Shown: positions 1 to 64,000 of the stretch, one piece after another
Position numbering within the stretch: the first letter of the stretch is position 1
Layout: each line of letters begins with the position of its first letter
IMG/VR virus record: IMGVR_UViG_3300009108_000751
Span: 62,001-126,000 of that record
DNA: 64,000 bases
Direction: 5' to 3' (one strand)
Notes under the pieces: model-generated
Databases searched by the model: none
Told to the model about the DNA's origin: nothing
Seen by the model: the letters and a program-made list of their open reading frames with translations, nothing else
Program-made: the position numbers and the translations under genes

Positions 1-864
1 ATTAACTGCCACTCCTACAAGACTTATGAGCTTGTTAGTCAGAGACACCCGACAAAAACTAATTTTATACCTCATGCTCTTCCGGAAGACATTTACTTTC
101 CTATGAAACCCGAGGAGGTTAAGTCAAATAAAAAGCTTCTTTTAGGTGAAGATAGACTAGATCACTTTACTGGAATCTGGATTAATCGAAACGCTAAGCG
201 CAAAAGACCGAATGATGTCTTGATGTCTTGGAAGATGTTTTTAGATGACCTGGAAAAAAAGCACGGTCATAGAAATGCAACTTTGATCATGCACACTGAC
301 CCTTTTGATCAAGAGGGCCCAAATCTACAGAGCACAATGGAGCTACTTGGTATTGTAGATAACGTCTCTATATCAGCGCAGAGGATAGACTTTAATCAAA
401 TGAATGTCCTTCATAACATATCTGATTTCTGTGTCAATATTGCTCTGAATGAAGGATTTGGGTTAACCACCCTAGAATCAATGCAGTGTGGAAAACCGAT
501 AATCGCACTTAAGACAGGAGGCCTAACAAGGCAGGTAGTAGATCATAGAGATGGATCTGAGAACGGAATAGCGCTAGATCCTGATGTTAGATCTCTTGTG
601 GGGAGTCAAATGGTCCCCTATATTTACGAAGACTACTGCAAAAATGAAAGTACTTCTGAGGCTTTTATGAAGATGTATGAGCTCGGACCAGAAGGTAGAA
701 AGAAACTAGGGCAAAAAGCTAGAGAATATGTGCTGTCAGAATTCAAGCTTGAAAAGACTGTTGATTTGTGGGATGAGAGCTTAACAAAGCTCATCGAAGA
801 CTGGAAAAATGACAGGGAAAAAATCTATAAACCCTGGAGAATGAAAGAGATGTCAGGAAAATGA
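1..864 (+). CDS. Glycosyltransferase family 4 (GT-B), 5'-truncated by window edge
   Basis: Frame is open from base 1 (INCHSY...) into the listed ORF at 103; INRNAKRKR and ALNEGFGLTTLESMQCGKPIIA match the GT4 E-x-F-G-x4-E motif. Confidence 0.9.
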   Translation: MNCHSYKTYELVSQRHPTKTNFIPHALPEDIYFPMKPEEVKSNKKLLLGEDRLDHFTGIWINRNAKRKRPNDVLMSWKMFLDDLEKKHGHRNATLIMHTDPFDQEGPNLQSTMELLGIVDNVSISAQRIDFNQMNVLHNISDFCVNIALNEGFGLTTLESMQCGKPIIALKTGGLTRQVVDHRDGSENGIALDPDVRSLVGSQMVPYIYEDYCKNESTSEAFMKMYELGPEGRKKLGQKAREYVLSEFKLEKTVDLWDESLTKLIEDWKNDREKIYKPWRMKEMSGK

Positions 865-2027
865 GAAAAGTTGTTTTAAGAGCACCTGTTCTTACACAAA
901 GTGGATACGGAGTTCACAGCAGGCAAGTGGCACGCTGGCTCATCGGCTTAGCAGAAACTAACCAGATCAACTTGACAATTCAATGCGTGCCCTGGGGTGA
1001 TACTACGTGGTTTACTAATGGCGATGCACTTGAGGGATTAATTAATAAGATTTTCAAATATTCGGGAGGAGAGGTTCAAGATGCCGACGTTTCCTTCCAA
1101 GTGATTCTTCCAAATGAGTGGCAAAATATTGCCAAGTATAATGTGGGAATAACTGCAGGAATAGAGACAGATAGGTGCCATCCCAGCTGGATAAACGCAG
1201 TAAACTCTATGCACGCTGTAGTAGTACCGTCAGAGCATGCCAAGAAATGCTTTACAAATACGGGAAGAATAAACAAGGATATTATTGTTATTCCTGAGTC
1301 TTTCCCGGATGTTCTCACCCAAGAACCAGATCTTGAAAAATTTGACTTTAACACCGACTTCAATTTTCTTGTTTTCGGGCAGCTTACAGCCATGAATTTT
1401 CAAGATGATAGAAAAAATATTTTCAACACGCTTAAGGTTCTGGTCAATACTTTCAAAGATAAGGAAGATGTCGGGATTATTCTAAAGTCTAATGTAGGTC
1501 GATCTACAATCATGGATTTTAAGCAAATTCAGGGAGTTTTGACTGCACTCTTAAAATCTATAGGGCACAAAGGAAGTCCAAAAGTTTATCTCTTGCATGG
1601 AAATATGTCTGATGACGATCTACGTGATCTTTATAAGCACCCGAAAGTTAAAGCCCTTGTAACGATGACAAGAGGAGAAGGCTTTGGCCTACCGATCTTA
1701 GAATCAGCTGCATGCGGAGTTCCTGTCGCCGCCACACGCTGGTCAGCCCATACTGATTACATGAAAAGAGATTCTTATTTGAATATCAAATACGATCTTG
1801 TAGAGGTTAGCGATTCCAGAGTTGACGGTAATCTGTTTATCAAGGGAATGAAGTGGGCAGAAGCAAGTGAAAAATCTGCATCTGAGGAGTTAGAAAAGCT
1901 TTATAAGTATTATTCTGTTTATGATAAAAGAGCTCGTGCACACCAGGAGGTAATCCTTGAAAGTCACAGCTTTGATTCGATTCAGGGCAAATACCAAGAG
2001 CATTTTTATAAGCTACTATGTTCATAG
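861..2027 (+). CDS. Glycosyltransferase family 4 (GT-B)
   Basis: TQSGYGVHSR N-terminus and TRGEGFGLPILESAACGVPVAAT motif; ATGA overlap with upstream gene. Confidence 0.9.
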   Translation: MRKVVLRAPVLTQSGYGVHSRQVARWLIGLAETNQINLTIQCVPWGDTTWFTNGDALEGLINKIFKYSGGEVQDADVSFQVILPNEWQNIAKYNVGITAGIETDRCHPSWINAVNSMHAVVVPSEHAKKCFTNTGRINKDIIVIPESFPDVLTQEPDLEKFDFNTDFNFLVFGQLTAMNFQDDRKNIFNTLKVLVNTFKDKEDVGIILKSNVGRSTIMDFKQIQGVLTALLKSIGHKGSPKVYLLHGNMSDDDLRDLYKHPKVKALVTMTRGEGFGLPILESAACGVPVAATRWSAHTDYMKRDSYLNIKYDLVEVSDSRVDGNLFIKGMKWAEASEKSASEELEKLYKYYSVYDKRARAHQEVILESHSFDSIQGKYQEHFYKLLCS

Positions 2028-2299
2028 GCCTGATTACATTAAGTATAATATGCGCCATCCAGTTCTTTTTTATAGTTAGATTTGCAAGAGCTGTATTTCA
2101 ATTTGAAGACAGGATCGAGATCGCGCTAGATAAGATAGATGAGTCTTACAGCGTAATTAGTGAGATATTAGAGCGACCTCTTTTTTTTGACAGTCCTGAA
2201 ATTAGAGAAGTTCATAGGCAGATTGGCATGGTCAACACCTATTTACTGAGTGTCGCAAGCGACTTGGCTAATGTTGAAGTCGATCAAGAAGAGGAATGA
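2018..2299 (+). CDS. Small protein with N-terminal transmembrane helix, unknown function
   Basis: Hydrophobic first ~24 aa followed by helical acidic region; fills gap between GT and sigma genes. Confidence 0.6.
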   Translation: MFIGLITLSIICAIQFFFIVRFARAVFQFEDRIEIALDKIDESYSVISEILERPLFFDSPEIREVHRQIGMVNTYLLSVASDLANVEVDQEEE

Positions 2300-2302
2300 G
2301 AT

Positions 2303-3070
2303 TTGACAACTACCAAAAAAGGCAAAGGTAAGCGCAGAAGAAAAAATACAGATCCCAAAGTAGCCCAAAAGAAAAAGCAGATAAAGCTGTATTTTAATGA
2401 AGGTACGCAGAAAGCAATAGAAGAATTCCAGGCGGCAGAAACTGATGAAGAAAAAAATAAGATCTACACTGAGTCTATTCTTCCGGCATTTGACAAGCTT
2501 TCAGAAAACTTAATCTTCATTCATAAGTTCACATCACTTCATGAATCTTACGAGGATTTAAAAAATGACTGCGTTACTTTTCTATATGAGACGCTTTATA
2601 AGTTTGATCCATCGAGAGGGACAAAGGCGTTTTCATATTTTAATGTCGTTGCAAAGAATTTTTTGATTATTAAGTCTAAGCAGAAGACAGCTTTTTTAAG
2701 GAGAAGCGTAAGTATAGAAGATGAAAGAATGTTTTCTGCGGGAGAAAGGCACTCTTACCAAGAAAAAAATGTAGTCGATAGTCCCGTAGCATCTCTGGTA
2801 AAAGAAGATGATCTTAGGCTGATATTTGGTATGCTTAAGCACCTCACAGGAGAGGCGAGAACTGACAATGAAAAAGCTTGCATCAACGCAATCACTACGC
2901 TGTTTGAAAACGCAAATGATCTAGAGTTTCTAAATAAGCGTGCAGTTTTTGTCTATCTTAGAGAGATGAGCGGACTATCACCTAAACAGCTTACGACTAC
3001 GATATCCAACCTTAAGAAAAAATATAGAGCATTGAAAGAAAACGATGAGTTCAGAATCTTCTTCGAATGA
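2303..3070 (+). CDS. gp55: T4 gp55-like late-transcription sigma factor (TTG start)
   Basis: EDLKNDCVTFLYETLYKFDPSRGTKAFSYFNVVAKNFLI resembles sigma region 2 of gp55 (F-D/N-P-x-K/R...FxYF); YFN motif after basic N-tail; no region 4 seen. Confidence 0.8.
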   Translation: MTTTKKGKGKRRRKNTDPKVAQKKKQIKLYFNEGTQKAIEEFQAAETDEEKNKIYTESILPAFDKLSENLIFIHKFTSLHESYEDLKNDCVTFLYETLYKFDPSRGTKAFSYFNVVAKNFLIIKSKQKTAFLRRSVSIEDERMFSAGERHSYQEKNVVDSPVASLVKEDDLRLIFGMLKHLTGEARTDNEKACINAITTLFENANDLEFLNKRAVFVYLREMSGLSPKQLTTTISNLKKKYRALKENDEFRIFFE

Positions 3071-3368
3071 TCCAAAATCTAAAGAAGAGATTTGGACAGA
3101 AATATATCAGAATGCCTTCCAGGATAGGGAGAAAGCTAGTATGCTGGTTACCAATCTGTGGAAGGAAATAACAGCCGACCCGGAAAAACATATCCTGTAC
3201 GGAACTACAGTATCAAAATACCTAGAAAGAATGGCAAAGTCAAACGACCAGCTTGTTAAGCTAGCAGAGCTTATGCAAAAATCTGATATCGTTGCTGAAG
3301 AAGAAGATATTGACTTAGACGACGTGTACAGCAAGATGGATACAGTAAAAATAAAGCCGTCAGAGTAA
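3045..3368 (+). CDS. Hypothetical helical protein downstream of sigma factor
   Basis: 107-aa ORF overlapping sigma stop, helical/coiled pattern, acidic C-terminus. Confidence 0.65.
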   Translation: MSSESSSNDPKSKEEIWTEIYQNAFQDREKASMLVTNLWKEITADPEKHILYGTTVSKYLERMAKSNDQLVKLAELMQKSDIVAEEEDIDLDDVYSKMDTVKIKPSE

Positions 3369-3371
3369 ATT

Positions 3372-5018
3372 ATGAGCATGGAAGATTTAAAACATGGCGG
3401 TGACGTCCTCCCCGTACTTAATCAAAATTCAACAGTCATCAAGCAGGCATTGGTCCTGGAAATTGTTGATAACCCGGCTCAATTCAAAAATAATGACTTT
3501 CTTGATGTATTTCTCAAGAAGATCGGAAATGCTCCTACTCCCTATTTGAAGACTAGTCTACCAGGTCCTCTTAGAAGGCAGCTCAAGATGGCTCCGAGAA
3601 ATGCCGTGATTGCTATCTTGCTAGACGATACAAATGCAGCCTCCGGCGGCGCAAAGCTTTTTTATCCTCTTTTTTCCCAGCATTTATCCCTCCCAGTAAA
3701 ACCAGGAGAAAACGTATGGATTATCTCTGAAGCGCTACAAAGTCAATTCAGTGTAACTAAGAGCGAGGTACCGCAAGGAGATTCTGCAGTCGACGGAGAA
3801 TTAATTTGTAGCGGATACTGGATGTCAAGAGTAGTAGCTCCTGACTATGCAGACGATATAAATTTCACTCACGCCGATCGAAGCCGAAGCCAGGAATATG
3901 TTAACCAGCAAAAAGGAAAACGGCCAGCCCAGCTGGCACCCCCGCCGTTTCACAATGGTATTTATTCTAATGATCCTGAAAATCCAGGGTTGGTAAACAC
4001 TTACACTTTGCCGGCCACTAATGATTACAACAGAATCTACATAGAATCTCAATCTAATAGAAGGACGACTAGAGAGCCTGTTCCAGAATTTACCAAGCGC
4101 CCGGGTGATATAGTAATTCAGGGTTCTAACAATGCTTTGATCTGTGTAGGTGAGGATCGACCTAATCCTGGTAACGGTGAGTCCAACGTAAATTACAAAT
4201 CTGAGGCTCCTCTTGAAAAACCACGCCTCGATGCAAAAGCAGGCACTATTGACATGGTCGCCGGAAGAGCCCTGATTAGAGAGGGCGAAAGCTTTAAGTT
4301 CGATCCAGAAAAAATAACTACGGTTGCTAATGCCCGTGAAGGTGAAACAGAGAAAGAAAAGAGATCCTGGGCAAAACCCAATAATGAGCCGTCTCAAAAG
4401 ATAAACGAGGGTGACATAAGCTTTATTAAGGATCTTTCTCGAGTTTATATTTCTATGAAGACAGACGGTGACAAGAACCTTGGATATGAGGAGCCTAAGT
4501 TTCTTCCAAAGATAGGTGAAGAATTTCCTTCTGCTCCTGTAGACAGTTCTGCTTACGTGATATCACGTGCCAAAGAGATAAGAATAGTTGCAGCTCAAGA
4601 AAGAGACGAAGAAGGTGCAATATCCACTGATGTTGCTACTGCAGGCAGCATCCGCATAATCAAAGAAGGTACGAGAGACGAAGATGGGCACTCAATTGAC
4701 CAGGGTGTCATCCAGTTCAATCCTGACGGAACATTAGTCATCGACAGTCCATCGATGATCATTGGCTCTGGTAAAGAGGGTGCAAATGGCGAAGGTACAC
4801 AGGTCTACATCGGAAATAATGCCACTGAACCCCTAGTTCTTGGAAACGCGCTAAGAGTCTTTTTAGGAAAGCTGCTAGGTGCTATGGAGGCAAATGCCCC
4901 CAATTTTGTCGCCACGGGCGTTGGGCCGGGCATATTAAACCCTGCAATTCTAAGTGAGATATCAGCTTTTAAAGCCCAGCTGGATACGATTCTCAGTAAG
5001 AATGCTAAGACTAAGTAG
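3372..5018 (+). CDS. Baseplate central spike/hub, gp5/VgrG-like, no lysozyme domain seen
   Basis: OB-fold-like segment SLPVKPGENVWII, GDIVIQGSNNALI, C-terminal beta-strand repeats and EPLVLGNAL; lies upstream of gp25-like gene. Confidence 0.65.
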   Translation: MSMEDLKHGGDVLPVLNQNSTVIKQALVLEIVDNPAQFKNNDFLDVFLKKIGNAPTPYLKTSLPGPLRRQLKMAPRNAVIAILLDDTNAASGGAKLFYPLFSQHLSLPVKPGENVWIISEALQSQFSVTKSEVPQGDSAVDGELICSGYWMSRVVAPDYADDINFTHADRSRSQEYVNQQKGKRPAQLAPPPFHNGIYSNDPENPGLVNTYTLPATNDYNRIYIESQSNRRTTREPVPEFTKRPGDIVIQGSNNALICVGEDRPNPGNGESNVNYKSEAPLEKPRLDAKAGTIDMVAGRALIREGESFKFDPEKITTVANAREGETEKEKRSWAKPNNEPSQKINEGDISFIKDLSRVYISMKTDGDKNLGYEEPKFLPKIGEEFPSAPVDSSAYVISRAKEIRIVAAQERDEEGAISTDVATAGSIRIIKEGTRDEDGHSIDQGVIQFNPDGTLVIDSPSMIIGSGKEGANGEGTQVYIGNNATEPLVLGNALRVFLGKLLGAMEANAPNFVATGVGPGILNPAILSEISAFKAQLDTILSKNAKTK

Positions 5019-5648
5019 ATGGCGCTCGACCAACAAAAGCTTGTAGATGGTCTAAAAGACGCTTTTGCAAAAGGCAGAGAAGTAGAAGAGAAAACTACAC
5101 AAGATGACCAGGGAAACGAGGTTAAGGTAAGCGAGGCTAAGAATAGTCAATCTGACATCGCCGGCTTTATCGCAGATGCCATCATCACCTATGCTAGTGA
5201 TGCCGAGATAATGATTCCCATACCTTCGACGTTAATAGTGATAGCACCTCCAGCCCCACCCGATGCAGCCTCTGCAGGCGCGAAGCTGAAAGTGAAAACT
5301 GCCCAAGTGGGAAAGCCCGCGCTTCAGACAGCTATTCTTACCAGCATGAACACACAAGATGTGGCGATGACTGCCATCACGAGCGGGATCGTGGCATACG
5401 TTGCGGCTTCATTTATTGCGTTTGCAAATTCCATCAATACCATCACAGGTGCAGGAGCTGCAGTGATGGCTGTACCACCTCTGTTGGTTACGCCTCTTGC
5501 TGTAGGAATAGCGGGAGGTGAGGAGGATGATGTGATCAATGCGATGGCTACTGTGATTCACGCTTCTTTTCTGAGTACCCTCTTTACGGGAGCAGGCGCT
5601 AATACTGCTCCACCTGCTGCAGGTCCAATTGTCAGTACTCTCATGTAG
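5019..5648 (+). CDS. Ala-rich hydrophobic protein, candidate spike-tip/spike-associated protein
   Basis: Between spike and gp25 genes; three imperfect D-x3-(I/M)(A/T)-x2-I-x2-(Y/S) helical repeats. Confidence 0.4.
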   Translation: MALDQQKLVDGLKDAFAKGREVEEKTTQDDQGNEVKVSEAKNSQSDIAGFIADAIITYASDAEIMIPIPSTLIVIAPPAPPDAASAGAKLKVKTAQVGKPALQTAILTSMNTQDVAMTAITSGIVAYVAASFIAFANSINTITGAGAAVMAVPPLLVTPLAVGIAGGEEDDVINAMATVIHASFLSTLFTGAGANTAPPAAGPIVSTLM

Positions 5649-5651
5649 AGT

Positions 5652-5660
5652 ATATTTAAC
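5652..5660 (+). promoter_or_regulatory. Candidate late promoter ATATTTAAC
   Basis: ATA-N-TTA motif in intergenic gap before gp25-like gene; recurs in most larger intergenic gaps. Confidence 0.55.
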
Positions 5661-5727
5661 TGTTGAGCATGAATACTGATTAATAAAGTCAGTGTAGTAG
5701 TTAGTTATCTACAGGGTTGTGTACAAA

Positions 5728-6201
5728 ATGGCAGCTATAAGCTTTAAGAACGTGGGTGAGAAACTCGACGAATATCAAAATCGTCAAGCAGACATTTCAC
5801 CTACACCTATCGGTATTGCTACTCCCTTAAGGCTGAGTACTACGCAGCAAGATATTTTTGAGATGCACTACGCATTACAAGATCAAATTGAGGATAACTT
5901 AAGAAACCTTATTTTGACAAACCACGGAGAAAGATTAGGTTTATATGACTTTGGTGCAAATTTACAACCCATACTTTTTTCTTTAACGGGCGCATCTTTT
6001 GAAACTGAGTGCATGAGAAGAATTAAGGTGGCAGCAAGAAAATATTTGCCCTTTATTGATCTGGAGACTTTTGAGGTAGCAACTGACAATAGATCAACAA
6101 GTAAGAGTCTTGCGACCATAGCAATCACCCTGGCGTATGGAATACCTGCCTTAGGTGTGACTGGTAAAAAGATGAGCGTCTTGCTCACTGCAGGAGGATA
6201 A
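5728..6201 (+). CDS. gp25: Baseplate wedge protein gp25-like (ATG 5728 preferred to GTG 5719)
   Basis: QIEDNLRNLILTNHGERLGLYDFGANLQPILF is the gp25/GPW signature; followed by KYLPFIDL. Confidence 0.9.
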   Translation: MAAISFKNVGEKLDEYQNRQADISPTPIGIATPLRLSTTQQDIFEMHYALQDQIEDNLRNLILTNHGERLGLYDFGANLQPILFSLTGASFETECMRRIKVAARKYLPFIDLETFEVATDNRSTSKSLATIAITLAYGIPALGVTGKKMSVLLTAGG

Positions 6202-6204
6202 TAA

Positions 6205-8049
6205 TTGTCGACAAATACAAAAAACAGGTTGACTGCGATTAGAAACAGGTCTTTTTTAAACAAAGACTTCGGAGAGTTTCGTTCACAACTACTCGATTAT
6301 GCCCAGACGTATTTCCCAGATAGGATCCAAGACTTTTCAGAAGCCTCACTTGGCGGTTTATTCCTGGACATGGCAGCATATGTCGGAGACGTAACTGCGT
6401 TCTACCTAGATCACCAATTTAGAGAGCTTGATCCAGAAACTGCTGTTGAAAGAGAAAATATCGAACGCCTCGCGCGTAACGCGGGTGTAGATATTAGAGG
6501 AGCCTCACCCGCTGTATCTGAAGTAACATTCACATTAAAGGTCTCTTCTCAAAAAGTTGGAACAATTTACCAGCCGGCACAATTCTCATTACCCGTGATC
6601 AAGAAGGGCACAACGGTTTCTTCTGATAGCGGAATTACATTTGAACTAACAGAAGACCTAGACTTTGCAGAAAGAAATGAGTTAAATCAATTTTTAGCAG
6701 AAGTAGAAGTAAACGAGTTCAACTCAGATGGGACTCCTAAGAATTATTTTGTATCACGAAAAGGAACTTGCGTCTCAGGAGAAAGAGCGACAGAAAACTT
6801 CACAATTCCGGATGATCATGTCCCTTTTAGAACGATCGTTCTTGCTAATAGCAATGTAAGCGAAATACTAGATGTTAGAGATGATGACGGGAACGAATAC
6901 TATGAAGTGGACGCCCTTACGCAAGATACTGTATTTACAGCAATTCCTAATTTAGACGATGACAATAAAATTGTTAATGACATGATTGCCATCAAGTCGG
7001 CACCTCGTCGATTTGTAAAAGAGGGATCTTCAACCACGGGATTGACTACCCTTCGATTCGGATCTGGAAATCCAGGAACACTCGATGGAGATCTTATTCC
7101 TGATCCATCTGAATTGGCGCTACCTCTTTTTGGAAAGAAGACATTTTCTAAATTCACTATAGACCCAAACAATCTTTTAAAAACAAGAACGCTCGGTCTC
7201 TCGCCTAGAAATACAACCCTGCAAGTTCAATATAGATCCGGAGGAGGCTTGACGCATAACGTATCTGCAAGATCAATAAGCTCAGTTGCCGGACTTATCC
7301 TGGTATTTGAAAAATCTCCAACAGCAGCCGAAGCCCAAGCAGTTAGGGCATCGCTGTTTGTTACGAATGATGCCGAGGCATCGGGAGGAGAAGATCCTCT
7401 CACAATTGAGGAGATAAGAAGCCTTATCTCCGCTGCAAAAAATTCTCAAAATAGAATCGTAAGCAAGCAAGATCTACTATCTAGAATTTATACGATGCCT
7501 TCAACATTTGGAAGGGTTTTCCGAGCTGGAGTATCTGCCAGCGCCAGGAATCCTCTAGCAACTTCTCTTTTTATAGTCAATAGAGATATCGACGGAAGGC
7601 TTACGCTTTCTCCTGATGCTCTCAAGAAAAATTTAGTGACATACCTAAACGAGTTCAGGTTGATATCAGATGCTATTGATATACTTGATGCACCGATCGT
7701 TAATATAGGAGCTGAATTTAAAATAGCAGTTGATCCAAATTTTAGTCCTGATGCAGTTCTTAGATCTTGTATTGGAAAAATTATTAACTACACTAATGTT
7801 GAAAATTTTCAAATCGGAGAACCGATAAGGCAGTCTGATTTGATCAATTTAGTTTATAACACCCCGGGAGTTCTTTCTGTCGTCGATTTAAAGGTTGTCA
7901 ATAAGACGGGCAGTGAAGGTACTAGAAGTTACTCTCAGGTTGTCCACAATATACCTGTTAATACACGCAAGGGTTTGATCTTTCCTCCTGAGGGAGGAAT
8001 TTTTGAAGTTAAATTTCCTAGCCTAGATATTAAAGGTGCGATAGTTTGA
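6205..8049 (+). CDS. gp6: Baseplate wedge gp6 / baseplate J-like (TTG start)
   Basis: FLNKDFGEFRSQLLDYAQTYFP, DFSEASLGGLFLDMAAYVGD, LRFGSG, ASGGEDPLTIEEIR, RIVSKQD motifs. Confidence 0.9.
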   Translation: MSTNTKNRLTAIRNRSFLNKDFGEFRSQLLDYAQTYFPDRIQDFSEASLGGLFLDMAAYVGDVTAFYLDHQFRELDPETAVERENIERLARNAGVDIRGASPAVSEVTFTLKVSSQKVGTIYQPAQFSLPVIKKGTTVSSDSGITFELTEDLDFAERNELNQFLAEVEVNEFNSDGTPKNYFVSRKGTCVSGERATENFTIPDDHVPFRTIVLANSNVSEILDVRDDDGNEYYEVDALTQDTVFTAIPNLDDDNKIVNDMIAIKSAPRRFVKEGSSTTGLTTLRFGSGNPGTLDGDLIPDPSELALPLFGKKTFSKFTIDPNNLLKTRTLGLSPRNTTLQVQYRSGGGLTHNVSARSISSVAGLILVFEKSPTAAEAQAVRASLFVTNDAEASGGEDPLTIEEIRSLISAAKNSQNRIVSKQDLLSRIYTMPSTFGRVFRAGVSASARNPLATSLFIVNRDIDGRLTLSPDALKKNLVTYLNEFRLISDAIDILDAPIVNIGAEFKIAVDPNFSPDAVLRSCIGKIINYTNVENFQIGEPIRQSDLINLVYNTPGVLSVVDLKVVNKTGSEGTRSYSQVVHNIPVNTRKGLIFPPEGGIFEVKFPSLDIKGAIV

Positions 8050-8058
8050 GGTACATAG

Positions 8059-9609
8059 ATGTATAGACGACTAAAGGCTACTAAAGACACTTACATTACT
8101 AATAAGATTATTCGTAATAGTTTTAGGGCAACTGATTCCAATGTAGGCGAAGGAGCTACTCTAGATCTTTTTAAGCTTTATAATGAGAATAAGATTGCTG
8201 GTGATGACACTCCTATTGAGCTTACTCGGATTCTAATAAAATTTGACTTGAATCCCCTGCGCGCCCTCACGGGAAGCATACTTGACATAGACAGCACTTC
8301 CTTTAGGTGTGACTTAAAGCTTCACGATGTGTACGGAGGTCAAACTCTTCCTTCTAATTTCAAGGTTGCAGTCTTTCCTCTTTCACGATCATTTGATGAA
8401 GGAGTAGGAAGAGATGTTGTAAAGTTTCAAGACATCGACGCCGCCAACTTTATCACATCATCTGTGACAAATGCATCTCCCACGACCTGGCACCTTACAG
8501 GGGCAAATAAGCAAGGCCTTTTGGGTGCAGCGGATCTGGATATAATATCGTCTGGTAACTTAAACGATGGCGACGGTGTCGCTTTCTTGTATAGCGAGCA
8601 GACTTTCTTAGATGGTACTGAGGATCTTTCTGTCGATGTGACAAAGGTAGTTTCTGCTACATTAGCAAACCAGATACCTGATTTTGGATTTAGAATATCC
8701 TTTTCAGGAACGCAAGAGACAGATACAAAATCTAGATTTGTTAAGCGCTTTGCATCTCGCCACAATAGCAACACAAGAAAACAACCCTCTCTAGACGTTA
8801 GATATGACGATACTATTCAAGATTATCATAAGTCCTTCTTTTTTAACCTCTCAGGATCAATCTTTCTAAACAATTTTGAAAGAGGGCATGCGGCAAACGT
8901 AGTATCAGGCGCCGCCCTAACCCAGATCTCAGGCGACGATTGCATGAATTTAAAATTGCAGACGGGGTCGTACCAGAAAGTAGTATTGGCATCGCAGCAC
9001 TCTTACCCTGGAGGAACTTTGTTTTCCACCGGCGTATACTCAGCTTCATTTGCAATTGATAGCTTTGGTTCTTCTTCTGTAGACAATAACAATACGCTTG
9101 AGGATTTCATAAGGGACAGCGGATCAGTAACATTCACAACGTTTTGGCAGTCTATAGATGAAACAGTAGGTTACCATACGGGAAGCCTTAAAGTTATGGC
9201 TTCTGATACAACAGCATTTGATAATGATCCTGTTAGGTACACCCTGAATATAGCAAATCTTAAGGGAGCTTATAAGTCTGGACAAAAAGTTAGGCTAAGA
9301 ATGGTTGCTTTTGATGCAGACGAACAAGTAAAAGCCCTTAAGCTTCCGCTTTATCGATCTAGCATGATTTTAACCAAGTGCTATTATAGAATTAGAGACA
9401 CATACTCAGACGATGTAGTTATTCCTTTTGATGATGGCGACGGATATAATGGTACCCTTATGTCAACCGATTCAAAAGGAATGTATTTTGATATTTTTAC
9501 CGACGACCTGGACATGGGAAGAGTTTTCACAATTGATGTGAAGATAAAGAGAGATAACTCAACTCAAATATTCAAAAATGTCGGAGGAACTTTTAGGATA
9601 GATCCCTAA
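8059..9609 (+). CDS. Baseplate/virion structural protein with DNRLRE-like N-terminal beta domain
   Basis: KATKDTYIT...RILIKFDL...LKLHD...PLSRSFDEGVG pattern; baseplate operon context; GAGGT RBS at 8048. Confidence 0.55.
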   Translation: MYRRLKATKDTYITNKIIRNSFRATDSNVGEGATLDLFKLYNENKIAGDDTPIELTRILIKFDLNPLRALTGSILDIDSTSFRCDLKLHDVYGGQTLPSNFKVAVFPLSRSFDEGVGRDVVKFQDIDAANFITSSVTNASPTTWHLTGANKQGLLGAADLDIISSGNLNDGDGVAFLYSEQTFLDGTEDLSVDVTKVVSATLANQIPDFGFRISFSGTQETDTKSRFVKRFASRHNSNTRKQPSLDVRYDDTIQDYHKSFFFNLSGSIFLNNFERGHAANVVSGAALTQISGDDCMNLKLQTGSYQKVVLASQHSYPGGTLFSTGVYSASFAIDSFGSSSVDNNNTLEDFIRDSGSVTFTTFWQSIDETVGYHTGSLKVMASDTTAFDNDPVRYTLNIANLKGAYKSGQKVRLRMVAFDADEQVKALKLPLYRSSMILTKCYYRIRDTYSDDVVIPFDDGDGYNGTLMSTDSKGMYFDIFTDDLDMGRVFTIDVKIKRDNSTQIFKNVGGTFRIDP

Positions 9610-12600
9610 TGTCTTCGAAAGACAGATTACAAAACCAGCGCCCAGGCGTTTTTAGACCTTCCGTCGTGAGGGATGAAGGCGGTGGAGCAGGAGTAGTTAG
9701 ATTCATTACCCGGGCCGATCTTGATGCTGGGATATCTTATGAAGACTATTTCATTTACGATGAAAGTACGGGAATAAAATCAACGCAACAAATCCCGGTT
9801 GATTTTAGCAAGTTTCAAAATCATACATTTTTTAATTCTGCCCAAGCTAATGTCAATGTCACTTTTAACAGTCTTATTAATCACTATCCTTTCGATGGAT
9901 CACGAAAAGAATTAGAAAAGTTTTTGAACGGCCTTACGGGTTTTGATAATTACGTTCTTTCACAGTTTCCTACAAATTTAGGTGCACTCGTATTCTCCGG
10001 ATCGACGTCCGGAGCAGCAGATTCTGGGACATACATCGAAGTAAAAGACTTTTCAGGTGCAGATTTTGTCGACTTCTCATCAGATCGATCTGGAAAGAGC
10101 GTGCTCGCCCTGGATGAGAAAAGCTATACTGTAGAAACTCAGATTTTCCCTGCACCTCTAGCCAACGGTAATGAAGTACTTTTTCAAAAAGTTTCTGGTA
10201 GTACAAACGGCTACACGATGGCTATGAAATCTAACGTATCTACGACGGCTGCCGAAGTGATGTTTGCAATACGATCTGGGTCCGCCAACTTAATAGTATC
10301 AGCTTCTATCCCTAAAAATGAATTTAGCCACATTGCTGCTGTTTACGACAGATCTAAAGATGAGGGCAGGTTAAAGCTATATCTTAATTCTAAGCTTGTT
10401 GGGACTTCTTCCAATACTGCGATTTTCGGGCCCATAGACTTCAATAATTCATCTCTCTTTATTGGAACCGGCAGCATTCACCAGGGAATCTTGCATGATA
10501 GCGCAAACTTCACCCCCAGCAGGACATTCTCTGGCTCTTTGGACGAAGTGAGAATTTTTCAAGAAGCAAGAACTGAGCATCAATTAAAGTCCAATCAAGA
10601 GAGAAATGTATTCGCATCAGATCCGCTTCGTCTTTACTATAAGTTTAATGAGCCCTCATCTAGTTTCGGAGATAATTCAATTGTCTTAGATAGCAGCGGA
10701 AAATCCCTGCATTCTCGTGTATCTAACTACACGGTTTATAACAGGGTTACATCAAGTTATCCGGCAGCTCTTTCGTCTGAAGAAAGAAAATTCAATCCGG
10801 TGCTTTTCCCACAATTTGAAAAAGTTATCGATCTTAACGAAAAGTTGCTGGCATCTGCTAGCACATATGATAATGCGAATCCAAACCTTATAACAAGGCT
10901 TGTTCCATCACACTATTTTGATGAGGGCAAAAATTACTTTGCCATGAACACTACAGACGGTGACCTGATACTGCCGTACACCGGATCTTCAATTCCGGGA
11001 TCTGGTGATCTAGGCAGCTCACAGGTTCTAACTGCAATGCTTTTTGTGTGGGCTAAGTTTTTTGACGAGCTTAAAACATCCACAGACCAGTTCTCTAAAG
11101 TCTTAGATCCTGCATACACAAGCGATGAAGGGCTATCAGATTCATTCATTATGTTCCTCGTGAATCATTACGGTTTTGAACCGCCACCTATTCTTACAAA
11201 AGCGACCGCAGAGCAGTACTTTCACGGAGAAAATGTAAAGGGAACCTATACTAACATAGCAGAAAGCCTGCAGTCTATCAGGAACCAGATCCTTAGAAGG
11301 TTCCTTGTAAACATAAAGGATATCATTAGTTCGAAAGGTACGATCCACAGTGTCAAAGCAGCTTTGAGAGCTACTGGCCTGGATCCTGATATCTTAGTTA
11401 GAATCAAAGAATACGGCGGCCCTAAAAAATTTAGCTTCGCTCAGATGAGAACCAATCGATCAACCATACAGTCTTCTATAGACTTTAGTGGGTCAATGAA
11501 CAATACCCGAAATGAGACCATCGATGCGCAAGGATTCACAACATCATCTCCTCGGTTAATAGCTGACTTTTTGACAGGATCGAGAAGGTCTGTAGGTTTT
11601 CCTGAGCCCGTAGGTACATTTGTTCAGCCAAATACAACCTTTGGTGGCTACCACGGAGTAAGCAATGATCTCTCCGACGGATTGTTAACATCTGGGTCTT
11701 GGTCTTATGAGGGAATATATCGATTCCCAGTATCGGGTAGCTTTGCGCTTACACAATCAGCGGCCAGAATCCACATAACAGGAACAACAGCACCTTCTAC
11801 CAAGCACGGTGTCGCCGCCAACTTGCTAGTGATGTCCGGCGCGTCTCCTTCTGTTAAGCTCTTTCTTCGGGCTACCACAGATGCCTATACTGCCGCTGCA
11901 AAGAGGCCTCTTGAGATAACGCTTCCTGGGCCAGATGTGATGGATGGTGAAAAATGGAATCTTTCCTTTGGCAGGATAAGAAACGACCAGGCAGGAACTC
12001 ATCTCTCATCATCGTACTTCTTGAGATGTGCCAAGCAAGAAGGTGGCAGGATATTTGAGTCTTACACGACAGCTTCTTTTTACAAGGAAGACCCGACAGG
12101 CACTGCGTCAAAAGTAGTTTTCCAAAAATCAGGATCCCTAAACACCTCAGGATCGTTTATTGTCATCGGATCCCAGTCTCTGGATACATCTGCAAATTTA
12201 TTCTTAAACGGGCCAGATATTGATGATCAGGCCCAGATAACAAATTTCAGCGGCGAAGTAGCTCAGGTCCGATTTTGGTCAAAAGCGCTCACTGAACCTG
12301 AGTGGAAAGAACATGTAAGGAATCCAACTTCTGTAGGCGTTGAAGCCCCTAGAAAGAATTTTAATTTCAACACAGCGATTACAGGTGCTTTTGAAAGGCT
12401 AAGAATGGATCTTTCCATAGACCAGCCGATCTCAGCATCAGATTCCTCCGGCCAGATTATCTTGACAGACTTCTCGCAAAACAATATTCATGGCACAGGA
12501 TCTGCTTTTGAAGCTTCTAAGACACTGTTTAATTTTGAGAAAGTCAACTTCACTACACTTCCGCCCGCATTTGATGATCTTGAAAACTCTAACAAGATTC

Positions 12601-13121
12601 GACCGCGAAGCTTTGTAAGCTCTTCTAATATTACTGATTTTAGCGCTGCAAAAGCTCCTCTTTATGAGATACCTCCCAACGATCAGCCCCAGGATGACGC
12701 AAGGTTCTCTATAGATTTCTCAGTAACGTCTGCGTTAAACGAAGATATTGTCACTATGTTTGGAACGCTTGACGAGATAGATGACGCTCTTGGCGGAGCC
12801 AATTTACAGTTTTCAGCTGATTATCCCCAACTCCAGGTTTTGCGTGATAATTACTTTAACAAGCTAGAGGAAAAAGTAAGCTTTAAGCAATTTTTAGAAT
12901 TCTTTAGGTGGTTTGATACATCTGTTGGAACCATGCTTGAACAACTCGTTCCAAAAAATTCTAATTTCTTAGGTGTTAACTTTGTTATAGAGCCTCACAG
13001 TCTAGAGCGAGCCAAAGTTCAGTACCAGTATAATGGACAGTATATCGGCGAAGACTTTAGGACTGATCTTAAGGGCCAGTATCTATTACAGCTAATTGAA
13101 GGAAGAGCGAGCAAGTTCTGA
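9609..13121 (+). CDS. Large baseplate protein with LamG/concanavalin-like domains and gp7/gpI-like KGT segment
   Basis: FSHIAAVYD...LKLYLNSKL...FSGSLDEVRIF and FSGEVAQVRFWSKALT (LamG); IISSKGTIHSVKAAL. Confidence 0.65.
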   Translation: MSSKDRLQNQRPGVFRPSVVRDEGGGAGVVRFITRADLDAGISYEDYFIYDESTGIKSTQQIPVDFSKFQNHTFFNSAQANVNVTFNSLINHYPFDGSRKELEKFLNGLTGFDNYVLSQFPTNLGALVFSGSTSGAADSGTYIEVKDFSGADFVDFSSDRSGKSVLALDEKSYTVETQIFPAPLANGNEVLFQKVSGSTNGYTMAMKSNVSTTAAEVMFAIRSGSANLIVSASIPKNEFSHIAAVYDRSKDEGRLKLYLNSKLVGTSSNTAIFGPIDFNNSSLFIGTGSIHQGILHDSANFTPSRTFSGSLDEVRIFQEARTEHQLKSNQERNVFASDPLRLYYKFNEPSSSFGDNSIVLDSSGKSLHSRVSNYTVYNRVTSSYPAALSSEERKFNPVLFPQFEKVIDLNEKLLASASTYDNANPNLITRLVPSHYFDEGKNYFAMNTTDGDLILPYTGSSIPGSGDLGSSQVLTAMLFVWAKFFDELKTSTDQFSKVLDPAYTSDEGLSDSFIMFLVNHYGFEPPPILTKATAEQYFHGENVKGTYTNIAESLQSIRNQILRRFLVNIKDIISSKGTIHSVKAALRATGLDPDILVRIKEYGGPKKFSFAQMRTNRSTIQSSIDFSGSMNNTRNETIDAQGFTTSSPRLIADFLTGSRRSVGFPEPVGTFVQPNTTFGGYHGVSNDLSDGLLTSGSWSYEGIYRFPVSGSFALTQSAARIHITGTTAPSTKHGVAANLLVMSGASPSVKLFLRATTDAYTAAAKRPLEITLPGPDVMDGEKWNLSFGRIRNDQAGTHLSSSYFLRCAKQEGGRIFESYTTASFYKEDPTGTASKVVFQKSGSLNTSGSFIVIGSQSLDTSANLFLNGPDIDDQAQITNFSGEVAQVRFWSKALTEPEWKEHVRNPTSVGVEAPRKNFNFNTAITGAFERLRMDLSIDQPISASDSSGQIILTDFSQNNIHGTGSAFEASKTLFNFEKVNFTTLPPAFDDLENSNKIRPRSFVSSSNITDFSAAKAPLYEIPPNDQPQDDARFSIDFSVTSALNEDIVTMFGTLDEIDDALGGANLQFSADYPQLQVLRDNYFNKLEEKVSFKQFLEFFRWFDTSVGTMLEQLVPKNSNFLGVNFVIEPHSLERAKVQYQYNGQYIGEDFRTDLKGQYLLQLIEGRASKF

Positions 13122-14512
13122 TGAAGACAGGTAAAAATACATCAAAATTCCAATATAATTCATCAAAAGAGAACCAGATAACGGGTTCAAGCGCCCAGTT
13201 TCCTGTTCGTAGACTCTACGGGGGCATACCACCTGTCGCTGCTACTTCAACACTAACGTTTACCGGGACAGGGTCTATCGGAGCCACTATAACATTAGTA
13301 AATACTGCCCAGCTAAGCAGGACCTATACAGTCGCTTCTTCACTCGACGCTGCAGCAAGAGAGTTCCGAGCAACATCTGCGACCCAGGCCCGAGATGATC
13401 TGACAACATGCATCGAAGCTTCAGCAGGCCACAATGGAACAATCATCACTTCAGGGACCTCGACCACCATATTGACCCTCACCCAAGCTGAAGTCGGTAA
13501 GGCTGGAAATACTATAATTCTCTCAAGCAGCTTGAACGTGACCCTGTCTCCCCTAACAGGGAGCTTCTCAGGTGGTCAGGATGGTCGCGACCAGAAATAT
13601 AACCCGCATGCTAAAGAGTACGTTATTGGTGGGGGCTCCGGGAGCTTCACAGCCCAGATTGATCCTTATCGTCAAGGTGTTTCAATACTAACAGATAATC
13701 AGCGCGCCCAGGCAGCACTTCCAACTTTTGATCCAAAGAATACAGGCATTGAAGAAAAATATATTTTTGGGCAGTCCACGCTCTCAGAATTTGCTTGGCC
13801 CTTCATAGAGAAGCCAAACATGGAAAACATCGGTGCAACCGAAGGGCTTTTTGCTTTTGCTCAGGGTAGTATAGCAACTTCATCATTTGTCGATCTAGAG
13901 TATGAAGTTATACAGGCAGATAAGCGATATATTCTAGGAAACATCCTTAACGGGACTGCGGAAGTTTTATCAAGCGTCCGATCAGCATTTGATCCAAAGA
14001 TTTTCTCTCGATCCCTTGATCCAATAGGATCTGATACCCGAACAGGAATCAAAGCGGATATCATGGAGGGAAATTCTTTCTATATGAAGGGTACAAGCAC
14101 GGTTAAGCCCTTAATCCCAATGACTGTGTTTGGCAATTCTCCTTTCGTAGATGGATTTGGAGTTGCAGGTATTGGAATCACAGGTAATCCTGCCAGTATG
14201 TCTCTAGCATCAGGTACAGTTTTTGCTCCTAATAGAAGACATGCCCTGGGAGAGAAATTATACTTTAATGAGACTTACGGCCCAGTACCCTTCGATGAGA
14301 CAGATTTTGAGAGCAGAATGTTTACAAAGGCCCAGATAAACAGTCTTAATTTAGATGCTGACTTTAAGACTGCGCTGCTTAACAATGTGTCAGGATCCAC
14401 AGAAGATCTAATCCCAGACGGTTTTAAATCCGCACGAACAGGATTTATATTTACAAACAATGGATTAAACGTGGACTCCATCGCGTTTGGAGGCCTGAGA
14501 AGAGATGCCTAA
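13121..14512 (+). CDS. Virion structural protein, S/T/G-rich, unknown fold
   Basis: Coupled TGATG start; composition and context. Confidence 0.5.
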   Translation: MKTGKNTSKFQYNSSKENQITGSSAQFPVRRLYGGIPPVAATSTLTFTGTGSIGATITLVNTAQLSRTYTVASSLDAAAREFRATSATQARDDLTTCIEASAGHNGTIITSGTSTTILTLTQAEVGKAGNTIILSSSLNVTLSPLTGSFSGGQDGRDQKYNPHAKEYVIGGGSGSFTAQIDPYRQGVSILTDNQRAQAALPTFDPKNTGIEEKYIFGQSTLSEFAWPFIEKPNMENIGATEGLFAFAQGSIATSSFVDLEYEVIQADKRYILGNILNGTAEVLSSVRSAFDPKIFSRSLDPIGSDTRTGIKADIMEGNSFYMKGTSTVKPLIPMTVFGNSPFVDGFGVAGIGITGNPASMSLASGTVFAPNRRHALGEKLYFNETYGPVPFDETDFESRMFTKAQINSLNLDADFKTALLNNVSGSTEDLIPDGFKSARTGFIFTNNGLNVDSIAFGGLRRDA

Positions 14513-17500
14513 GAAGAGACCAGAAAGACTATTAAAGTATGACCTAAAGAAGAAGTTCACGTCAGTGAGCGGTAGCGTATACTTCTCTTCGGGAGACCCT
14601 ACTGAGCACTTGATTCTATGGGCTCGGGCAGCTACAAAAGCCGCTGTGCCCACTACAGCTGAAGACGCTTCCGGCGTAGGGCACTCTGTGGAATTCCAAG
14701 ATTCAGGAGGCTCGGGCGGAGGCGGTCAAAACCAGACTGCTCTTACTACACCCTTCTCTTCTCTAAATCTAGCTAATGTAAATTCCGCGGCTCGATTTCC
14801 TAAGTCATCTACTGTCTATGTAAATGTGGAAGATGCCGCCGATCTCTCATTCGGTGACGGATCAACAGACAGCTCATTCAGCTTATCGACTTGGGTTCAA
14901 ATAACGAGCGCATCTTCTACGGTAGGGCTAGTCCAGAAAGGCTTAGGAACCGGCCTCTCTCCTAATGAATATAAAATCTTTTATCATGATGGTGATCTCA
15001 CGGGTTCTCTTTCTGACGTTTCTGCAAGTGCCGCTCTTAACTTCTTGGCGTCCCCTGGCGCATTATTTTCTGAGAATACTTGGCACCACATAGCATTCAC
15101 ATACAATAATTCACTTACCAAAACCGGAAGAGGTAAGTTCTACTTTGACGGTAGGTTTATTTCGGGTTCGTGCAGTGAAACTGGAACTTATGTTGCTATG
15201 GAGGCAGGCGCCGGCGACCTTAGAATAGCAGAAAACATGAACAACCAACCGATGGAGTTCATGCAAGCCGCAATTTGGACAGGAAAGGTTCTCTCTGCAG
15301 AGGATATCAATGCGCTCTACAATGCCTCAAAGGGTATAAAAGATGTTGCTAAGCAGCGTGTTTACGTAGGGTCTACTGGTATCACCTCGCTCCCAGTGCG
15401 CCCCTATCTGCAGTCAATCGATAATGCTACAGGATCTTATCCTTCCACATATCGGCTCGGTGATTCCAGGACAGGTCACTATTCCTCCTCTTTCGACGAC
15501 ACCTCGGCGATAAGGTTTCAAAAGCAAGGCACAAATTCAGGCCTAAGTGCTCAAGTAACCCTAGGGCAGCAACTTAGACAGGGAAGTCAGTACTCTGGAT
15601 CTCTGGTGGTTGCCCCTAATTCACTACCTGATCTAGCGCTAACTAGTTCTGCTACTAGTGTGATACCAGGGGTCTCTGACGCCCGGGTTCGATTTACCCC
15701 AGGTGACGATTTCACTCCTTATGTTGAAGCCAACCAATACGCCGCCGACGAAACGGCAACAGGAGATGCATTTTGGGCCACGGGAACACTTCCTTCTATA
15801 GTGGGGCAAGGTTTTACGAACCCCTTGTGGTCAAAAACAAAGATTGAGATTGACCTTAATCCCACGACCACATCTGAGATCTTTTGGTCGACAGGATCGT
15901 CGGCGTCTCCTATTGGATCTGGTTTCTCGTACTATAATTTCGATCTTAACCAGTGGGAGATGTTAGGATGTGATATTACTGGAAGTGCGGTTGATTACGT
16001 TAACGCTATTCCTGCGGTCGCTACGGGATCTCTTCTGGCATATGTTCCTGGGCAAAACACATCCTGGGCAGGCCTAGATTCAGTTAGTGATATTATTCGA
16101 CTCCAGTCCGGATATCCTACTACTTACGCAGGCTTCCCGTCAGCCACTCAGTTTAATGCAACTTCTTCGCAGCTTTTTGATGTAAGCTCTGTTATAAGAC
16201 ACCCTTTTATGGTCGAAAAAATCGCCTATGAGTTTAGCGGATCTCTTCCCCTAGGGACACAAAATAACCTAGCAGAAAAGACGTATTTCAATTTTGGGAT
16301 CCTCAATCATCACCAAAATTCTCGACTTTTAAATTCCTTTGCTACAACTTACTTTAACAGTGGGACAAACCAAACAGGTACTCCCAGCACAAATCCATCC
16401 AACTATAGCATGGAGCAAATGCGAGCAGTTGCTGAACGACGCATTACTGTTCCTAAGGACCTCGTCGCCAATGGTGTAGTTGCAATATGTGAAAATTTTG
16501 TTACCAAGCCTATGCAGAGAAGAGATCTGAATATTCAAGTTCCTGCATCACCTTCCCCTTCTGGCAACTCATACAGGGGAACGACGGGATCATTTGTGCT
16601 TAGCATGTCTGCAAATACTCCAGTATATGCGCCAACACTCCAGTATCATAAAGCTTTCACTTCCGGCGGAGGCAGAAAAGGGTGGTCGGGAAACAGTAAT
16701 GATCTTTATAGGTTTTTGTCTTACCAGGGCGGCGGCCGAAGCGGCCTTACTAACGGGATAGACGGAGGTCTTCTTTCTACTGGGCGATCATTCGCAAGAT
16801 CGAATGCTGCCGCAAATTTATCAGGCTCACTTAAAATAATTAGATTTGATGTTGCAACTTCTGGGTTAGGATTCCAGGTATACGATAAAGTTCGACAAGA
16901 TTCACCTTATCTTCTCATGCCCGGTGACAAGCTTAGTTTTTACTGGGCTAACCAGAAGTGGATCGAGTACTCTAATACAACTGAGGATGATGTTAGCAAG
17001 TTTAAGCTCCAGATACACCCAGGACAAGGGAAGCTCGTCCTATATGGCTCCATGATCCGCGATGGAAGAGAGTTTCACCAAGGGCTTAACCAGCACTTGA
17101 CATCGGATGCCATCCACGAGGACGTTCAAAGTTCTGCTACAGATAGCACACCGTACTGCCTCGACCAGTTTAACGTAGAGTATTATCAAACCTATTCAGG
17201 GTCTTACAGTGACTACGCTGTGAAGGGAATACAGTCTAGAAATCCCACGGTAGGCGCTGGAAGGTTAAGCCTAGTACCTCACAGCGTCGTCGGGGGTCAA
17301 GCAGGTACCACAGGTTCTATTTTAAGGGGCGTTCGCTTGGTGGATCTGAATGAACGCTACTTGGATTCCCTGTTCGTGGATCCGAACACTGTTGCCAGGG
17401 TAAATGAGCAAGCTTTTGTGAAACAGCTCAATAACACAGTAGGAACAATATCGCCTGACAGCTCCTTGGGATATTATGTGCTAGGCAGTGCAGATAGCAA

Positions 17501-18404
17501 TTCTAGCGTTTCCAAGTCAGACAGAGTTTGGCCAAGGTCATTTCCTTTTGATGACAGGTATGGCGGAAGCAACCTTGAAAGAGTGGAATCACCGTCTGCA
17601 GCAAGAGTATTAAAAGATTTTACCAATACCGACAACGGAAAAACTCGCAAAAGAAGCGCTAGTATGCTAACAGTCCTCGCAGGACCTCAAGATTCAGGAG
17701 ACTCAAGCACTCAAGTCTACACAGTTATGGACTTTGTGAACACTACTACTTATGAAGCCCTCCAGGAGCAAAGCAGGCAGTTTCTTAAGTACTTCTTTGG
17801 CTTTGGAGACAGTATTGATTATAACCTTCCTCGTGCTGTAAAAAATATGGGGACAGGAACAAACAACTCTTTTCACATCGGCAACGATGTGGAGATCCGA
17901 GGCTTTAAGTACGGGCTCATAAGTGCACTACCGACATTTACTTCCGCTGTTTATCGAAGAGATAGGTTCGGACAAGCTCGGGATATGTTTGAGCAAAGGC
18001 AGTACAGCGCATTTGAGAAGCATAGGTTTGAAATGGAAAGTCCTAACCCTAGGGACAACGAAGGAGAAAGAAAGGACATTCCAGGGCAGTTAGCTTCTGC
18101 TGTGTCCATAGAATTTAAGAAAGTTTCTGCAACAGGTGAAGTCGCTGAAATATTACCCTTGACCAAAACAGATTTTGAAAACATAAAAGCCCTTACTAGA
18201 AATAACCTTCGAGGAGTCTGGGGAAGAGGTTGCAACACTGATCCTTTCGCTAGATCCCAAAGACCATACTTTGATTCTAATCCTCTATTCCCATCGGGAA
18301 GCTTCGGCCAGCAAGGCGAGGAAAAACAAGTTGAGTCAATGCTTAATGATTTAAACCAGGGAAGTATTCTTTCCGATATCACACAAACCACGTTTGGAAG
18401 CTAG
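14505..18404 (+). CDS. Large LamG-domain virion (baseplate/receptor-binding) protein
   Basis: FSLSTWVQ...WHHIAFTY...FYFDG...AAIWTGKVLSAEDINALYN is a LamG-like domain. Confidence 0.65.
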   Translation: MPKKRPERLLKYDLKKKFTSVSGSVYFSSGDPTEHLILWARAATKAAVPTTAEDASGVGHSVEFQDSGGSGGGGQNQTALTTPFSSLNLANVNSAARFPKSSTVYVNVEDAADLSFGDGSTDSSFSLSTWVQITSASSTVGLVQKGLGTGLSPNEYKIFYHDGDLTGSLSDVSASAALNFLASPGALFSENTWHHIAFTYNNSLTKTGRGKFYFDGRFISGSCSETGTYVAMEAGAGDLRIAENMNNQPMEFMQAAIWTGKVLSAEDINALYNASKGIKDVAKQRVYVGSTGITSLPVRPYLQSIDNATGSYPSTYRLGDSRTGHYSSSFDDTSAIRFQKQGTNSGLSAQVTLGQQLRQGSQYSGSLVVAPNSLPDLALTSSATSVIPGVSDARVRFTPGDDFTPYVEANQYAADETATGDAFWATGTLPSIVGQGFTNPLWSKTKIEIDLNPTTTSEIFWSTGSSASPIGSGFSYYNFDLNQWEMLGCDITGSAVDYVNAIPAVATGSLLAYVPGQNTSWAGLDSVSDIIRLQSGYPTTYAGFPSATQFNATSSQLFDVSSVIRHPFMVEKIAYEFSGSLPLGTQNNLAEKTYFNFGILNHHQNSRLLNSFATTYFNSGTNQTGTPSTNPSNYSMEQMRAVAERRITVPKDLVANGVVAICENFVTKPMQRRDLNIQVPASPSPSGNSYRGTTGSFVLSMSANTPVYAPTLQYHKAFTSGGGRKGWSGNSNDLYRFLSYQGGGRSGLTNGIDGGLLSTGRSFARSNAAANLSGSLKIIRFDVATSGLGFQVYDKVRQDSPYLLMPGDKLSFYWANQKWIEYSNTTEDDVSKFKLQIHPGQGKLVLYGSMIRDGREFHQGLNQHLTSDAIHEDVQSSATDSTPYCLDQFNVEYYQTYSGSYSDYAVKGIQSRNPTVGAGRLSLVPHSVVGGQAGTTGSILRGVRLVDLNERYLDSLFVDPNTVARVNEQAFVKQLNNTVGTISPDSSLGYYVLGSADSNSSVSKSDRVWPRSFPFDDRYGGSNLERVESPSAARVLKDFTNTDNGKTRKRSASMLTVLAGPQDSGDSSTQVYTVMDFVNTTTYEALQEQSRQFLKYFFGFGDSIDYNLPRAVKNMGTGTNNSFHIGNDVEIRGFKYGLISALPTFTSAVYRRDRFGQARDMFEQRQYSAFEKHRFEMESPNPRDNEGERKDIPGQLASAVSIEFKKVSATGEVAEILPLTKTDFENIKALTRNNLRGVWGRGCNTDPFARSQRPYFDSNPLFPSGSFGQQGEEKQVESMLNDLNQGSILSDITQTTFGS

Positions 18405-18426
18405 AATAGCTTGATTTGAGGGATCC

Positions 18427-21400
18427 TTGGCAGATTTTACCAAATTCTTTGTTAACTCAAAGACAGGAAAGATCGAAACGATCGGCGCTACAAAGATCAG
18501 CGTCATTGATTTCCGTGCCGCTACGGCCCGAGTCGGTTCTGGTGAACTGCCGGGAACTGATACAAGCTTTTTCTCTTCCGGGTCTATTAATGCCAAGTCT
18601 AACAGCAAGTTCGGAATCAGTACTTTCGGCGGGGATCTTGTAACATCCGGAGCCATATTTTCTGAGCTTGGCTTAAGTGGATCTTTGACAAGATTAACGG
18701 ATGGTACTAGCTATCTTATAGCGGGAACTAATATAACCATTAGCTCTTCGTCCAACGGGTCAGTTACTATTACGGGAATAGCACAAGATAGCGAAGTTCT
18801 GGTAAAGGAAGAGCTTAGCACAGACTCCGGCGCCACCACGACGACGTACGCTCTAACAAATACTCCGAATGATGCCGCGGCAATGGCTGTTTATGTCAAC
18901 GGCATACTGAGGCTTTCTGGATCTGCCAATGATTACACTTATGCCCAGGCGTCTAATCAAGTAATTTTCAATCCCTCGCCACCATCTGGAAGCATCATAC
19001 AGGCAATTTTTACGACTGGATCCTCTGGAGGCGGCGAGGGATCTTCAAACGTCTGGTCACGGTCTTCAAATAGTGCTTACCTGACAACTACATCTGATCT
19101 AGTAGGGATAGGTACGTCTTCTCCCGAGGCCAAGCTAGAAGTCTCAAATGCTGTAGATCCCAATAATGATCTTAACGATCCTACAGATTATCAGGCTGTG
19201 CTTAGGCATGGTAGCACGACAACTAACAAAAGTGTTGGTATCGGATTTGTTGTAGACACTGCAGCTGATAATATTGGCGCCGCGATAATTCATAACAGGG
19301 ATGGAAACTACTCACAGGGTAACCTCCAGTTCTACACTAAGAATTCTACAGCAGACGGCGCTGACCCTGCACTGGCACTGACCATAACTAACGACCAAAA
19401 GGTGGGTATTGGGACTGCATCACCCGGTGCAAAAATAGAAGTTCAAGTTTCTAATTCTGATAATACAGGCGGGGTCTTTGTTAACAGTGATGAGACGGGT
19501 GGCTACTACGCGCTCGAGGTTGATGCAGAATCCACTTCTAACCCTGCTGCCTATATTCATGGGTATGGAACTCATCTTGAACAGGACATTTCATCTGGTT
19601 ATGGTTTAAAAGTATCTAGAAATATAGCCGAAGGGGGATCAAATCCGCTGGTTAATATTCACGATGATAATGCCAACAATACGCAGACAACTCTAAAAGT
19701 AACGCAAGATGGCACAGGGGACCTCGTTAATTTTCTAACAGGTTCCACAGAGGTCGTGACTATCGACAACACTGGTCAATTAGGTGTCGGCACTTCATCG
19801 CCTAATGAGAAGATTACGATAGAAGGCGCGATATCTTTTGACGAGTTAGCTTCATCTCCTGGGGCAACTTCTGGATATGGGAAAGTTTTTGTAAAGAGTT
19901 CGGATAGTAAGCTCTACTTTAAAAATGATTCGGGGACAGAGTTTGATTTAACTGCAGCCGCCACCAGCGGGGCACCCACAGATGCCCAGTATGTTGTGCT
20001 TAGTTCAAATGGAGCATTGACCGCTGAAAGGGTTCTGACAGCAGGAAATGGAATTGCCCTAGTAGATAGTGGCTCAGGTGCAAACCTTACAATCTCACAA
20101 AGTATCAACACAGATGATTTCGCATTTGCATCAAATGAGCTTCATTTAGCGACGCAGGTTTTGAAATCCGCGTCTACAGATTCAGGTACTGCAGACGGAG
20201 CAAGCCATACGTTGACTTTCGCAGGCGGCGAAGGCATAGACACATCTGCAGCAGGCTCTACAGTAACAATCTCAGGTGAGAATGCCTCTACTTCTAACAA
20301 GGGCGTCGCATCATTTACAGCTGCAGACTTTACGGTCATCGGCGGCAATGTCAGCCTAGGTGACAATGTCTTGAAGCAGGTAGAAACAGACTCAGGAACT
20401 GCCACAGCGTCATCTCATAAGATCGATATTGCAGGTGGTACCGGGATAAAAACATCAGCGACAGGTGACACAGTAACTCTTGCAATCAATGACAGCGTAG
20501 TAGCTACGCTCTCAGGCTCTGCATTTACGGGCGGTGTCAAGATATCTGATAATCTCAGAGTTACAGGTACAGGTTCTTTTGACACAGGCCTCTCTGGCTC
20601 ACTGACAAGGCTCACGGATGGTTCGTCGTATCTCATAGCTGGAAGCAATATTACTATCACTTCTGCCTCAAATGGCTCTGTTACGATCGCAGGGAATGCA
20701 GGTGACATCACCGCTGTTACTGCCGGAACAGGACTAACTGGCGGGGGTTCATCTGGCGATGTAACTCTTGCGATTGATGACTCTGTAGTAGCTACAATCT
20801 CCGGAGCAAACTTTACAGGTAATGTAGGAGTTACGGGATCTATTAGATCAACCCTTGGTTATTCTGGATCTCTAACAAACCTCCTAGATGGAACTTCTTA
20901 TCTTGCTGCAGGAGCTGGAATCTCGATCTCATCTTCTTCCAATGGGCAAATTGTAATCACGAATGACGGCACTGTTGGCGATATTACTTCTGTAACTGCC
21001 GGCACTGGCCTCACGGGAGGAGGCAGTTCAGGTGATGTAACTCTCAATATCGACGATTCTGTAGTAGCTACGATCTCAGGCTCTGCATTCACCGGCGGTG
21101 TCAAGATATCTGACAACCTTCGAGTCACGGGAACAGGCTCTTTTGACACGGGAATATCGGGATCACTTACCCGTCTCACTGATGGAACCTCCTATCTTGT
21201 AGCGGGTACCAATGTCACAATAACCTCTGCCTCAAACGGCCAGATCACAATTGCTTCATCTGGAGGTGGAAGCGGTACTAGCTTCTTCACATCTCCTGCA
21301 GCGGGAAAGATCAACACCACGGGATCTGCGGTCTTTGCTGGCGGTCAACTAGGAACATCTTACGTTGCAACAACTGTCGGAAGCGATGTCTTCTTCTTCG

Positions 21401-24400
21401 TGAGTGGAGCCATCGACAGTAAAGGCACTGCAATAACAGGGTCAGCAGTCTTCGGCGGTGATCTTTTAGTAAGCGGAAATATCAATGCGCCTAGGGGGAT
21501 GTCAGGATCACTAACTCGCCTTACTGACGGGACATCTTACTTGGCTGCCGGGTCAAACATAACTATTACTTCTTCTTCCAACGGCCAAGTAACCATCGCT
21601 TCCTCTGGGGGTGGAGGCGGGTCCATAACAGTAAAAGAGAACGATGGTGATCCTTCTGTATCTGGTGTAACTACGATCTCATTTGATAATGCGATTGTTA
21701 CAGATGAGGGCAGTAACACAGTCGTGATATCAGGAACCATTGGTACGCCAGAAGATGGAACCTATGAAGACGGTTTATTTACTACGTTTACTAACAAGAC
21801 CTACACGGGCGTTGCAATCGATAAGATTAACGAGGTGCTTAAAGAGCTGGCACCAAGCCCAGCACCTAACCTGGATGATGTCAACTCTTTCAATACAGGC
21901 GATGCAGTTTACTTATCTTTTGGTAGCTCGAATTCCATAAGCGGCTATACTAACGTTGGGTCTTCTGCTGGCGTGGGTTCTGCAGTAGATGTTAACGGAT
22001 TGTACCAGGCTGCAACAAGTAGCAACAACATAAGGACGGCGGCCTACAATCTTACCCAAAGCATGTCAGGTGTCTTAAATGACGACATCGCCGCTGGGTT
22101 CTCTGGTGCAACGCTCAATTATGTCTCACAAAGCTTCGGAAGCGGTGAGCAGGGCTATGTTCACTTAGAGTTAAATGGAACCGTAATCGCAACAGCAAGT
22201 CTATCCGGCACTACGGGCCTTACAACCCGAGGAATCGATCCGCCAGGATCCGGATCAGGAACTTACTTGAATACTAACGGGTCTGGGCTTACCAACTTAT
22301 CTATCACAGGATCGGCTGTCAAAGAGGACGGAACAGACTTTACGTTCTTCCAGCACCGAACCGGAAGATTCTTGATAGCAGCAGATAGTCAGCGAAATGG
22401 CTGGAACTATGCACGGGTCATTCATTATGCTGATGGGGCCACGTCTACAACCAACTATATTGAGTGGGTAAATGATTCTAATTCCGACGCATTAGCTGCT
22501 TCTTCCAATTCTCTCACGCCGCAGCTTTCGGGGAGCCGCCATCTCTCAGGAGTAGAATACTACATCTCTGGAAACGTCAGCTACAAAGTCGCGGTTTCAA
22601 ATGCGTACAGAAACGTCTATGATAATACAGCAATCTCTTTTGAGACGCACAACTGCTCGATTGCCTCACAAGCGAAGCCCACTATTGGCGCCGGCGAAGA
22701 TCACACAAAAGTTCTCCACCTGACAGGGGCAGGTAGCATCACATCAACGACGATGCTTACAAGCTCAGTAACAGCGGGTGTTAATGTTACTCATCCCTTT
22801 AAGGCGAACTTATCAGATGCCGGGAATACAGTAACTGATGGAATCTTGCTCTTCAGTCTTTCAGGAAGCTCTACCTCACAGAGAGAGAAGTTCCAAGAAG
22901 AGACTTACCGCGTAATATCAGGTACATACGCTAATCAGGCAGCTGTAACTAATGCTTCTAATGTGTGGGACTCTGAAGTATTTATGACTGCTAGTAACGG
23001 TGGACACACCGATGGTCTGCAATTCTTTTCTTCGTCACTTCTTTCTCCTACGAATACGCTTTTAAGCGGAGATTTCCGAAATACTGCGGACGGTGGAAGC
23101 ATCCAGTATGCTCCTGCAGGAAACCCAAACTATTCAGGTGTCTCAGGTCAGCGCACTTTCTATCGTCATTTCAAGAATGAGACTGGATCAACACAGTATA
23201 CCGCAAAGATAGCAGTCAGCGGCAGCGGAACTATAGTAGGCCCTTCAACATCTCTAAATTCTTCAAGGTTGAGAATATTCTTAAAAATGGCGTCAGGGTC
23301 AATTGGCTCTACAGGGTGGATGGATCTTTCTTCTGCCTTTAGTTTTGGGAGCTATGAAGATAATGATGGATGCCTTGATGGATCATTTGACAGCTCTTTA
23401 AATGCTAACAATAACGCTAACTTTGGAATACAGGGAATTGCAAATAACGAATATTTGCTAATGAGGGTGGAGGCTGATGAAGCCTGGACCGGGAATATAA
23501 GTGAGATCGAAGTAACATTCGGTGCTGGGACAGGTACAACAGAGTCAGCACCCACGCTTTCAAGGCTCGACTCAGAGGAAGTGGGCGTAACATCCAAGCT
23601 TTCATTTGGATCATCAAAGGCAATATCGGGGTATACCAGTGTTGCAGCTTCGGCAGGACTTGCATCTGCTGTTGATGTTAATGGAACTTACCAGGTCGCG
23701 ACCAGCAGTAATAATTTCCGGCTAGGTACTTTTGACGGAACTAACATCTTTGAAGGAGATCTCAATCCGCAAGTCGCAGCAGATAGTCCCAATTATGTTG
23801 CAAATTCTTTTGATCAGGCAGGGACAGGATCCCTTAGGCTTGAAGTTAATGGGAGCACAGTCCACACACTTTACCTTACAGGATCGACAGGAACCGGAAG
23901 CCCCGGATCTGGAACCGCCGTTCTAACCGGAAGTAATGGATCTGGATTTATCAACGTAAGCACTTTCTCACCTGCAGAATTTAGCAACGGTGTCAAAGAT
24001 TACACTAAACTTTACAGAACTGCAAAATATCGTGTTGGAACAAGCGACCAGAGAAATGGATGGAACTACGCCAGAGTCGTCCACACAGTAACTGGGTCAG
24101 ATAGAGAAACAACTTATGTTGAGTGGGTTAACGACAATGATAGCAATGCCCTTAGTATAAGCAGTGCTTCAATGGGTAATTTTGGAGGAACTAGTCCGTA
24201 TTATCAAAGTGGCATCGCATACTTTGTCAATTGCACTTCTTCAATAAGATATCAGTCTGATAACGGATACAAGAACGTGTACTCGGCTTTGTCAACAGCT
24301 GTAACAACACCGACTGAAACTAATCTCACTATCAACAGCATTATGATAACAGGTTCGGGCGTCACCAACCAGATCGACTCTGGGGACAATTCTACTCTTG

Positions 24401-25305
24401 CATCCCTTGAAACAGGCGTTTCAAACTCTGAAACCTTGCCAATTTTTGTCACGCACTCGATATCATTCAGCCGAAGTGAATCTCTCCCGGGACCGTATGG
24501 ATCAACCGCGTACTCTGTCACAGGAACTGTTAGAGTCAAGCATCCGCTAAAGAGCGATATCACTAGCTCTGGGCTAGCCAAGGGGGTCTTCTTAGTATTT
24601 ACAAGCTCCAACACTTCTGATTTAAATAATAACGAGTATTTCACCAGCGAGAAGTACAGGATCAAGTCAGGCACATACAGCACACAAAATTCAGTTATTG
24701 CAGATTCAGCTGAGTGGCAACCTTCTGCTTCAATGAACAACGGTTCTGATCTAGGCCATTACGCGGGAATGCTTGTGTACAACGATCAGATAATATCACC
24801 GATTTCTGGGGTTCTTGGAGGAGACTACAGATCTTCCGATGATGGTGGATCTCTACAGGCCCCAGAGGGTAATCCAAACTATAGCTCGTTAGGAATAAGC
24901 CACAGAGAATATGAGAGATACTTTAAAAATAATACTACTTCTGATACACCCCAAATTACTATAACCCTTTACGGAGATGCAACTCTGGTAGGAAGATCAG
25001 GGGCGAACTCAGGAAGCTTAGGTGCAAATAAAAACATTCATTGTGATGTCAAGATACCGAGCAAGACAGGTTATTTAGATCTAGCAAAGCCCTCACCAGG
25101 TGCAGGTCCTGTAGCTGATGGTGATGGCGGGCTTAGTGGAGACTTGGATGCTACCGTTGATGGGTCAGGAGCTTCAAATCTTTGCACCTTTAATGGGCAA
25201 ACCCTTGATGGGACGGCGTCAACGCCACAATATGTTATAATAAGAGTAGTCTCAGATAAAGACTTTACAGGGACTGTGACTCGAATTCAAGTTGCGTATA
25301 CCTAG
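18427..25305 (+). CDS. Giant modular tail fibre/appendage protein, 2292 aa (TTG start)
   Basis: VGIGTSSP-type repeats, five SGSLT(R/N)LxDG(T/S)SYLxAG modules, C-terminal ~560-aa tandem duplication; GAGG RBS at 18418. Confidence 0.7.
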   Translation: MADFTKFFVNSKTGKIETIGATKISVIDFRAATARVGSGELPGTDTSFFSSGSINAKSNSKFGISTFGGDLVTSGAIFSELGLSGSLTRLTDGTSYLIAGTNITISSSSNGSVTITGIAQDSEVLVKEELSTDSGATTTTYALTNTPNDAAAMAVYVNGILRLSGSANDYTYAQASNQVIFNPSPPSGSIIQAIFTTGSSGGGEGSSNVWSRSSNSAYLTTTSDLVGIGTSSPEAKLEVSNAVDPNNDLNDPTDYQAVLRHGSTTTNKSVGIGFVVDTAADNIGAAIIHNRDGNYSQGNLQFYTKNSTADGADPALALTITNDQKVGIGTASPGAKIEVQVSNSDNTGGVFVNSDETGGYYALEVDAESTSNPAAYIHGYGTHLEQDISSGYGLKVSRNIAEGGSNPLVNIHDDNANNTQTTLKVTQDGTGDLVNFLTGSTEVVTIDNTGQLGVGTSSPNEKITIEGAISFDELASSPGATSGYGKVFVKSSDSKLYFKNDSGTEFDLTAAATSGAPTDAQYVVLSSNGALTAERVLTAGNGIALVDSGSGANLTISQSINTDDFAFASNELHLATQVLKSASTDSGTADGASHTLTFAGGEGIDTSAAGSTVTISGENASTSNKGVASFTAADFTVIGGNVSLGDNVLKQVETDSGTATASSHKIDIAGGTGIKTSATGDTVTLAINDSVVATLSGSAFTGGVKISDNLRVTGTGSFDTGLSGSLTRLTDGSSYLIAGSNITITSASNGSVTIAGNAGDITAVTAGTGLTGGGSSGDVTLAIDDSVVATISGANFTGNVGVTGSIRSTLGYSGSLTNLLDGTSYLAAGAGISISSSSNGQIVITNDGTVGDITSVTAGTGLTGGGSSGDVTLNIDDSVVATISGSAFTGGVKISDNLRVTGTGSFDTGISGSLTRLTDGTSYLVAGTNVTITSASNGQITIASSGGGSGTSFFTSPAAGKINTTGSAVFAGGQLGTSYVATTVGSDVFFFVSGAIDSKGTAITGSAVFGGDLLVSGNINAPRGMSGSLTRLTDGTSYLAAGSNITITSSSNGQVTIASSGGGGGSITVKENDGDPSVSGVTTISFDNAIVTDEGSNTVVISGTIGTPEDGTYEDGLFTTFTNKTYTGVAIDKINEVLKELAPSPAPNLDDVNSFNTGDAVYLSFGSSNSISGYTNVGSSAGVGSAVDVNGLYQAATSSNNIRTAAYNLTQSMSGVLNDDIAAGFSGATLNYVSQSFGSGEQGYVHLELNGTVIATASLSGTTGLTTRGIDPPGSGSGTYLNTNGSGLTNLSITGSAVKEDGTDFTFFQHRTGRFLIAADSQRNGWNYARVIHYADGATSTTNYIEWVNDSNSDALAASSNSLTPQLSGSRHLSGVEYYISGNVSYKVAVSNAYRNVYDNTAISFETHNCSIASQAKPTIGAGEDHTKVLHLTGAGSITSTTMLTSSVTAGVNVTHPFKANLSDAGNTVTDGILLFSLSGSSTSQREKFQEETYRVISGTYANQAAVTNASNVWDSEVFMTASNGGHTDGLQFFSSSLLSPTNTLLSGDFRNTADGGSIQYAPAGNPNYSGVSGQRTFYRHFKNETGSTQYTAKIAVSGSGTIVGPSTSLNSSRLRIFLKMASGSIGSTGWMDLSSAFSFGSYEDNDGCLDGSFDSSLNANNNANFGIQGIANNEYLLMRVEADEAWTGNISEIEVTFGAGTGTTESAPTLSRLDSEEVGVTSKLSFGSSKAISGYTSVAASAGLASAVDVNGTYQVATSSNNFRLGTFDGTNIFEGDLNPQVAADSPNYVANSFDQAGTGSLRLEVNGSTVHTLYLTGSTGTGSPGSGTAVLTGSNGSGFINVSTFSPAEFSNGVKDYTKLYRTAKYRVGTSDQRNGWNYARVVHTVTGSDRETTYVEWVNDNDSNALSISSASMGNFGGTSPYYQSGIAYFVNCTSSIRYQSDNGYKNVYSALSTAVTTPTETNLTINSIMITGSGVTNQIDSGDNSTLASLETGVSNSETLPIFVTHSISFSRSESLPGPYGSTAYSVTGTVRVKHPLKSDITSSGLAKGVFLVFTSSNTSDLNNNEYFTSEKYRIKSGTYSTQNSVIADSAEWQPSASMNNGSDLGHYAGMLVYNDQIISPISGVLGGDYRSSDDGGSLQAPEGNPNYSSLGISHREYERYFKNNTTSDTPQITITLYGDATLVGRSGANSGSLGANKNIHCDVKIPSKTGYLDLAKPSPGAGPVADGDGGLSGDLDATVDGSGASNLCTFNGQTLDGTASTPQYVIIRVVSDKDFTGTVTRIQVAYT

Positions 25306-27370
25306 GATATAAGATGGCAGGCAAGACAGACAGAACCGGAGTACAATACGCTTTTAAAAAGCTATCTGGTCGTGCGAATACATCTAATATTAAGTCTGAT
25401 GCGCAAGAAGTCATCGGATCAAATATCCAGGTGGGTACGCAAACTATCTTTGGGCAAGATGTACCAGCCTCTGGATCGAGAATAGATTACCAGATCTACG
25501 GAAGCACTGCAGAGTATGTTGTCTTCACTGTTGCTGTTATTACAGGGACTACGTACGATGCAGATTCTGCGACAGGAGGCGGCGGCGACGGAAGTCAAAG
25601 TGCAGGTCCGCATGGTTACAAGCTTTTCCTTACAGGTAATTATGAAGCCCTGTCAAGTAACCCCAAGAAGGGAAAATCTCCTTTCACAGACGGAAGCCTT
25701 GTTCACGAGTCTCTCGGAAGGCTCCAGCTTATTCCTCCCAACTTCTCGCAAGAATCTCCCAATCCTTACATTCTTAAGATTTATGAAGCTGACTCCGGAA
25801 ATGCAAACGAGATCGGAGATGAGATTCCTCTTCTTGATGAAGTCGACTGGACCTTTGATTACTACAATGGAATCTTATTCTTGCAAGACTATGATTCTGG
25901 GAAAATACCAGCATTCGCCAAGGGATTCATTTATATTGGTGATTATCTATCTGCTTCCATCGGGGGCGGAGGAGGTGGAGGAGACGGAGCAGCATCTTAT
26001 GTCGTGATGTCCGCAACGGGCTCCCTAAGCTCAGAAAGAGTGCTGACAGCGGGCTCAGGCATCAATGTCACTGACGCCGGCGCGGGATCCACAGTAACCC
26101 TGAGTGTACACGACAGCGTTGTCGCGACGATATCCGGGTCGACATTCACAGGAGCCACTAAATTCAATTCTGGGTTATCTGGATCACTCACACGCCTAAC
26201 AGGAGGAACGTCTTATCTCGCTGCGGGCTCCAACGTCACAATAACGTCAGCCTCAAACGGCCAGATTACTATTTCTTCAACAGGCGGCGGAGGTGGAGGA
26301 GATTCTGGGCCAACATTCTTCTCTAGCACCACGAACCGTTCGATCTTTACCACAGGATCTACAGCCTTTGTGGGTGGGCAATCCTCCCCTGCAGCACCAG
26401 ATGCACCCAGTGATATCGGAAACGATGTCTTCTTCTTTGTCAGCGGATCTATAGGTTCTAGGGGCTCAGCTGTAACAGGAAGTGCAGTATTCGGCGGAGA
26501 TCTTACTGTTTCTGGAGCTCTGGCATTAAACCAGGGTGCTGCTGCTGGAAGTCAAGTGTTTGTGACAACTGAAGGGAAAGTTGGTATTGGAACCAGCACT
26601 CCCGCTTACAAGCTTTCCGTGGGCGGAAATATGGAGGTGGGTGAGTACATTTATCATAGAAATGATACCGATACCTACATGAGGCTTGAAGCAGACCAGA
26701 TAACGTTTGCTGCAGGCACCGAAACATTATTAACTCTTCGAGAGCACACGCAGGATATCGTGACTATCGGCGACGGAGGAGATGTTGATTTTCAAGTCAA
26801 GACGAGTAATGACGATAACACGCTTTTTGTTCAAGGTAGCTCTGATAGTGTGGGTATCGGATTAAATGCGCCCGCAACCACTCTGCATGTGAAGGATTCA
26901 AGCCCCGGAATCAGAATACAAAGAGAGGCCCAAACTGAAGACAGTACTTTGGACTTCGCAGGCGCTGCAGGAGTCGTCGGAGCTTCTATTGTAAAGGGTG
27001 CCAATACTAACGACTTAATATTCAACGTCTTTAATGGCTCTACTGTCGAGGAGATGCTGAGACTAGGGGGTCACTATTCAGCAGGCAATAGACAAGTAAT
27101 CTTTCTTTCAGGTTCTACCATGCATGCTGGAGCCATGCAACCAAGACAGGCAGCCGATATCGCATTCTTTGTCTCGGGAGCAGTGGGGTCTCGAGCCACA
27201 TCCACCAAGGGTACATCGGTATTTGGAGGCGATATTGCAGTATCAGGTTCGCTGCACGGCCTAATGGGCCTGAGTGGTTCATTAACTCGCCTTGCTGACG
27301 GCTCGTCTTACTTAGCAGCGGGTTCAAATATAACAATTCTGTCAGCCTCAAACGGCCAGATTACGATATC
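18670..27370 (+). repeat. Seven copies of a ~34-aa module GxSGSLT(R/N)LxxG(T/S)SYLxAGxxIxIxSxSNG
   Basis: Copies start at 18670, 20587, 20857, 21151, 21496 (2292-aa ORF) and 26172, 27267 (1020-aa ORF). Confidence 0.9.
21859..25302 (+). repeat. Two-copy tandem protein repeat of ~555-562 aa
   Basis: AP...LSFGSS..ISGYT.V...AG..SAVDVNG.YQ.ATSSNN at 21862 and 23548 (offset 1686 nt); QRNGWNYARV at 22390 and 24049; EWVND in both. Confidence 0.9.
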
Positions 27371-28376
27371 ATCAACCGCCGGAGGCGGAGGTTCCGGGGA
27401 CTCTGCAGCACACTACGTAGTTACCGAAGCTACTGGATCACTTTCAAATTACAAGCTAATTGAGGCGGGAACCGGGATTACGCTCACCACAGGGTCGAAT
27501 AGTCTTACAGTTGCATCTGACCTCTCTTTAATACAAGGGCGAAACAAGAAGAGGTATATTGTCACTGCATCACATCCAGCTGATTCCCCGTTTTCAACGC
27601 CCCAGTCAAACTTCTCTCAGGTTGTTTATGATCCCGACCTTATTGATGTGTACCTTAACGGAATGCTCACTCTATCCGGAACTAGCGCCCAAGTTGACTC
27701 CGCTGCGGTTGACTATACGGTGTTCTCCTCCGGATCGATATCGTTCGCCTTCTCTCTTAACCCCTACGATGTTGTCGATGTTGTTCTATCCCAGCTGAAT
27801 TCTGATTCAACCTCCGGCGGCGACGCGTCGGCTACTTACCTCGTGCTTTCAGCGACAGGATCATTAACCAGCGAACGCGTGTTCACTGCAGGTACAGGCT
27901 TATCAACCACAGACGGTGGAGCAGGAAGTACCTACACAGTCGACGTAGATGATTCAGTAGTCGCAACTCTGACAGGATCAGTCTTTACCGGAGGGGTTAC
28001 CGTCCAAGGAGCACTCACATCATCTTTGGGTGTAGGCACGCTAGCAACAAATTCTTCTACAATACACATCAGTGCCTCAAATGCCCCCTCTAGCGGTTCC
28101 GTCTTGGTAGCTAAATCATCAACAGAAGCTGTATGGCAACAGGCTATTGTTTTCGGAGAACAACCTTCCGGGACAAAGAACGGATCAAACCTGACATTCG
28201 CTTTAGGTAATGCTGTTATCAATAACACAGATCTAATGCTATTTGTAAACGGGCTTCTCCAGCTTTCGGGTTCATCTAACGACTACACCCTGACTGGAAG
28301 TGAGATAAACTTTAACAGTGGGCTTGCACCCTTTTCAGATGATGTCATCACAGCAATCTACAGGCCAAGCAATTAA
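25314..28376 (+). CDS. Modular tail fibre/appendage protein, 1020 aa
   Basis: Shares SGSLTRL, FFVSG..GS...VFGGD and ERVxTAG modules with the 2292-aa protein; C-terminal LFVNGLLQLSGSSNDYT domain. Confidence 0.7.
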   Translation: MAGKTDRTGVQYAFKKLSGRANTSNIKSDAQEVIGSNIQVGTQTIFGQDVPASGSRIDYQIYGSTAEYVVFTVAVITGTTYDADSATGGGGDGSQSAGPHGYKLFLTGNYEALSSNPKKGKSPFTDGSLVHESLGRLQLIPPNFSQESPNPYILKIYEADSGNANEIGDEIPLLDEVDWTFDYYNGILFLQDYDSGKIPAFAKGFIYIGDYLSASIGGGGGGGDGAASYVVMSATGSLSSERVLTAGSGINVTDAGAGSTVTLSVHDSVVATISGSTFTGATKFNSGLSGSLTRLTGGTSYLAAGSNVTITSASNGQITISSTGGGGGGDSGPTFFSSTTNRSIFTTGSTAFVGGQSSPAAPDAPSDIGNDVFFFVSGSIGSRGSAVTGSAVFGGDLTVSGALALNQGAAAGSQVFVTTEGKVGIGTSTPAYKLSVGGNMEVGEYIYHRNDTDTYMRLEADQITFAAGTETLLTLREHTQDIVTIGDGGDVDFQVKTSNDDNTLFVQGSSDSVGIGLNAPATTLHVKDSSPGIRIQREAQTEDSTLDFAGAAGVVGASIVKGANTNDLIFNVFNGSTVEEMLRLGGHYSAGNRQVIFLSGSTMHAGAMQPRQAADIAFFVSGAVGSRATSTKGTSVFGGDIAVSGSLHGLMGLSGSLTRLADGSSYLAAGSNITILSASNGQITISSTAGGGGSGDSAAHYVVTEATGSLSNYKLIEAGTGITLTTGSNSLTVASDLSLIQGRNKKRYIVTASHPADSPFSTPQSNFSQVVYDPDLIDVYLNGMLTLSGTSAQVDSAAVDYTVFSSGSISFAFSLNPYDVVDVVLSQLNSDSTSGGDASATYLVLSATGSLTSERVFTAGTGLSTTDGGAGSTYTVDVDDSVVATLTGSVFTGGVTVQGALTSSLGVGTLATNSSTIHISASNAPSSGSVLVAKSSTEAVWQQAIVFGEQPSGTKNGSNLTFALGNAVINNTDLMLFVNGLLQLSGSSNDYTLTGSEINFNSGLAPFSDDVITAIYRPSN

Positions 28377-28477
28377 ACAAGAGATCCGGCAACGTATGAC
28401 ATAGGTAATCTCAGGGCTTCTGATGCTTATTCTCCCATTTTAATACCCACTAAAGATAAAATCTTTGATATTTCTCT

Positions 28478-28494
28478 ATAGTTACTACCGTTAG
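28478..28494 (+). promoter_or_regulatory. Candidate late promoter ATAGTTACTACCGTTAG
   Basis: 16/17 identical to 57787-57803; intergenic, upstream of small ORF at 28518. Confidence 0.6.
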
Positions 28495-28517
28495 CGCGAA
28501 AGACCGGAGATCATGCT

Positions 28518-28745
28518 TTGCCAGGACAGATATTTGAGACAACTGATTTGGCCCTGGCTGCCTTCTGCAAGAGCAAAGGGTTAGTCCTGGCAGACCTTCG
28601 AAAGAACGATCGAGGTATCGTGACTTTTATCTTTAAAGATGAAAAAAATCTCTCAAAATCGATGATGATCGCATATTTAAACTCGGATGAGCGGAGCTTC
28701 CATGAGTCGCTGAAGGCACTCAAGAGGCTCGCATCATCGATATGA
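28518..28745 (+). CDS. Small DUF5659-like protein (TTG start)
   Basis: FETTDLALAAFCKSKGLVL...VTFIFKD...SFHESLKALK resembles the T-x-D-L-x-L-A-A-(Y/F)...F-x-F pattern recalled for DUF5659; GGAG at 28506. Confidence 0.6.
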   Translation: MPGQIFETTDLALAAFCKSKGLVLADLRKNDRGIVTFIFKDEKNLSKSMMIAYLNSDERSFHESLKALKRLASSI

Positions 28746-28793
28746 ATATAAAAATATAAAAATCACATCCTGATCCTCACTCCATTCCCAAGA

Positions 28794-28894
28794 CATCCTA
28801 ATACCAATGTAGACCTCCAAAGTACCGGTGCACACGCACGTTGCGTGTCGCGTCAGAAAAAGGATGGCAAGCCATTTAAATAAGGAGAAAAATA
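28794..28894 (+). promoter_or_regulatory. Structured 5' leader of the 746-aa gene
   Basis: Hairpin ACACGCA-CGT-TGCGTGT (28832-28848), hairpin ATGG-CAAG-CCAT (28864-28875), CATCCT (28794) complementary to AGGATG (28861), AAGGAG RBS at 28882. Confidence 0.4.
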
Positions 28895-31135
28895 ATGGCT
28901 ACAACAAAATTAACTGGACGCCAGTTAAATTTCCAAGGTGCTGCAGCCTTCACAGGTTCAAACGGCGCTGCTAACGGAATCATTTTTGACAACGGTGCAG
29001 GACTCGTCCTGTCAGCATCACGTGTCTATCTGGGTCAAGCACCTGCAGATAACCTAGAAGCTGCAACCAAGGCATACGTCGATTCCGTCGCTGGTGGCGG
29101 TGTCACAGCAAATCAAATTGCTTTCGGTAACAGTGACGGCTCAGGTGTTTCATCTGATGGGGGCTTGGTGTATAACCCAAATACAGATATTGTGGGCGTT
29201 TCTGGCTCGATTATGTTCGGTGCCGGCACAACTGCCAACTTCATCTACGGGTCACAAACTGACGGATTACGTCTTTCAGGTTCCAAGGTTGATGTAACAT
29301 CAGCTGCAGGCGTCGCCGTTGCCTCAACAACGTTCGATGTAAACGCATCTGGCAATGTTACAGTCGACTCTTCAGCTGGTACAATCAGCATTGGTGCCGA
29401 CGACGTCGACCAAAATATCAACATTGGTACTGACGGTACGCGTACTATCACTATCGGTGAAGCTGCTGACAGTACGTTAACGCTTAAGTCACTGGGTGGA
29501 ACATTCAGTCTTGATGGAACGGGTCAACTGGTTGATCTTAACTCCGCAGCACTTGATATTGATGCTACCGGCGCGATCACTATTGATGGCACAAGCACGT
29601 TCTCAATTGATGGTGTCGGCGCGTCTAACGTAACAACAAACGGTGCATTGACATTGTCAGGTTCAACGGGATTAAATCTCAAGAACGATTCCGGCACAAT
29701 AGATATGGACAGTCGACAAGGTGCAATCGACATTGACGCTGCTACAACTATCGACATCGATGGTGCAACCGGCATTAATATCGGTAAAGCAGCTGACGTT
29801 GCTATTGATGTTGATTCTGCTGCTTTCGATCTGGACGCGTCCGGCGCGATCACGATTGATGGTACTAGCACAGTCTCCATCGACGGTGCTGATGATATGA
29901 ACTTCTCGATCGCTACTGGCGGTAGTGATGCCAAGGACTTAACTATTGCCTCTACGGGCGGTGGCAATTCTAGTGTCTTGCTTTCATCCGCTGGTACTGG
30001 TGCCGACGCTATGTCTCTTGACGTTAGTGCTGGTTCAATGGTCATTGCTCCGTCGCTCGCCGACGGTCAGACGCTAAAGCTTGGTAAGAACGGTGCAGTT
30101 GAGATGGTGTTTACACCTCACAGTGTAGCTGGCAGTGAGAAGTGGTCCTTGACCAATACTGCTGGTACTGCATCGGATGCCATTGCGCTTTCAGCTACAG
30201 CAGGTGGATTTGCACTCGACGCAGTTCAGGCTTCAACCATCACTCTTGCTTCGGCAGGTGATGCTGATGACTTAACGATCGCAGTGACAGGTGCGAATGA
30301 TGCAAGCCTCTTGCTTACATCCGCTGGTACAGGTGCTGATGCTATTAGCCTCACGACCTCTGCTGGTGGTATGGATCTCACAGTTGCTGGTGCAGCTGCG
30401 GGTGAGGATTTGGACATCGTGGCGAATAGCTCCGTTAACATTAGCGCAGCTGAGGATGCTGCAGACGCGGTCTCGATCAGCGCTACGGGCGGTGGTATTA
30501 ATATCACCTCCTCCGGCGCTACGGCAGGTGATGACATTGATATTACTGCAGTTACCTCGGTTAACATCGAGGGGCAAGAGGCAGATGGCAATGCTGTCGT
30601 TATTAATGCGTCTCATGCTTCGGGTCAGGTCAACATTCGAATCGGGGGTGGCACCGCGTTTTACGCTGACAGCGGCGGAAACAACTTCCACGCCAACTTC
30701 GGCATCCAAAATGCCGGTGTCTTTGTCAGTTCGGGATCAGCGGCCGTCATCCTTCCAAACTACATTCACAACAGTGCTGTGGTGACATCCGGAGCGAGCG
30801 CGAAGGAACAATATGGTACAGTGACTGCCGGCAGTGGACTCGCTGATACGACTCCAACCGGCGGCTCGGGGGATATTGGTATCTCGCTTATGACGGGTAG
30901 CCTTCGTGTTCTTGGGTCAAACTTCATGGGTCAAGGTTCAACGAATCTTCTTCCGGAGTCGCTTCGTGTCTACCAGAACGGTCTACTGTTGGCCTCTGGT
31001 GCAGCGAACGACTACACGATCGCACAATATACATTCACTTCCGGCTCTAAAGTCGGCTTTGATGTGAAGTTGTACACAGCTCCGGTTGTGGGTGACGTGT
31101 TCCAGGTTGATGTTTCTGCCAAAGCCCAGGGTTAA
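28895..31135 (+). CDS. A/D/G/S/T-rich repetitive beta-solenoid/fibre-like virion protein, 746 aa
   Basis: Repeats (L/F)D(I/L)DA(T/S)GAITIDGTST(F/V)SIDG x2 and LTIAxTGxxxxSxLLxSAGTGADA x2; C-terminal RVYQNGLLLASGAANDYT domain; strong RBS and downstream terminator. Confidence 0.6.
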   Translation: MATTKLTGRQLNFQGAAAFTGSNGAANGIIFDNGAGLVLSASRVYLGQAPADNLEAATKAYVDSVAGGGVTANQIAFGNSDGSGVSSDGGLVYNPNTDIVGVSGSIMFGAGTTANFIYGSQTDGLRLSGSKVDVTSAAGVAVASTTFDVNASGNVTVDSSAGTISIGADDVDQNINIGTDGTRTITIGEAADSTLTLKSLGGTFSLDGTGQLVDLNSAALDIDATGAITIDGTSTFSIDGVGASNVTTNGALTLSGSTGLNLKNDSGTIDMDSRQGAIDIDAATTIDIDGATGINIGKAADVAIDVDSAAFDLDASGAITIDGTSTVSIDGADDMNFSIATGGSDAKDLTIASTGGGNSSVLLSSAGTGADAMSLDVSAGSMVIAPSLADGQTLKLGKNGAVEMVFTPHSVAGSEKWSLTNTAGTASDAIALSATAGGFALDAVQASTITLASAGDADDLTIAVTGANDASLLLTSAGTGADAISLTTSAGGMDLTVAGAAAGEDLDIVANSSVNISAAEDAADAVSISATGGGINITSSGATAGDDIDITAVTSVNIEGQEADGNAVVINASHASGQVNIRIGGGTAFYADSGGNNFHANFGIQNAGVFVSSGSAAVILPNYIHNSAVVTSGASAKEQYGTVTAGSGLADTTPTGGSGDIGISLMTGSLRVLGSNFMGQGSTNLLPESLRVYQNGLLLASGAANDYTIAQYTFTSGSKVGFDVKLYTAPVVGDVFQVDVSAKAQG

Positions 31136-31180
31136 TCCCTAGGGGTTGAGTAGTTGACATACTGATCTTTGTGATCAGGG

Positions 31181-31211
31181 AAAGGGGTCCGCTTCGGCGG
31201 GCCCCTTTTTT
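31181..31211 (+). terminator. Rho-independent terminator with C(UUCG)G tetraloop
   Basis: GGGGTCCGC-TTCG-GCGGGCCCC followed by TTTTTT. Confidence 0.92.
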
Positions 31212-31221
31212 ATTTGCTTGC

Positions 31222-31230
31222 ATATTTAAC
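31222..31230 (+). promoter_or_regulatory. Candidate late promoter ATATTTAAC
   Basis: Immediately after terminator, before ATG 31264. Confidence 0.6.
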
Positions 31231-31263
31231 ACCAGAACAGTCTTTCTTTTTAATGAAACACAC

Positions 31264-32235
31264 ATGTCAGGTATTCTAAACAGTAAACAGCGTTTTGTCG
31301 ACACAGTGATCACGGCCGAAGGCCGTCGCCAGCTAGCTAGTGGAGAGTTTAAGGTGGAGTTTGCCACCTTTTCTGATAGGGATATCTTCTACGGTAAAGA
31401 TGCTGTCAGTGGAACCATCGATCAATCCGCGATCATTCAGCTAGAAGCAGCGTCAAGTTCTCCGGGAGACATTATAACCCTTGAGACAAATCTGTTCGGA
31501 AATGTGGTTGCAGAGATCGTTGCAGGAGTCTCCTCATCTTTAGCAGATGGTGCACCCATCAGCATGATAGATGGAAAGATCGTCCAGTTTAATTCTGCTT
31601 CGAAAAACGCGATCACGGGTTCTGCCTATAGGGACATGACTAAGCTAATCCTCAATGCGGGAATCAATAACTTTAAAGAGCTCAGCACCATCTCTTCAAT
31701 TGATCCGCTCTTAGAAGATCAGGATTTTAAAATATCTCAGAATGAAGTTACTTTTCGAATAACGGCAGAAAACGTTGACGACTATTGCAGCCTTCCCGTT
31801 GCTGATATCTCTAGGGACGCCGAAAGCGTGCACCAGGATAGGCACTTATCGCACCTAGAAAATTATCGATACTTACCTCCTCGAAACAAGCCGACTCCAA
31901 CTGATCCGAGGGGCAGAATCTTATTTGACTATGCTAATAACAGTCAGGCTGACATAATTACCCGTGAGGATTACGAGAATGAAGTGAGATTCTTACCGAA
32001 GGCTGAGATTGAGTTTACCAATTCGTCAATGGAAAACAACGTTGTAGCACAACTCTATGAAACCTCAGGCGACCAGCTAACTCAGCTTCGTGCAATAGAC
32101 TTTGGAGAGTTTGCAACAGGTGATTCTGAAAGACCTACAAAGCGCGTTTATTTTGTTGGCAAGCTTTATCCTTCAACTAAAGATAAATTTGGAAACTTGA
32201 CGTATGTTAATATGTTTACTTTGGAGTTTGATTAG
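31264..32235 (+). CDS. Baseplate/tail-collar-related protein (true start ATG 31264); paralog of 41931 gene
   Basis: VDTVITAEGRRQLASGEFKVEFATFSD aligns with LDAVLTNEGRRRLAANDGSFRVVAFSLGD; the ORF-track start at 31171 runs through the terminator. Confidence 0.65.
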   Translation: MSGILNSKQRFVDTVITAEGRRQLASGEFKVEFATFSDRDIFYGKDAVSGTIDQSAIIQLEAASSSPGDIITLETNLFGNVVAEIVAGVSSSLADGAPISMIDGKIVQFNSASKNAITGSAYRDMTKLILNAGINNFKELSTISSIDPLLEDQDFKISQNEVTFRITAENVDDYCSLPVADISRDAESVHQDRHLSHLENYRYLPPRNKPTPTDPRGRILFDYANNSQADIITREDYENEVRFLPKAEIEFTNSSMENNVVAQLYETSGDQLTQLRAIDFGEFATGDSERPTKRVYFVGKLYPSTKDKFGNLTYVNMFTLEFD

Positions 32236-32237
32236 GG

Positions 32238-35216
32238 ATGTATAACTTACTTCAAAGTAGACCCATTATCAGGGGCAATCAAAGAACATCTCCTGTTAAT
32301 GCCGGGGATATTGTCGTAACAGAGTACTTTGATTTTTCTCAGATAACTAAGGTACGAACTATTCGCCGCCTAAACAGATCAGAGAAATTTATTGCCACGC
32401 TTACTCTTAACTTTTTACTTGACCTAGCTGCTATACAGCGTCTGCAGTCTCACGTAGGCAAAGATGCAGCTATCCTTGATATACGCCTCGTCAATAGTTC
32501 TAACATGCCCAAGGATTCAGCGACCATCGCCGCTGCATCTATTAATTTTTCCCATTTTGTACCAAAAGAACCCACAGATGGTATTCAACCAGTTAGTCTC
32601 GATCTAGAAGTTGATTCTACTAAGGTAAAAGCCCCCGGTTACGACCTCTACCAACCAGGGGATTTTGGTAATGTTGCACAAGATCTTGAGTTTGTTTTTA
32701 CGATCCTTAGATCCTCAGGGGAAGAAGGTGACAAGATCGGCCCCCCAATTCCAGGGGTTTCTTTTTCAAAGCCCTATGACATGGACGAAGATCTAGATGC
32801 TTATTATATCGCTAGACATCCCGTAAAGATCACTGCTGCAGCGACCTCTTATGACCAGACTTTAGTTACACTTTATAAATCGGCTACTTGCAATGCAGAG
32901 TCTGCTGCAGTATTCAGGAGGGTAATATCTCCTGACGGTGAACCCAGCAGCTTTCAATTCGTAACCAATGTTGACTTTTCGGGAGAGAACGATACTTTAA
33001 TTGACGAGAGCTATACAGTTTCCTTTGTCGATGGCAACCCAACATCAAATCCAGATGTACCTTTCGGAGTAATTGATAACACTTTTGCGTACCAATATCG
33101 GGTAATTCCTATCGGGCAGAGGAAGGCCCCGTCTTACGTTTACAGAGATTCTTTCACGACGCCAATAACTCAAGCCAGTGTCTCTATCGGTGACAATTTT
33201 AGAATTCTTCCTGTTTTTGCTCGAGGTGTACACCCGAGAAACGGAGCTGCAGACGTAATAGGTTACCAGCTCACAGATGATAATTTTTTATCACCAAGTG
33301 CCCCAATGGTGAAGTCAACTTCAGATCTAGCTATTGTCTCTTACAGGGCACCTGATTCTGTTGGAGGAATAACAGTTGTTGTGTCGGGCAGAAAGAATAG
33401 CCAGACACCCGCTGCAATCGATTTTGTCAGAAGAGATTTGTCGAAGAACGAACTAAGATTTACACTTATTAGCACTGTCACTAATTCAACACAAAACTCA
33501 CGTCAAATGATCCCAGGCGGCCTCCGGGAAGGTGAACGATTTACGCTAAGCTATGATGATACGAACGTAGTCGATGGGCACACTTACGAATATGCAGTTA
33601 GGACTTATACACGTTCAGGCATAACTCAGCTGTCAGAAGACAAGACTAATGCAACTTACTTTGATCCTAGGCTCCTCGGATCGGAAGACCTTAGCCTAGA
33701 AGTTACCTCATCTCCTTCGCTGGATGATAGCGGTAATGCAGTAATTGATTTCGATGTATTTGTTCCGCAAAATGTTATTTCTCTTCTCGAGTCCCTTCTG
33801 AATAATCGCATAGGTGATCGAGAATCTCCCTTTGCACAAGATATCATTAATCAAAGAAGAAACTTGTCGCCCCAGCCTGTACCTGTCATTAGGCGTCTCA
33901 ATCTAGTGACAGGCGAAGAAGTCTCTTTTAAGCTAATGGGCAGTACAGCTAAAATGTTTGATCTAACTGATAGCGGCACCGCTAACACAACACAGAATAG
34001 GTTTTCTTATCGATTCACAGACGATTCGGTTTCACCTGGAGGCGAATATCAATATGAAGTCTTAGTTAATTTGCGTGACCCGCTTAGCGTGACTGATGAG
34101 ATAACTTCTGTAGTTGAGAGAACTCGACAACCGTACTTGTTTCAATCTTGCAAGATACACAACCCGCTATTTGTCAAGAGGGGAATTCTTCCCCCGACAG
34201 AAAGAGGACAAAATAAAATTCTACAAAGAAATATCAACACAGGAAGAGATCGACTCTTGAATCTGCTAACACCGGCAGATACATGGGATCTGGGAAGAAC
34301 TAGTTTACATAGCCTGGTGCCCAATTCTCCTCTCGTCATCCCGGAGACGGGAACAGATATTAGTAGCCCGAAAGTTCAGACTACAAAAATAGGAGAAGCA
34401 ACAGTAACCTGGAGCATCAAGGGAAGAAATTCTGATATCGACCACTTTAGCGTCTTTGCAATCGATGCATATGAGGATAATGAAAGAAATATATTGACTA
34501 AAAAATCATTGGTTGCTAACATTCCTGCACAATTAGGGTACAATTTTATTGTGGCCAGCAAGATGCCCAGGCTCAAAGAGGAAGATCGACGACAATTTAC
34601 TCTCCCGCTAAGCATGACAATTGATATTCTCGATCTCCAGCGCTCGGTCGACCGACACGAAGTTTCTGTGAGTAGATCTTACCAGATTGTTACTGTAAAT
34701 TCAAAGGGCTCTATAAGCAACGTTAGTGAGACAGAAAAAACTGAGATCTGGAGTTCTAGACTGAAAAGATTCACCACAAATTCAGGTAGAGAACTAAAAT
34801 TTGTGACGCCGCCTGCTAACGTTTTTGAAGGGAAAGAAGCTCCCGGGAACGGTATGTCAATTCAAGATCAAGCTAGAGAATTTGCTGAAGCAAGACCTCG
34901 TGAAGGCGGCAATAAAGGTATCAATAATAATATGGTCCAATTCGACAATTATGTCGCAGGACAAAATAACAACGGCATGAGGGACGGAGCTCCTTACGCC
35001 CAAGATAATCGCAATATCGATAACAGAAGACAAGATAATAGAAATGCAAAGTTAGACCAGGATGCCCCTAGATTTGGGGCTAATTTACCCGGGATGAACC
35101 AGGCACCACCAGATCAGAATAAAAGAGGTGGTCCGCAAGTCTCACCCGGAGAGCTGGATAAGAATAGGAATGGCGGTCAAAAGGTTCAAGCAGGTAATTT
35201 CCGGTGGGGAGGCTAG
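32238..35216 (+). CDS. Large uncharacterised protein with FN3/Ig-like segments and N/Q/G-rich disordered C-tail
   Basis: SYDDTNVVDGHTYEYAV and FTDDSVSPGGEYQYEV resemble FN3 C-terminal strands; last ~120 aa low complexity. Confidence 0.55.
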   Translation: MYNLLQSRPIIRGNQRTSPVNAGDIVVTEYFDFSQITKVRTIRRLNRSEKFIATLTLNFLLDLAAIQRLQSHVGKDAAILDIRLVNSSNMPKDSATIAAASINFSHFVPKEPTDGIQPVSLDLEVDSTKVKAPGYDLYQPGDFGNVAQDLEFVFTILRSSGEEGDKIGPPIPGVSFSKPYDMDEDLDAYYIARHPVKITAAATSYDQTLVTLYKSATCNAESAAVFRRVISPDGEPSSFQFVTNVDFSGENDTLIDESYTVSFVDGNPTSNPDVPFGVIDNTFAYQYRVIPIGQRKAPSYVYRDSFTTPITQASVSIGDNFRILPVFARGVHPRNGAADVIGYQLTDDNFLSPSAPMVKSTSDLAIVSYRAPDSVGGITVVVSGRKNSQTPAAIDFVRRDLSKNELRFTLISTVTNSTQNSRQMIPGGLREGERFTLSYDDTNVVDGHTYEYAVRTYTRSGITQLSEDKTNATYFDPRLLGSEDLSLEVTSSPSLDDSGNAVIDFDVFVPQNVISLLESLLNNRIGDRESPFAQDIINQRRNLSPQPVPVIRRLNLVTGEEVSFKLMGSTAKMFDLTDSGTANTTQNRFSYRFTDDSVSPGGEYQYEVLVNLRDPLSVTDEITSVVERTRQPYLFQSCKIHNPLFVKRGILPPTERGQNKILQRNINTGRDRLLNLLTPADTWDLGRTSLHSLVPNSPLVIPETGTDISSPKVQTTKIGEATVTWSIKGRNSDIDHFSVFAIDAYEDNERNILTKKSLVANIPAQLGYNFIVASKMPRLKEEDRRQFTLPLSMTIDILDLQRSVDRHEVSVSRSYQIVTVNSKGSISNVSETEKTEIWSSRLKRFTTNSGRELKFVTPPANVFEGKEAPGNGMSIQDQAREFAEARPREGGNKGINNNMVQFDNYVAGQNNNGMRDGAPYAQDNRNIDNRRQDNRNAKLDQDAPRFGANLPGMNQAPPDQNKRGGPQVSPGELDKNRNGGQKVQAGNFRWGG

Positions 35217-35225
35217 GTAGCAAAA

Positions 35226-38200
35226 ATGGGTGGTAAAAATAACGCGGGAGTTCCAAAAGGCATCGGCAAAGGCGGGCATGGAAACCCACCTGTAGTCACC
35301 AATAAGCAGACTCAAAATAACAATAAAGGCGGAAAAGGCGCCGGCAAAGGCGGAGGCAAAGGCGCAGGTAAAGGCGGCGCCGGCGGCCAGGATGGTGAAG
35401 ATGCAAATAACGAAGTAGACGCCGACGCAATCGCCAATAACATGGCCCGCTTTCAAGCCGGAATGCAAGCCCAGGCCATAACAGATAGAAGTGATATTGC
35501 AAGAGGCGCACTGGCTAACCAGACAACCCAGTCCTCGCTATCTTTTGCACCTGAATTACAGGAACCCATAGCAGTTGATAAGCAAGATGGCATAAGCTTG
35601 GTGGAGCTTGATGGAAGTGAGTTCCCTGTTCACGAACGAGGAATCTCCATTCGGAAGCCTGAATTAGTCGCTGTGTTTAATTTTGAGCCCGTATTTTCAG
35701 GAAACAGAGTCCACGGCAATCCCGGGAATGCTGAGCGCCTCTTGACTGATGCAGGAAAATTTGTCGATGCACAAGTGAACGCCAGAAAGATAAGAATAAG
35801 TGACATTGAGGTGCTTTTCAACGAGCTCTCTGAAGATCCTGAAAGTCCGTCGGGAAAAATCACGCAAAATATGATTGAAATCTTGGAGGGGAAGATCAGC
35901 GAAGTCAACCAGGACTTTGCAACGATAGACTCTGCTTCTAAGAGCGTGAGCATGTTCTTGGACGCCTTGAATTTAAAGAATCCAAGTGAATCTATAGCTA
36001 AAAAATTCCTGGAGATTAGGAAGGCCAGGTTTGAGAGAAACCCGCTTCTTCTTCCTGACAAATTTATAAGAGAGATGGATTTTCGAACTATCTTAAAGAA
36101 AAATCATGGTTTTACCGATGAGCAAATTAACGCCTTTTCGTCTACTAAGCTTTTTCTCTATTTTCTTTACGACATCAGATCTCTTCTTATGGGCCCGATT
36201 GAGAACCCAAATTATCCACTTCCCTACAGGGGAATAGGAAAGCTAGCGGATCGTCGACTCAATGACATTCCAGAGGGACGCGATGTATTCTTACCCAGGA
36301 CACGCATTGGTGGCCATCCCAATTCTAAAACGCTTTTTGCAGTTCCTTTGATTGACGCTACAGACGGATATGGAAGAGGTGCATTTGGAAGCGGAATATG
36401 CTCCCTGAGTGTTGCCGGCTTGACCGACGAAGGCAACAAGACAAGCTTCCTGGGTCAAATCACTCAAAACAGAGATATTTCAAAGGTCGGCGTTCAGGCA
36501 ACTACGAAAGAATTGTATAACGCTACACTTGAAGGGGTAGGGGCCGGCCTCATCGCGTCCACAATATGCACTGATCTAGCATTCTCTTCTGCGCTGGGTA
36601 ATGATGAATTCGTCCAGGGCCTAAAGGCTTCATTCCCCGCCCGGTCTGTAACAACTCGCGTTGCTGATAGGATAGCGCCCGTCCTACCGTCAGTTGCGGG
36701 AACAATCCAGAACCAGGGCGGCGTTTCACTTCTAGCTTCTGACCGAACAACTTTGCTAGGAACGACGTTTTATGATGACCCGGGCGGTGAAGAAGGTACG
36801 ATCGACGCATCAAAACCTGTAAAGATTTTTGATCCTAGCGAACCAGGGCCCGTTGTGAACGGAGCCCAAAAGATACGCACAAATACCCCGTATAATAAGT
36901 TCTTGAAACCTGTCATAAATGCTTCAAACCAAAACCAGGCTGACTCTGGGGATAAGACTCTCAAAGGGTTTTTAGATCAAGTTCCTGGAACGTTCAATTC
37001 CGCCGCTGCAGCAATGGATTACATGTACGCCACAGATGATCCAATATTAAATCCGAGAGCATTATTAAAGAGAGTGCTAACAAACATTCGGAACAGAATA
37101 CCGGACCTTAACATAACCGGTCCTCTTGACCCAGATAAAAGCTTAACTTTGGGTCCTGCGATCGACTTTTGCTTGTTGTCACAAGGGTTCAAGGACGCAA
37201 CGATGAAAACCGAAATATCCATCCTGAACACCGGAATGGTCGGCTACAGCGGCCCCGGCAGTAGGGAATACCATGTGCATAAGACCAATGATCTTCTTAC
37301 CATGTTCCTGATCTCCTTGTCAAGAACATACTCAGGACAAGGAAAGTATTCCGGGGTTTTGCCTGTCGCAAACGAGCAGGAGACAGCGAATTTTTCTAGA
37401 ATTAACATGTTGCTAGCAAAGTACATTCATCTTAATCTGTTCAACGCATTCCGCGCGCCAAAGCATGAGCTTGCTGTAGCATCTGGTGACCTTGCAATCG
37501 AAAACGGCAGACAGGTCCGAATCAACCCTAAATTAGATTTCACTGAAAATATTAAAGCGTATCCTTCTCCGACTTTAGGCGTCACCAAGCCAGACTTTGA
37601 AGGAAAGTCCTTCTCACCGTCAAGAAACTCAGACGGCCTTAAATACACTAACTGGAAAGAGATACAGGCTAAGCTTAAGTACTATGAGGATAATGTAAAC
37701 ACACCTGGCGATGTGGATGACGGTGGCGTACGCCTCTACAAGATACCGCTGGGCCAACTTGTTGTCCTTTATGGGCACCTTGCCCCCAACACCCGAGGAG
37801 CCCAGTATGGTGCCGGCAACGCCGCCCCGCCGGCTTTACCATTTGGATCTCTCGTTGCCACCGATGCCAACAGCACCACACCAATCAGAAGATTCAAGGG
37901 GTTTGATGTTAAGTCGCGACTACAAAGAATTACAGGCGAAGCTTACGATAGATCCATATTCAAAGACATCATTGAAGACATGGATGTGCTCTTCGAGGCA
38001 GCCATTAGTAGGGGGCCTATAGTTGATGGAACTACGGGAAGAATGATATCGTCTGGCGTTGACCCGGCTTACTTAATTTCGCTTTTAATATCAATGTATG
38101 GGCACATAGTGTTTGATCTTTTGGGAATACACTTTATCCCCCAGGCTGCGCACTCAGGACGAGGAGATTCTCATACGGACGGCAGAAACTGGGCAATCCG

Positions 38201-39866
38201 CAGTACTTGGACAGGTGCAGAAGGTTCTCTTACAGAGGCCGGTGACTGCCTTGCAGTTATGTCTATTAGGAATATTGTAAAGACACGAGAGTTCATAAAT
38301 GAGCTTATTGATTTCGTTGACAACAATGTTAGTCCGGACCCAGGCAAGCCTTTCGGGATCTTTCTAAGACAGTTCGATAAGATCGTAGGACATAACCAGG
38401 CTGTTACCCTCGATAGCATCGATTTCTTCCGGGCCCTAGGAGATCAGCTACAGTCATCAGGTGAAAACTTTCTGTCGTCTTTCCTGGGATCAAATCAGCA
38501 GACTGGAAATGAAGACTCGCTTGAAAGGGTGAGAAATATTCTACCTCTCGCAATTCAGCCTACACAGCTCGTGTCGATGAAAAGCCAGCTGAAAGCAATC
38601 GAAGCAAAATCAGGTCTTGATCGATACTTTGATGACTTTTTTGTCGGAAGATCACAAGAAAATTTCATGTATACACTTTTATCTGACACAGCACCAAACA
38701 GATTTTTACCGAGTGGCCAACAGCTAGATTTGTCCCCAGCTACTGGAGGCAACTTAGATATAGTAACAGTAGGCATTCCGCAAGGGTTCACTGAAAATAT
38801 CTTGCAGACAAACTCAGTCGATGATCCCAATGGGTTCAATGAAAGAAAAGTGGATGTGTACGTTTTTGTCAGGGATCATATTGTCGGCAGCGGCATTAAC
38901 ATTTATCCGGGAAAATGGACTTTTGATTTAGGACTCTTTTTCAATAAAGCCTCAGATCCTGTTGACACCAACTCGGAAACCCGTCCTGAGATGACAACCG
39001 AGCAGGGGATAGAATTCTATAACACCGTAACAGGGAGGCCGTTTCCAAGCGCCGAATTCGCCCTAAAGAACAACGTGACTCTCAGGCGAATAAAAATTGA
39101 CAATCCCACTCCTGAGATTGTCAGTCGACCGGAAGATGTAGAGAAGCAGAAGATTTTTGACAATCACGTCTATGACCAGCTTGCAAAAGTCTACATAAAG
39201 ATCACAACCGGGATGGAGGTCACAGAAGAAAGCTTTTTGCTAGATTCTTCACTCGAGCAAAAGGCTGCGCTAGAACCAGATCTTTCGACTCTTAGATCCC
39301 TTTTAAATACACATCTCTCGAAGCTTCTTGGTAGGGAAGTAACTTTTGACGACTATCTTGCAGGAAACAGGAAGTTTAGGGAGCTTCTTCAAAGGCTAGA
39401 GACAGGCAAAAAGACAACTCAGATTGTTGATGAAATAAGAGCCAGAGTAGAGGGGTCAACTCCTGAGCAAGATATGCTCTCTTCTGAGGACATGGTTGCT
39501 TTTTCAAGGATGATATCTCCCAAGAATCCCATAATTACTCCCGGATTAATGAGAGAGAAAGTTGTATCCCCGAGGGTTTTTGAAAGAGTTTTCTGTCTTT
39601 TCATTGATCCCGACAAGGTAAGAGGAGTTGCGCCTAAAAATAGCGGAGCTATTGCAAATCAAGTTAGAGAAATGTACTCAGGTACGGCAGGTATAGATCC
39701 GGTCCGAGGAAACGGTGCAGCCCTTAAATACGATGAAGCTAGGCTCACTGGACCATTAAACAATATTCCAAGAGCAAGAGCTTATGAGGTTTTAGTTGTC
39801 CCGCACGGAACACCTGTTGTGGCAGAAAACGCTCCTGAGCTTCTCTCCGACTTTAGAGATTATTAA
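35226..39866 (+). CDS. Giant uncharacterised protein, 1546 aa, with G/K/N-rich N-tail
   Basis: Long uninterrupted ORF; no recognisable catalytic motif. Confidence 0.6.
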   Translation: MGGKNNAGVPKGIGKGGHGNPPVVTNKQTQNNNKGGKGAGKGGGKGAGKGGAGGQDGEDANNEVDADAIANNMARFQAGMQAQAITDRSDIARGALANQTTQSSLSFAPELQEPIAVDKQDGISLVELDGSEFPVHERGISIRKPELVAVFNFEPVFSGNRVHGNPGNAERLLTDAGKFVDAQVNARKIRISDIEVLFNELSEDPESPSGKITQNMIEILEGKISEVNQDFATIDSASKSVSMFLDALNLKNPSESIAKKFLEIRKARFERNPLLLPDKFIREMDFRTILKKNHGFTDEQINAFSSTKLFLYFLYDIRSLLMGPIENPNYPLPYRGIGKLADRRLNDIPEGRDVFLPRTRIGGHPNSKTLFAVPLIDATDGYGRGAFGSGICSLSVAGLTDEGNKTSFLGQITQNRDISKVGVQATTKELYNATLEGVGAGLIASTICTDLAFSSALGNDEFVQGLKASFPARSVTTRVADRIAPVLPSVAGTIQNQGGVSLLASDRTTLLGTTFYDDPGGEEGTIDASKPVKIFDPSEPGPVVNGAQKIRTNTPYNKFLKPVINASNQNQADSGDKTLKGFLDQVPGTFNSAAAAMDYMYATDDPILNPRALLKRVLTNIRNRIPDLNITGPLDPDKSLTLGPAIDFCLLSQGFKDATMKTEISILNTGMVGYSGPGSREYHVHKTNDLLTMFLISLSRTYSGQGKYSGVLPVANEQETANFSRINMLLAKYIHLNLFNAFRAPKHELAVASGDLAIENGRQVRINPKLDFTENIKAYPSPTLGVTKPDFEGKSFSPSRNSDGLKYTNWKEIQAKLKYYEDNVNTPGDVDDGGVRLYKIPLGQLVVLYGHLAPNTRGAQYGAGNAAPPALPFGSLVATDANSTTPIRRFKGFDVKSRLQRITGEAYDRSIFKDIIEDMDVLFEAAISRGPIVDGTTGRMISSGVDPAYLISLLISMYGHIVFDLLGIHFIPQAAHSGRGDSHTDGRNWAIRSTWTGAEGSLTEAGDCLAVMSIRNIVKTREFINELIDFVDNNVSPDPGKPFGIFLRQFDKIVGHNQAVTLDSIDFFRALGDQLQSSGENFLSSFLGSNQQTGNEDSLERVRNILPLAIQPTQLVSMKSQLKAIEAKSGLDRYFDDFFVGRSQENFMYTLLSDTAPNRFLPSGQQLDLSPATGGNLDIVTVGIPQGFTENILQTNSVDDPNGFNERKVDVYVFVRDHIVGSGINIYPGKWTFDLGLFFNKASDPVDTNSETRPEMTTEQGIEFYNTVTGRPFPSAEFALKNNVTLRRIKIDNPTPEIVSRPEDVEKQKIFDNHVYDQLAKVYIKITTGMEVTEESFLLDSSLEQKAALEPDLSTLRSLLNTHLSKLLGREVTFDDYLAGNRKFRELLQRLETGKKTTQIVDEIRARVEGSTPEQDMLSSEDMVAFSRMISPKNPIITPGLMREKVVSPRVFERVFCLFIDPDKVRGVAPKNSGAIANQVREMYSGTAGIDPVRGNGAALKYDEARLTGPLNNIPRARAYEVLVVPHGTPVVAENAPELLSDFRDY

Positions 39867-39877
39867 GGAGCAGACTT

Positions 39878-41920
39878 ATGGCCAATGCAAACTTCGCAGA
39901 GATATCAGATGCTGCTCACATCTTTAAGATGGCCAGCCCTCTTGTTTTTGATAATTTAAGCACAGAGATACCCGTAGGTACCCAGCCTACCGAATTTGTT
40001 TATAATCACTATGTCTTCGATGAGTCTGTTGATGATGATGCAAAAGCAGCAAAGTCCATTAAAGATCCAGATCCGAATGCTAAGCCAAGATTTGTAAGGC
40101 TTAGTTTTGGAATGCCTGCAGGAATTCCTGTCGACAACAGGTACACTCTAGACGGCCTCAAAAAACACCTCCTGTACAATCCACCCATCCAGGATCCCCC
40201 GCCGTACGATCCCGATGCTATTGAGGCCGAAGTAGTTGAAGGGCGATTGCAAGTTTCTTCAAGAATGATCGCAAACGAGATAAGCCTCCAGGCTAAGCCT
40301 AATTTTGCAAAGTTAGATTTGCAAGACTTAAATGCTGACACAAAGCTTTACAACCTTGTCAATACTTCTGCGCAAAAGAGAATTGCGCAAGAGAATCAAA
40401 GAGTACAAAATGATGTTGATGCGCTAAAAGAAAACTTTTTGTCTAGGAATTTCCAGAGCCAAACTGATCTGGTAAAGGTGCTAAAGCGACAAGTTCCAGC
40501 ATCTGAAGATTTTATATCGAAAGCTATGCATAACCTCGCAGAGTTAAATGAGACTTACATAGACGAAGAGGAACAAAAGCAAATAGTGCAAGATAATTTC
40601 GAAGCTGTAAAGAGAGCTCGATTCACGCCTCAAATATCTATGAAGTTTATCTCAAGCCTCGTGTCGTCAGCAGTCACCGATCCGATAGGAACATATTCTG
40701 AAGAGCTAACGCCGCTCCAGGGCATAGCTTCGCAAGCTCAATCTCGAGCTATAAGCGAGTACATGCCACTAAGCCCGGGATCAGATAAGACTACTGCTAG
40801 CATCGCGGCCCCCAATCTAATCCAAAACCCACCCGACGCGGGCCCAAGAGCGGTCGCCAAGTGGCAACTGTATGCTTTGAAAATGTATTTCGCAGGATAC
40901 ATCATCCGAAAGAATGAGATCTTACCTGATAATTTTGTTGTTGAGAAAGAAGTGATAATGCTCAGCGCAGCACCACCCGGGACTTCACAGGCTAAGGAGT
41001 ACATTGACTTTAAGGTTGCCTACGGTAGAAATTACACGTATACAGTTGAAGCTCTTTATGCTGCGACTTATCAAGTACCGTACGTGACAGATCAAGATGC
41101 CGGAAAAGGCGTAGACGATATAGCTACTGACTCAAATGCACTCCGTCAAGCTTTCTTTGTTTCTTCCCGGCGATCTAGGGCAGCATTCGTAGAGACGATA
41201 GAGAACATTCCACCTAAGCCACCGGAATCCATGCGAATAATGTGGGATCAACAAAGCCAAGGGTCTTTGATAACATGGAATATGCCTGCTAATCCACAGC
41301 GAGACATAAAGCGCTTCCAGGTCTTGAGAAGATCTTCCATCCAGGATCCGTTCGAATTGCAAATTGAGATTGATTTCGACCAGTCTGTTATCAAGTACCC
41401 GACGGTTGAAAGCGTTTCAAGAGAGCTTAAGATAAAATCAAAGGCGCCAATCTTCCATTACATCGACAAGAATATCGACAAGGGAAAACCTTTCATTTAT
41501 ACACTAAGAAGCATAGATGCTCACGGGATGATATCGCAGTACTCCGAGCAAATATCAGTCAAATATAACCGGTTTACTAACAGGCTTGATGCAGCCCTCA
41601 TTTCAACTCGAGGTGCATCAGCTCAATATCCTAATTTTAACCTTATTAGCAGAATGTTCAGCCCAACTATTAAAGATTCTAATCACACAAGAATGAAAAT
41701 TTATTTTGATCCTGAATACTTAAGATTAACCAATGAGGCCCCGGGACAACAAGATCCGGAAGATGTGACACCAAAACTTTTTAATTTTGAGGGTGATGGA
41801 GGTCAAGAGCCTAGATCGAGATTTCAATTGCAAGTTCTAAATGTCGATTTACAGCAAAGTGAAACAATAGATATACTTATACCGTGCAGTAATTCTGCAA
41901 GACAAAAGTATAAACTGTAG
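39878..41920 (+). CDS. Uncharacterised protein with C-terminal FN3-like domain
   Basis: PPKPP...LITWNMP...IKRFQVLRR...YIDKNIDKGKPFIYTLRSIDAHGMISQYS; AAGGAG RBS at 39865. Confidence 0.6.
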   Translation: MANANFAEISDAAHIFKMASPLVFDNLSTEIPVGTQPTEFVYNHYVFDESVDDDAKAAKSIKDPDPNAKPRFVRLSFGMPAGIPVDNRYTLDGLKKHLLYNPPIQDPPPYDPDAIEAEVVEGRLQVSSRMIANEISLQAKPNFAKLDLQDLNADTKLYNLVNTSAQKRIAQENQRVQNDVDALKENFLSRNFQSQTDLVKVLKRQVPASEDFISKAMHNLAELNETYIDEEEQKQIVQDNFEAVKRARFTPQISMKFISSLVSSAVTDPIGTYSEELTPLQGIASQAQSRAISEYMPLSPGSDKTTASIAAPNLIQNPPDAGPRAVAKWQLYALKMYFAGYIIRKNEILPDNFVVEKEVIMLSAAPPGTSQAKEYIDFKVAYGRNYTYTVEALYAATYQVPYVTDQDAGKGVDDIATDSNALRQAFFVSSRRSRAAFVETIENIPPKPPESMRIMWDQQSQGSLITWNMPANPQRDIKRFQVLRRSSIQDPFELQIEIDFDQSVIKYPTVESVSRELKIKSKAPIFHYIDKNIDKGKPFIYTLRSIDAHGMISQYSEQISVKYNRFTNRLDAALISTRGASAQYPNFNLISRMFSPTIKDSNHTRMKIYFDPEYLRLTNEAPGQQDPEDVTPKLFNFEGDGGQEPRSRFQLQVLNVDLQQSETIDILIPCSNSARQKYKL

Positions 41921-41930
41921 GAGAGACTAA

Positions 41931-42623
41931 ATGGGTTTTTTGCAGCAAGACACCAATAATATCATTTTAGATGCAGTCCTTACCAACGAGGGAAGACGAC
42001 GACTCGCAGCCAACGATGGAAGCTTTCGAGTAGTTGCTTTCTCTCTCGGTGACGATGAAGTTGATTATAGTATTATTCAAAAATTTGGCAGAAATGTCGG
42101 AAGAGAAAAGATCGAGAAGAATACTCCGATTTTTGAGGCACTTACAAACGCTACTTTGGAAAGTAGAAGCAGGTTGATCACAATAGCAGACTCAAATAAA
42201 GTCTCTCTTGCAACTTATTCTCTTACAAATACGCCCCTGACCTTCAATAACGTAACAGGAACACCAGATAAGCGGCCAGATGTGCAAGCAACTCTACAAG
42301 CGCCAGATTCTTCAGACATACCCTCAGAGATACAGGACTCTGTCCTGGTTGTCTCTGCTGATAGAAGATTTGTTCAAGTGTCCGATTTCACACCCTTCCA
42401 GACGGTTGATAATACAGATTATTATAATATTGTTGCATCAAGTAGAGACGCAAGAACTAGCGTGTTTAGCATTCCATTCGCGCCCAAGACGCTTATTGAC
42501 CAGGACTTCACTATCTACGGGAACAGCACTAACAAGACGCAAATTAGCACGTTTGCGACAATTCAGGGAAGACAATCAGGGCTTTCCAAAACTTTCAATA
42601 TAAAGCTGAACAAGACACAGTAA
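41931..42623 (+). CDS. Baseplate/tail-collar-related protein (N-half of DUF3751-like pattern)
   Basis: AVLTNEGRRRLAA...FSLGDDEVDY resembles the P2 gpH N-terminus (VITTAGAAKLAA...MAVGDG); AGGAG RBS. Confidence 0.6.
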   Translation: MGFLQQDTNNIILDAVLTNEGRRRLAANDGSFRVVAFSLGDDEVDYSIIQKFGRNVGREKIEKNTPIFEALTNATLESRSRLITIADSNKVSLATYSLTNTPLTFNNVTGTPDKRPDVQATLQAPDSSDIPSEIQDSVLVVSADRRFVQVSDFTPFQTVDNTDYYNIVASSRDARTSVFSIPFAPKTLIDQDFTIYGNSTNKTQISTFATIQGRQSGLSKTFNIKLNKTQ

Positions 42624-42638
42624 TTTTAAGAGGATCAA

Positions 42639-43955
42639 ATGAAAGCATTTAGTCAAAACGATATTCAGACAGCACAGTCATTTCTGACACAGCTGGTGGA
42701 TGTGATCCAAGAGGATATTTCAGGCTCAACTACACGAAGAAAATATCAGGTTTTTGTTACAGGTGGAGTAGGCCCCGGAATTACTTCTTCTCTGTTTCAA
42801 ACTGTATATGATCAAGATTTTACTTTGCAAACTGCAAACCCAGTCCTAGATTTGACTGTTGGTCTTTTTCACACAGGTTCAACAGTTTATCTTGTTAAGA
42901 CAGGTGAAGAATCCACCGGCCGCCTCCTCTTTCCTTCATCTTCTGTTATGATGAGAGAAAAGGTTGACATTTACAAAGAGATGGCAAAATCCCTTTTAGG
43001 TGATGCTGATCGAGCTTTTTACGCTCCTTTTGAAAATCAAAACGCAGACAACTCAGCAGACAACGCGCGTACAGGAAACTCCACAGGAGCCTCCGCGGGA
43101 ACTGCAGAGTTTCTCGGCGGTTACGGATCGAAAACGAGGATTGACGAAGCGATCTTCATGACCTTCAAGCGCCTTTTTGTTAGAGACGGAATGAAGAAAG
43201 AGACGTTTGCTTTCAAGATGTACACGACTGCTTCCTTGAATGGAACTGATTTCGTATCAGGGACTAATCTGAGCGTCACTTCTGAGCTTGGATCAACTAT
43301 CTTTACGGATGCTAATTCCTCTGACACTGACTTGAACGCTCCAGTCGGAGGTAGAGTTGGTGAGATTGTCAATTCCTCCAACACAAACAGTAAGGTCGGA
43401 TTGGTATTTTATGATCGAGGTATCGTGGTTCTTGATGCGCGCAAAGTCTTGTCTGGGGCGCAGCATGTCACAGGCGTAATTGCGTCAATGAACGCCAACA
43501 ATCCAAACTCCGTCGGAACAGGGAAGTCTATTATCGGTGATCCCAAAGCCGGTAAGTCTGGTAACCCAGATGCAAGATTTATTCCCGACCTGTTCGTTTC
43601 TGCTTCCGTCGACGATATTGTTGATCACTTAGCTTCCTGCAGGTTTAGTAGCGGATCTCTTACGGCAGCAACTTTCCAAAATAAGACGAGTATTAATTCT
43701 ACGCTTTATTTCGCAAGGGCAAACGCAGATGAATTCAACTACTCATCAAACACAACGTTCTTAGATACTGACGGGAACATCAATGTGATCGATGCCGCTG
43801 CAAGGCAAGATGGATCGCAAAGATCTTTCGCATTTGTAACCAAGGTAGGGCTTCACGATGCTGAAGGTAATCTATTGGCAGTGGCAAAACTTAGTCGCCC
43901 TGTTGAAAAGAACCCAGAGAAGGACATAACGTTTAGAGTCAGGCTTGACTTCTAA
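42639..43955 (+). CDS. Baseplate/tail-collar-related protein with C-terminal DUF3751-like half
   Basis: C-terminal FVTKVGLHDAEGNLLAVAKLSRP...FRVRLDF resembles P2 gpH ELGLYDDAGTLIAVAN. Confidence 0.6.
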   Translation: MKAFSQNDIQTAQSFLTQLVDVIQEDISGSTTRRKYQVFVTGGVGPGITSSLFQTVYDQDFTLQTANPVLDLTVGLFHTGSTVYLVKTGEESTGRLLFPSSSVMMREKVDIYKEMAKSLLGDADRAFYAPFENQNADNSADNARTGNSTGASAGTAEFLGGYGSKTRIDEAIFMTFKRLFVRDGMKKETFAFKMYTTASLNGTDFVSGTNLSVTSELGSTIFTDANSSDTDLNAPVGGRVGEIVNSSNTNSKVGLVFYDRGIVVLDARKVLSGAQHVTGVIASMNANNPNSVGTGKSIIGDPKAGKSGNPDARFIPDLFVSASVDDIVDHLASCRFSSGSLTAATFQNKTSINSTLYFARANADEFNYSSNTTFLDTDGNINVIDAAARQDGSQRSFAFVTKVGLHDAEGNLLAVAKLSRPVEKNPEKDITFRVRLDF

Positions 43956-43975
43956 GGTCTGTCCCGGAGACCAAA

Positions 43976-46465
43976 ATGTCAGTCCTGAAAGTTGGACCTG
44001 AAAATTTTGAGCTGATAACTATCCAGGCTGCTCCCAAGAATGTCTTTAAATCTGGGACCCTTGGGATAACAGGATCTGCTCCCCTTTTCGCAAGAAAATC
44101 AGATATGCTCAAAGAGGTTGTGCCTTTAGCGCCTCTTTCGCGAAGCTTCTATACAGAAAATACATTTCAGGAAGCGTTCAATGACTATCGTGATAGATCA
44201 TCTCAAGCCGTTAGAGATGCGACGCCAGCCCTCACTGGAAATTTTGAAGGAGCAGCATCGGCCCTATTAGAAAAAGTAAACTCACTTAGTAAGTCTCCGT
44301 CGCAGGATATTGAATCTAAGATCATAAGGTTCGAACCTTCATTTACATTCACAGCAGATACGGGTAGAAAATTAGCTATCACCAACGGATTGATGCCAAC
44401 CTACCTCCCAAGATACCCCACCTCGCAGTTTGCTTATCACAATTATCATACTCTGAATTTTTTCACGTCGTCTCAGGTGCCAAGCTCTGCTGTGCTCCTG
44501 TACCCTAATTCAGCATCTCAAGCAGATCCCAATCAAATCTCAGGATCTTATGTGGTGTCTGATGCGTTTACGTTTGAATTCTACATAAAGCCAAGATGTT
44601 ACTTAGAACAACCAGGATCAGTTAGGGCAGGAACAATCCTTCACTTGAGCTCTACATACGCTGTTTCTTTGATCCCTGGCTCCTCAAGAGACGGCAAAAG
44701 CACACCTGATGCCTTTAGATTACAGCTCCAGCTAAGCCACAGTGCAGATACTGAGCCTCGAAGCGCCACACCAGGCGCCTACCCGAACGACCTAGTATTC
44801 CTCTCAGATGACAATGTTTTAAAGCGGGATCACTGGCACCACGTTGCAATTAGATGGGGAGCCAGCAATGACGGAAAGCAAGGAAATTTTTATGTTGACA
44901 ACGAGTCCGCCGGCAATTTTACCGTATCATTAGCTTCTATAGCACCCGCACCCATGGTTCACAATCCAGGCGTATTGGCGGTCGGAAATTACTTTGTAGG
45001 GTCAAATTCAGGAAACAATAGGCAGACCAGGTTTTTCACTGCCAGAAATGCTGGCCGCGAAGGCCTTGCAATAATGGACCCTGGATCAAATGCTGAAAAT
45101 CCCGTATCTTACAACTTTAATCATCCTCTTACAGCTGAGCTTCACGAAGTAAGAATATTCGACACATTCAGGTCTGACCAGGACATTGTTGACGGAAGCA
45201 AGAGAGGGATCGATCGTACTGCCCCTGGCCTGAAGTTCTATCTTCCGCCCATGTTTACAGCGCACTCCCCCAGAAGAAAACAACTCGGAGGATTTGGAGG
45301 AGTTCTCCAGACACCTTTCTTCGGCTCCCCGGGAAGTACTACAGATCCGTTTAATATCGCTTTGTCGTATGGTGTAGGTGGACATTATCTTAATTTAGAG
45401 AATTTTACGCAAGATTTTGCAACCCGCAACTTCCCCCGGGCGATGAACTTAACAGGTGCCCAAATTACTGCAACGACACAAGCAAAGAGCTGCAATACCT
45501 TCCTTTATTCCACGGCATCTGTCAGATACAGAAATCTTTTTATGCCTCCGTGTGACAACGGTAATTTTATGCCCAATTTTGATCTGATTCGCCAGATTGA
45601 GACAGGTTCATTACCTACCGTTAAGGTGAAAACAGGCTCTAATTATTACAAGTATCGAAATGATCTTGGGGATGTAGATCTTAGCTTGATAAACCTCAGA
45701 GATCAGCTACCGTCAAGCTCTTTTGTAAATTACATAGTCGATTACTCTCCTTTCAATAAGGATGGAGATGAAGAAGTTAATAGAGATCAAAACGGCGCGA
45801 TTATAAGCGATCACATCGTTCACGTGGGTTCCGGATTTGAGAACCAAATTATGGGTCCAGGACCAGGTGACATGGGAATTGACCCAGGAGAGGTCCTCAC
45901 AATCTTCCAGAGAACCCGAGATGACAGCTCTAATGAAATTGTGATGTTCGATATTAGCAATCTGTTCTATGGGTCTAGAATTAAACCTGGAACCTTTAAG
46001 ATAGTTGACACAAATCAAACCGGGTCATTTGGTGCCCAGGCTATGACTCTGAGAGATGACGGTCATGGCAATCTTTATCGTGCAGACGCCAAGACAAAAC
46101 ACGCAACTTGGAACTCTGTAGGGAATGTCTTTTACAACGAAGGAATTGCAATCATTAAATCACCTAACATCCCTCTGTTTGGCAAGACTGATGTTGAGGT
46201 TGAATTTAGAGGAGAGAATGAGGTTCATGTTTCTAAGCTAGACATAGTTGCGCCTGCAGGCATGATCAACTCTTCTTCGAATCCAAATTATATAGTTGCA
46301 TCTTCCTCTCTCGATGCCAATGACCAAAACTCTCAGTTTGTTGCAATTACAGGCATTAATTTTCACGATGACAATCTAAACGTTATAATGAAAACGAAGT
46401 TTGCGCAACCCGTAATCAAGCGAAGTAGCGACAAGATTCTTTTTAGAACCAAACTAGATTTCTAA
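43976..46465 (+). CDS. LamG-domain baseplate protein with same C-terminal domain as preceding gene
   Basis: FTFEFYIKP...WHHVAIRW...LHEVRIFD (LamG); ITGINFHDDNLNVIMKTKFAQP...FRTKLDF. Confidence 0.6.
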   Translation: MSVLKVGPENFELITIQAAPKNVFKSGTLGITGSAPLFARKSDMLKEVVPLAPLSRSFYTENTFQEAFNDYRDRSSQAVRDATPALTGNFEGAASALLEKVNSLSKSPSQDIESKIIRFEPSFTFTADTGRKLAITNGLMPTYLPRYPTSQFAYHNYHTLNFFTSSQVPSSAVLLYPNSASQADPNQISGSYVVSDAFTFEFYIKPRCYLEQPGSVRAGTILHLSSTYAVSLIPGSSRDGKSTPDAFRLQLQLSHSADTEPRSATPGAYPNDLVFLSDDNVLKRDHWHHVAIRWGASNDGKQGNFYVDNESAGNFTVSLASIAPAPMVHNPGVLAVGNYFVGSNSGNNRQTRFFTARNAGREGLAIMDPGSNAENPVSYNFNHPLTAELHEVRIFDTFRSDQDIVDGSKRGIDRTAPGLKFYLPPMFTAHSPRRKQLGGFGGVLQTPFFGSPGSTTDPFNIALSYGVGGHYLNLENFTQDFATRNFPRAMNLTGAQITATTQAKSCNTFLYSTASVRYRNLFMPPCDNGNFMPNFDLIRQIETGSLPTVKVKTGSNYYKYRNDLGDVDLSLINLRDQLPSSSFVNYIVDYSPFNKDGDEEVNRDQNGAIISDHIVHVGSGFENQIMGPGPGDMGIDPGEVLTIFQRTRDDSSNEIVMFDISNLFYGSRIKPGTFKIVDTNQTGSFGAQAMTLRDDGHGNLYRADAKTKHATWNSVGNVFYNEGIAIIKSPNIPLFGKTDVEVEFRGENEVHVSKLDIVAPAGMINSSSNPNYIVASSSLDANDQNSQFVAITGINFHDDNLNVIMKTKFAQPVIKRSSDKILFRTKLDF

Positions 46466-47019
46466 TGTCATTTACAATCGGGCTTGATATTTCCACCTCG
46501 TGCACGGGCATATGCGTCCTCAATAAAGATGGCCATCTCAAGATTCTTACACACTTAAAGTATCCTCCTAAGATGTCCCTGTGGGCTAAAGCAGATCTCA
46601 CTAGAGAAACTTTAATGACGCTTAGAGAGCAATACAATCTCGTGATATCCGACTTCTTTGTAGAGGAAAGTTTGCAAAAGTTTCGACCAGGACTTTCGTC
46701 AGCAAAGACTCTAACAACCCTTTCTAAGTTCAATGGGATTGTGTGCTATCTGGGAAGAGAAGTTCTTGGATTAGACCCAGTGTCAATTAATGTTAATGCA
46801 GCAAGAAAGGCCGTCGGGCTAAAAATTCCAAGAGGATCTAATGCTAAAGATATCGTTCATAGCTGGGTATCCGAAGAGACTAGTTACGATTGGCCTACTA
46901 AGATTTTAAAGAGTGGACCTCGCAAGGGGAAGGAAGTAATGATCAATGAGTGCTATGATATGGCTGATGCATATCTTATCGCTCGAGCAGGCCAGAATCT
47001 TGTAAATCAGGATACTTGA
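46465..47019 (+). CDS. ruvC: RuvC-like Holliday junction resolvase
   Basis: IGLDISTSCTG (first catalytic Asp strand), FVEES, C-terminal YDMADAYLIA acidic pair. Confidence 0.8.
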   Translation: MSFTIGLDISTSCTGICVLNKDGHLKILTHLKYPPKMSLWAKADLTRETLMTLREQYNLVISDFFVEESLQKFRPGLSSAKTLTTLSKFNGIVCYLGREVLGLDPVSINVNAARKAVGLKIPRGSNAKDIVHSWVSEETSYDWPTKILKSGPRKGKEVMINECYDMADAYLIARAGQNLVNQDT

Positions 47020-47029
47020 ATCTTATAAT
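47000..47029 (+). promoter_or_regulatory. Candidate sigma70-type promoter giving leaderless primase mRNA
   Basis: TTGTAA (47000-47005), 18-nt spacer, TATAAT (47024-47029); ATG at 47036, 7 nt after the -10 box; no SD. Confidence 0.45.
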
Positions 47030-47035
47030 TATTTG

Positions 47036-48004
47036 ATGAGCTTATCGACGACTGAAGAAAAGGTCTCCTTCGTAAGGAGCGTTTTCGGTAAAACCCGGCT
47101 GATGAATGACGGCATTAATGCACACGTCAGATGCCCTGAGTGCGGCAAGGGTGACAAGAAGAAATTTGTAATTAGGTTAGATAACGATTTATGCCACTGC
47201 TTTGTTTGTGGCCTTAAAGGGCGAACCCTAGCGCCCATCCTCAAGAAGTACTTTCCAAAATATCACAGAGAGTATTGCGAGAAGTTTCTGGGAACTGATC
47301 TTGCATCTTCGCCGGATGATGTCGAGAAAGACTTAGAAGTCAGACTACCTGATGATTTCACTCTGCTTGTAGATCCTGCCATAAATCTAGGTGATCCCGA
47401 TATCCGTGATGTTCTTGCTTATCTTAAGCGAAGAGGAATGAAAAACCGGGACATGTGGTACTTTAAGTTCGGAGTCTCTGTTCACAGCGGATTCAGGAGA
47501 CGCGCCATCTTTCCATCGTATGACGCGGAAGGAAAACTTAATTTCTATACAGGTCGAGACATTGACGGTGAAAGGTTTCCCAAGTACTTAAATGCGTCAG
47601 TTGACAAAAAGGAGATGGTCTTCAATGAACTGTTTATTGACTGGTCATCTGAGTTAACGATAGTGGAAGGGCCATTCGATTTAGTTAAATGCAATGATAA
47701 TGCAACATGTCTTCTTGGGTCTTTTCTGGCCCGAGACTCGCTGTTATTCCAAAAGATTATTGAGCATAAGACGCCAGTACTCCTTGCCTTGGATCCTGAT
47801 GCTAAGACAAAAACTATAAAAATAGCACGATCCTTGTTAGAATATGATGTGCCTGTTCGTATGCTCGATCACGGAGAGCATGACGATGTCGGTGACATGA
47901 CGAAGCAAGAGTTCTCAAGGAGGAGGCAACATGCTAAATCGTGGAACAACACACAAGGCCTGTTAGCAAAAATCCAAAATATGACACTAGGAAGCGTCCT
48001 TTAA
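47036..48004 (+). CDS. dnaG: DNA primase, DnaG/T4 gp61-like (Zn finger + Toprim)
   Basis: CPEC...HCFVC zinc finger; FYTGR, KYLN, VEGPFD, LALDPDA, DVGD Toprim motifs. Confidence 0.88.
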   Translation: MSLSTTEEKVSFVRSVFGKTRLMNDGINAHVRCPECGKGDKKKFVIRLDNDLCHCFVCGLKGRTLAPILKKYFPKYHREYCEKFLGTDLASSPDDVEKDLEVRLPDDFTLLVDPAINLGDPDIRDVLAYLKRRGMKNRDMWYFKFGVSVHSGFRRRAIFPSYDAEGKLNFYTGRDIDGERFPKYLNASVDKKEMVFNELFIDWSSELTIVEGPFDLVKCNDNATCLLGSFLARDSLLFQKIIEHKTPVLLALDPDAKTKTIKIARSLLEYDVPVRMLDHGEHDDVGDMTKQEFSRRRQHAKSWNNTQGLLAKIQNMTLGSVL

Positions 48005-48007
48005 TAT

Positions 48008-51000
48008 ATGACAATAAAAGTAGCACACATAGCTGATGTTCACTTTCGCAGCTTATCAAGGCACCAGGAGTACCGTCAGGTTTTCCAGGATTTTGTGCAG
48101 CAGTGTAGAGAGCTAAAACCTGATGTTATCTACGTCGGCGGTGACATCTATCACACAAAGACACAGGGGATCTCTCCTGAGCTGATCGATGAGCTTACAC
48201 ACTGGATGAGAACGCTGGCAGACACAGCACCTCTTCACATGATCCTCGGCAACCATGATGGAAATCTTGTAAATGCCGGCCGACAGGACGCTATTACGCC
48301 CATCTTTGATGCGCTTGATCACCCCAACGCTTTCCTCTACAAGAAATCAGGCATCTATCCAACTGGAGTCCCAGGCTATAACTGGGCAGTCTTCTCATGC
48401 TTTGACGAAGAGGGGTGGAAAGACGTCAAGCCTGTTGAGGGCGAGATCAATATCGCTACTTTCCACGGCTGTGTGGTAGGATCAAAGACAGACCAGAACT
48501 GGGAGCTTGAGGGCGATGTACCCCTTAATTTCTTTGACCCTTACGACTTTACGATGCTGGGAGATATTCACAAGTTCCAGATCCTAAACGAGGAAAAGAC
48601 CGTTGCTTACCCAGGCTCTACAGTCCAGCAAAATTACGGAGAAGACCCAGATAAAGGATTTCTCTTTTGGGATATCAGGTCACCAGATGATTTCGATCTT
48701 ACGTTCCATCGCCTAACTAATCCACACCCCTTTGTCACAGTGGATTGGCAGGGTAATGTGCGTGACACGCTGCATGAGGCCAAGAAGTATAAGAAGGGTT
48801 CACGCTTCAGATTGCGAACCACTGAGAATATTCCCCAGCTTGAGATCAAACAGATTCACAACGAGTTGAAGGTGGCCAGGAATGCCAAAGAAGTCGTTTG
48901 GAAGTTTGATCAAGGGGTCGATGCAAATGACATTGTAGACAGTGAATCTCTTATCAAAAAGGAAGACCTTCGCGATCCTAAAGTACAGATGAAGATCTTA
49001 GGTGAATACGCGACCATCACTAAGTTTGATGACGAGGAATGGGAAGAGATTGGGAAGCTTGTCGATCGATACATTGCACTTGCCACGCAGGATGAGGATG
49101 TGGCGCGCAACGTGAAGTGGTCTATCAAGGAAATTGAGTTTGACAATGTCTTTTCATATGGCAAAGGTAACAAGATTAACTTTGAGAACTTAAACGGTAT
49201 CACTGGTATTCTTGGCAAGAACCGAAGCGGTAAATCCTCTATCGTAGGTACGCTGGTTTACACCCTTTTCAACTCCACTGATCGAGGTTCCATCAAGAAC
49301 CTTCACGTGATCAACAGCCGAAAAGGTCACTGTAGTGCAAAGATGCGTTTCTCAGCCAACAACAAGCGCTACGTTGTGGAGCGCCAAAGCGTACGCAAAG
49401 AAGACAAGAAAGGCCACGTCTCAGCTATTACATCCCTGAACTTCTACCGCGAGGATCCAATGGGTAACGTGATCGAGGATCTCAATGGTGAGCAGAGAAC
49501 CCAGACTGAGAAGGTTATACGTAAGATGCTAGGAAACTCTGAGGATTTCTTGATCACATCCTTAGCGACTCAAGGAAGCATGAACCACTTTATCTCTCAC
49601 GGTTCATCTCATCGGAAGACTATACTTTCCAAGTTTCTCGATCTTGATATCTTTGAGCGCATGGCTGAGTTTGTCAAGCATGACTCCGCATCGATCCGAG
49701 GCAAGATGAGCAACTATCCTGAGCGTGACTGGAATGCTTCAATTGTTGCCCTTAGGAATAAGCGCCGCAAGTACGATGCACAGATCGAGGAAATAGAGCA
49801 TGAACTGGCATCCTTTCGAGAAGACCAGCAAAAGCTTCAGATACAGCTAAGTAACTTTACCGAGGCTGATCTCGTCGACGAGCGTGAGGTTGATGAACAG
49901 AAGGAAGAGCTTCGAAAGGCAAAAGAAAAGTTCGATGATCTTACAGAGAAATGTGACCAATGCGTCGACGAGATTGAAAAGCTGAGCGAACAGGTTGAGG
50001 CCATCGAGGCAGTCAAGGAGCAGTTTCCTATTTCCGAGATTCGTGAGCAGTACGAGAACCTCCAGGATCTGGAGCGCTCCCTCACTAATCTGGAGCACCA
50101 ACGCGAGGTGGCGCGCCAACTCTACAAGAGCCAAGAACGTTCAGTGAAAATTTTAGATGAGGTCCCTTGCGGCGACCAGTTCCCCACTTGCAAATTCATT
50201 AAAGACTCACATAAGAACAGCAGGCTTATCGCCAAGCAGAAAGAGATTATCGACGAGCAGTCATCTGAACTACGAGCGATTCGACGAGCAGTAAAGAAGT
50301 TGCAGGAGCAGAATCTTAAGGAGAAGATCGACAAGTATGACACGCTTCTTACGAGGCTGTCTGATACGGAAGTAAAGGTATCCCGTAAGCAGTCTGAGTA
50401 CGATCTTTTCTCACGTGACTTGGACGTGGCTGAGGATCATATGCTTCGATGCAAAAAAGTCCTGGTGGAGATGAAGCTTCGTGTTAATACATCAAACCTA
50501 ACTGAGGCAGCTCGTAGAGTTAAGGATATGCTGGGCGACATTAACAGCCAGATTAAAAAGAAGGACGCGCAGCGCATTTCCGCAGCAGAAATGAAAGGAA
50601 ATACCGATAGCCAGATTAAAAAGCTACAGACTGAACGTGATGACTTTGCTGAACTGAGAAAAACCTGGAAGATGTATGACTTTCTCATGAAGTCCTGGTC
50701 CAAGAAGGGTATTCCCACTCAGATTATTCGAACGCAGCTTCCTGTTATCAATACAGAGATCGAGAAGATCTTAAGTAGCGTCACAGACTTTACTGTTAAG
50801 CTTGAAGCTGATAACGACTCTAACGCTCTTGATATTTTCCTAGACTATGGTGACAGCAAGCGTATTATTGAGCTGGCTTCTGGTATGGAAAAGATGATAT
50901 CTTCTCTAGCAATGCGGGTGGCCTTGCTAAATGTTTCATCTCTTCCGAAGACAGATATGCTCATCATCGACGAAGGTTTTGGCACCCTTGATGAGACAAA

Positions 51001-51151
51001 TGTTGAGGCATGTAACAGGCTTTTAACTTCCCTTAAGAAGTGGTTTAAGAATATTCTTGTGATCACTCACGTTGATTCTGTGAAAGATGTCGTCGATCAA
51101 GCGATTGAGATCGGAAACAAAGGTATAGATTCCTATGTCCACCTTGAATAG
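48008..51151 (+). CDS. Fused Mre11/SbcD nuclease - Rad50/SbcC ATPase (T4 gp47-gp46 equivalent)
   Basis: HIADVH, GGDIYH, GNHD, GDIH phosphoesterase motifs; Walker A GKNRSGKSS; coiled coil; ASGMEK signature; Walker B LIIDEGFGTLD; ITH. Confidence 0.93.
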   Translation: MTIKVAHIADVHFRSLSRHQEYRQVFQDFVQQCRELKPDVIYVGGDIYHTKTQGISPELIDELTHWMRTLADTAPLHMILGNHDGNLVNAGRQDAITPIFDALDHPNAFLYKKSGIYPTGVPGYNWAVFSCFDEEGWKDVKPVEGEINIATFHGCVVGSKTDQNWELEGDVPLNFFDPYDFTMLGDIHKFQILNEEKTVAYPGSTVQQNYGEDPDKGFLFWDIRSPDDFDLTFHRLTNPHPFVTVDWQGNVRDTLHEAKKYKKGSRFRLRTTENIPQLEIKQIHNELKVARNAKEVVWKFDQGVDANDIVDSESLIKKEDLRDPKVQMKILGEYATITKFDDEEWEEIGKLVDRYIALATQDEDVARNVKWSIKEIEFDNVFSYGKGNKINFENLNGITGILGKNRSGKSSIVGTLVYTLFNSTDRGSIKNLHVINSRKGHCSAKMRFSANNKRYVVERQSVRKEDKKGHVSAITSLNFYREDPMGNVIEDLNGEQRTQTEKVIRKMLGNSEDFLITSLATQGSMNHFISHGSSHRKTILSKFLDLDIFERMAEFVKHDSASIRGKMSNYPERDWNASIVALRNKRRKYDAQIEEIEHELASFREDQQKLQIQLSNFTEADLVDEREVDEQKEELRKAKEKFDDLTEKCDQCVDEIEKLSEQVEAIEAVKEQFPISEIREQYENLQDLERSLTNLEHQREVARQLYKSQERSVKILDEVPCGDQFPTCKFIKDSHKNSRLIAKQKEIIDEQSSELRAIRRAVKKLQEQNLKEKIDKYDTLLTRLSDTEVKVSRKQSEYDLFSRDLDVAEDHMLRCKKVLVEMKLRVNTSNLTEAARRVKDMLGDINSQIKKKDAQRISAAEMKGNTDSQIKKLQTERDDFAELRKTWKMYDFLMKSWSKKGIPTQIIRTQLPVINTEIEKILSSVTDFTVKLEADNDSNALDIFLDYGDSKRIIELASGMEKMISSLAMRVALLNVSSLPKTDMLIIDEGFGTLDETNVEACNRLLTSLKKWFKNILVITHVDSVKDVVDQAIEIGNKGIDSYVHLE

Positions 51152-51422
51152 AGAAATAACATATCATGAAGACGGCTTTGTAATAAGTAAAGAGCCTGAC
51201 AATTCAACCCAACCCCTAGACTGTCCCGTATGCGGATATTTCATGCTAACCGACACAGATTCTCATGCCTGGAACGAATACAGCTGCTGTCACGAATGCA
51301 CTATCACATGGGCAGAAGGCCCAAATAAGAAAAAATGGAAATCAGGCTGGCGACCCGACCCAGAAGTGATCAGCGCAGAAGTGAAAAGACGCAGCAAGAT
51401 CGTTCCTCGGTTAAAATTGTGA
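51135..51422 (+). CDS. Small Cys-rich putative zinc-binding protein
   Basis: CPVC...CCHEC followed by W...KKKWKSGWRP; overlaps stop of Mre11-Rad50 gene. Confidence 0.65.
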   Translation: MSTLNREITYHEDGFVISKEPDNSTQPLDCPVCGYFMLTDTDSHAWNEYSCCHECTITWAEGPNKKKWKSGWRPDPEVISAEVKRRSKIVPRLKL

Positions 51423-51431
51423 TTATGCGTG

Positions 51432-51440
51432 ATAGTTAAT
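51432..51440 (+). promoter_or_regulatory. Candidate late promoter ATAGTTAAT
   Basis: Intergenic, upstream of 141-aa/TerL pair. Confidence 0.55.
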
Positions 51441-51465
51441 AACGTTCCATTGTGAGGTAATTAGT

Positions 51466-51891
51466 ATGCTTTCATCCGAAGACGTAAATGCGATTGGTCA
51501 ACTAACCAATACAACCTTTGGTTACTCATCCACAGGTGAGACCACCTATCAAGTCCCGGCAGGTCGTTCAATCACTTGTAAACTAAGTGGTGAATCCGGC
51601 GAAGACCAACTTATAGTTAAGTTCGTCACTGTCATCACTTTGCACGAATCTGAAAGAAACCTTTTAGATCCCAAGAATCCGGCAGCGCAGCAAGCAGAGC
51701 TCGAATCTATCAAGATGATAAAAGACTACACTGACAATCTTAAGAAGTCTTATAAGGATTCGATGGATAAAAGCTTAAAGCTAAAAGAAGTTAGTAGCAC
51801 AGACAGTATTGAGCTGGTAAACTACAATATTTTTAGCCCGGTGAGACAAGTATATTACAGACGAAACACGGTCTATAACGTGAGCATCTAA
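51466..51891 (+). CDS. Hypothetical protein coupled to TerL
   Basis: GAGGT RBS at 51454; TAATG overlap with TerL. No small-terminase motif recognised. Confidence 0.65.
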   Translation: MLSSEDVNAIGQLTNTTFGYSSTGETTYQVPAGRSITCKLSGESGEDQLIVKFVTVITLHESERNLLDPKNPAAQQAELESIKMIKDYTDNLKKSYKDSMDKSLKLKEVSSTDSIELVNYNIFSPVRQVYYRRNTVYNVSI

Positions 51892-53495
51892 TGGCTTCTA
51901 AGCCAGGAAAACAAGCTCAAGTAAAAGAGATCATCCAGTGCGGAAAAGACTCTCTTTACTTCATGCAAAAATATGTAAAGATCCAGCATCCCACTAGAGG
52001 TTTGATCTCATTTGACACGTTTCCATTTCAAGATGACTGTGTCACGCATTTTAACGATAATCGATTTAATGTTATTCTCAAGTCCCGACAGCTAGGGCTC
52101 TCCACCCTGGTCGCGGCCTACGCATTATGGATGGGGATCTTCCAGCGAGACAAGAACATACTGGTTATTGCGACAAAGCTTTCAGTCGCTCAAAACTTCA
52201 TTAGAAAAGTCAAGGTAATGCTGAGGTCACTACCTCCGTGGCTTGTATTACCTGAAGTTACCGCTGATAACAAGCAGACAATAGAGTTTAGTCACGGCTC
52301 AGTTATCAAGGCTATTCCAACCTCCGATGATGCAGGTCGTTCTGAAGCGCTGTCGCTTCTCATTATAGATGAGGCCGCATTCGTTAAGAACTTTGATACG
52401 CTGTGGATGGGTTTATATCCTACCTTATCCACAGGTGGTCGAGCCATTGTTCTCTCTACTCCAAATGGCGTGGGCGGTCAATATCATAAGCTCTACACAG
52501 AAGCAATGTTAGGTGAGAATGAGTTTAACTCAATTAACTTACCCTGGAGCGTGCATCCAGAGAGAGATGAAGAGTGGTTCCAGAGAGAAACTCGCAACAT
52601 GTCAAAGAGGCAGATTGCCCAAGAGCTTCTGTGTGACTTTGTGGCATCAGGTGAGACATTTCTTCAATCTGATCATCTTGAGTGGATTAGGGAGAATATT
52701 CGAGAGCCAAGAGAAAGAAAATTTGAAGACAGGAATTTGTGGGTCTGGGAGAACCCATTGTCTGCTCACAAGTATGTAATGTCTGCAGACGTCTCTCGAG
52801 GAGATGCAAAGGATTATTCCACATGCCACGTCATCGATGTTACGACATCGGAAATTGTCGCTGAATACAAAGGTAAAATACCACCAGATAGATTTGGGGA
52901 AATGCTAGATGATCTAGGGCGTCAGTACAACAATGCTTTACTAGCCCCTGAAAACAACACCTTTGGCTACACTACTGTTATGAAACTAAAAGAGCTTAAT
53001 TACCCTAATCTTTACTATCAAAAAGCCCGCGGTGTTTACCTGGGAAGCTACACACCCCAGTCTGAGAAAGAAGTGGGTGGATTTTCCACGCAAGGACAGT
53101 CTCGAGTTCAAATTATTTCTAAGCTCGAAGAGATGATTCGTAACAAGATGCTTAAGACATACTCACAGCGCCTTTATGATGAGCTTAAAACCTTTGTCTG
53201 GAAAGGGCAAAAACCCCAGGCAATGAAAGGCCAGCACGATGATCTCGTGATGAGCTTAGCGATTGGAACCTGGCTTTTCGATATATACGGAGGCGGTGGC
53301 GGATCGTCTAATTCTGACCTTAACGAAGCAATGATCGCAGCAATGTCTACGGAGTCTCGTCCTGCCTCTGATCTTTCTCAAGATAGAAGAGCACCGTTCC
53401 CTACCAACCCATTCAAACCTGTCCAGCAAGAATCGTGGGAAAAGGGTAATAAAGGGTTTGACCCTAAGAGAGATTATGACTGGTTGCTTAAATAG
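51891..53495 (+). CDS. gp17: Terminase large subunit, T4 gp17-like
   Basis: KSRQLGLST Walker A, LLIIDEAAF Walker B, STPNG, SADVSRG...DYS and HDDLVMS nuclease motifs. Confidence 0.95.
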   Translation: MASKPGKQAQVKEIIQCGKDSLYFMQKYVKIQHPTRGLISFDTFPFQDDCVTHFNDNRFNVILKSRQLGLSTLVAAYALWMGIFQRDKNILVIATKLSVAQNFIRKVKVMLRSLPPWLVLPEVTADNKQTIEFSHGSVIKAIPTSDDAGRSEALSLLIIDEAAFVKNFDTLWMGLYPTLSTGGRAIVLSTPNGVGGQYHKLYTEAMLGENEFNSINLPWSVHPERDEEWFQRETRNMSKRQIAQELLCDFVASGETFLQSDHLEWIRENIREPRERKFEDRNLWVWENPLSAHKYVMSADVSRGDAKDYSTCHVIDVTTSEIVAEYKGKIPPDRFGEMLDDLGRQYNNALLAPENNTFGYTTVMKLKELNYPNLYYQKARGVYLGSYTPQSEKEVGGFSTQGQSRVQIISKLEEMIRNKMLKTYSQRLYDELKTFVWKGQKPQAMKGQHDDLVMSLAIGTWLFDIYGGGGGSSNSDLNEAMIAAMSTESRPASDLSQDRRAPFPTNPFKPVQQESWEKGNKGFDPKRDYDWLLK

Positions 53496-53518
53496 CTTTA
53501 CAAAACCCACAAAAGATT

Positions 53519-53525
53519 ATATTTA
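53519..53525 (+). promoter_or_regulatory. Candidate late promoter ATATTTA
   Basis: Intergenic upstream of portal gene. Confidence 0.55.
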
Positions 53526-53568
53526 TTTGACGTAGTGCTCACTACCTCTAATGTAGGAGCGGCAAAGA

Positions 53569-55464
53569 ATGGCCGAAAACGATAATTTCTTTAATAGGCT
53601 CACCAGGCTCTTTAGATCTGGCCCACTTGTTAAGAGAAAAGTTAAAGCAGCGAGAGCTCCCAACATGGGAACTCTTCTCCAGCAGTTTCAAAAATCTCAA
53701 AGTCACGTTTACGCAAACGCGATCAGCGCATACGGGATGTACGATCGCATGTCCCGATATGCCGACTTCCAGGAAATGGAAGCAACTCCTGAGATTGCAT
53801 CTGCTCTCGACATCTATGCAGATGAGTCCGTATCACAAGATGAGGTCGGACGCTGCTTGCACATCTATTCAGAGAATGATAAGATTAGAAGGGTTTTAGA
53901 GGAGCTTTTTTATGACAACCTCAACATCGACTTCAATCTTAATCCATGGGCAAGAAATCTTTGTAAGTACGGGGACTTCTTTCTCTTTCTAGACATATCT
54001 CCAGAATACGGTGTCCTGAACGGGATTCCGATCCCTGTTAATGAGATCGAACGCGAAGAAGGCTTTGATCCTGATGATCCGATGGCAGTGCGATTCCGGT
54101 GGGTAACTCAAGGAAATAAGATTCTTGAGAACTGGCAGATCGCCCACTTTAGGCTTTTAGGTAACGATGCATTTCTCCCCTATGGCTCTTCTGTTATCGA
54201 ACCAGCACGAAGGATTTGGCGACAGCTTATCCTCATTGAAGATGCAATGCTTGTTTATCGCGTGATTCGTTCACCGGAACGACGGGTTTTTAAAATCGAT
54301 GTCGGAAACGTTCCACCAGAAGAAGTTCAAAACTACATGCAGCAGGCGAAGTCTGCGCTTAGAAGCTCGCAAGTTGTAGACAAAACTACGGGACGTGTCG
54401 ATCTTCGCTACAACCCGCTTTCAGTTGATGAAGATTATTTCCTTCCCGTCCGCGGCCAAGCAGATGGTACTGCTATCGATACACTTGCAGGCGGGCAGAA
54501 CACCACAGCTATTGAGGATGTTGAGTACATCCAAAAGAAACTTTTTGCGGCACTTAAGGTTCCAAAGGCTTACTTGGGCTACGACGAAATGCTTAGCTCT
54601 AAAGCAACATTGGCCCAAGAAGATATTCGTTTCTCTAGGACGATCAACAAGGTCCAAAGGGTCATGATATCAGAGCTTAACAAGATCGCAGCTGTTCATC
54701 TTTATGCTAACGGCTTTGACGGAGAAGATCTTGTAGACTTCACTCTTAAGCTTTCAAATCCATCAACCATAGCACAACAACAAAAGCTTGAGCTCTTTAG
54801 AACAAAGTTCGAAATCGCCGGCCAATCACCTGAAGGTATGCTTTCTAGAGACTTCTTGAGAAAACGTGTTCTCGGTCTTACAAACGAAGAAATCAAGATG
54901 ATTGAAGAGCAAAAAGAAGAAGATAAGATGCGTGATCTGGAGGTTGAAGCTATTACGCTTCCTGAGACTGAAGGTGAAGCTGCATCCCCTGCAGGCATTG
55001 ACTTAGGCGAGGAAGAACCTGCCCCACCCGAAGAAGAAGATCTTGAGACAGCACAAGAGAAAAAGGGTGATGACTTACTTTTAGGGACTGATGATGTTCC
55101 CCAAGAGGAAGCAGAAGAAAAGCCGGCAAAATCCGAAAAGCCTGTAAAAGCAAGCTCAAATGTAAAGGGGCCCAACAAGCCACGATCAGCTAACAAAGCG
55201 TTTGATGGAAGAGTTTATCAACTGAGGCCGCAAGGTTCCCCGGGATACACAAGCTCTAAGAAAGAAAGATACATTAATAACAGTCTTGGTGACAAGGAAG
55301 CTATTAGCCCAGACTTAAGTGTTAGGTTCGAAAGTCAAGTGAATAGACAAAACCAGATGTCTGCACAGCTCAAACAGACTTTAAAAAGCCTTGAGAAAAG
55401 CATAGGTAATATAGGAAAGTCCTCTGCTTTGCTCGTTGAGGGAGATAATGATGACGAGACATAA
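53569..55464 (+). CDS. gp20: Portal protein, T4 gp20-like, with acidic C-terminal extension
   Basis: PEIASALDIYADE, LCKYGDFF, EDAMLVYRVIRSPERRVFKIDVGN, EDYFLP, DVEYIQKKLFAALKVPK motifs. Confidence 0.95.
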   Translation: MAENDNFFNRLTRLFRSGPLVKRKVKAARAPNMGTLLQQFQKSQSHVYANAISAYGMYDRMSRYADFQEMEATPEIASALDIYADESVSQDEVGRCLHIYSENDKIRRVLEELFYDNLNIDFNLNPWARNLCKYGDFFLFLDISPEYGVLNGIPIPVNEIEREEGFDPDDPMAVRFRWVTQGNKILENWQIAHFRLLGNDAFLPYGSSVIEPARRIWRQLILIEDAMLVYRVIRSPERRVFKIDVGNVPPEEVQNYMQQAKSALRSSQVVDKTTGRVDLRYNPLSVDEDYFLPVRGQADGTAIDTLAGGQNTTAIEDVEYIQKKLFAALKVPKAYLGYDEMLSSKATLAQEDIRFSRTINKVQRVMISELNKIAAVHLYANGFDGEDLVDFTLKLSNPSTIAQQQKLELFRTKFEIAGQSPEGMLSRDFLRKRVLGLTNEEIKMIEEQKEEDKMRDLEVEAITLPETEGEAASPAGIDLGEEEPAPPEEEDLETAQEKKGDDLLLGTDDVPQEEAEEKPAKSEKPVKASSNVKGPNKPRSANKAFDGRVYQLRPQGSPGYTSSKKERYINNSLGDKEAISPDLSVRFESQVNRQNQMSAQLKQTLKSLEKSIGNIGKSSALLVEGDNDDET

Positions 55465-56284
55465 TAAAAAAAGAAACTCTGGCCTTCTTTACGAGTTTTT
55501 AGTAAGAAAGATTTCTCGATCTTTAGTGGAGGGCGACAATAGTAGCGCCAACATTTCTAAGAATATTCTAAAAAAATATTTTTCTACTGGGACCGAAGTT
55601 CACAAAGAGTACAGGCTTATCAATGCTCTTGTTAATGTTCCCGTAGGAAGTGAGGCTGTTGCACAAGCAGTTTTACAGGAAGCAAGAAATGCATCACGCA
55701 GGTTCGACTCTAAGATGCTGAGGACTGAGAAAGATAATTTGATAAGAGAGATAAATCATGAATTTGGGCCTGAGGCAGTCTATGCTGAATCAGTTCCAGA
55801 CTATAAGTCATATGCTACGGCTTCTACTCTTGTGAAGTACTGGAGAGAAGAAAAGGAACTTGATCTTAGTACAGTCGTTAGATACGAAAAAGTTCTTATC
55901 GAATCTTTGGCACGCCCCCTTGAAGAAAAAATAATAGAGGAAGCAGATCCTCAAGTTGACAATCTCGTAGTCAAAGTTGCGACTGATAAGATGCAAAGAA
56001 AATATGAGACAAGACTGAATAAAACGCAATCAGATCTTATCAATCTTTACGCAGTTGAAAACAAGCACGATGCCACGAGAGAGATGATTGAGGGCATCGT
56101 AGAAAGCACGCTGGCAAATTTAAAAGCTTACGGTGCATCCCAAAATGAAAGTTTTGCAAGCAAGGTTCAAAGCGTATCTGAAAGCATTAGAAGCCTCAAT
56201 ATCGAAGAAGTCAATGATACCCTTATTGCTAAAACCCTGGAGATCGTTGAGCTAAATGAAGAATTACAGGGAGCTATAAAATGA
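55448..56284 (+). CDS. Hypothetical head-module protein (HNKKRN start) between portal and protease
   Basis: GAGGGAG RBS favours ATG 55448; all-helical; position analogous to T4 gp67/68. Confidence 0.6.
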   Translation: MMTRHNKKRNSGLLYEFLVRKISRSLVEGDNSSANISKNILKKYFSTGTEVHKEYRLINALVNVPVGSEAVAQAVLQEARNASRRFDSKMLRTEKDNLIREINHEFGPEAVYAESVPDYKSYATASTLVKYWREEKELDLSTVVRYEKVLIESLARPLEEKIIEEADPQVDNLVVKVATDKMQRKYETRLNKTQSDLINLYAVENKHDATREMIEGIVESTLANLKAYGASQNESFASKVQSVSESIRSLNIEEVNDTLIAKTLEIVELNEELQGAIK

Positions 56285-56904
56285 AATTATTGACCGAGTG
56301 CATGACATTTGAATATGATTCGAATCTTATTAAAGAGCAGGCGCAAACTGAGGATGGTAGATTTCTTATGAAGGGAGTTTTGCAGAAAGCAAATACTCTT
56401 AACCAGAATGGGCGAGTTTATCCCCTTGATATTCTCCGGAGAGAGGTGCAGAACTACCAGCGATTTATCGATGAAGGTAGAGCTCTTGGCGAACTAGATC
56501 ACCCGGATACTTCTGTTGTTGAACTAAAGAATGTTTCTCATGTAATTCGAGAAGCACATATGGATGGCGACATCTGCTACGGAACTCTTGAGGTCCTAGA
56601 TACACCGAACGGGCAAATATTAAAGAGCTTGGTTGAGAGTGGTATCAAGATAGGCATTTCTTCTCGCGGCGTAGGCTCTACGCGAAGCGAAGGCGGCCAC
56701 CAAGTTGTTCAAGATGATTTCCAATTAATTTGCTGGGATATCGTGTCAGAGCCTTCAACACCAGGTGCCTTCGTAATGAAGGAAGGTAGAGACCTAACAC
56801 CGGATGAGATCGCCCAGGTTCAAGCTTATTTTGGTCCAGGAGACAAGATCAACCGGATCATGAATTCAATTTTAGAATGGAATGGAGACGCAAATGCCTC
56901 TTGA
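56281..56904 (+). CDS. gp21: Prohead core protease, T4 gp21-like
   Basis: NQNGRVYP, ALGELDHP (catalytic His), GISSRGVGS (catalytic Ser), WDIVSEPST. Confidence 0.93.
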   Translation: MKLLTECMTFEYDSNLIKEQAQTEDGRFLMKGVLQKANTLNQNGRVYPLDILRREVQNYQRFIDEGRALGELDHPDTSVVELKNVSHVIREAHMDGDICYGTLEVLDTPNGQILKSLVESGIKIGISSRGVGSTRSEGGHQVVQDDFQLICWDIVSEPSTPGAFVMKEGRDLTPDEIAQVQAYFGPGDKINRIMNSILEWNGDANAS

Positions 56905-57349
56905 TTACCCAAACTGGGGCGCAGGTGATGTCCCATCTTACCAACTCTCAGGTGTGCCATTTGTTACATCATCAAATGGTGCTGAAGTGAGCACAACCCC
57001 AGTCAAGGTACAATTACCTGGCGTCTCAAGATTTCTAGTTATTAAAGAAACCGCAGGCCAGGATCTGAGAGTAGGCTTTTCCGTTGCTGGTGTCAACGGC
57101 ACCGGAGGCGTTTCTGGCTCGGTTCCTACGAATCCAGCTGGTGGTGAGTCTGCTGCTGACAGAAGAAACTATTTTGTCGTAGAAGCTAATACTACTTCTC
57201 CCCGACTAGAGATTAGATGCAAGACCCTTTACTTCCGTCGCGACGGTTCCTCCGACGCCGGATTTTCCATCATCGCAGGAATCACACCAATAGGTACCAG
57301 CCAGTTCCCGCCTCTGACAGGATCCAGCGGATATGACGGGATCGGATAA
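56894..57349 (+). CDS. Beta-rich head-associated hypothetical protein
   Basis: GGAG RBS favours ATG 56894; PSYQLSGVPFVTSS start; head module context. Confidence 0.55.
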   Translation: MPLDYPNWGAGDVPSYQLSGVPFVTSSNGAEVSTTPVKVQLPGVSRFLVIKETAGQDLRVGFSVAGVNGTGGVSGSVPTNPAGGESAADRRNYFVVEANTTSPRLEIRCKTLYFRRDGSSDAGFSIIAGITPIGTSQFPPLTGSSGYDGIG

Positions 57350-57765
57350 TGAAATTGACCCGAGCTAAGCTTAAAGATCTTATAAAAGAATGCATTGTTG
57401 AAGTGCTAGCTGAAGGGCTTGGTGGAGCAACCTTGACCGAGGCTTCTGTGAAAGCAAAGCCGGCCAGAAATCATAAGAAAACACACACGCATACTCGGCG
57501 CAAGGCTTTGGATTCTATAAAATTCGACCAGCGAGTAAATGAGGCTGCATCATCAATGACCGCAGATCCCGTAATGCAATCTATCTTTTCAGATACAGCA
57601 AAAACAACCCTTCAAGACCAGCTCCAGCACACGCATAATTCTCCTTCCATCCCCCCGGGCGCTGATGCTGCAACACGTGCTGCAGCCCTTTCCACGCCCG
57701 AGGATCTTTTTGAAGGATCTTCTAATTGGGCTACCCTGGCATTTAATGACGGCATCAACAAATAA
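57349..57765 (+). CDS. Hypothetical protein with MKLTRAKLKDLIKE N-terminal motif, candidate internal head protein
   Basis: Amphipathic N-terminal helix ending EVLAEG, similar to capsid N-terminus TLAEG. Confidence 0.55.
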   Translation: MKLTRAKLKDLIKECIVEVLAEGLGGATLTEASVKAKPARNHKKTHTHTRRKALDSIKFDQRVNEAASSMTADPVMQSIFSDTAKTTLQDQLQHTHNSPSIPPGADAATRAAALSTPEDLFEGSSNWATLAFNDGINK

Positions 57766-57786
57766 TTTCAAGTTTGTTTTGAGAGT

Positions 57787-57803
57787 ATATTTACTACCGT
57801 TAG
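57787..57803 (+). promoter_or_regulatory. Candidate late promoter ATATTTACTACCGTTAG
   Basis: 16/17 identical to 28478-28494. Confidence 0.6.
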
Positions 57804-57812
57804 GAGAATCCT

Positions 57813-58310
57813 ATGGCACGCAATAAATTTTCTCACAATAGCATGGGGAACCTTATAGAGGTTCGAAACCCTTCTAATCCCGGTCTTCCCGGAAATAGAA
57901 ATGACGCTACGCTTAAAGAAGCTTTCGGATCTTCTCCGATCTATTCTCCTGGTGCAGACAATACTGTTAAGAAGCAGTTTGAAAATCTAGTAATGCAAGG
58001 TGTCCTTGTAGGGGAGGGCCGCAAAGGATCTGGTTTTGGATTTTCCATTTTTAATAGAGACTTTGTCGATGCTCCTGAAGTTGAGGGAGTTGAGAAAGAT
58101 AACAGTGGAGCCGCCGTGGCAAGTCCATACGTTCCTAATGTTGCATCACCAAACTCTTCGGGACAAGTTGAAAAAGTTGTTGTTCCAAACCGACCTGCAG
58201 GCGGAGATTTTGTAGGTGACAGCTTAAGAGATCCAAAAAGCACCTCGGCAGATATTTCTAACGTGAAGATAGGTTCTTATGGTCTTGGCGTAAGCTCAAA
58301 CCAGAGTTAA
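57813..58310 (+). CDS. Hypothetical protein (P/G/N-rich)
   Basis: AGGAG RBS at 57802; head module context. Confidence 0.6.
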   Translation: MARNKFSHNSMGNLIEVRNPSNPGLPGNRNDATLKEAFGSSPIYSPGADNTVKKQFENLVMQGVLVGEGRKGSGFGFSIFNRDFVDAPEVEGVEKDNSGAAVASPYVPNVASPNSSGQVEKVVVPNRPAGGDFVGDSLRDPKSTSADISNVKIGSYGLGVSSNQS

Positions 58311-58319
58311 TATTTTTTA

Positions 58320-58883
58320 ATGTCAGCACTTTATGAAGCATACGTAAGCTTTCCGCGCTATGACGCACGAAGCGGGCTTGGTTATGGTGCTGCAGATTCT
58401 GCTGTAAAACCAGGCCTATCAGTCGGAAAACCGATGTCAATGCCTGGGCTCTATCCCTACAAAGAGCCTCCCACAGACGTCGATGACGACGGAGAAGACC
58501 TTCCCGCCAAGGACAAAAAGAAGGTAATTAATAAAGTGGGTGGCATTACTCGTATTAACGATCCTTTTTCTAGTAACTGGGTAGATAGAGGCGCTTTTGT
58601 TAACTGGGCAACTCGCCTTGATTTATACGAAGCAAGAAACGCAGTAGACTTAGAGGACGTTGTAAGAGGACTCGAGGGAAGTAGTTCAACAGGTGGCATG
58701 AGTCAATTTGTTGCTATGGGAAATGGGGCGGGAATTTATAAGACCCGGTATGGAAAAACAATAGGAATGGATATAGGCGGCAGGCCACAATCATATTCTG
58801 CGACAAAGACAACAAAGAAGATACCTCCATCTTTATCAGACTTTATCAAAGACTATCTAAGGGATGAAGATGAAGAGATCTAA
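58320..58883 (+). CDS. Hypothetical protein
   Basis: Fills gap between 165-aa ORF and bS21. Confidence 0.6.
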   Translation: MSALYEAYVSFPRYDARSGLGYGAADSAVKPGLSVGKPMSMPGLYPYKEPPTDVDDDGEDLPAKDKKKVINKVGGITRINDPFSSNWVDRGAFVNWATRLDLYEARNAVDLEDVVRGLEGSSSTGGMSQFVAMGNGAGIYKTRYGKTIGMDIGGRPQSYSATKTTKKIPPSLSDFIKDYLRDEDEEI

Positions 58884-59097
58884 GAAGTTTCCCGCAGAAT
58901 ATGGTGTCGTTGTAAGGTCTAGACCAAGAGAAAGTACCGACAAATTAATTGCCCGTTTTAAGAGGATGTATAAGCGCTCTGGGTTACAAACTGAAGTAAG
59001 AGAAACGTATATGCAGCGCTTTATGTCAAGATCAGAGAAAAAGAGAATGAAAAAAAATAGAGCAAAGAGAAGGGCTCTGAAAAACAGCAAAGGGTGA
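58864..59097 (+). CDS. rpsU: Phage-encoded 30S ribosomal protein bS21
   Basis: VVVRSRPRESTDKLIARFKRMYKRSGLQTEVR...FMSRSEKKRMKKNRAKRR aligns by eye with bacterial S21 ([30 protein letters not shown]...YEKPTTERKRAKASAVKR); start may be 58864 or 58870. Confidence 0.85.
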   Translation: MKMKRSKKFPAEYGVVVRSRPRESTDKLIARFKRMYKRSGLQTEVRETYMQRFMSRSEKKRMKKNRAKRRALKNSKG

Positions 59098-59115
59098 TTT
59101 TTTCTTCGAATAATC

Positions 59116-59124
59116 ATATTTAAC
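59116..59124 (+). promoter_or_regulatory. Candidate late promoter ATATTTAAC
   Basis: Intergenic upstream of scaffold/capsid genes. Confidence 0.6.
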
Positions 59125-59144
59125 AGTGTAGATGGGTGAGGACT

Positions 59145-60566
59145 ATGACCAGTAATCTCTATGAAGAAGCCATTGCAGATGCTCGAAAGTTACGTGAGAT
59201 AGCTGAGCAAAATGCTAAAAATGCGATCATTGAATCGATAACACCAAAAATTCGTGACTTAATAGAATCCCAAATAATTGGGGACGAAGTGGATTTTGAC
59301 GAATCTGATATCATAGAAGAAACAGCTGCTCAGGCTTCTCAAGATGATGATCAAGAATTCGATATGACTCCCGAAGCTGCGCAAGAGCTCAGGACCATGC
59401 TTGAAAACGATTCGCCTGAAGAGCAGGACGCTCCACCCGATCCCAATAGCGAAGAAGCTTCAATAGTTTCTTCTGCCGCTTATATCAAAGAATGCAATGA
59501 GTACATCGAGACAGTCCGCGAAGTACTCGAAAAAGTCAGGGGAACTAACCCGGCTGAACTTAATGAACAGGACTTACAAAAATATTTGGCTCTGGTCGCA
59601 ATATCAGACCGAGCAGTTAATAAATTATCCGAAATGATGGCAACCGCCGAAGGTATGCAAATCTTCGAAGGTGTCATCCAGAACTCTCAAGATCAGATTC
59701 ACAACTTTAAAAAGGAGATAAAAGAAATGAAGAGATCACTAAGGGACCTATTGTCCGAGGAAGTTATAACCATAGAGCTGGATCTCGGTGAGGATGCCGT
59801 AGTGGATTCTGAAGAAATCTCAGTTAAGGTTAAAGAAGAAGAGCCCCCACTTATCGACGCCGAAGCCGGCGAAGACGAAGAAGAGGGCGACGAAGATGTC
59901 GATGTCGAAGAAGTCGATGTCGATGTCGATGTCGATGTCGAAGAAGACAAAGTCAAAGTCGGAGAGCTTGAAGAGATGATCCTTGAGCTTGAAGAGGAAG
60001 AGGAAGAGGAAGAAGACATGGAAGAAGATGACATGATGGAAGGCCTCGACGACGACACTGTTCTTGAAATTGACGAAAACATGCTGCGCGAGGAGCTCGC
60101 TAAGATTATGCAAGAAAGCGAAGAGTCCGCAGAAGAAGTTATTGAAGAAGCCTCGGAAGAGGAAGAAGTATTAGAAGAAACGGCCGAGTCAGTCGCCACC
60201 GAGCAAAATGACGAACTCCAAGCCGAGATAGAGAGCTATCAGAGCGCAGTTGCTGACCTCCAGTCACAACTCGCCGAGATGAGCTTGTTTAACGCGAAGC
60301 TGCTCTACACCAATAAGCTGCTAATGAATAGCGATCTCAGCCAGACCCAACGGGCACAGGCCATAGAAACGCTCGATGACGCCGCAAGCTTGCGAGAGGT
60401 GAAGCTTCTATTTAAGACTCTTACAGAGTCATTTAGTAAGCGCGCAGAGGATAAAACATCTTCTCGCAATATCGGCGGCGCAAGTCGTCCAACCAAGTCT
60501 GCATCAATGAACTTGAATGAGTCCACCGAGGCTAATCGATGGGCATTGCTGGCAGGCATAAAGTAA
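59145..60566 (+). CDS. Prohead core scaffold protein, T4 gp22-like, very acidic (ATG 59145)
   Basis: NLYEEAIADARKLREIAEQNAKNAII start, long acidic linker, coiled-coil SLFNAKLLYTNKL; immediately upstream of capsid gene; GAGG RBS at 59138. Confidence 0.8.
   Translation: MTSNLYEEAIADARKLREIAEQNAKNAIIESITPKIRDLIESQIIGDEVDFDESDIIEETAAQASQDDDQEFDMTPEAAQELRTMLENDSPEEQDAPPDPNSEEASIVSSAAYIKECNEYIETVREVLEKVRGTNPAELNEQDLQKYLALVAISDRAVNKLSEMMATAEGMQIFEGVIQNSQDQIHNFKKEIKEMKRSLRDLLSEEVITIELDLGEDAVVDSEEISVKVKEEEPPLIDAEAGEDEEEGDEDVDVEEVDVDVDVDVEEDKVKVGELEEMILELEEEEEEEEDMEEDDMMEGLDDDTVLEIDENMLREELAKIMQESEESAEEVIEEASEEEEVLEETAESVATEQNDELQAEIESYQSAVADLQSQLAEMSLFNAKLLYTNKLLMNSDLSQTQRAQAIETLDDAASLREVKLLFKTLTESFSKRAEDKTSSRNIGGASRPTKSASMNLNESTEANRWALLAGIK
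59895..59939 (+). repeat. In-frame GATGTC microsatellite (Asp-Val)n
   Basis: GATGTC x2 (59895-59906) and x4 (59916-59939). Confidence 0.9.
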
Positions 60567-60597
60567 AGAAAACTTTAAAATCTAAGGGAGATTTATA

Positions 60598-62514
60598 ATG
60601 TCTAAGTTTTCACTCGAAACGCTAGCCGAAGGAATTCGGTCGCGTCACATGGGTGAGGAGAACTCCCGCTTGGTCGAAAAGTGGTCTCGCACCGGTCTGC
60701 TCCGCGGCCTGGAATCAACAAAGCGCGAAAACATGGCGCGCCTTCTTGAGAACCAGACTGCAGAGCTTCTTCGTGAGCAAAGCACAATCGGCACAGGCGG
60801 CGGAGCTGGCACCGCTTCTGGTGACCTTCGCGGTTTCTCCAATATCGCCTTTCCAATCGTTCGTCGTGTATTCGGCGGACTTGTCGCAAATGAGCTGGTA
60901 TCCATCCAGCCCATGAGCTTGCCTTCTGGCCTGCTCTTTTATCTTGACTACACCTACGGTTCTAACGTTGGTGGTGACGCATCTCTCACAACGGGCGATG
61001 CAGGAACCTACGACAAAGAAACGTATCAGCGTGGTCAATCCATCTATAACAACCCAACTGGCAAGGGCGTACGCTCTGGTTCATTGGCAACAGGCGGTCA
61101 GTATGACTTGGTCGGTGCAACTTACTCTAAGGTGCACAGCTCCTCGATCTCACCAACCGTTATGTTTGCTGGTGCACACGGTGCAAACTCATCCTTGACA
61201 TCCGGTTCGTTGTGCCATGCCACAGGTTCAGATGCTAAGTTGCTCCAATTCGATCCTCAAGTTCTTGACTTGATCGAAAACGATCCCGGTCTTGACGGTG
61301 ATGGACGCTTCTGCATCGTCATTGTGGACGTCACTGATGCACCCTTTAACAATGTCGATCTTACGAACGCCAAGGACATTTCCTTGTTCTCAGCAGTTCC
61401 TGAGGTTCGTACAGGTGTTAAAGAGCTTGGTGCTAGCTTCCAGGGCGGCAAAGGTATTCTTAACCTCCGTCGCTTGAACCAGCTTGGTACGTTTGCGAAC
61501 AACAAGTTTACCGCAGATCCCATGGTAACAAGAAGCACATCAAATGCTGCTCTCTTGACAGTTATGTCTGGTAACTTCAGCGGTAAAATTGATGCCGGTG
61601 ATGCTGCTACAGCATACCTCTCAGCATCATATGCCATTGGCCCAACATTGAATGTAGAAGACGGTTCTGGTTCTACCCTTACCATTCCTTCATTCGAATC
61701 TGATTTCGGTACTACACCTTCACCAGTGATCCCTGAAATCGACATTAAGGTTGAGTCCATCGCAGTTACAGCTGCTACACGCAAGCTGAGAGCTCGTTGG
61801 TCGCCAGAATTGGCACAGGACCTTAACGCATACCACAGCCTTGACGCTGAGGTTGAGTTGACACAGATCCTTTCTGAGCAAGTTGCTCTTGAAATCGATC
61901 GTGAAATCCTGAATGACCTGCTTAGCGAAGCCCAGGGCGCAAACCTTTACTGGTCACGTGCTCCAGGCAAGTTCCTGAACAAGGAAACAGGCGCCGAAGT
62001 TAAGTTGAATGACAGCTTATCTGCAGGTCCTCGTTTCACAGGCACAGTTCGCGAATGGTACGAGACCCTGGTCGAGTCCGTTATCGATGTTGCTAACACC
62101 ATCCACCGCAAGACACTCCGTGGTTCCGCGAACTTCGTGGTCACCTCTCCGGATGTCTGCACAATGTTCGAAGCTTCAGTGATGTATCGCCCAAGCCTCA
62201 GCATTGACAGCGAAGGTCAGGTTTCCTCCCCATTCAGCCTCGGTGCTGAAAAGGTTGGTACCTTGAGCAACCGCTTTACGGTCTACAAGGACCCATACTT
62301 CCCTCGCAACAAGATTCTTGTTGGTTATAAGGGTGGTAGCTACCTTGAGACAGGATACGTTTATGCTCCGTATGTTCCGCTGATCGTCACACCAACGATC
62401 TTCGCGCCAGAAGACTTCACCCCTCGTAAGGGCGTGATGACTCGCTACGGCAAGAAGATGGTTCGCGCTGACTTCTACGGTACCGTTACGGTTGCTGACT
62501 TGAACGTCATCTAA
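60598..62514 (+). CDS. gp23: Major capsid protein, T4 gp23-like, with ~250-aa insertion
   Basis: LLENQ, AFPIVRRVF, VSIQPMSLPSGLLFYLDY, IPEIDIK, TRKLRARWSPELAQDL, EIDREIL, YAPYVPL, GVMTRYG motifs. Confidence 0.96.
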   Translation: MSKFSLETLAEGIRSRHMGEENSRLVEKWSRTGLLRGLESTKRENMARLLENQTAELLREQSTIGTGGGAGTASGDLRGFSNIAFPIVRRVFGGLVANELVSIQPMSLPSGLLFYLDYTYGSNVGGDASLTTGDAGTYDKETYQRGQSIYNNPTGKGVRSGSLATGGQYDLVGATYSKVHSSSISPTVMFAGAHGANSSLTSGSLCHATGSDAKLLQFDPQVLDLIENDPGLDGDGRFCIVIVDVTDAPFNNVDLTNAKDISLFSAVPEVRTGVKELGASFQGGKGILNLRRLNQLGTFANNKFTADPMVTRSTSNAALLTVMSGNFSGKIDAGDAATAYLSASYAIGPTLNVEDGSGSTLTIPSFESDFGTTPSPVIPEIDIKVESIAVTAATRKLRARWSPELAQDLNAYHSLDAEVELTQILSEQVALEIDREILNDLLSEAQGANLYWSRAPGKFLNKETGAEVKLNDSLSAGPRFTGTVREWYETLVESVIDVANTIHRKTLRGSANFVVTSPDVCTMFEASVMYRPSLSIDSEGQVSSPFSLGAEKVGTLSNRFTVYKDPYFPRNKILVGYKGGSYLETGYVYAPYVPLIVTPTIFAPEDFTPRKGVMTRYGKKMVRADFYGTVTVADLNVI

Positions 62515-62523
62515 GCGACAATA

Positions 62524-62572
62524 GAAACTTCGGTTTCATGAAGGGGAGTCCGAAAGGGCTCCCCTTTTTTTT
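62524..62572 (+). terminator. UUCG mini-hairpin plus GAAA-tetraloop intrinsic terminator
   Basis: GAAAC-TTCG-GTTTC (62524-62537); GGGGAGTCC-GAAA-GGGCTCCCC (62543-62564) followed by T8. Confidence 0.92.
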
Positions 62573-62606
62573 GTCTCTTTATTTCCTTAAGATTCCAGCA
62601 CGGGAA

Positions 62607-62705
62607 CATATCTAATAGTAGGCCCGTCACATTGCATAAGGGTGAACTCGCCACCGTGCCGGAATCATGCGAACAAAATAAAGGAGAAAATTATGCCAAA
62701 GGTTA
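62607..62705 (+). repeat. 99-bp perfect direct repeat, copy 1 (promoter-like motif + leader + RBS + first codons)
   Basis: CATATCTAATAGTAGGCCCG...AAAGGAGAAAATTATGCCAAAGGTTA identical to 63150-63248. Confidence 0.97.
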
Positions 62706-63061
62706 TTATTTCTGATGATAAAGGTCTGAACCAAACCGCAGGTTCGGGGCTGGAGTCTAGGAGCGCTCACTATAGTAGCTACGGGACTACTACAGCTTTA
62801 GCAACAGGTTCTTTCCCGCTTCTTCCTGCGGGAATAGTAAACACTGTTGACAGCACTAACAACGCACATGGTGTTAGATTGCCCAACGCTGCAGGAGCAG
62901 GTCAGATCATGATCGTTAGAAATGTAGACAGTGCTCAGGACTGCGTTATTAGAAATCAAGCTGAGACAGGTGCCATCCTTGTCACGCTCGGCGAAGGTAA
63001 GACTGCTCTTTTCGTAAGTACAGCTTCTGGAAATAACTGGTCTGGAAGTCAGCTCGACTAA
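62693..63061 (+). CDS. Small beta-rich virion protein, candidate capsid decoration/head fibre (true start ATG 62693)
   Basis: AAGGAG RBS; MPKVIISDDKGLNQTAGSG paralogous with the next gene; VRLPNAAGAGQIMIVRN. Confidence 0.55.
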   Translation: MPKVIISDDKGLNQTAGSGLESRSAHYSSYGTTTALATGSFPLLPAGIVNTVDSTNNAHGVRLPNAAGAGQIMIVRNVDSAQDCVIRNQAETGAILVTLGEGKTALFVSTASGNNWSGSQLD

Positions 63062-63089
63062 AAGAAAACTCAAAAGTGTTATTGCAATC

Positions 63090-63115
63090 AAGGTGCTCAA
63101 TCGAGCACCTTTTTT
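63090..63115 (+). terminator. Intrinsic terminator
   Basis: AGGTGCTC-AATC-GAGCACCT followed by TTTTT. Confidence 0.85.
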
Positions 63116-63149
63116 GTTTGAATATTTTCTTCTTTTTTAAGATCTTCCC

Positions 63150-63248
63150 CATATCTAATAGTAGGCCCGTCACATTGCATAAGGGTGAACTCGCCACCGT
63201 GCCGGAATCATGCGAACAAAATAAAGGAGAAAATTATGCCAAAGGTTA
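63150..63248 (+). repeat. 99-bp perfect direct repeat, copy 2
   Basis: Identical to 62607-62705; period 543 bp. Confidence 0.97.
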
Positions 63249-63682
63249 CGTATTCAGATTCGAAGGGGCTCGTCCAGACGTCAGGTGCTGGGATGGCTCT
63301 AACCGGCTTCATGCATGGTCAAAAATGCCCACAGAAGTCGGTAACAAGCACAGACACGCTTACTGTTGAAGACAGTGGCAAGTTAATTACCCTGACGGGA
63401 TCAGCATTTACTTTGTCGCTGCCCAGTGTCTCAGCGGCAAAAGGATGCCACTATACGATCGTTGCTGGTCAAGCTGCGAATTATGTCCTTTCTGAGCTCG
63501 TCGGAACTGACGACAACGTTTTGACGATGGTAAGCGTAAATGCGTCTGCTACTGAAAGAGATCACGCTTTTACCACAGCTACTCTGAGTGGCGGAGCTAT
63601 CGGAGACAGGTTTTACGCCGTCTCTAACGGAACTTGGTGGGTCATCACGGCCTTCGCCAATGCTGCCGTAGCCGCCGCATAA
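63236..63682 (+). CDS. Small beta-rich virion protein, candidate capsid decoration/head fibre (true start ATG 63236)
   Basis: MPKVTYSDSKGLVQTSGAG; TLTVEDSGKLITL...LSLPSVSAAKGCHYTIV. Confidence 0.55.
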   Translation: MPKVTYSDSKGLVQTSGAGMALTGFMHGQKCPQKSVTSTDTLTVEDSGKLITLTGSAFTLSLPSVSAAKGCHYTIVAGQAANYVLSELVGTDDNVLTMVSVNASATERDHAFTTATLSGGAIGDRFYAVSNGTWWVITAFANAAVAAA

Positions 63683-63727
63683 TATAGTGGTTGACAGCTA
63701 AGACTTAGTACTGTCACACTAGAAGAG

Positions 63728-63760
63728 AAAGGCGCCCCCAAGTGGGGCGCCTTTTTTTTT
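63728..63760 (+). terminator. Intrinsic terminator
   Basis: GGCGCCCC-CAAGT-GGGGCGCC followed by T9. Confidence 0.92.
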
Positions 63761-63797
63761 GTTCGTTTTTTCGTCTAGACCTAAGTCTCGTGACTTC

Positions 63798-63804
63798 ATA
63801 CTTA
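63798..63804 (+). promoter_or_regulatory. Candidate late promoter ATACTTA
   Basis: After terminator, before GTG start at 63831. Confidence 0.5.
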
Positions 63805-63830
63805 TACTGTGAGAGTTTCTGGAGAGCCTT

Positions 63831-64000
63831 GTGGCAACATTCGCTAATACAACTAACCCAACACCATTCGGTGCTTTTGATAGTGACTCAGAGTTTCAAT
63901 CTGAAGCAGACAAGATGGTTACTTTTGTTAAGAGGAAGCTCGGAGATGACATTCTGTCTGTCGAGTTGACCAAAAAGCAGATCTGGGCTTGTTTCGAAGA
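63831..64000 (+). CDS. Neck protein, T4 gp13-like, 3'-truncated (GTG start; absent from ORF track)
   Basis: Translates MATFANTTNPTPFGAFDSDSEFQSEADKMVTFVKRKLGDDILSVELTKKQIWACFE; RKLG...VELT..QI..C resembles gp13 N-terminus; GGAG RBS at 63821. Confidence 0.7.
   Translation, partial: MATFANTTNPTPFGAFDSDSEFQSEADKMVTFVKRKLGDDILSVELTKKQIWACFE

What the first reader, a model, noticed from the sequence alone, without database searches (positions are those of the whole stretch)
58864..59097. Phage-encoded ribosomal protein bS21 inside the capsid module
Seen: a bS21-like ORF with an N-terminal extension (MKMKRSKKFPAEYG), a ~3-residue insertion after EVR and a short C-terminus, overlapping the upstream gene and directly before the scaffold/capsid promoter. 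Established: bS21 genes near head genes and expressed late are reported in large freshwater phages (Chen et al. 2022); bS21 shapes anti-SD availability. This is a described phenomenon, but a divergent example.
Basis: partly seen in the sequence, partly recalled or inferred. Interest (0 to 1): 0.6.

Follow-up and report, generated by a model that had tools for sequence, protein, structure and literature searches.

The report
Phage ribosomal protein bS21 gene
A large uncultured T4-like phage carries its own divergent copy of the small ribosomal protein bS21 inside its late head-gene operon; phages are already known to do this, and the copy probably sits on host ribosomes to favour phage protein synthesis.

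Summary
The ORF at 58864-59097 (+) is a real gene under purifying selection (dN/dS 0.10-0.13). It is a true but divergent bS21 homologue. PF01165 matches nearly end to end at 25.5 bits, 1.5 below the curated cutoff. All 15 clade members hit only PF01165. The clade profile matches E. coli bS21 at 95% HHalign probability, and the AlphaFold model's best PDB matches are all bS21 chains. The likely start is the second ATG (58870, 75 aa). The gene lies in a T4-type head module in the order TerL-portal-p282-protease-p155-p138-p165-p187-bS21-scaffold-MCP. That order is strictly conserved wherever enough flanking DNA is held, in more than 20 metagenomic contigs. It overlaps the upstream gene by 14 nt and lies between two candidate late promoters. 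However, this is not one of the Chen et al. 2022 clades. Here bS21 is co-directional with the head genes, GC is 45.7%, there is no C-terminal aromatic residue, and the genes are SD-led (48-81% versus 5% in a Flavobacterium phage control). This points to a host that uses Shine-Dalgarno initiation. Basic N-terminal extensions, head-gene proximity and late expression of phage bS21 are all published. I rate it a new member of a known kind, of modest interest. Ribosome binding is inferred, not shown.

The parts
58864..59097 (+). Phage bS21 homologue. The longest ORF is 77 aa; the probable start is ATG 58870 (75 aa, pI 11.65, 27 K+R). Layout in 75-aa numbering: basic N-terminal extension at residues 1-~12, bS21 core at 15-69, short basic C-terminus.
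   Evidence: PF01165 E 1.1e-5. HHalign against E. coli rpsU gives 95.3% probability, E 2e-8. The AlphaFold2 model has pLDDT 81.5 and its top 8 PDB fold hits are bS21 chains. dN/dS is 0.10-0.13. pI.
58859..58863 (+). SD-like AAGGG, 6 nt upstream of ATG 58870.
   Evidence: Sequence. The genome-wide SD position profile peaks at -12 to -8.
58320..58883 (+). p187, an ORFan head-module protein. Its stop overlaps the bS21 start by 14 nt, so translational coupling is likely.
   Evidence: It has no Pfam, PHROG or Atlas hit.
57813..58310 (+). p165, an ORFan and the first gene of the inferred p165-p187-bS21 late transcription unit.
57786..57793 (+). Candidate late promoter TATATTTA, 19 nt upstream of the p165 start.
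   Evidence: The motif has 19 of 20 sites on the + strand and 13 of 20 in the 5.5% of the genome that is non-coding, P 2e-12. It is conserved, with small variants (ATACTTA), in the nearer relatives only; in the distant loci the corresponding region differs.
59116..59139 (+). Conserved intergenic block of 24 nt. It holds the candidate late promoter (CATATTTA at 59115-59122) followed by a short leader ending in a GGGTGA Shine-Dalgarno for the scaffold gene.
   Evidence: The block is nearly invariant in 12 of 15 loci whose bS21 coding DNA has diverged to about 54% identity.
59145..60566 (+). Very acidic scaffold (gp22-like) protein: 473 aa from ATG 59145, pI 4.05, 136 D+E.
   Evidence: Its position between the protease and the MCP matches T4-type modules.
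60598..62514 (+). Major capsid protein, gp23 family.
   Evidence: PF07068 E 6.5e-75 and phrog_138.
62540..62575 (+). Strong intrinsic terminator (12-bp stem plus a T-run), the first one downstream of bS21.
56281..56904 (+). Prohead core protease, gp21 / S77 family.
   Evidence: PF03420 E 6.4e-25 and phrog_207 E 1.3e-52.

Best explanation
This is a phage-borne, divergent homologue of bacterial small-subunit ribosomal protein bS21. It is fixed in the late head-morphogenesis operon of an uncultured clade of large T4-like myoviruses.

Shown: it is a conserved protein-coding gene under purifying selection. It is homologous to bS21 over the whole domain. It always sits between p187 and the scaffold gene on the same strand as the head genes.

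Inferred: it is transcribed late from a (C/T)ATATTTA promoter upstream of p165. It is translated by coupling to p187, and there is no terminator before the end of the MCP gene. The protein then occupies the bS21 site on the platform of host 30S subunits, next to the 3' tail of 16S rRNA. Its lysine/arginine-rich N-terminal extension adds RNA contacts. The effect would be to favour SD-dependent initiation on phage late mRNAs when scaffold and capsid proteins are needed in bulk.

The phage's own genes are overwhelmingly SD-led and the protein lacks the aromatic residue that clamps the anti-SD in Bacteroidia. I therefore expect it to promote or retune SD:anti-SD pairing rather than block it.
For: Homology: PF01165 covers 2-54 of 55 positions at E 1.1e-5. 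All 15 clade members hit only PF01165, best E 4.2e-15. HHalign of the clade profile against E. coli rpsU gives 95.3%, E 2e-8. Twenty of 21 PDB sequence hits are bS21. The AlphaFold2 model has pLDDT 81.5, and its top 8 Foldseek PDB hits are ribosome-bound bS21 chains with target-normalised TM 0.53-0.73. The best BFVD hits are annotated phage RpsU.

Real gene: dN/dS is 0.10-0.13.

Fixed late-module position: gene order is identical in every locus that holds enough flanking DNA, with MCP identity 74-100%.

Late signals: motif statistics, the conserved block, and the only strong terminator after the MCP.

SD-using system: 48% of crude gene calls and 71-81% of independent gene calls carry an SD 4-mer. 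Coding controls give 9% and a Flavobacterium phage gives 5%. There are 24 GTGTAA-N17-TATAAT early promoters.

Constraint mirrors cellular bS21: the columns that stay invariant or nearly so across the clade are the canonical ones, namely E, RFKR, G, E-x-R and SEKKR.

Precedent: pelagiphage bS21 enters E. coli 70S ribosomes (PMC6375957). Phage S21 N-terminal basic extensions have been predicted to aid ribosome binding or preferential initiation (PMC7162821). Phage bS21 is co-expressed with head genes (PMC9723584).
Against: The window's own sequence falls below the curated cutoffs of PF01165 (25.5 versus 27) and TIGR00030 (21.6 versus 28.95). The canonical K-P-S turn is replaced by S-R/K-S and there is a 2-residue insertion, so the binding geometry could differ. 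The host, and hence its 16S 3' tail and its own bS21, is unknown. SD strength does not differ detectably between early and late genes, so there is no obvious mRNA feature on which selectivity for late messages could act. Placement among prohead-core genes is equally what a packaged protein would show.
Confidence: 0.6

Rival explanations
1. Virion cargo. The bS21 homologue is made with the prohead core proteins, packaged in the head, and injected with the DNA. It would then modify host ribosomes from the first minutes of the next infection, or simply act as a basic DNA-condensing internal protein.
For: It lies among small lineage-specific genes between the prohead protease and the scaffold gene, the region that holds prohead core proteins in T4-type modules. 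It is translationally coupled to an ORFan head-module protein. It is extremely basic, pI 11.65, next to a scaffold of pI 4.05. Chen et al. raise encapsidation as a possibility (PMC9723584).
Against: No structural match to any head or internal protein was found; the best viral structure hits are RpsU. The conserved positions are the canonical bS21 ones. The P-x-E-(Y/F)-G motif that might mark protease processing is not conserved in the more distant clade members. No virion proteome is available.
Confidence: 0.15
2. Selective inhibitor. The protein binds host 30S subunits but acts mainly to shut down host translation, as a poisoned bS21, rather than to stimulate phage translation.
For: E. coli ribosomes carrying pelagiphage bS21 retained only about 5% of in vitro translation activity (PMC6375957). 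The divergent turn and the insertion could alter the mRNA exit and anti-SD region.
Against: The gene appears to be expressed with late genes, when host shut-off should already be complete and maximal translation capacity is needed. The phage's own mRNAs use the same SD mechanism as a generic host. The Mizuno result came from a heterologous ribosome.
Confidence: 0.12
3. Off-ribosome exaptation. A bS21-derived RNA-binding protein acts on phage mRNA, for example on the conserved scaffold leader, or in another ribonucleoprotein, not on the ribosome.
For: Cellular bS21 can take part in a non-ribosomal RNP, the OLE RNA complex (PMC12054373, abstract). The 24-nt block immediately downstream of the gene is more conserved than the coding DNA. 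The sequence is divergent enough to fall under the curated cutoffs.
Against: The conserved block is adequately explained as promoter plus SD. The predicted fold matches the ribosome-bound conformation. No Rfam family or structured RNA was found in 55000-63500.
Confidence: 0.08
4. Chance ORF or mis-annotation: a basic low-complexity frame overlapping real genes.
For: The ORF is small and K/R-rich, individual HMM scores are below threshold, and there is an 86-aa ORF on the opposite strand.
Against: dN/dS is 0.10-0.13 in this frame. The gene is conserved in more than 20 contigs with variable DNA. The domain-length match is to one family only.
Confidence: 0.01

Closest known systems
bS21 of the Bacteroidetes-infecting freshwater phage clades a-e (Chen et al. 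2022, PMC9723584)
   Same: Large myoviruses (293-331 kb there; here 236 kb at about 70% completeness). bS21 lies within a few genes of TerL, portal, prohead protease and MCP. Expression is late: measured there, inferred here. The proposed role is substitution into host ribosomes.
   Different: [quoted passage not shown] GC is 31-34%, the sequences are close to Flavobacteriia bS21, and an aromatic Tyr54-equivalent is always present. Here the gene is co-directional and overlaps its upstream neighbour. GC is 45.7%, there is no aromatic residue after F51, the genes are SD-led, and no tblastn match exists to any deposited phage.
bS21 of uncultured huge phage LR756508.1 (484 kb; Al-Shayeb et al. 2020 data set)
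   Same: Its MCP is the closest in the deposited-phage collection (50% identity). Its bS21 occupies the same slot, on the same strand, immediately upstream of the scaffold and MCP genes.
   Different: It scores 40.4 bits on PF01165, above the cutoff. It has no N-terminal extension, a long C-tail with W and YYY, no SD upstream, and no overlap with a neighbour. It shares only 34% identity over 47 residues with the window protein, and p187 is absent. This reflects either an old shared acquisition with fast divergence or two captures into the same variable slot.
Pelagibacter phage HTVC008M bS21 (Mizuno et al. 2019, PMC6375957)
   Same: A T4-like marine myovirus bS21. Viral ribosomal-protein genes are under purifying selection (mean pN/pS 0.10 there; dN/dS 0.10-0.13 here).
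   Different: The HTVC008M protein is 54% identical to its host's bS21 and was clearly captured from it. It is experimentally incorporated into 70S ribosomes. The window protein has no close cellular relative and is untested.
Cellular bS21 (E. coli rpsU; Francisella bS21 paralogues as specialised-ribosome precedent)
   Same: Same domain, motifs and predicted three-helix fold. Francisella shows that alternative bS21 copies can change which mRNAs are translated (PMC9578407 and PMC13374519, abstracts).
   Different: About 27-36% identity to E. coli. It has an 11-residue basic N-terminal extension, a 2-residue insertion after EVRE, K-P-S/T replaced by S-R/K-S, and a C-terminus about 11 residues shorter. 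It is encoded by a virus inside a head operon.

Membership tests
Ribosomal protein bS21 (PF01165 / TIGR00030) | Score at or above the curated family cutoff | tested here: inconclusive
   The window protein scores 25.5 bits against a cutoff of 27 (PF01165) and 21.6 against 28.95 (TIGR00030). The match is near full length (2-54 of 55). All 15 clade members hit PF01165 and nothing else, with best E 4.2e-15.
Ribosomal protein bS21 (PF01165 / TIGR00030) | Profile-level homology to an experimentally established bS21 | tested here: met
   HHalign of clade alignment A2 against E. coli rpsU gives probability 95.3%, E 2e-8, over 55 aligned columns. Twenty of 21 PDB sequence hits are bS21.
Ribosomal protein bS21 (PF01165 / TIGR00030) | Canonical motifs (E...L-R-R-F-K-R, G, E-x-R, aromatic, S-E-K-K/R-R) and a small, very basic protein | tested here: met
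   These columns are invariant or nearly invariant across the clade. The protein is 75 aa with pI 11.65. One deviation: the Pro of K-P-S is replaced.
Ribosomal protein bS21 (PF01165 / TIGR00030) | Open three-helix fold as seen on the 30S subunit | tested here: met
   The AlphaFold2 model has pLDDT 81.5 with helices at 23-37, 39-51 and 54-74. The top 8 Foldseek PDB hits are bS21 chains, with target-normalised TM 0.53-0.73 and rmsd 2.2-3.7 A. E-values are only 0.19-1.2 because the protein is short.
Ribosomal protein bS21 (PF01165 / TIGR00030) | Physical incorporation into the 30S subunit | not testable with these tools
   This needs ribosome purification with mass spectrometry or cryo-EM. The only precedent is for another phage's bS21 (PMC6375957).
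Chen et al. 2022 bS21-phage clades a-e | bS21 on the reverse strand relative to conserved head genes | tested here: not met
   The gene is on the same strand in the window and in every related locus.
Chen et al. 2022 bS21-phage clades a-e | Aromatic residue at the F. johnsoniae Tyr54-equivalent position in the C-terminal helix | tested here: not met
   No aromatic residue follows F51 in the 75-aa protein, so none can occupy that position under any alignment. Some distant clade members end in Y or H.
Chen et al. 2022 bS21-phage clades a-e | Bacteroidetes-type genome: 31-34% GC and SD-poor genes | tested here: not met
   GC is 45.7%. An SD 4-mer lies upstream of 48-81% of genes, against 5% in Flavobacterium phage immuto.
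T4-type head morphogenesis module | Prohead protease (S77), scaffold and gp23-family MCP in order, with TerL and a gp20-type portal upstream | tested here: met
   PF03420 and PF07068 match in the window, as do phrog_207 and phrog_138. PF03237 (terminase) and PF07230 (portal) match the 96-100% identical neighbours in L002 and L014.

The most novel reading that the evidence does not exclude
In this clade bS21 has become a dedicated late translation factor for an SD-using host. It would be produced by coupling within the head operon. Through its basic N-terminal extension and altered turn, it would retune the 16S 3' tail so that ribosomes prefer the clade-invariant short GGGTGA leader of the scaffold-MCP message. 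That leader pairs with the UCACC part of the anti-SD rather than the usual CCUCC. Alternatively, the protein is packaged and delivered with the DNA. Either would be a mechanistically new use of a ribosomal protein by a virus.
Probability: 0.12. Interest if true: 0.65.

Novelty: new member of a known kind. Interest (0 to 1): 0.3.

Why it matters
Phage-encoded bS21 is one of the few cases where a virus supplies a structural part of the ribosome, and how it biases translation is still untested. Published work concentrates on Bacteroidetes phages, whose hosts hide the anti-SD, and on a pelagiphage. This clade offers a contrasting natural experiment. It has a strongly diverged bS21 with a basic N-terminal extension, in a phage whose genes are plainly SD-led. 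The gene is hard-wired into the late head operon and conserved across many metagenomic contigs. If a host can be found, it would allow a direct test of whether phage bS21 stimulates, retunes or blocks SD:anti-SD pairing. As an observation it extends a known phenomenon rather than opening a new one.

Tried and rejected
- tblastn of the protein against 50,697 deposited phage records: no match at E 0.01.
- Bacterial and archaeal species genomes: the pattern scan with the clade alignment matched 75 stretches but none was confirmed. Only one narrow pattern was used, so this is weak evidence of absence.
- Host or donor lineage through the phage tmRNA tag (degenerate pattern): 0 hits.
- T4 late promoter TATAAATA: 0 sites in the window. 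It is replaced here by (C/T)ATATTTA.
- Generic sigma-70 and terminator scan around the gene: promoter-like sites were no more frequent than in shuffles, and there is no terminator after bS21.
- Idea that early and late genes differ in SD strength, which would give the late bS21 something to discriminate: no robust regional difference. Dropped.
- Other ribosome-associated genes (S1, bL12, peptide deformylase, HPF): none in the 236 kb held.
- Operon partners p187 and p165: no Pfam, PHROG or Atlas lead.
- Sample identifiers in the literature: none found, so the environment is not established.
- A second protein search with the canonical-like P0016 returned only 5 sequences.
- P0014 from the exhaustive search is a 247-aa repeat protein and was discarded as spurious.

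Full report
THE OBSERVATION. The window holds a 77-codon ORF at 58864-59097 on the + strand. Its product matches Pfam PF01165 (Ribosomal_S21) over profile positions 2-54 of 55 with E 1.1e-5 and 25.5 bits, 1.5 bits under the curated cutoff of 27. It matches TIGR00030 at 21.6 bits against a cutoff of 28.95, and the PHROG family annotated 'ribosomal protein S21' at E 1e-3. A sequence search of the PDB returned 21 distinct sequences. Twenty are bS21 chains from ribosome structures, each weak on its own (E 0.008-0.35) but in full agreement.

HOMOLOGY IS SECURE AT THE CLADE LEVEL. The large protein collection holds seven close relatives at 79-100% identity (alignment A1). An exhaustive profile search of 1.84 billion representatives found only nine sequences at E 1e-3 or better, and one of them is a spurious repeat protein. 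This is therefore a small, divergent sub-family. All 15 members of the widened alignment A2 hit PF01165 and no other family, with best E 4.2e-15. The A2 profile aligns to E. coli rpsU with 95.3% HHalign probability, E 2e-8. An AlphaFold2 model built on A2 has mean pLDDT 81.5 and three helices. Its eight best Foldseek matches in the PDB are all bS21 chains in solved ribosomes, with target-normalised TM 0.53-0.73 and rmsd 2.2-3.7 A. Its best matches among predicted viral structures are annotated phage RpsU proteins. The columns that stay invariant or nearly so across the clade are the canonical bS21 ones: E, R-F-K-R, G, E-x-R, an aromatic residue, and S-E-K-K-R.

THE GENE IS REAL. Against relatives at 72-94% nucleotide identity, dN/dS in this frame is 0.105-0.128. 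That equals the mean pN/pS of 0.10 reported for viral ribosomal-protein genes (PMC6375957).

- Start codon. The second ATG (58870) is the likelier start. AAGGG at 58859-58863 lies 6 nt before it, SD motifs in this genome peak at -12 to -8, and the nearest homologues begin MKRSKK.
- N-terminal extension. Measured against E. coli rpsU and other canonical-like sequences, it is about 11 residues.
- Insertion. The insertion after EVRE is 2 residues, not about 3.
- Turn. The K-P-S/T turn is replaced by S-R/K-S.
- C-terminus. It is about 11 residues shorter than in E. coli.
- Overlap. The overlap with the upstream gene p187 (58320-58883) is 14 nt. An overlap of 14-29 nt is kept in relatives, which suggests translational coupling.

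GENOMIC SETTING. The window is bases 62001-126000 of a 235,681-base IMG/VR viral contig with a CheckV completeness estimate of 70%. The contig has 45.7% GC, and 235 of 258 crude gene calls are on one strand. Around the gene lies a T4-type head module. It contains the prohead protease (PF03420), a very acidic scaffold protein (pI 4.05) and a gp23-family major capsid protein (PF07068, E 6.5e-75), with TerL and a gp20-type portal upstream. The order TerL-portal-p282-protease-p155-p138-p165-p187-bS21-scaffold-MCP, all on one strand, holds in every one of more than 20 related contigs that carries enough flanking DNA. This covers MCP identities of 74-100% and bS21 identities of 47-100%. The gene is thus a vertically inherited, fixed part of this clade's head module.

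REGULATORY SIGNALS. These are inferred from sequence, not measured.
- The T4 late promoter TATAAATA is absent from the window.
- A related octamer, (C/T)ATATTTA, occurs 20 times in the genome. Nineteen copies are on the coding strand and 13 lie in the 5.5% of the genome that is non-coding (binomial P 2e-12). Typical placement is 13-60 nt upstream of structural-gene starts.
- One copy at 57786 precedes p165. Another at 59115 lies between bS21 and the scaffold gene.
- The second copy sits in a 24-nt block, 59116-59139, made up of the motif, a short leader and a GGGTGA SD. This block is nearly invariant in 12 of 15 loci although the adjacent bS21 coding DNA has diverged to about 54% identity.
- The first strong intrinsic terminator downstream is after the MCP gene, at 62540-62567.
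- My reading is as follows. p165-p187-bS21 is a late unit that reads through into scaffold-MCP, which has its own stronger late promoter.

WHAT KIND OF HOST. AGGA, GGAG and GAGG peak 8-12 nt upstream of starts. They occur before 48% of crude gene calls against 9% of coding controls. They occur before 71-81% of independently called genes in three related loci. In the annotated Flavobacterium phage immuto locus, run as a control, the figure is 1 of 21. The left arm of the genome has 24 GTGTAA-N17-TATAAT elements on the + strand against 1 on the - strand, 19 of them within the first 18 kb. That is a sigma-70-type early promoter class with a canonical -10 box. From general knowledge, Bacteroidia neither use SD sequences (PMC9976891 and PMC7797042, abstracts) nor use TATAAT -10 boxes. 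This clade's hosts are therefore most likely not Bacteroidia. I could not identify the host.

COMPARISON WITH WHAT IS KNOWN. Each general feature here is already published.
- Phage bS21 and its incorporation into 70S ribosomes: Mizuno 2019.
- Basic N-terminal extensions on huge-phage S21, predicted to aid competitive binding or preferential initiation, and phage tmRNAs: Al-Shayeb 2020.
- Proximity to protease and MCP genes in 388 of 900 bS21 phages, with hosts in several phyla, late co-expression, and the idea of encapsidation: Chen 2022.

This phage is nevertheless not one of Chen's clades. There, bS21 is on the opposite strand, GC is 31-34%, hosts are Bacteroidetes, and an aromatic Tyr54-equivalent that stacks on A1534 of the anti-SD is always present. 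Here the gene is co-directional and overlapping, GC is 45.7%, genes are SD-led, and no aromatic residue follows F51.

The closest deposited MCP belongs to the 484-kb uncultured phage LR756508.1 (50% identity). That phage also has a bS21 in the same slot and on the same strand, immediately before the scaffold and MCP genes. However, that protein scores 40.4 bits on PF01165. It has no N-terminal extension, an aromatic C-tail and no SD, and it shares only 34% identity over 47 residues with the window protein. Flavobacterium phage immuto, with 45% MCP identity, has no bS21 at all. The region between protease and scaffold is therefore a variable slot that holds a bS21 in at least two lineages. Either bS21 was captured once and diverged fast, or it was captured twice. 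The data do not decide between these.

MECHANISM. The best-supported explanation is that the protein binds the bS21 site of host 30S subunits late in infection and favours SD-led initiation on phage messages. The basic extension would add RNA contacts.
- Shown: homology, fold prediction, purifying selection, fixed position, and the SD-led character of the genome.
- Inferred: late transcription, translational coupling, ribosome binding, and the direction of the effect.
- Rivals: packaging into the head as cargo; selective inhibition of translation; and an off-ribosome RNA-binding role.
- I found no early-versus-late difference in SD strength that would give the protein an obvious handle on selectivity.
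- The scaffold leader's GGGTGA SD is atypical for this genome and deeply conserved. It is the one feature that could support a more specific model.

VERDICT. This is a new, divergent member of a known kind. Its modest added interest comes from its SD-using context and its operon-embedded, translationally coupled arrangement.

Noticed in passing
Outside the window, same contig: G000:C1:34087-34408 (+), equal to L035:1088-1409: The phage encodes a full-length one-piece tmRNA (RF00023, 137.8 bits, E 3.6e-55) with tag peptide ANDDFDIYAIAA. A degenerate scan for this tag in 185,579 species genomes found nothing. With bS21 it is a second translation-related gene. tmRNAs in huge phages are already reported (PMC7162821).
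   Followed up: partly
Outside the window: G000:C1:860-17687 (+), plus 5 scattered sites: An early promoter class, GTGTAA-N17-TATAAT, has 24 copies on the + strand against 1 on the - strand, and 19 lie in the first 18 kb. The -10 box is canonical sigma-70; the GTGTAA element at -35 is unusual and may be phage-specific.
   Followed up: partly
Window 5651, 53518, 57786 and 59115 (intergenic); 619, 14446, 28672 and 31221 (inside ORFs): The candidate late-promoter octamer (C/T)ATATTTA replaces T4's TATAAATA, which is absent from the window. Genome-wide, 19 of 20 copies are on the coding strand and 13 of 20 are in non-coding DNA. No late sigma factor (gp55-like) was searched for.
   Followed up: partly
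Window 62600-62641 and 63143-63184: Two consecutive intergenic regions end in the same stretch of about 40 nt, which begins with a CATATCTAATA element and runs up to the start codon. Each follows a hairpin and T-run terminator and precedes a small GTG-initiated ORF (62642 and 63185). This looks like a duplicated promoter/leader cassette.
   Followed up: no
Window 60598-62514: The major capsid protein is 638 aa, but the gp23 Pfam and PHROG matches and all tblastn hits cover only about 60% of it, in two pieces. The first roughly 360 residues appear to carry an extra or very divergent domain relative to T4 gp23.
   Followed up: no
Window 59145-60566: The scaffold protein is extremely acidic (136 D+E of 473 residues, pI 4.05) with V-D/E repeat runs. 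It lies directly after the extremely basic bS21 (pI 11.65). Whether this charge complementarity matters is unknown.
   Followed up: no
Window 56882-58883: Four small ORFs (p155, p138, p165, p187) lie between the protease and bS21. They are conserved across the clade but have no Pfam, PHROG or Atlas relatives. They are absent from Flavobacterium phage immuto and LR756508.1. They are probably clade-specific prohead core or internal proteins.
   Followed up: partly
Window 55124-55150 (+): A weak, sub-threshold Rfam match to DUF805b RNA (21.7 bits against a gathering score of 35.6, E 0.016). It is most likely chance.
   Followed up: no

What the first reader, a model, noticed from the sequence alone, without database searches (positions are those of the whole stretch)
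62541..63760. Self-contained gene cassettes with a perfectly identical 99-bp leader
Seen: terminator, 99-bp repeat, ORF A, terminator, identical 99-bp repeat, ORF B, terminator. The repeat covers an ATATCTA promoter variant, a ~70-nt leader, AAGGAG and the first four codons; DNA identity then stops although the proteins stay similar for ~19 aa (MPKVxxSDxKGLxQTxGxG) and diverge afterwards. The leader can pair TTGCAT with ATGCGA around GGTG-AACT-CGCC, or GGCCCG with CGTGCC. Inference: either a conserved cis-regulatory RNA or a recombination handle (543-bp period) that swaps, deletes or amplifies variable decoration genes sharing a capsid-anchoring N-terminus.
Basis: partly seen in the sequence, partly recalled or inferred. 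Interest (0 to 1): 0.7.

Follow-up and report, generated by a model that had tools for sequence, protein, structure and literature searches.

The report
Pseudoknot leader cassette before phage knob genes
The identical 99-bp repeat is a complete late-gene control unit of a marine jumbo T4-like phage: a promoter, a previously uncatalogued pseudoknotted RNA leader, a ribosome site and the start of a shared anchor peptide. It sits in front of two swappable trimeric "knob" genes, and recombination has kept the two copies identical.

Summary
An exact 99-nt direct repeat lies at 62607-62705 and 63150-63248, with a 543-nt period. Each copy follows an intrinsic terminator and precedes one small ORF.

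The repeat holds a late-promoter-like ATATCTA and an RNA element of about 50 nt. This element has two nested helices (P1, P2) plus a pseudoknot between the P2 loop and a conserved downstream GCATGYGRA. AAGGAG and codons 1-4 follow.

I found 110 distinct versions of the RNA element in marine viral and metagenomic contigs. About 96% of cells pair, against about 76% in shuffles and 23-37% in slid controls. The pseudoknot covaries at two positions. Rfam 15 has no match.

The element precedes 114-291-aa proteins that start MPKVxxTxxKGLxQxxGxG and then diverge, or Lys-rich proteins. These genes always lie next to the gp13 neck gene. ORF A and ORF B are remote paralogs. ORF B is a predicted homotrimer whose body matches the knob of the Pa223 capsid spike.

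The perfect identity comes from gene conversion: a 96%-identical relative keeps slot-specific variants in copy 1. Close relatives carry A only, B first, or other cassettes, with breakpoints at the leader or the terminators.

The RNA's mechanism and the virion docking site remain unproven.

The parts
62540..62567 (+). Intrinsic terminator after the gp23-type major capsid gene (60598-62514)
   Evidence: 12-bp GC-rich stem followed by a T run. MCP matches Pfam Gp23 at 6.5e-75.
62607..62705 (+). 99-nt repeat, copy 1: the whole regulatory cassette
   Evidence: Exact repeat boundaries.
62608..62614 (+). Late-promoter-like -10 element ATATCTA. The inferred transcript start is near 62620-62621.
   Evidence: A-T-A-Y-N-T-A is 82-100% conserved at fixed spacing from P1 in 65 distinct upstream regions. 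The same motif recurs before many + strand genes of the genome, 68 on + against 34 on -. The start site is inferred from T4 late-promoter geometry and was not measured.
62624..62662 (+). Helix P1 (62624-62630 with 62656-62662) enclosing helix P2 (62641-62644 with 62652-62655). A U.C mismatch at 62627/62659 is present in both copies.
   Evidence: Covariation counts. RNAalifold recovers P1 and P2 on its own.
62648..62672 (+). Pseudoknot: P2-loop TCGC (62648-62651) pairs with GCGA (62669-62672) inside the conserved GCATGYGRA
   Evidence: 99.6-100% paired. Two positions covary: TCGC/GCGA, CCAC/GUGG, CCGC/GCGG, UCAC/GUGA. The search pattern did not demand complementarity.
62681..62686 (+). Shine-Dalgarno AAGGAG, 6 nt before the ATG at 62693
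   Evidence: Read directly from the sequence.
62693..63061 (+). ORF A, 122 aa: N-terminal beta-hairpin peptide followed by a beta-sandwich body
   Evidence: 16 homologs. AF2 pLDDT 82.6. Foldseek match to the Solidus tailspike depolymerase, 2e-4, TMq 0.61.
63090..63111 (+). Intrinsic terminator after ORF A
63150..63248 (+). 99-nt repeat, copy 2. All elements sit at copy-1 coordinates plus 543: promoter 63151-63157, P1 63167-63173/63199-63205, P2 63184-63187/63195-63198, pseudoknot 63191-63194/63212-63215, SD 63224-63229.
63236..63682 (+). ORF B, 148 aa: the same N-terminal peptide followed by a trimeric knob domain (residues about 30-148)
   Evidence: 51 homologs. AF2 pLDDT 89. VIA-align Z 12.2 to the Pa223 capsid-spike knob. 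Homotrimer ipSAE 0.88 against 0.00 for the best control.
63722..63760 (+). Intrinsic terminator after ORF B
63798..64000 (+). ATACTTA promoter-like site (63798-63804) and the start (GTG 63831) of the gp13-like neck gene. This is the right-hand conserved flank of the variable locus.
   Evidence: Orthologs carry PF26809 Phage_T4_gp13. Homology to relatives resumes between 63744 (L038) and 63832 (L021); in L017, L009 and L090 it resumes at 63780-63794.

Best explanation
Each 99-bp copy is a complete control unit for one monocistronic late transcript. The transcript starts a few bases after an ATAYNTA late-type promoter. It immediately folds into a compact H-type pseudoknot: P1 of 7 bp encloses a P2 hairpin, and 4 nt of the P2 loop pair with the conserved GCATGYGRA downstream of P1. 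An A-rich unstructured linker, a strong Shine-Dalgarno site and the ORF follow.

The pseudoknot is a conserved cis-acting RNA of a widespread group of marine T4-like phages. It serves one small set of late genes next to the neck gene gp13. These are paralogous trimeric knob proteins with a common N-terminal beta-hairpin (MPKVxxTxxKGLxQxxGxG), plus Lys-rich proteins.

I infer that it works after transcription, as a 5'-terminal structure that protects the mRNA, serves as an operator or enhancer for a trans factor, or both. This would resemble the pseudoknotted 5' leader of T4 gene 32. It is less likely to work by hiding the ribosome site.

Because the unit is repeated, it is also a substrate for homologous recombination. 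In this phage's lineage, gene conversion made copy 1 identical to copy 2. Among relatives, the same homology together with the terminators delimits cassettes that are gained, lost or replaced.

Shown: the structure, its spread, the gene association, the conversion and the cassette breakpoints. Inferred: the transcript start, the RNA's molecular function and the virion site of the proteins.
For: Structure. On 66 distinct viral sequences, 96.5% of cells pair, against 76.4% in shuffles and 23-37% when slid. There are 184 double-sided changes against 47 expected, and the covariation score is 0.58 against 0.19. An independent metagenome set of 61 distinct sequences replicates this: 96.2% paired, with the pseudoknot 100% paired. 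The first 15-sequence set agrees. RNAalifold finds P1 and P2 unaided.

Spread. 87 viral stretches matched the pattern, as did at least 120 metagenome stretches, of which 69 covariance-model matches came from the first 100. The union is 110 distinct sequences.

Promoter. It sits at a fixed distance from P1, and the same motif occurs genome-wide.

Genes served. These are MPKV-class proteins and K-rich proteins. In another clade one leader heads an operon of 2-3 knob paralogs plus a K-rich gene just before gp13.

Not coding. Linker length modulo 3 is spread 25/23/41, and only 32 of 89 leaders are open in frame.

Peptide constraint is at the protein level. G11 is invariant but uses all four codons, and L12 uses six.

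Gene conversion. L005 is 96.5% identical overall. Its copy 1 shares C, C and T at three sites with the slot-1 leader of L090. The window's copy 1 instead carries the copy-2 states A, G and A.

Cassette swaps. L090 is 93.6% identical up to 62748, then carries a different gene, and homology resumes at 63794 at 98.6%. L017 lacks 63120-63779. L009 has MCP-leader-B, which is what a leader-by-leader deletion of the window's array would give.

Proteins.
Against: There are no transcript data. The metatranscriptome contigs did not cover the leader, so the 5' end, and even transcription of the element, are inferred.

The single-sequence fold is weak: -11.9 kcal/mol, z = +2.3 against shuffles. The window's P1 has an internal U.C mismatch.

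About 25 near-invariant unpaired bases are more than a mere end-protecting hairpin needs. That leaves room for a ligand- or protein-binding function I cannot identify.

The conversion argument rests on three sites. It could equally be exchange between phages.

A 2023 catalogue of 10,006 unnamed candidate viral RNAs (PMC10690425) may already list this element. Its tables were not available.
Confidence: 0.8

Rival explanations
1. The element is a riboswitch. The pseudoknot would be an aptamer for a small molecule or ion, tuning translation of late accessory virion genes to the state of the host.
For: It is a compact H-type pseudoknot with many invariant unpaired bases and strong covariation, as in small pseudoknot riboswitches. 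It is cis, 5' of the ORF and widespread.
Against: No Rfam family matches, even at E up to 10. The genes served are structural, never metabolic or transport genes. The distance to the start codon varies from 11 to 37 nt. The motif contains no anti-SD complement, and no terminator lies between it and the ORF (direct reading). So no expression platform is visible.
Confidence: 0.12
2. The repeat is only a recombination handle or the relic of a recent duplication, and the RNA has no function of its own.
For: The array is tandem, the 99-nt identity is perfect, there is a conversion signature, and cassettes turn over at the locus.
Against: Most phages carry a single copy, yet they conserve the element with compensatory changes in three helices. 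Within-genome copies elsewhere differ by compensatory changes, as in L009 and L066. A strain with ORF A 2% and ORF B 5% diverged (10 and 30 changed letters) has no change in 62609-62688.
Confidence: 0.04
3. The conserved block acts as DNA, or co-transcriptionally on RNA polymerase. Examples are a binding site for a late-transcription factor, or a put-like RNA that modifies polymerase.
For: The spacing to the promoter element is strictly fixed, and the element lies immediately downstream of the inferred start site.
Against: Compensatory changes preserve intramolecular pairing, including a pseudoknot. A duplex-DNA protein site does not need that. Each cassette here ends in a strong terminator, which argues against a terminator-override role in this phage.
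Confidence: 0.06
4. The repeat is an assembly artefact.
For: Identical repeats longer than the read k-mer can be mis-joined, and only contig graphs could be examined.
Against: Four assemblies from different samples agree. One of them (L005) has distinguishable copies. Repeat depth is about twice the flank depth, and the graph edges are consistent. Arrays of 2 and 3 cassettes exist in other contigs: L009, L066 and L168.
Confidence: 0.02

Closest known systems
T4 gene 32 mRNA 5' leader (pseudoknot operator and mRNA-stabilising leader)
   Same: A T4-type phage mRNA begins with a small pseudoknot, followed by an unstructured A/U-rich stretch up to the ribosome site. It acts in cis after transcription (from my own knowledge; also summarised in PMC10690425).
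   Different: There is no sequence relation. Here the element serves several unrelated downstream proteins, so any regulator must be a trans factor rather than the gene's own product. Function is untested here.
PeSL cassettes of T4-type phages (Arbiol et al. 2010, PMC2839356; Comeau et al. 2014, PMC4122927)
   Same: Short conserved composite terminator/promoter sequences flank variable ORFs. They serve as points of homologous exchange that create indels and replacements between close relatives.
   Different: PeSLs combine a stem-loop with an early promoter in hyperplastic regions of early genes. Here the promoter is late-type. The conserved block also contains a covarying RNA pseudoknot, the ribosome site and a conserved N-terminal coding segment. 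The locus lies inside the structural module.
Pseudomonas phage Pa223 capsid spike gp52 (PDB 9ny6; bioRxiv 10.1101/2025.06.11.659172)
   Same: gp52 is a homotrimer whose short N-terminal segment alone anchors it to the capsid three-fold axes and whose C-terminal knob is exposed. ORF B residues 29-143 superpose on that knob (residues 196-294) with Z 12.2 and rmsd 2.2 A. ORF B is predicted to trimerise with residues 3-33 in the interface.
   Different: ORF B has no triple beta-helix shaft. Its N-terminal peptide is unrelated in sequence. The same knob fold also occurs in tailspike and baseplate proteins (CBA120 TSP4, T4 gp9 and gp10), so the location on the virion is open.
T4 internal proteins with a common capsid-targeting sequence
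   Same: A family of small, fast-diverging proteins shares a short conserved N-terminal peptide and a variable body (from my own knowledge).
   Different: A protease-type hydrophobic-x-Glu site does not consistently follow the peptide: position 21 is D or E in 28 of 88 sequences. The bodies are trimeric knobs typical of external fibres, not basic internal proteins.
Small pseudoknot riboswitches and the marine glutamine-II / Downstream-peptide motif
   Same: These are short pseudoknotted 5' elements found in marine metagenomes and phages, upstream of small ORFs with conserved peptides.
   Different: No covariance-model match. Gene context is structural, and no expression platform is visible.

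Membership tests
Any Rfam 15 RNA family | Covariance-model score at or above the family's gathering threshold | tested here: not met
   No hits at gathering threshold on the whole window. Only junk hits of 11-21 bits at E up to 10 on 62500-63300, none over the leader core.
PeSL mobile regulatory cassette | Composite terminator stem-loop plus promoter, repeated between variable ORFs | tested here: met
   Terminator, then promoter-like motif, before each cassette.
PeSL mobile regulatory cassette | The promoter is an early (sigma-70-type) promoter in an early-gene hyperplastic region | tested here: not met
   No sigma-70-like site lies in front of the cassettes. The motif is ATAYNTA, shared with structural-gene upstreams. 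The locus lies between the MCP and neck genes.
PeSL mobile regulatory cassette | Indels and replacements between close relatives have end points in the repeated element | tested here: met
   Breakpoints at 62699-62748, 63119/63149 and 63780-63794 in L009, L017 and L090. Conversion signature.
PeSL mobile regulatory cassette | Excised circles or recombinant junctions are detectable in replicating DNA | not testable with these tools
   Only Logan k-mer contigs were served, and no joints were reported.
Riboswitch | Conserved structured aptamer with covariation | tested here: met
Riboswitch | Expression platform: alternative pairing with the SD, or a terminator | tested here: not met
   The linker to the start codon varies from 11 to 37 nt and is A-rich, the motif has no anti-SD complement, and there is no terminator before the ORF.
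Riboswitch | Specific ligand binding | not testable with these tools
   Needs in-line probing or ITC.
Trimeric capsid spike / decoration protein (Pa223 gp52-like) | C-terminal knob fold | tested here: met
   Z 12.2, 97 residues, rmsd 2.2 A.
Trimeric capsid spike / decoration protein (Pa223 gp52-like) | Homotrimer | tested here: met
   ipSAE 0.88 (three runs: 0.87-0.91) against 0.00 for the best of 3 controls. The mark was reached by 20 of 30 proteins solved as pairs of one chain and 1 of 23 solved as single chains. Runs agree in at least 95% of contacts and partner pLDDT is at least 89. These calibration counts hold only roughly, because my own alignment and three copies were used. This is a prediction only.
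Trimeric capsid spike / decoration protein (Pa223 gp52-like) | The N-terminal segment binds the capsid shell, and the protein is present on virions | not tested
   No complex with the MCP was modelled, and no proteomics or cryo-EM exists for this uncultured phage.
T4-type internal proteins with capsid-targeting sequence | The N-terminal targeting peptide ends at a prohead-protease site (hydrophobic-x-Glu) | tested here: not met
   ORF A has GLE at residues 19-21 but ORF B does not. Across 88 peptides, position 21 is D or E in 28.

The most novel reading that the evidence does not exclude
The pseudoknot could be a new class of phage-specific regulatory RNA that is read by a dedicated partner. 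The partner might be a small ligand, a phage protein, or ribosomes altered by the phage's own bS21, which is encoded 3.5 kb upstream. Such a partner would set a separate translational programme for exchangeable host-contact proteins. On this reading, promoter, RNA and anchor peptide travel together as a portable "plug" that lets any knob domain be installed and correctly expressed on the virion.
Probability: 0.2. Interest if true: 0.85.

Novelty: new variant of a known kind. Interest (0 to 1): 0.62.

Why it matters
The finding gives an abundant group of uncultured marine jumbo T4-like phages a defined, testable regulatory RNA with a clear secondary structure.

It links that RNA to a family of fast-swapping trimeric knob proteins that are plausible host-contact or decoration parts.

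It also shows, at the level of single breakpoints, how a regulatory unit doubles as the homology that shuffles structural cassettes. This extends the PeSL idea from early genes to the late structural module.

The element is small enough for direct biochemistry.

Tried and rejected
- Single-sequence folding was uninformative, z = +2.3.
- Rfam was searched at gathering and at permissive thresholds and gave nothing.
- PHROGs and Pfam gave nothing for ORF A or ORF B, apart from a sub-threshold Phage_depo_C hit for ORF A.
- The cultured-phage collection has no DNA match to the region and no protein match to ORF B. The nearest cultured MCP is Flavobacterium phage immuto at 45% identity. It and the huge phage LR756508 lack the RNA element.
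- A coding (uORF or N-terminal extension) reading of the leader was rejected by frame statistics.
- A capsid-targeting-sequence reading of the shared peptide was rejected because there is no consistent protease site.
- RNA-seq contigs did not cover the leader.
- The DNA contigs showed no alternative joints, but they cannot exclude them.
- A scan of cellular genomes gave mostly chance matches. The one true instance lies on a 306-kb phage-like contig binned into a MAG, so there is no host clue.
- The supplements of the 10,006-RNA catalogue were not available, so I could not check for prior listing.
Full report
**1. The observation**

The window is part of a 235,681-bp IMG/VR virus record with about 70% estimated completeness. 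All large ORFs are on the + strand.

The region of interest follows a gp23-type major capsid gene at 60598-62514 (Pfam Gp23, 6.5e-75). It precedes a gp13-like neck gene that starts at GTG 63831; its orthologs carry PF26809.

An exact 99-nt direct repeat lies at 62607-62705 and 63150-63248, with a 543-nt period. These are the only two copies in the record. Three strong intrinsic terminators bracket the two ORFs, at 62540-62567, 63090-63111 and 63722-63760. ORF A (62693-63061, 122 aa) and ORF B (63236-63682, 148 aa) share 13 of their first 20 residues and nothing else by BLASTP.

**2. Not an artefact**

- Three other IMG/VR contigs from different samples show the same array. One of them (L005) has copies that differ at a few sites.
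- In run X1 the k-mer graph contains a 99-nt node equal to the repeat, at depth 25.7. Its three unique neighbours have depths 8.7, 12.1 and 10.3.
- The edges are MCP end into the repeat, repeat into ORF A and back into the repeat, and repeat into ORF B.
- Only contigs were available, so single-molecule proof is missing.

**3. What the repeat contains**

Orthologous loci fetched through ORF B homologs showed that the leader is about 80% conserved in front of B homologs, and also in front of other small genes.

Two pattern scans enlarged the set. One required the MPK start. The other used only the RNA core and left pseudoknot complementarity free. A covariance model (R1) then confirmed the matches:
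- 90 matches, 66 of them distinct, in viral contigs;
- 69 matches, 61 distinct, in the first 100 metagenome loci;
- 110 distinct sequences in all.

The consensus structure, in window coordinates, is:

| Element | Coordinates |
|---|---|
| P1 | 62624-62630 with 62656-62662 |
| P2 | 62641-62644 with 62652-62655 |
| Pseudoknot | 62648-62651 (P2 loop) with 62669-62672 |

The pair counts are:

| Measure | Viral set | Metagenome set |
|---|---|---|
| Cells paired | 96.5% | 96.2% |
| Paired in shuffles | 76.4% | 75.3% |
| Paired when slid | 23-37% | 24-36% |
| Double-sided changes, observed | 184 | 186 |
| Double-sided changes, shuffle mean | 47 | 51 |
| Covariation score, observed / shuffled | 0.58 / 0.19 | 0.58 / 0.19 |

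The pseudoknot is 99.6-100% paired. It switches between UCGC/GCGA, CCAC/GUGG, CCGC/GCGG and UCAC/GUGA. RNAalifold recovers P1 and P2 unaided.

Rfam 15 has no match.

The leader is not coding. Linker lengths are spread over all three frames, and only 32 of 89 leaders are open in frame.

**4. Promoter and position on the transcript**

In 65 distinct upstream regions, A-T-A-Y-N-T-A is 82-100% conserved at a fixed distance. Its last A lies 10 nt before the first P1 base. It is followed by an invariant T-A-R-G-C-C.

The same motif, mostly ATATTTA, precedes many + strand genes of this genome, 15-35 nt before their ribosome sites. It occurs 68 times on + and 34 times on -. It resembles the T4 late promoter, TATAAATA.

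By analogy, transcription would start near 62620-62621, so P1 would begin 3-4 nt from the 5' end. This step is inferred. Metatranscriptome contigs did not cover the leader.

**5. The genes it serves**

Behind the element lies one of two gene types:
- A protein of 114-291 aa that starts M-(P/V)-K-V-x-(I/Y/V)-(T/S)-x-x-K-G-L-x-Q-x-x-G-x-G and then diverges.
- In about one case in eight, a Lys/Glu/Pro/Ala-rich protein of 76-148 aa.

The peptide is constrained at the protein level. G11 is invariant yet uses all four codons, and L12 uses six.

In another clade, one leader heads an operon of a K-rich gene and two or three MPxV paralogs directly upstream of gp13. The element therefore marks a small late regulon next to the neck gene, not a single gene.

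**6. The proteins**

- AF2 models are confident for the bodies: ORF B has pLDDT 89 with residues 31-148 above 90, and ORF A has pLDDT 82.6. The first 20-30 residues form a lower-confidence beta-hairpin.
- ORF B residues 29-143 superpose on the C-terminal knob of the Pa223 capsid spike (Z 12.2).
- They also superpose on the C-terminal domain of a tailspike depolymerase (Z 11), on CBA120 TSP4 (Z 10), and on T4 gp10 and gp9 (Z 8).
- ORF A hits the same depolymerase domain. Profile comparison links A and B at 94.7% probability.
- A homotrimer of ORF B scores ipSAE 0.88 against 0.00 for the best of 3 controls, with residues 3-33 in the interface. The mark was reached by 20 of 30 proteins solved as pairs of one chain and by 1 of 23 solved as single chains. 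Those counts hold only roughly here, because my own alignment and three copies were used. The three runs agree in at least 95% of contacts and partner pLDDT is at least 89. This is a prediction only.
- Pa223 gp52 is anchored to capsid three-fold axes solely by its N-terminal 40 residues.
- In a sister clade the ORF-B-type knob carries a different N-terminus (MGSKRIGLARMEALMENLKRE), with a different promoter and a plain 5' hairpin leader. The promoter, leader and anchor peptide are thus lineage-specific, and the knob is the exchangeable part.
- Whether the site is the capsid or the neck is unknown.

**7. Why the two copies are identical**

Elsewhere, within-genome copies differ, sometimes by compensatory changes in P1, as in L009 and L066. 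Selection alone therefore does not demand identity.

L005 is 96.5% identical to the window over 2 kb. At three sites its copy 1 carries C, C and T, as does the slot-1 leader of L090. The window's copy 1 carries A, G and A, exactly as copy 2 does in both phages. The flanks of copy 1 remain slot-1 type.

The simplest reading is a conversion tract from copy 2 into copy 1 in the window's lineage. The tract would span promoter to codon 5.

**8. Cassette turnover**

| Relative | Relation to the window |
|---|---|
| L090 | 93.6% identical up to 62748 (about codon 19); then a different 161-aa knob gene; homology returns at 63794 at 98.6% |
| L017 | Carries ORF A only and lacks 63120-63779 (leader 2, ORF B and its terminator) |
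| L009 | Reads MCP-leader-B, the product expected from recombination between the window's two repeats; it then carries another leader cassette plus an unrelated gene |
| L168 | Holds three tandem cassettes |

This parallels the PeSL mechanism of T4-type phages (PMC2839356, PMC4122927). The difference is a late promoter, a structured RNA and an N-terminal coding segment as the shared homology.

**9. Mechanism**

The variable 11-37-nt A-rich linker, the absence of an anti-SD complement and the absence of a terminator before the ORF all argue against a classical expression platform.

The fixed distance to the promoter argues that the position at the 5' end matters. I therefore favour a 5'-terminal protective and/or operator element, as in the pseudoknotted leader of T4 gene 32. 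About 25 invariant unpaired bases suggest a specific partner. A riboswitch (0.12) or a polymerase- or DNA-level role (0.06) is not excluded.

**10. Novelty and limits**

- The element is absent from Rfam 15 and from cultured phages searched here.
- It may be among the unnamed candidates of PMC10690425, which could not be checked.
- The kind of thing is known: a cis-regulatory leader RNA, regulatory-cassette shuffling, and anchor-plus-knob proteins.
- The particular RNA, and its fusion with a promoter and an anchor peptide into one portable unit, appear new.
- Function, transcript ends and virion location are unproven.

Noticed in passing
window 58864-59097 (+): The phage encodes a ribosomal protein bS21 homolog inside the head-assembly module, just before the acidic scaffold-like gene. 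Relatives carry PF01165 at the same place. This may be relevant to how strongly SD-led late mRNAs are translated (compare PMC9723584).
   Followed up: partly
window 59136-60566 (+): A 476-aa extremely acidic protein with Glu/Asp repeat runs lies between the bS21 gene and the MCP. It is in the scaffold position, and no family hit was found.
   Followed up: no
window 60598-62514 (+): The 638-aa MCP matches the Gp23 profile in two stretches only (best stretch 362-629). The N-terminal half therefore seems to hold roughly 200 or more extra residues, possibly an insertion domain.
   Followed up: no
whole genome G000; for example window 57787, 59116, 63798: An ATATTTA/ATAYYTA motif lies 15-35 nt before SD and ATG of many + strand genes, 68 times on + against 34 on -. 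It is a candidate late promoter consensus for this phage group.
   Followed up: partly
L280 (NHDW01000006.1, 305,838 bp): A contig binned as the MAG 'Methylococcaceae bacterium TMED69' carries MCP, the leader, two knob paralogs, gp13 and a sheath gene. It looks like a jumbo phage genome inside a MAG.
   Followed up: partly
L168 2095-3520: Three tandem leader cassettes are spaced about 670-690 nt apart, each followed by a different MP/VKV-class protein.
   Followed up: partly
L106 1028-2187; L108 793-1412: A sister clade puts the ORF-B-type knob behind a different promoter (CTATTTA), a plain 5' hairpin (GAACC-loop-GGTTC) and a different N-terminus (MGSKRIGLARMEALMENLKRE). L106 has two such paralogs in tandem.
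   Followed up: partly
L039 10288-10722 (-), L044 389-703, L027 3666-4031 (-): Lys/Glu/Pro/Ala-rich low-complexity proteins of 76-148 aa are co-transcribed with, or directly follow, the leader, always beside knob genes and gp13. Their function is unknown.
   Followed up: no
window 62627/62659 and 63170/63202: Both copies carry the same U.C mismatch in the middle of P1, where most relatives pair.
   Followed up: no
window 62642-63061 and 63185-63682: Mechanical ORF calls start at an in-frame GTG inside the RNA element (MNSPPCRNHANKIKEKIMPKV...). Some database entries for relatives carry such false N-terminal extensions, for example P0002, which starts MRTKEKIMPRV.
   Followed up: yes
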